A stretch of 20,000 bases of DNA, from assembly GCF_004010195.1 (NCBI RefSeq), contig NC_057760.1, forward strand, positions 3,911,622-3,931,621, in the 5' to 3' direction. Both the position numbers and the translations under genes were made by a program. This DNA comes from Chiloscyllium plagiosum. Lineage: Eukaryota. This document shows, piece by piece, positions 1 through 20,000 of the stretch. The notes beneath the pieces are model-generated. The model made no database searches, was not told the DNA's origin, and was given only the letters and a program-made list of their open reading frames with translations. Numbering within the stretch: position 1 is the stretch's first letter; every line of letters starts with the position of its first letter.

Positions 1-1659
1 CCAATTTTGGTGTCATCTGCAAACTTACTAACTGTATCTCTTATGCTCGCATCCAAATCATTTATGTAAATGACAAAAAATAGAGGACCCAGCACCGATC
101 CTTGTGGCACTCCACTGGTCACAGGCCTCCAGTCTGAAAAGCAACCCTCCACCACCATTCTATGTCTTCTTCCTTTGAGCCAGTTCTGTATTCACATGGC
201 TAGTTCTCCCTGTATTCCTGAGATCTAACCTTGCTAATCAGTCTCCCATGGGAACCTTGTCGAATGCCTTACTGAAGTCCATATAGATCACATCTACTGC
301 TCTGCCCTCATCAATCCTCTTTGTTACTTCTTCAAAAAACTCAATCAAGTTTGTGAGACATGATTTCCAATGCACAAAGCCATGTTGACTATCCCTAATC
401 AGTCCTTGCCTTTCCAAATACATGTACATCCTGTCCCTCAGGATTCCCTCCGATAACTTGCCTACCACCGTCAGGCTCACTTGTCTATAGTTCCCTGGCT
501 TGTCCTTACCACCCTTCTTAAACAGTGGCACCACGTTTGCCAACCTCCAGTCTTCCGGCACCTCACCTGTGACTATCGATGATACAAATATCTCAGCAAG
601 AGGCCCAGCAATCACTTCTCTAGCTTCCCACAGAGTTCTCAGGTACACCTGATCAGGCCCTGGGGATTTATCCACCTTTGCCCATTTCAAGCCATCCAGC
701 ACTTCCTCCTCTGTAATCTGGACATTTTGCAAGATGTCACCATCTATTTCCCTACATTCTATATCTTCCATGTCCTTTTCCAAAGTAAATACTGATGCAA
801 AATTCTCATTTAATATCACCCCATTTTCTGTGGCTCCACACAAAAGCTGCCTTGCTGATCTTTGAGGGGCCGTATTCTCTCCCTAGTTACCCTTTTGTCC
901 TTAATGTATTTGTAAAAACCCTTTGTATTCTCCTTAATTCTATTTGCCAAAGCTATCTCATGTCCCCTTTTTGCCCTCCTGATTTCCCTCTTAAGTATAC
1001 TCCTACTGCCTTTATACTTCTAAGAATTCACTTGATCTATCCTGTCAATACCTTACATATGCTTCCTTCTGTTTCTTAACCAAACCCTCAATTTCTTTAG
1101 TCATCCAGCATTCCCTATACCTACTAGCTTTTCCTTTCACCATGACAGGAATATACTTTCTCTGGATTTGCGTTATCTCATTTCTAAAGGCTTCCCATTT
1201 TCCAGCCGTCCCTTTACCTGCGAACATCTTGCCTAATACTGCCAAAATTGGTCTTTCTCCAATTTAGAACTTCATCTTTTAGATCTGGTCTACCCTTTTC
1301 CATCACTATTTTAAATCTAATGGAATTATGGTCGCTGGCCCCAAAGTGCTCCCCCACTGACACCTCAGTCACCTGCCCTGCCTGATTTCCCAAGAGTCAG
1401 TCAAGGTTTCCACATTCTCTAGTAGGTCCATCCACATACTGAATCAGAAAATTGTCTTGTGCATACTTAACAAATTCCTCTCCATCTAAACCTTTAACAC
1501 TATGGCAGTCCCAGTCGATGTTTGGAAAGTTAAAATCCCCTGCCATAACCACCCTATTATTCTTACAGATAGCTGACATCTCCTTACAAGTTTGTTTCTC
1601 AATTTCCCTCTGACTATCAGGGGGTCAATAATGCAATCCCAATAAGGTGATCATCCCTT
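1..1659 (-). mobile_element. CR1-clade LINE, 5'-truncated and frameshifted ORF2 (APE endonuclease to reverse transcriptase); continues beyond the window start
   Basis: Minus-strand translations give the endonuclease motif VVMAGDFNFPNIDWD (ORF 1397-1579). RT motifs follow: KSPGPD, GEVPEDWRLANVVPLFKKG, SQHGF, YMDFSKAFDKVP (ORF 238-843), then [10 protein letters not shown] and [10 protein letters not shown] at about 1-120. The ORF is split across frames. Confidence 0.95.
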
Positions 1660-1764
1660 AACCTGGTACTTCTCCTATTCCCAGATCCCTCCTTTCCCAT
1701 GAACATAAGAACTCTTTTAACAATCATGAGCAACTTTGCAATGCAGTTTGAGTTCAAAACAATC

Positions 1765-1912
1765 GACATCACAGAAATAGGATATTCGACCCATCAAGTC
1801 TGTGTTAATTCTTTCACAGAAAAAACCAGTCAGTTCTCCTACTGTGCAACATGCTATTTCCCCAGTTTTTTCTCCAAGTATTTCTCCAATTTCATTTTGA
1901 ACACTAATTTGG
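1765..1912 (-). mobile_element. Degenerate CR1 3'-end fragment
   Basis: cacagaaataggatattcgacccatcaagtctgtg...ccaagtatttctccaatttcattttgaa resembles the reverse complement of CR1 3' tails. Recognised from memory only; boundaries approximate. Confidence 0.4.
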
Positions 1913-1961
1913 ACCAACTTCATCTCATTAATCAGTGCTTTCTAAGTCTTAACCAATTTGT

Positions 1962-2267
1962 GGCAGCATGGTGGCTCAGTGGTTAGCACTGCTGCCTCAC
2001 AGTGCCAGGGACCCGGATTCAATTCCCACCTTGGGTAACGGGTCTGTGTAAAGTTTGCACATTCTCTCTGTGTCTGCGTGGGTTTCCTCCCACAGTCCAA
2101 AGATGTGCAGGTTAGGTGAATTGGCCATGTTAAATTGACGGTAGTGTTAGGTGCACTTGTCAGGGGTGAATGTAGGGAAATGGGTCTGGCTGGATTGCTC
2201 TTCGCAGGGTCGGTGTGGACTTGTTGGGTCGAAGGGCCTGTTTCCACACTGTGGGGAATCTAATCTA
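1962..2267 (+). mobile_element. HE1-type tRNA-derived SINE
   Basis: A-box TGGCTCAGTGG, B-box-like GGATTCAATTCCC, core gggtttcctcccacagtccaaagatgtgcaggttagg, and a 3' end gaagggcctgtttccacactgt plus aatctaatcta. Clearly homologous to three other copies in the window. Confidence 0.92.
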
Positions 2268-2623
2268 TTTTCTCAAGCCATCTGATTCTTTGGTCAACCA
2301 ATTTACAAGTTTAATCAGATGGCCTGAATTTTCAATCTTTCAGCCATTTGAATCAATTATTCTATCCACACCCATCATTCTCTGAAACATGCAGTTGATG
2401 AGGTTCAAGTTGAAGACAGACATGTGATTGAAGAGGTTTTGCAAAATGTTCTCTCCAATGAGCACTGCAACCCTTCCGTCCTTGCTGAGCTCCCTTCCAT
2501 GCTTGGCCCATATCATCTTGATAGTCCTGAAGAAACTGTGAAAGTTAATGGTGTTTATATGTTGCTACATTGGCTGCATGTTGGAAGCAGGTCAGAAAGG
2601 GTGCATGAGGCTGATTCCTACGA

Positions 2624-2892
2624 TGAGGAATGTCTTATAATCAGATTCAGCAGGGTAGGCCTATATTCATTTAGAAGAATGAGAGGTAATTTTATTGAAA
2701 TATACAAGATACTGAGTAGGAGGCTGATTCACCTTGGAATCTGGAACTAAGAAATCTCCCATTTAAGACAAATGAGGACTTCATTTTCTTAAGAATCATT
2801 AAGCATTGCAATTCTGTTAACCTGGGCATTGGAGGTTACATCATTGATTATCTTCAGGGCTGACAGAGAGCTTTTGATTGACAGAAGAAGTC
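2624..2892 (+). mobile_element. Old, degenerate CR1 ORF2 3'-end remnant
   Basis: Translates to RFSRVGLYSFRRMRGNFIEIYKIL, the CR1 C-terminal LGL.SLE.RR.RGD.IE.YKI motif, followed by decayed 3' sequence. Confidence 0.7.
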
Positions 2893-2896
2893 CTAA

Positions 2897-3044
2897 CTGC
2901 CATGTTTACCTGGTCTGACCTATAAGTGACTCCAGACCCACAGTAATGTGATTGAATCTTAACATCCGTCTGGACAATTAAGGATAAACTATAAATGCTG
3001 GCCTGGCCAGTGACCCCCTCATCTCATGAATGAATTAAAAAAAA
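2897..3044 (+). mobile_element. 3' half of a second SINE family with an L2/CR1-like tail and A-tail
   Basis: 2897-2938 is homologous to 3256-3297. It ends aaatgctggcctggccagtgaccccctcatctcatgaatgaatt(A)8, a tail also seen at 18583-18619 (+) and 16561-16598 (-). Confidence 0.75.
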
Positions 3045-3046
3045 GT

Positions 3047-3317
3047 CAGTGGGGGAAATATTACTGCTAGACTATCAGTCCAGTGACTCAGATAATACCC
3101 TTGAGAACTCGAATTTGAATTCTGCCATGCAGATAGTGGAATTTGAATTCAATAAAAAGAAAATATGGAAAAAATAGACTAACAATGAATACGAAACATT
3201 TGTCGATTGGCAGAAAAACCCATCCGATTGACTAATATTCTTCAGGGAAGGAAATCTGCCATCCTTACCTGGCCTGGCTGATATGCGACTCCAGACCAGC
3301 CTCTGGGCAACTGGGGA
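3047..3317 (+). mobile_element. Second, longer copy of the same SINE family (decayed head, internal deletion near the 3' end)
   Basis: Contains gtggaatttgaattcaataaaaa...aaaacccatccgattgactaatattcttcagggaaggaaatctgccatccttacctgg...gactccagacc, and shares about 42 nt with the copy immediately upstream. Confidence 0.7.
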
Positions 3318-4575
3318 GAAAGGCCAACTTTGAAATCTTTCATCTTAATTTCTTGCAGCATTACTTGTGTGGCCTTGGACATTTTGAAGCTTTGTTGATT
3401 GGAGATTGTAGGTCAGATAAAGCTGGTGATTATAGCAGCAGCCTTCGATTTCTGTTATGCTGTGGGTCATGTGAATATCCCTGCGATTTCTAGTTCCAAT
3501 GAGAACAAAATTAAATAGCTGCCAGCGTTGCCCAGAGGTCTTGTGTTTGATCCACTGATGGAAGGTCTTTCCAAAAGAAAGGTGCACCTTGTCTTGTGCC
3601 TTCAAATTGCCTCCTCCTGCATGTAGTGTCTCCAGTGGGAGCTGTGGTTACGTGCAGTGAGAGCTGGTGGTAGCGCTCAGGCCTCTACCTATTGAGGCTG
3701 GTGAAGGCGCAAACATCCCAAACTTCATTGTGACAAGTGGGCAATATCTGTGCACAATTTGTCTTAATAATGGAAGGCCTTTGCAAACTAATTGTCACAT
3801 GATCCAACAGCAAGTAGATTTCAAGAAAACTGGAGACCAGGTTCTGCTGTGAGATATCAGCATAAACTATGCAGATCATACACAGGTACAAATGACCCTT
3901 TACAATGAGAGCAGGTTATTGTTACATCAACTGAAGAGGCTGGACTGAGGGCTGACTACCTCATGTCATGTTGCCTTAACATGCCAGACTGCACAAAATT
4001 TCCCTTCACTCCCAGTGACCTCAGTTTTGCTTGATGTCACTTGTAAATGTTAGCTGAAACTTCAATAATTAATAAACCCTGGCAAACCCTTGACTGGACA
4101 TTGTGGACTATGCAACAATGTGACAAATTTACCACAAACAGCCCTGAATACCTGTGCAAATAGAACCCCAGGAGGAAGACAGAGTTATTAAAACTTGTTG
4201 TAAGTGATGTTTACGTTGCTGTTTTAACTCAGCATAGGAAGGTTAGGGTTAGGCACCAGGCAACGTACAAAGTGACACTTGGCCAGTGCCAAGGAGCTTA
4301 TTGGTCTGTGGAGTGGTGACCAGTTGTTAATGACAAAGGCCTTCTGTATGCCAACTGTTAAACAGATCCTGGAGAAGTGAGATTCATGAATAGCAAGTTC
4401 TGACAAGCAAAAGGATCATCTCAATGAACCACAGACAGGGACTGCAAACTACCTTCTCCCTGCACCCATAACAGCAATGTCTGTGTGTTTGACAGCAATT
4501 AGAAGAGTAGTTATAAACTAATGGTTCGTAATTGTTTAACTGCAGCTAGAATCTATTCATTTGTAATAAATTATA

Positions 4576-4820
4576 AGAGCAAGAATGCGCATATAAGAGT
4601 GTGTGTGGGTAGAGTGCAGATATGAGAGTGAATGAGTGCAGGTATGAGTGTGTGTGTAGGTATACAGCACAGGTATGAGTGAGAGAATGTATGCAGGTAC
4701 AGAGCGCGAACATGACAGCGAGAGCGCAAGCAAGAATGCAGGAGTGAGTGAAAGTGCAGTATGCATGTGAGCGAGAAAGCAGGACGACAGAAGCATGTAC
4801 AAGAGTGAGTGTATGTGACA
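4576..4820. repeat. Degenerate GA/GT-rich minisatellite or low-complexity tract
   Basis: Recurrent gagtgcag(g/a)tatgag(a/t)gtg-like units of about 20-22 nt. They produce spurious H/T/S/L-rich ORFs in all three minus frames. Confidence 0.75.
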
Positions 4821-5085
4821 GCCTGGCGGTTGTGTCCATGTGTCAGTCCATCTCTTTCCCTAGCCTGCAATGAAGACATTTTTTTCAGCTTCAAACAATA
4901 ACGAAGCATTGCTGAACCTAACTCCATGGATTACCCAGTTTTGAAAATATTAGCATGCTACTGTCAATGATAAATCACAACATTCTATCTGAATAACCAA
5001 TTCAGTGCCAATAGAGCATTTCTTCATACACCTGTAGGACTCTACCACTGCCTACTGAACAGGACTTTCCCTCTCGGCTGACTTC

Positions 5086-5091
5086 TTTATT
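5086..5091 (-). promoter_or_regulatory. Candidate AATAAA polyadenylation signal for the smad transcript
   Basis: Plus-strand tttatt reads AATAAA on the gene strand. It is the first canonical hexamer I found downstream of the stop codon. ATTAAA variants occur earlier and there is no transcript evidence. Confidence 0.3.
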
Positions 5092-6131
5092 TGTAAGGGA
5101 ATAAGACAAATCTGAGTTTTATGGAAAAATAATTTTTCAATTGTAAGGCAGTGATACCCCAGATTCCTGCCAGCTTTCAAATAACTACTTGGAAAATGAA
5201 GGACATCCCTACGTGACTCCCTGTCCTAACCTTACATATTCCTGCCTTCCAAACTGGCAATAGCCTCCCACCCAGTCCAAATATGGTCAGGTCAATTGCA
5301 AAGCCTCTATACCTCATCCGGCTGAGATGAGCAAAGTTAAGTAATTCATATTGGGATATTCCTTGAGGATACGTGGCTCAAAATTATATCAGTGTACTGT
5401 CAGGCAGAAGGAATAATGAGAGAATGGCAGAAAAGCTATTTACAACACAAGTTAAATTTCTCACAAACACTTTGTAAAAGATCAAGTACACAGATTATTG
5501 ACACGAGATTTTATACACGTGACGAGGGCAGCTTCAACCTCCTCTTTACACACATCAAATACCGACAAGCCTATTACTGCTTGCCAGGAACAATACACAT
5601 ACAATAGGCTCTAAACAAATTTTCAAATCAGATGCAGAGTATTGGCACTCATTTGTACCACAGCCTCACAGTTTAATTATTTACTTAGTAACTAAGTATA
5701 AATAGAACAGGAAACAAGCCTTACCATGAAATATAGTTGAAAATCTAAGTGCTCCCATAGCTAATTCTGTGCTGGGGTACAGTTTATATCTGGGGCAAAA
5801 ACTGCTACATTAACGTGGAATAGTTTAGTATTAAAGGATTTTTCTGTTCAATCTCCCACTGACCAAGGCAATTAGAATCTTTCTTCTCCCCAAATACTTC
5901 CTGCTCAAGAGGGATGTGGCAGTGTGGGGCTGATATTTCTTTTGGGATCTGTTTGCACAATGACTTACTGACAAGCAGCTTACTGATTTGCCATGGTTTT
6001 ATATGGGTGAGGAGATAGTTGCAGGGAAGTGAAGAAAGATATCGCAGAATCAATTGGCTTTAAGTTCATTGATGATGACCATTGCTTCAACAGTAAGGAG
6101 ATGAGTTGTTCATGTATTACATTGTTGTCTC

Positions 6132-6236
6132 GTGGATGTAGGTTTGCTTGCTGAGCTGGAGGGCTTGTTTTTCAGCTCAGTAAGCAAATTTACATCTAGA
6201 ACCTCAACCTGACTACAAATCTTCTCAAAGCTCGCT
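6132..6236 (+). mobile_element. Penelope-type terminal-repeat mini-insertion with 28-bp inverted repeat
   Basis: Exact 11-bp TSD attgttgtctc at 6121-6131 and 6237-6247. Inverted arms at 6133-6160 and 6171-6198. caaatttacatctagaac resembles caaacctacaccctaaac at the 3' end of the Penelope copy (about 13290-13307). Confidence 0.75.
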
Positions 6237-8413
6237 ATTGTTGTCTCATATTTGACGTTAAACCAAATCTTATGTACAGATCCAATTGCAAGCATTGATT
6301 CTTGGAGATATGGTGACAGCATAGCTTTTATAATGTGGCTTCATGACACAACTCGGAAGGCTGGTCATTCTCTCAAGTGTACTGACAGCATAGTCATCAG
6401 CAAACATCCTCTCACCTAGTAGCTGCTGTGATCCGTGTGGGATCCTTAAGCCTTTTCAGATTCCTGAATAGGGTATGTGCTATGTCACAATCTTTGTGTG
6501 TATACAAGAATATAGCTGAAGAGTACTTGGTAAACAGTACTGGAGCCATGAATGGTGCTAATCGTACCAGGAAAAGCATCTGATAAGATTCATTATTATG
6601 TATCACACTGACCATCATGGAATGAATAGACAATCAGATCAACTTTTCAGGACAGCTGTACGATAATTCAGCTTGGGCAACAAACACCTTTCAGAGATCC
6701 CCATCTAACAGTATTCTTGAATTTTATGCACTAAAGATTACACTGAATATTCCTTGATCAGCACAGAAGTTCTATTGCAATAACTGACAATGACCCAGAA
6801 AGAACCACCCCGTTCAACTCCTGAAAGGCAAGGCTGCAGCAGGAATTGAAATACAGTAGTATACTCAGTCATCTTTGGCCAAATACAGATTACACTTAGT
6901 CAGATATCTCCAGAAGAATAAGCGAACACATTGGTCAACAAGTCTTGAAGAACACCTGCAAGCCTCAAACTGCTGAAACTGCTTTTAATCTTTGGCAAAG
7001 TTCTATTTGTATGGGTCGAGGCCTGCCAGCTGTTTAATAGTTAATCTCTGCCATAGACTGTACCTCAGGTGACACTCTGATGTTATAACCCGCTAAACCA
7101 ACTTTGAGTTCTACTCAAATTTCTGACACAATTCCATTCATTAATTTGATAGCTTAGCATGCTTCCTGCAACACAGAATTCAAACTGTCCAAGGACACTG
7201 GAGGGTGAGATGGGGTGGTAGAGTGCATGACCCCAGCACCACCCACAGCAGCTTCTGTGTGCTGGCGAGTACAAGGATCAGGATTTATCCTTAGAAGTGG
7301 GAGGGGACATTGTAAAGAGATAAAATTTCAGCTTATGTTATCAGGATGCAAGCCCCAGGTAGCTTATGGTGAAGGGATGGGGATGGTGAAGCTTTGGGTA
7401 AGAGGATAACAGGAGAAATTATAGTACACGTTTCAACGGCATGATAAGAACAGAAAGAAGGTGGAGACACAATCTAGCAGAAGGGGGCAAACAGCCAATC
7501 AGGGCTATGGACAGGAAACTTGACGAATCACAATTTATACTCAATTAGAAGATCAGAGACATCAGGGTGTACATCACGCTATTTGGGAGGGGAAAATGGG
7601 ACTGTCAAAGTGCATATTCCAGGTGCCAGACTGATGAAATCCTTCTTAGATTGATAATTATCACAAAATGAGACTTATAGTAAGCAGTCCCTTCACCCTC
7701 TCCCATACCACACACAGCTTGATAGAGAATCCTACAAGAGGATGACTGGAGCAAATTGTGAGGTGGCTGGGTGGGGGAAAAAAGCAACTCCAATCATATG
7801 CAGTTAATGCACTTCTGTTACAGAAAGCAGTGGTGATGGTTAGGATTTCATCCTGCGCCATTAGGAGGAGGTTAATGGAGAAGACATTATGCTATTGTCA
7901 TTGTGGAGCAACAGAAAAGTCCACTTTTCCCATTCAGTACAACAAAAATTACAGCAAATAACACTCCTTACTTGTCCCATTTAAAACTGAACAGTTGCCA
8001 CAGCCAATTGAAATGCAGCTCCCATTGCAATGTCCTATTCAGCATTGGTTACACCATGTTTTAAATACTCCATAGAGCTCCCATTTCACTTTCCAAACAA
8101 GAAATCAGACAAGTATCATAATTACAATCCTTTGAAAGTTGAGATTTAGCAATTGTATCACCAGCAGAAGAGGACCTCACAGCAGACACAAAGACTGAGC
8201 TGCCTCATTGCTCCACTTCAGTGTGATTGGTGCTCTTCGGAACTCTACTTCCAAGAGTATGATATAAACCTCAAGCTTATCATGATCAAGAGAATCCTCA
8301 GCCATATATAGGTTACATTTAGAGCATGCAGTTCTTGAATCTAGTTCCAAGTTTTGGTCAGCATCTCCTCTTCCTCTTCCTGAAGGAAACAGCCCTTGTG
8401 ACGGTCTTGATTT

Positions 8414-8710
8414 TAGATTAGATTACTTAGTGTGGAAACAGGCCCCTCAGCCCAACAAGTCCACACCGACCCTCTGAGCAGCAACCCACCCAGACCCATT
8501 CCCCTACATTTACCCCTTCACCTAACATTATGGGCAATTTAACATGGCTAATTCACCTAACCTGCACATTTTTGGACTGTGGGAGGAAACCCACGCAGAC
8601 ACTGGGAGAATGTGCAAACCCCACACAGACAGTTGCCTGAGGCAGGAATTGAACCCGGGTCCCTAGCACTGTGAGGCAGCAGTGCTAACCACTGCGCCAC
8701 CGTGCTGCCC
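8414..8710 (-). mobile_element. HE1-type tRNA-derived SINE
   Basis: The reverse complement starts gggcagcacggtggcgcagtggttagcactgctgcctcacag, has B-box GGTTCAATTCC, and ends cctgtttccacactaagtaatctaatcta. Confidence 0.93.
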
Positions 8711-9177
8711 ACTATAGGCTTTTGTTTGAGATAGGCAACAATCTGTACACATGAACAAAGACAGCAAGTGGCAGCAAGATGATAATCACAACTGAGCCTC
8801 ATCCTGTGTCAGCTGATGAGGAGGGAATCATTACTGGAGAGCAGGACACTAAAGCTGCAATTAGGAGGAATAAAGGCATTTGGCCCAAATCAAACACTGG
8901 CTATATATACAGCTGGTACACTGATTCTCTATTAAAGTGGTAGACAGGTCTATTCTGGGTAATGCAGCAAACATATCACAGAAAGGCCATGTCCTGACTA
9001 CAAGTTGACTTGGCAAAGGAACCAAAATAGAAGTGAATCCAGATAAAAACAAAACTAGATGTATAAGACAGTTACAATTCTGCACTGCACAAACGTCAGA
9101 GCCAGATCAGAATTGTTCTATGCTATATTTGTAGACATTACAGTGGCACATCAGCATTCTAATGCAACTTTCAAACA

Positions 9178-9258
9178 ATATGGGACTAGATCAATTTAGG
9201 ATATCTTGTTGGCATAGACAAGTTAGACCGAAGGGTCTGTTTCTGTGCTGTACAACTT
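9178..9258 (+). mobile_element. Short CR1 3'-tail fragment
   Basis: ttggcatagacaagttagaccgaagggtctgtttctgtgctgtac matches the CR1 tail at 16643-16700 (-) and the HE1 3' ends. Confidence 0.7.
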
Positions 9259-9748
9259 GATGTTCGGCTGTTGCAAAGCTCAAACTACAGGGAGTAAAGT
9301 GAGAAGAGGTAGTATGAATGCTGGGACTTATGGAAGACTTGTAATACCTCAGCTTACAGTCATTCACAATCCAATTGAACCTAGATGAAAATCACTGAGG
9401 CTGACAGTTGAATCTTCTTCTCTTGCAAGAACCTAGATGTGATAATTACACTTGTGGCAGGGCCTTCAGGCTTTGCAATAATAGAATATGAGCAATCATT
9501 GGAGTTCTGCTGCAGAGTTAGTGAATATAATCCAGCCAAATGTGTTTCAAGTTTATCCTCAAGCCTGAAATGCTGAATAACAAAAGTGAACGACAAAGAA
9601 CTAGATGGACTGTAATGCCTCGTCTTTCAACGATGGAAGGAGTCAGGTGCAAATGCAGTAAGCAATTTGCTAAAGGCAATGGAGCAGCTTTCAGACTGTC
9701 GATTCTCAATCTGCTCTGGAAGTAAATTCACCAGATTATGAAATACTT

Positions 9749-9927
9749 TCAAAAACCGCAAGAACTGCAGATGCTGTAAATCAGAAACAAAAACAGAAGT
9801 TGCTGGAAAAGCTCAGCAGGTCTGGAAGCATTTGTGAAGATAAATCAGAGTTAACATTTCGGGTCCAGTGACCCTTCTTCAGAACCATCAGTTGCCAGAC
9901 TTGCTGACATTTCCCAGCAACTTCTGT
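9749..9927 (-). mobile_element. Non-autonomous Penelope-type mini-element with hammerhead motif and inverted duplication
   Basis: Exact 13-bp TSD ttatgaaatactt at 9736-9748 and 9928-9940. Arms 9791-9829 and 9891-9929 are 33/39 complementary. The body is homologous to the elements at 15698-15836 and 17413-17540 (gacctgctg..ttttccagca, cagcatctgcagt). Confidence 0.82.
9849..9886 (-). ncRNA. Minimal type I hammerhead ribozyme motif (stem III variant AUGU)
   Basis: Minus strand reads GGTT-CTGAAGA-A-GGGTC(ACTG)GACCC-GAAA-T-GTT-AACT. Core and 5-bp stem II are intact, stem I is GGUU/AACU, and the predicted cleavage triplet GUU is at 9855-9853. Confidence 0.6.
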
Positions 9928-10559
9928 TTATGAAATACTTATACCTGGCCATGTGAAGACTCCATTCAGGAAAATATATGCAGCATACCATGATGTACTA
10001 TATTATTAGATCAAGTAGTTAAAACAGTCCTCAGCAATTTCACCTCTAGCTTTAGATTGTGGCACAGTATAGTGACATTGAATGATAACAGAACAACTGG
10101 GCTTAAGTTCTCGAAAATGAAAGTCACTCTGAGTATCTACTGCCCAGGTCATAAGTCTAAAAACTGTTTGAAGATTCTTGCCCTGATAAACCGGTTATAC
10201 AGGAAATCCAAAATTAGAGCAAGTAAATCTGCAACAAATTCCGCATTCGGAATTGAACTGGAACCAGATCCTCTGTTATTTGCTGCAAATCCTAATTAGA
10301 AAACTAAATAAATACATTTTGTAGAGGTAAGGGCAGCAAGTTCCAAAAGCATCTCCAATGTAGTTGTAGTGTGAATTTTTCATGACCATGATTTAAAGAA
10401 AATGGTCAACAAGCAATAAGATAAACATAAACATATAAAAATAAAGTTATGCTGTATCAGTCTGTCTTGACTGCTGACGTCCCAGATTCAAGTGATCAGT
10501 TTACAAGTTTGATAATAAGTAAGAAGAAGAAGATGACAAAACTCGGAAGGTGATTTGTG

Positions 10560-10790
<231 letters not shown>

Positions 10791-11930
10791 TCAGCAATTT
10801 AGGGCGATGATAAGAGTGGAAGATAAGTATTAAAAGACCCACAACATTAGGAGATATAGTTCAAAAGGCCGGTGTTACATGAAGCATGACGTAACTCGAC
10901 TATGAGATCACCTGCACAACAATCTGATCTTGTTAAAGATGCTTGCAAAAGTAACTGATTCAAGGAATGAACTCATATCACAGTCACAGAACTGCAAATG
11001 AGTAAAACATCAAATGGAGAACAAGCAACTCCTACTAACACATCATTTTCGGGAGGGGGGGTCGCGGGAGGAATATCTGGACTTTGGGGAGGGGGCATGG
11101 TGGTGATTGGAAGGTTGAAATGTTGATTGAACTGAGCTATTCACTTTGCAGTTAGAATGCCCTCAGAAGCTTACAAATAAAAGGTGGTAGAATCAGAATT
11201 TATCTCTGTCAACTTCAAACAGTTTCAAACTGAAGATCTGACACTTATCAATAATTACGTTCAAACCTTGAGTTTACTATTTCCCAATTCTTAAGGAATA
11301 ATGTCTGGAAATCATTGGCTGTCTGAGAAGTAATGAATGTAAGACATGCAGTGTTACTCTCCTTACCAGAGAGATCATTGCATTCATTTCTGCAAAGAGT
11401 TGTAACGGGGAAGATAAGCGTTACAACTTATACAACAATAGCGCACCATGCAAAGCCATATTGCCAGCACTAATAAAGAACAGTTCAGAGTCTTTGACTG
11501 ACTCCACACAAAAGAGGGTTTTGAACTAGCATTTACACAGCCTTTGTTTCATCTCAGTTGAAGAATTGGTTGGAACAAATGGTTCCACATACCATGTTGT
11601 CCACGCACCATTAGAGAATAAATTGATAATATCCTCCGAAATTTGTTACAGATAGTACTTATAAGGACAGTTTTCTGAAACTGTTTCAGGTGTGTCCAAA
11701 GACTACAGTACTCAGCTCCTTTCAACAAAGGAAGCACCAAGCAGATGCTCGATGTTTACCTGAAGGACACAGCTCACCTGCACTCAGGAAATTTCCAAGT
11801 TCAATATCCTCTTATTCAAGCAATATCAGATGAAAGTGAAAACTTGGAAGCGTGGCAAATAGTGAGGATGAAATCAACTGAATAGCACCAGTCCAGAATT
11901 AGGTGAGCAGAACGGATGGGTAACTGGGAA

Positions 11931-12270
11931 CCATTCAATAGGATCATGGCTGATCTCATCTCAATTCAACTCCACTTTTCTGCCTGCTCCCCATAATCCT
12001 TCAACTCATTACTAATTAAGAATCTGTTTATCTCCTTCCTAAATTTACTCAATGTCCTAGCATCAACCACACTCTTGGGGAGTGAATTCACAGATTCATG
12101 ACCCTTTGAGAGAAACCATTTCTTCTCATCTGTGTTTGAAGTCTGCCTCCCTTTAGCCGAAAACTATGACCTCTCATTATAGGTTGTCCTGCAAGGGGGA
12201 ACATCCTTTGTGTCGATTTTATCAATCCCCCTTAGCATCTTCTATACCTCATTAGATCTCATCCTTCTAT
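11931..12270 (-). mobile_element. CR1 LINE 3'-end fragment
   Basis: ccattcaataggatcatggctgatct...gtgaattcacagattcatgaccctttgagagaa...cccttagcatcttctatacctcattagatctc is the reverse complement of a CR1 ORF2 C-terminus (DL.EV.KML.G.DK) and 3' UTR. Confidence 0.8.
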
Positions 12271-12763
12271 ATTGAAGAACAAGTATGCACATTTTTCAAT
12301 TTCTTTGCAAGGATATCACTGCTATTTCTGATCATTGTCTCTAGATACTGTTGCTATCTGCTTTGCTATATCTTGTTTGTGCTTTTACTTAGTTCTAGTT
12401 TGTTTTTAGGCACATTCAATGGCCATTATTTTTCTTCCTTAGTTTGTGCTCCAATGGCATTTTTAACCAAGTTGATTTTCTGACTCTTCTGTCATACCTT
12501 GAGTAAGAATCCAATCTTAGCAGCTGATCCACAAAGAGAAATCTGTCCCTTCAAGTCATCAGTCATTTCAGCGATCTTTCCTAAAATCCTGTATGTGCCT
12601 ACGTCTTATTGCCAACTACGTCCTTTCTTCACAAAGCCCCACACCTTTAATCAGCAACATCTTAAAATTAACCCTAAACAAGGAAACAGAAAATCATTTG
12701 CACCAATACCTTCAGCAAACCATGTCGAGAAAAATTCATGTCACATGCCAACAACAACTGAAC

Positions 12764-13304
12764 AACGGAATCCTAGTAGCACATAAACCCACCAACACAC
12801 TCAAACAAAAACTAACAAACTCAAAAAACCCAGTACAATCCATGAACAAAACCAATGTCATCTACAAAATTCCATGCAAGGACTGCCACAAACACTACAT
12901 AGGACAAACAGGAAGAAAGTTAGCCACCAGGATACAGGAACACCAGCTAGCCACAAAAAGACACGACCCTCTCTCCCTCGTAGCCCTACACACGGATGAA
13001 AAAAAACCCACCATTTCGACTGGGACAACACATCTATCCTGGGACAGGCTAAGCAAAGACATGCCAGAGAATTCCTAGAGGCCTGGCACTCCAACCACAC
13101 GCCATAAACAAACACATAGATCTAGATGCCATCTATCAACCCCTCAGAAAATGAACAGGAAATGACATCACCACAAACCCCAGGAACCCCATCCAAGATA
13201 TAAATACAAAGCAGGAGATAACAGCTTCGCTTCACTTGGAGGTCGCCACTGATGATGTTACCTAGCCAGGTAATGAAACGTCTGGATATCAAACCTACAC
13301 CCTA
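12764..13304 (+). mobile_element. Penelope-like retroelement, 5'-truncated (GIY-YIG endonuclease plus terminal repeat)
   Basis: Encodes NVIYKIPCKDCHKHYIGQTGRKLATRIQEH, then after frameshifts HHFDWDNTSILGQAKQRHAREFLEAWHS and AINKHIDLDAIYQPL (VIY/YIG, R, E, N motifs). Exact 11-bp TSD aacaactgaac at 12753-12763 and 13305-13315. Confidence 0.93.
13246..13285 (+). ncRNA. Minimal type I hammerhead ribozyme in the Penelope 3' repeat
   Basis: CCA-CTGATGA(13249-13255)-T-GTTACCT(AGCC)AGGTAAT-GAAA-C-GTC-TGG. Stem II is 7 bp, stem III is the palindrome ACGT, stem I is CCA/TGG, and cleavage is predicted after 13282. Confidence 0.78.
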
Positions 13305-14149
13305 AACAACTGAACTCTAAGGATGACAACTAACTTGCCTGCTTTAGTTGACAAACATGAGGATATTATTTCAAACAGAAAATGTTTATAGTGAATCAGG
13401 GTGTAGAGAACAATCAATATACATGGGGAGAACTACCTGCTTGTCCTGAGCTTTCCTAGCTAGGACAGCACTTTCTGGAGGGCTAGCAACTGCTTGCATG
13501 GATGCTACAAACTTCTCCCATTTCCACTCAGCCTTTGTAATCCTTTTGTAGGCATTTCCACCCCCTTAAAATAAACATCCTCTCGAATTTCTCTTTTACT
13601 ACTTGTCAGCTGTCTGTGTCTGCATTTATGCCACCTTCATCAGCGGAGTTAGACATCTTTCCATTCTCAAAATTCCCACCTCTGCAATTTCTCGAAGTCT
13701 CCAGATGGGACATGCTGTTAATATGCTTGAGTTAATCTGTAACTTTGGAGGTTATCACTGCAGCTTCCTTTATTTTAAGAACAGCACCTTCTCTCTGGCA
13801 GCTGTGGCCCTGTTTCCTCTGGCACTAACTCATAGGCATGGAGAACAGCAGTCTTTACTGCCACAGTCACCTGAGAGCTCCTCTGCAAGATAGGAGTACG
13901 TCTCCACCTCTATCCTCATGATACGCTAAAAGGAATACAGCAGCATTGTTTCAGACAACTGGCATTTATTTTCTAATGACACAAAGTACGTGCTCGCTCT
14001 CTCTCCTCACAAAATTTAGATATCAGACAAATATTATTTGCCAGAGACAAAGAACTATGGGGGTCACACATTATCGATGAAACAGAGACATATCATGCTA
14101 TAGCAAGTCACAGTGAGTTCAACTATGTTGAGTGTCAAGAGTGTAGGGC

Positions 14150-14912
14150 AAGGCTGCACAGTCTTTACTTTAATGCTTGAGTGTAATAGGTAAGACTGAT
14201 GAGTTAATGGCATGGATTAATGGCATGGGTAGAACTTAGGAATGTTAACGGCAGCTACTTTACTGCGAGTGAATTGTAGGCCCCCAAAGAGTCACTGGGG
14301 AGAAAGAGCAGCAAATATGTAGACAGTTCACAGAGGTGTGCAAGAGTAATCTCAGGTCATTATACTGGGGGATTTCAACTTTCCCAATATAAATTGGGAT
14401 AGTTATAATATAAAGGGTTTTGAGGGGACAAATTCCTTAAAACCTGTGCAGCGGAGCAATGTAGGGAGGGGTTTCAAAAAAAGAGCTCAGGAGAGTACAT
14501 GTCCAACTTGTACCCTTTCGAGGAAATTCTAGCAGCGCTAAGTTCAGAGAACCTTGGATATCGAAGACAATTCAGGACTGGATAAAGAGGAAGAGTAGGG
14601 CAGCTGTTTCCCTTGGTTGAGGGGTCAATCACGAGTGGGCATAGTTTAGGGTAAAGGGCAGGAGATTCAGAAGGGACTTGGGAAAAAATATTGCCACTCA
14701 GCAGGTAGTGGGAATCTACAATGTACTGCCTGGAAAGGTAGAGGAGGCCGGAAACAAAGCCTTTAAAAGATATTTGGATACCTCAAATATCATAACAATC
14801 AAGGATATGGGACAAGTGCAGGAAATTAGATTAACATACTTTTAGTAGTTATGTCACTACAGACTCAATGAGCCAAAGGGCCTTTTCTGCAGTGTATGAA
14901 TCTACAAATCTA
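14150..14912 (+). mobile_element. Degenerate, internally deleted CR1 LINE (endonuclease part joined to the 3' end)
   Basis: YFNA..V.GKTDEL.AWI, WVELRN, RPP and VIILGDFNFPNINWDS at about 14160-14450. From about 14600 comes the CR1 C-terminus (LFPLVEGSITSGHSL, WN.LP-like) and the tail ccaaagggccttttctgcagtgtatgaatcta. Confidence 0.8.
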
Positions 14913-15447
14913 TAAATTAATAAATATGTGGAGTGTAATCTTGGTCATCCTCAACTTTGCCATTCAATACATATACTACAAGCTTTTCTAATTCCAACTT
15001 GAACTCCCCCCTTTCTAATCTTCTCCTTTCTCTTTTGAATTCAAGTTTGTTCATTCTCTTTTGAATTATGGCTTTTTTTTCTAATCAAGTGTGGGTGCTT
15101 CCAGTTGAACACTCACAGAAACATTGTTTCCTTCCTCAAGCTTCAAGTGACAACCCAACGTTTGAAGTGTCTTCAGAAAGCTGAAGGTTCAGCATCCTTT
15201 CCAATTTAGGGTTGATTTAAAATTAAGTTCCAAAACCACAGATTCCATCTCAACATTGATGCAAAAAGGAAATGGACAAGTTTGGATCCTGACTAAATTT
15301 TTCACTTTAGGCAGTGCTACAATTTCTTTGGAACACTTGTTAGAGAACAAACATGCACGTGGATACAAAGAACTTCTCCGATTTCTTTTGCAGACTGCCA
15401 TGGGATCACTGACATCTAGAAGAAAGGGCAGATGGCACCTTGTTTTA

Positions 15448-15836
<389 letters not shown>

Positions 15837-15906
15837 CAGTGACAAATTACATCCCATTTCAGACAAACTAACAAGACAGTGCTCCTTACTTTGAAAGAAA
15901 GACAAA

Positions 15907-16232
15907 AGCACGGTGGCACAGTGGTTAGCACTGCTGCCTCGCAGCGCCAGAGACCCGGGTTCAATTCCCGACTCAGGCGACTGACTGTGTGGAGTTTGCA
16001 CGTTCTCCCCGTGTCTGCGTGGGTTTCCTCCGGGGGCTCCGGTTTCCTCCCACAGTCCAAAGATGTGCAAGTCAGGTGAATTGACCATGCTAAATTGCCC
16101 GTAGTATTAGGTAAAGGGGTAAATGTAGGGGTATGGGTGGGTTACGCTTCGGCGGGTCGGTGTGGACTTGTTGGGCCGAAGGGCCTGTTTCCACACTGTA
16201 AGTAATCTAATCTAATCTAATCTAATCTAATC
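15907..16232 (+). mobile_element. HE1-type tRNA-derived SINE, near full length and apparently young
   Basis: A-box TGGCACAGTGG, B-box GGTTCAATTCC, many retained CpGs, and a perfect (TAATC)6 tail at 16203-16232. Confidence 0.95.
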
Positions 16233-16550
16233 ACTAGCACATGAACAGTGCCTTTTGCAATCCTAGGATGTTCCAAATTGCTTTACAGTCAACAAGGTGC
16301 TTTTGAAATGTGGTCAGAGGTAACAGAGCAAACACAAACAGAAAGCCTTCACAGACAACAATGTGGCAATAATCAGATTATTTGCAGTGATGAGAATGGA
16401 GGGATAAATATGAGCTTGCTCGGCAAGGTTACCTCACTCATTTGTCAAATTAGTGCAATGGGAAAGTGGGAACCTGCTTGCTTTCCAAGGTCCTAGCCTG
16501 ATCGACAGTGTAGCATTTCCTCTGTGCTCAATTGAGTGTTAGCCTTAGTT
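16233..16550 (-). mobile_element. Old DeuSINE-like element (SacSINE1/AmnSINE1 superfamily), degenerate
   Basis: gacagtgtagcatttcctctgtgctcaattgagtgttagcctt resembles the reverse complement of the Deu-domain (aggctgacactccagtgcagtactgagggagtgctgcactgtc). ggatgttccaaattgctttacag resembles its L2-type tail. Assigned from recalled consensus. Confidence 0.55.
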
Positions 16551-16552
16551 TT

Positions 16553-16641
16553 ATTATTATTTCATGGGATGTCAGTGATGTTGGTTGGGCCAACATTTGT
16601 TTCCATCCTTACTTGCTCTTGGGAGAGTAACGGTGAGTCAA
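16553..16641 (-). mobile_element. 3' tail of an L2/CR1-like LINE, split by the CR1 insertion (continues at 17862-17922)
   Basis: The reverse complement aaatgttggcccaaccaacatcactgacatcccatgaaataataataaaa matches the tails at 2993-3044 and 18583-18619. Confidence 0.6.
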
Positions 16642-16642
16642 C

Positions 16643-17861
16643 ATAGAGTCATAAAGCATGGAAACAGACCTTCAGTCCAACTAGTCTATGCTGACCATGT
16701 TCCCACTCATCCCACTTGCCTTGCTTGGCCCATAACCCCTTCAAACCTTTCCTATTCATGAACTTATCCAAATGTCTTTTAAACATTATAACTGCACCTG
16801 CCACTTTCTCCGGCAGTTCATTCGACACATGAACCACACTGTACAAAAAAGCTGCCCGTCATATCCTTTTTAAATCTTTCTCTTTTCATCTTAAAAATAT
16901 GCCCCCTCGTTTTGAACTCCTACAGCCTATGGAAAAGATCCTTGTCATTCACCTTATCGTGATTTTATAAACCTCAAGAAAGTCACCCCTCAACCTCATA
17001 CACACCAGTGAAAGAAGTCTCAGCTTTTCCAGTCTATTTTTATATCTCAATCCTCCTATTCCTGGCATCATCCTGGCAAATCTTTTCTGAACCGTCTCCA
17101 CTTTGATAATATCCTTAATATAACAGGGCAACCAGAACTCCACATAACTCTGTACAACCTCAAAATTATGTTGCAATTCCTGTACCAAAGGTCTTAGCAA
17201 TGAGGGCAAGTGTGCTAAATGCCTTAAAATACGCTATCTACACATGATTCAAATTTCAAAGAATTATGTACCTGAACCGCTAAGTCTCTGTTCTACAACA
17301 CTACCCAGGACTCTTCCAGTAACTGTATAAGACATGTCCTTGTTTGTGTTACCAGAATGCAATACCTCACATTTATCCAAACTAAACTCCATCTGCTATT
17401 CGTCAGCCCATTCCTGATGAAGGGGTTATGCTTGAAACGTCAATTCTCCTGCTCCTTGGATGCTGCCTGGCCTCCTGTGCTTTTCCAGCATCACACTTTT
17501 CAAGTCTGATCTCCAGCATCTGCAGTCCTCATTTTTTCCTAGCCCATTGACCCAACTGATCAAGATCTATTTAGAACCTTAGATAACCTTCTTCACTGAC
17601 CACCATACCACCAATTTTGGCGTCATCCACAAATTTATTAACCATGCCTCCTATATTCTCATCCAAATCATTTCTATAAATGACAAAACAAAAGTAGACC
17701 CAGTAACAATCCCTGCAGAACACAGGCCTCCAGTCCAAAAAAAACCTTCAACCACCACCCTCTGTCTCCATAAAACCAATTCTGTATCCAATTGGCAAAC
17801 TCACCGAGTCCCATGTGATCTAACTTAAGTAATTAGTCTACAATGCAGAACCTTGCCAAAG
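16643..17861 (-). mobile_element. CR1 LINE 3' portion (RT C-terminal half plus 3' UTR), degenerate
   Basis: KFVDDAKIGG at about 17608-17636, FWLPCYIKDIIKVETVQKRFARMMPG...RLRGDFLEVYKI (ORF 16949-17209), NELPEKV...FKRHLDKFM, and the tail gaaggtctgtttccatgctttatgactctatg. Confidence 0.92.
17413..17540 (+). mobile_element. Non-autonomous Penelope-type mini-element with decayed hammerhead motif, nested in CR1
   Basis: 8-bp TSD agcccatt at 17405-17412 and 17541-17548 interrupts CR1 sequence. CTGATGA(17414-17420)-A-GGGG(TTAT)GCTT-GAAA-C-GTC, with a weakened stem II. Confidence 0.83.
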
Positions 17862-17922
17862 ACTTGAACTGTTGTAATTCACATGACGTAGGTACATCCA
17901 CAATACGTTTACAAAGGGAATT
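17862..17922 (-). mobile_element. Continuation of the L2/CR1-like LINE fragment interrupted at 16642
   Basis: The reverse complement ...attgtggatgtacctacgtcatgtgaattacaacagttcaag resembles about 18145-18200 on the + strand (actgtgggtctatgtacagcaaatggtggttcaa). Confidence 0.5.
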
Positions 17923-17934
17923 TGACGCTCACCT

Positions 17935-18620
17935 GCAGCAGTATGTACCATTTACAAGATCCATTGCAAAAATTCATGAAAGAGCCTTCGACAGCACCAT
18001 CCAAACCCATGACTACTACCATCCAGAAGGACAAGGGGAGCAGATAGATGGGACCATCACTCCCTACAAGTTCCCCTTTCAGCAATTCAGTATCGTGACT
18101 TGGAAACATATCATTGTTTCTTCACTGTTACTGTAACAAAATCCTGGAACTCCCTCCCTAGTGGCACTGTGGGTCTATGTACAGCAAATGGTGGTTCAAC
18201 ACAGCAGCTCATCACGACCTTTGCCATTACAACAGGGATTGCCAATCAATGGGTGGCACAGTGGTTCAGTGGTTAGCAGTGCTACCTCACAGTGCCCAGG
18301 GACTTGGGTTCGATTTCAGCCTCGGGCAACTGTCTGTGCAAACTCCACACATTCTTCCAATGTCTGAATGGGTTTCCTCCCACAGTCCAAAGATGTGCAG
18401 GTCAGGTGAACTGGCCACGCTAAATTTCCCATCAAGTTCAGGGATGTGTAGGTTAGGTGCACTTGTCAGGGGTAAATGTAAAGAATGGGGAATGCATTTG
18501 CGTGGGATACTGTTTAGAGTGTCAGTGTGGATTTGTTGGGCCAAAGGGCCTATTTTCACATTGCAGGGATTCTATATTCAAAAAATGCTGGTCCAGCCAA
18601 TGACGTCCACGTTCCATGAG
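17935..18620 (+). mobile_element. L2/CR1-like LINE 3' end, interrupted by an HE1 SINE
   Basis: gcagtatgtaccatttacaagat...ccttcgacagcaccatccaaaccc...aaaatcctggaactccctccct (WNSLP motif). The tail resumes after the SINE at 18583-18619. Confidence 0.72.
18253..18574 (+). mobile_element. HE1-type SINE, older copy
   Basis: gtggttcagtggttagcagtgctacctcacag, B-box GGTTCGATTTC, core gggtttcctcccacagtccaaagatgtgcaggtcagg, and a 3' end ggccaaagggcctattttcacattg. Confidence 0.88.
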
Positions 18621-18904
18621 CTGGTTTGGGATGAGTTTTGTTTTATAATGATCTTTTAAGCACTTTAGGATGCTTGACTATGTTAAAAATTCAGTATAAA
18701 TACAACTGCTGGTGAATAGAAGGTCCAGCTACACCATCATCTCAGAGTTCAAATATTTGAACATCTGCCCAGGAAGTGCTGCTGAATACATTGTTCATAA
18801 TTCCATCTGTTCTCAATGACCAGACTAAATCTACCTTCAGAGGTATCAGAAACCATTTTAAAGTTCTGAGAGAATGAGTTTGGCTAAAATTCACAAAGAA
18901 AGGA

Positions 18905-19200
18905 AAACACCTTGCATTTATAAATTTATAATGAGAAACCAAAGAATTAAAATCTTCTCATAAAATGAAAAATTGGATACTGAGATGAAGGATAAAGGTC
19001 AAAAGTTTGGATAAAGAACTGGAGAGTGTTCCACAACAGAGGAACATGGGCTACAAGCAGTGCCATAAAGGGTTAATGGGAAGAAGAATGGGAATCAGAA
19101 TCAGAGGCATAGAGTTCTGAGGATGGGTGGTAGGGAGAAGTTTGGGTTGCAGAGATTGGAAAACTTGAGGATGAGGTATTAGGAATCGGGATGCAAAGCA
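18905..19200 (-). mobile_element. Very old L2 LINE 3'-end remnant
   Basis: accttgcatttata, ggtcaaaagtttggataaaga and purine-rich sequence resemble antisense L2 3' ends. Highly diverged; boundaries uncertain. Confidence 0.35.
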
Positions 19201-19416
19201 AGCCTGCAAGAATTGGCTGATTAATAAGCAGGATGGGATGCAGGAAGCAGAGGTCTGCATAAATAAAAATATAATGGAATTTATGATGGATCTTTGTAAT
19301 TAAATACCTGAAAGACAATATTTCAATTTGCTGTAGAGTATTTATCGATAAAAACTTAAACAATAAGTTAAAGATGCATCACAGCTACCATATACAGAAA
19401 AACCGGGGACAACTCA

Positions 19417-19734
<318 letters not shown>

Positions 19735-19835
19735 TTAAATACAAAATGCATTACATACACTTGCAAATATATGTGCATATTGGTTGGTAAATTCTACGCT
19801 ATTTCACCAAATTCTGTCATATCCTGCTACAAGGA

Positions 19836-20000
19836 GCATTCTGGGAAAGGTGGGACCTGTACAAGCAGGACGGGTTGCACCTGAACCAGAAGGGCACCAA
19901 TATCTTGGGAGGTAGGTTTGCTAGCACTCTTCGGGGGGGTTTAAACTAATTTGGCAGGGGGAGGGGATCCGGACTTGTAGTCCAGCAAGTAGGCTAGCTG
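19836..20000 (+). mobile_element. CR1 LINE starting within the ORF1 esterase (SGNH) C-terminus; continues beyond the window
   Basis: 19839-19949 encodes FWERWDLYKQDGLHLNQKGTNILGGRFASTLRGGLN*, with the DxxH (DGLH) motif of CR1 ORF1p esterase domains. Confidence 0.85.

Follow-up and report, generated by a model that had tools for sequence, protein, structure and literature searches.

What placed five short inserts within and behind a SMAD-family gene of the bamboo shark, and why do most of them carry a hammerhead ribozyme motif? In the window, i.e. the whole stretch of 20,000 nucleotides analysed here, the gene, which resembles SMAD4, is represented on the minus strand by its last coding exon (10560-10771; MH2 domain, Pfam E = 7.9e-17) and by an internal exon of this SMAD4-like gene (15530-15666), which gives no match when searched alone against Pfam and whose acceptor and the end of the tail in the fourth insert, E4, are 31 nt apart. 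The inserts, numbered E1 to E5 in order of position, measure 105 bp (E1), 541 bp (E3) and 128-179 bp (E2, E4 and E5). They belong to a known kind and are unexceptional examples of it, the hammerhead motif having already been described for Penelope-like elements (PLEs). In the reading that we prefer, at a probability of roughly 0.75 for the whole, E1 and E3 derive from the 3' end of a Penelope/Poseidon-type retroelement and E2, E4 and E5 likely from the ends of one or two further PLEs, each of the five having arrived as a separate insertion flanked by a target-site duplication (TSD).

The five TSDs proposed in the initial annotation are all exact and maximal at their coordinates: 11 bp around E1 (6121-6131/6237-6247), 13 bp around E2 (9736-9748/9928-9940), 11 bp around E3 (12753-12763/13305-13315), 15 bp around E4 (15683-15697/15837-15851) and 8 bp around E5 (17405-17412/17541-17548). 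Exact repeats of at least 11 bp spaced by 60-700 bp number 15 in the window versus a mean of 4.6 (maximum 12) in 30 shuffles, and repeats of at least 8 bp number 256 versus 229. The 8-bp duplication of E5 is uninformative by itself because repeats of this length are about as common in shuffled sequence; it counts because it abuts a tail end that E5 has in common with E4. A rough p value of 1e-3 applies to it if both borders are fixed to within 3 nt, the true value being higher, since the 5' border has no independent anchor.

The type of element is most readily recognized in E3 (12764-13304, plus strand), a 5'-truncated Penelope/Poseidon-type copy comprising a linker and a GIY-YIG domain followed by a 3' end that bears a hammerhead and lacks a tail. 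That one insert encodes a GIY-YIG nuclease was thus correctly noticed, with a match to Pfam PF01541 (E = 3.8e-4; 21.1 bits, just below the cut-off of 22.6) and 90% identity to the C-terminal part of P0001, a bamboo-shark RT-GIY-YIG protein, in a reading frame that is broken by two frameshifts and one stop. The nearest relatives (82-90% identity) have an RVT_1 domain upstream of GIY-YIG; in the E3 copy, the reverse transcriptase (RT) is truncated away. E3, taken with E1, accordingly belongs to the EN+ PLEs, in which a single ORF combines a PLE-type RT with GIY-YIG. A zinc finger in the linker is found neither in E3 nor in any of the 77 relatives with a GIY motif, and it is by this linker without a zinc-finger-like motif that E3 appears to fit the Penelope/Poseidon clade, such a linker between RT and endonuclease being assigned to that clade in an excerpt of PMC8557442. 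Viral contigs yielded 15 candidate matches to P0001, none of which was confirmed.

Is E1 (6132-6236) a piece of the same kind of element? It has no hammerhead core and folds back on itself, a tail-less inverted arm (6132-6175, minus strand) being followed by a sense arm (~6173-6236, plus strand) with a tail of 38-40 nt. The inverted arm matches the sequence lying just behind the hammerhead of the relative P0003 (aa 370-385, E = 0.002), with 39 of 44 bases codon-compatible and none of 2000 shuffles as good, and E1 is thus the outermost stretch of an element of the type seen in E3. When translated, the E3 end and the E1 tail find their best places in the shark protein P0088 at residues 18 and 46, with the right spacing; this N-terminal match is weak, the pattern recurring in only 3 of 117 long relatives, and P0045 and partly P0031 score best elsewhere. 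In Anolis Poseidon, the end repeat coincides with the ORF start (PMC11167929), and the same may hold for the element behind E1 and E3. The suggestion that the short copies are extreme truncations of Penelope, or ends of an RT/GIY-YIG master element, therefore holds for E1 through P0003; for the other short copies truncation is only likely, judging by inverted arm and tail, and indirect searches linked them to no RT or GIY-YIG ORF. Weak matches of E1 to Rfam miRNA families stay well short of the gathering scores and are explained by the fold-back shape, and a miRNA was rejected.

Fold-backs, absent from the initial description, account for three of the five copies (E1, E2 and E4), and their arms differ by a tail of 35-44 nt. 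The inverted arm ends short of the other by 38-40 nt in E1 and by 44 nt in E2 (9749-9927, minus strand), where a hammerhead-to-tail arm (~9890 to 9749, minus) meets a tail-less inverted arm (~9891-9927, plus). In E4 (15698-15836), a solitary 35-nt tail (15732 to 15698, minus) is followed by an 11-nt junction (15733-15743) and a tail-less hammerhead arm (15744-15836, plus). The short arm of E4 coincides exactly with the 35-nt tail found in E5 (17413-17540, plus), a direct copy that runs from 1 nt before its core through the end of a 36-nt tail; E3, again, ends without one. An inverted 5'-truncated copy together with a one-ended tail of 30-40 nt and TSDs of 8-10 bp has been described for these elements (PMC3846280 and PMC8557442, both in excerpt), and the structures of E1, E2 and E4 would place them among PLEs on the former two marks.

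The four ribozyme cores proposed earlier are the four found in the whole window, and the link to Penelope and the reading as minimal type I hammerheads stand; of the five inserts, E2 to E5 bear a core and E1 has none. In 300 shuffles, the core motif occurs 0.04 times per shuffle, or 0.003 times (one comparable motif) with a stem II of at least 3 bp. All four cores follow the CUGANGA-N-stem II-GAAA-palindrome-UH pattern that, with a short stem I, defines minimal hammerheads, and only that of E4 (15748-15775, plus), which keeps every core position as well as G10.1-C11.1, is fully preserved. The E3 core (13249-13282, plus) has a 7-bp stem II closed by G.U and an ACGU palindrome, and coincides in part with a copy of the predicted ORF start, whose ATGs are at 13252 and 13255; the predicted cuts after 13282 and 15775 had been placed correctly. 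In the E5 core (17414-17441, plus), stem I is missing and stem II (GGGG/GCTT) has decayed. The E2 core (9882-9853, minus), the sole one in sense to the host gene, has a 5-bp stem II, U.G at 15.2-16.2, a GUU triplet and a 4-bp stem I. Predicted folds retain stems I and II in two cores (E2 and E4), G10.1-C11.1 is intact in two of the four, and three show C-to-T changes at CpG in conserved positions, i.e. CpG-type decay. Covariation in stem II, as had been proposed, was not borne out: the differing stems compare different families, and in the sole comparable pair (E4 and E5) the changes break pairs. Nor did Rfam return a hammerhead family among its nine matches (E up to 10). Upstream pairing of AGGAGA with UCUCCU in E4 could be an extended stem I or a by-product of the junction. 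Cleavage of dimers is reportedly described by Lunse et al. in 2017; the hammerheads in these single, decayed copies probably do not cut.

Could the host nevertheless have taken over the E2 core, tuning the stability of the SMAD4-like mRNA from its likely 3' UTR? The core lies on the gene strand ~680 nt past the stop, comes ahead of the earliest polyA hexamer there (ATTAAA 7033; AATAAA 5086) and keeps both stems in its predicted fold. However, the motif is minimal and stands alone, its triplet is GUU and its stem III includes U.G, the UTR extent is itself inferred, and monomeric minimal hammerheads failed to cleave in vitro (PMC4209133, excerpt), which leaves such a role highly improbable.

How many families are present? 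The single family originally claimed resolves into one Poseidon-type family (E1, E3) and two related short families, A (E4 and E5, 85% alike over 86-89 nt) and B (E2, 76% like E5 over 71 nt). The reported lack of a tRNA head and A-tail was confirmed, with no tRNA gene in 5900-15900, E5, outside that range, starting at its core, and sense ends that are not A-tails; the short copies are thus unlike tRNA-derived SINEs, which have a tRNA-like head and an A-rich or simple-repeat 3' tail. A protein search for a family A parent gave one candidate, which was not confirmed, and a profile search gave four matches, three of them unrelated repetitive proteins and one real, P0021, a Chiloscyllium punctatum hypothetical protein that contains the family A end and has no Pfam domain and no PLE domain. 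The tail motif has three matches in metagenome contigs, each of only 21-33 nt and judged to be chance, and none in viral contigs; the core motif has none in prokaryotic genomes. Shark repeats like family A presumably sit behind Neptune-type ORFs.

Against truncation, then, protein and profile searches tied no RT/GIY-YIG ORF to families A or B, and E2, E4 and E5 all have their start 1-15 nt ahead of the core and their end 60-105 nt past the predicted cut, with nearly equal spans, a clustering of starts that random truncation does not predict. Both observations would suit true non-autonomous elements, with a master RNA of ~130 nt (hammerhead to tail) made from their own source loci and mobilised in trans by a PLE protein, much like a SINE without a tRNA head; non-autonomous PLE derivatives are known (in Chlamys, PMC8557442; bioRxiv 10.64898/2026.07.22.740005; both in excerpt). 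Yet start points vary among copies, junctions are copy-specific, an equally short stub (E1) comes from an ORF-bearing family, and the parent-ORF searches were indirect and weak, so that we regard such elements as rather unlikely.

On the preferred reading, the element's own endonuclease and RT likely made all five inserts, whose copies are likely dead. The GIY-YIG nuclease would cut in a staggered fashion, 8-15 bp apart; reverse transcription would begin internally on the RNA, at one of two positions separated by ~35-44 nt, so that some ends have the tail and others lack it; cDNA synthesis would halt after 35-540 nt; and in three cases a second, inverted cDNA would become attached on the opposite side through a short microhomology. 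The hammerhead would merely be carried along, being present in the stubs because it is located 90-125 nt from the element end, within a pseudo-LTR overlapping the ORF start. Single dispersed minimal hammerheads from truncated PLEs have been described (PMC4209133, excerpt).

It is conceivable, though rather unlikely, that the stubs are instead run-off (‘strong-stop’-like) copies made from the Penelope RNA 5' leader, reverse-transcribed from the internal tail site to an RNA 5' end that is either a transcript start immediately ahead of the hammerhead (E2, E4 and E5) or the ribozyme cut (E1, whose inverted arm begins in a 3-nt microhomology spanning the predicted cut). If so, PLE RNA starts and in vivo hammerhead cleavage would both be fossilised in shark genomes, a record that would be new for these elements, and endpoint counts over many copies would tell whether cutting by PLE hammerheads occurs in vivo and what sets the template's 5' end. 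RNA ends at the cut were absent and cleavage was dispensable in vitro in PMC11167929, and the function of PLE hammerheads is called unclear in an excerpt of PMC8557442. For annotation, short shark repeats resembling SINEs or microRNA hairpins may be PLE ends.

How, finally, do the inserts compare with known systems? Hammerheads in shark PLEs were not found in the literature as judged by titles and abstract starts. EN+ elements of the Penelope/Poseidon clade (Poseidon_Ac of Anolis, PMC11167929; Adineta Penelope, PMC3846280, excerpt) likewise have a C-terminal GIY-YIG without a linker zinc finger, an optional 30-40-nt tail, an inverted truncated second copy, microhomology junctions and TSDs of ~8-15 bp, although some TSDs here are longer (13 and 15 bp), and the present copies are only 105-541 bp, with no full-length copy in the window. 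As in Poseidon_Ac, the hammerhead overlaps the ORF start, here a predicted one, the predicted cut falling 28-31 nt after the ATGs here and 26 in Anolis. The minimal hammerheads of metazoan PLEs (Cervera and De la Pena 2014, PMC4209133, excerpt) share the core boxes with an extra base before stem II, G10.1-C11.1, the palindromic 15.2-16.2, and the occurrence of several families per genome, mostly as single dispersed motifs. Non-LTR animal retrozymes (PMC7229834; bioRxiv 10.64898/2026.07.22.740005, excerpt) are also short, non-coding, equipped with type I hammerheads and related to PLE pseudo-LTRs, but form tandem arrays of at least two units, mostly of 150-450 bp, that give circular RNAs, whereas the present copies are single or head-to-head, with tail and TSD. 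The short copies had been proposed as possible retrozyme-like passengers, and as monomers that a pair of hammerheads excises and that, once circularised, serve as template for reverse transcription they would have the expected palindromic stem III, with retrozymes recorded in one chondrichthyan and dispersed monomers known (same preprint excerpt); yet the window has no tandem units, none of the five copies is permuted, the whole core stands at the 5' end of copies that start 1-15 nt before it rather than running from cut to cut, and tail and inversion are marks of PLE integration, all of which makes this origin improbable and leaves the published definition of a retrozyme inapplicable. The chondrichthyan families of that preprint (bioRxiv 10.64898/2026.07.22.740005) may include families A and B.

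The five insertions and four hammerhead cores reported in the initial annotation are confirmed. The target-site duplications (TSDs) claimed at 11, 13, 11, 15 and 8 bp for E1 (6132-6236), E2 (9749-9927), E3 (12764-13304), E4 (15698-15836) and E5 (17413-17540), respectively, are each exact and maximal when checked by script, and a scan of both strands of the 20 kb for CUGANGA-N-(8-40)-GAAA-YGU-H returned four motifs, every one inside an insert: 9882-9853 (-) in E2, 13249-13282 (+) in E3, 15748-15775 (+) in E4 and 17414-17441 (+) in E5. Shuffled sequence yielded 0.003 motifs with a stem II of at least 3 bp per window (300 shuffles). Exact repeats of at least 11 bp, 60-700 bp apart, number 15 in the window, where 30 first-order shuffles averaged 4.6; exact repeats of at least 8 bp are at background level (256 versus 229), and the 8-bp TSD of E5 therefore draws its weight from where it lies, next to the tail end that E5 has in common with E4. 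An Rfam search, which had been proposed as a check for hammerheads, returned nine rows for the window at E up to 10, with no hammerhead match, and would thus miss these cores.

E4 alone has kept every core feature. G10.1-C11.1 is replaced by G.U in the E3 and E5 cores and stem III of the E2 core contains a U.G, in each case corresponding to a C-to-T change at a CpG; the E5 core also has a G.G mismatch in stem II and no stem I, and stems I and II are both retained in the predicted minimum-energy folds of E2 and E4 only. The differing stem II sequences, previously read as covariation, come from three different families; they show a motif kept across families, as described in PMC4209133, rather than selection on the window copies. 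According to that paper, single minimal motifs did not cleave and dimers did so at a low level; PMC11167929 describes cleavage only with protein and insertion that does not need cleavage.

The insertion said to encode a GIY-YIG nuclease is E3, whose first frame matches PF01541 with 21.1 bits (E 3.8e-4; below the cut-off of 22.6) and which is 90% identical to P0001, a bamboo-shark RT-GIY-YIG protein (17 hits of 28 candidates in the protein search); this identification stands, the coding capacity does not, the frame being broken by two frameshifts and one stop. RVT_1 lies upstream of the GIY-YIG domain in P0001 and in P0002. The proteins most similar to E3 belong to bamboo, zebra and epaulette sharks, which makes a carpet shark the probable source of the window. 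A linker zinc finger is absent from E3 and from all 77 relatives that have the GIY motif (134 proteins examined), an absence that, by PMC8557442, points to the Penelope/Poseidon clade for E3. Shark gene models named as MAP3K7 and ZSWIM7 isoforms (P0009, P0013) end in Penelope GIY-YIG sequence, which points to exonisation, or else mis-prediction, of this family within host genes.

In P0003, another relative of E3, the reading frame passes through the hammerhead; residues 370-385 of P0003 match 6172-6125 (-), in E1 (E 0.002), and 39 of 44 bases of the inverted E1 arm are compatible with P0003 codons, as in none of 2000 shuffles. By these fits E1, made up of a tail-less inverted arm and of a sense arm carrying a 38-40-nt tail, is the sequence behind the hammerhead of an E3-type element. 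Peptides from the end of E3 (read from the core ATG) and from the E1 tail match the shark protein P0088 best at residues 18 and 46, at the expected spacing; in P0031 only the first is at the top-scoring place, in P0045 neither is, and the N-terminal pattern occurs in 3 of 117 long relatives, many of which may be without their N-terminus. These end-repeat and ORF-start matches fit the layout described for Anolis Poseidon: there, stem II marks the beginning of the ORF, cleavage falls 26 nt past the start codon (28-31 nt in E3), and the tail is bounded by two internal sites at which reverse transcription starts (PMC11167929). The 3' end of E3 is at the tail-less site, and what follows its core (13283-13304) is about 20 nt shorter than P0003 and E1 imply, possibly through a microhomology deletion or a subfamily difference. 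A weak match to the Poseidon-type end at 19890-19937 (blastn E 0.065, tblastn E 2.2) may be chance or a piece of an unrelated LINE fragment.

Among the shorter inserts, E4 and E5 (family A) are 85% alike over 86-89 nt and E2 (family B) is 76% like E5 over 71 nt, in an alignment spanning the E2 length; outside the core, none of the three resembles E1 or E3. In E5, a direct copy starts 1 nt ahead of the core, or 4 nt if a possible microhomology is counted, and extends through a complete 36-nt tail. E4 has a lone 35-nt tail joined across an 11-nt junction to a tail-less inverted arm, which begins 4 nt, or alternatively 15 nt, ahead of the core. E2 has a core-to-tail arm beginning about 4-8 nt before the core and an inverted arm ending 44 nt short of the element's end. 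Protein/profile and core-motif searches linked no parent ORF to either family, their single real match being P0021, a C. punctatum hypothetical protein ending in family A sequence; because no ORF is tied to them, we infer their origin from Penelope-like elements (PLEs) from insertion anatomy. One family A frame is open from hammerhead through tail in both copies (17410-17541, 15744-15833), with an ATG in loop II; it also forms the end of P0021 and is possibly the start of the parent ORF.

All three core-bearing stubs, E2, E4 and E5, start 1-15 nt before the core. If the template RNA began just there, in the pseudo-LTR, it would yield a short run-off product of stub size, because reverse transcription would begin inside the RNA, close to where the ORF starts. 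Drosophila Penelope has been described as having an internal promoter (PMC2377424). That the stubs are run-off copies of PLE RNA starting near the core or at the cut is a tentative reading, with a probability of roughly 0.2. The inverted E1 arm begins in a 3-nt microhomology across the predicted cut (6173-6175), which in this single case would fit a cleaved template RNA and could also stem from a hairpin stall or junction microhomology.

The inserts are spread through, and past the end of, a minus-strand gene with an MH2 domain, presumably SMAD4-like. Its exons lie near 19530-19700 and at 15530-15666, and its last coding exon starts at 10771 and closes with the stop at 10562-10560. E4 and E5 share one intron, E3 is in the last intron, and E2 and, perhaps, E1 follow the stop; only the E2 core is sense to the gene, the other three being antisense. 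The E4 tail ends 31 nt upstream of the exon acceptor at 15666 (-), in the branch-point zone (15667-15698), brings CTCAC, a pyrimidine tract and additional AG dinucleotides on the gene strand, and could change splicing. The first minus-strand polyA hexamers behind the stop are ATTAAA at 7033 and AATAAA at 5086; E2 lies before the first and may, sense hammerhead included, belong to a long 3' UTR. A SINE-like repeat of about 300 bp, which we take to be the shark HE1 family, has four copies (1962-2267, 8429-8709, 15907-16232, 18250-18579), two with (TAATC)n-type tails. LINE reverse-transcriptase remnants, presumably CR1 type, occupy 3-1624 (RVT_1 at 238-879) and 16649-17830; 1-78 is repeated at 17611-17688, and E5 inserted among these fragments.

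The overall reading of Penelope plus hammerhead mini-retroelements is partly supported: it holds for the Penelope-type E3 and E1, and its retrozyme form is not supported. Animal retrozymes, which include one chondrichthyan case, are described as tandem hammerhead units derived from PLE pseudo-LTRs (PMC7229834; bioRxiv 10.64898/2026.07.22.740005), whereas the window's inserts contain no tandem units and do not run cut-to-cut. It is rather improbable that families A and B are dispersed non-autonomous elements. Endonuclease-bearing PLE insertions, as described in PMC3846280, PMC8557442 and PMC8969392, have an adjoining inverted 5'-truncated copy, a one-ended 30-40-bp tail, 8-10-bp TSDs and microhomology joints; the fold-back, tail, TSD and junction anatomy of the inserts follows this pattern, and they are probably a local instance of an already known PLE insertion type.
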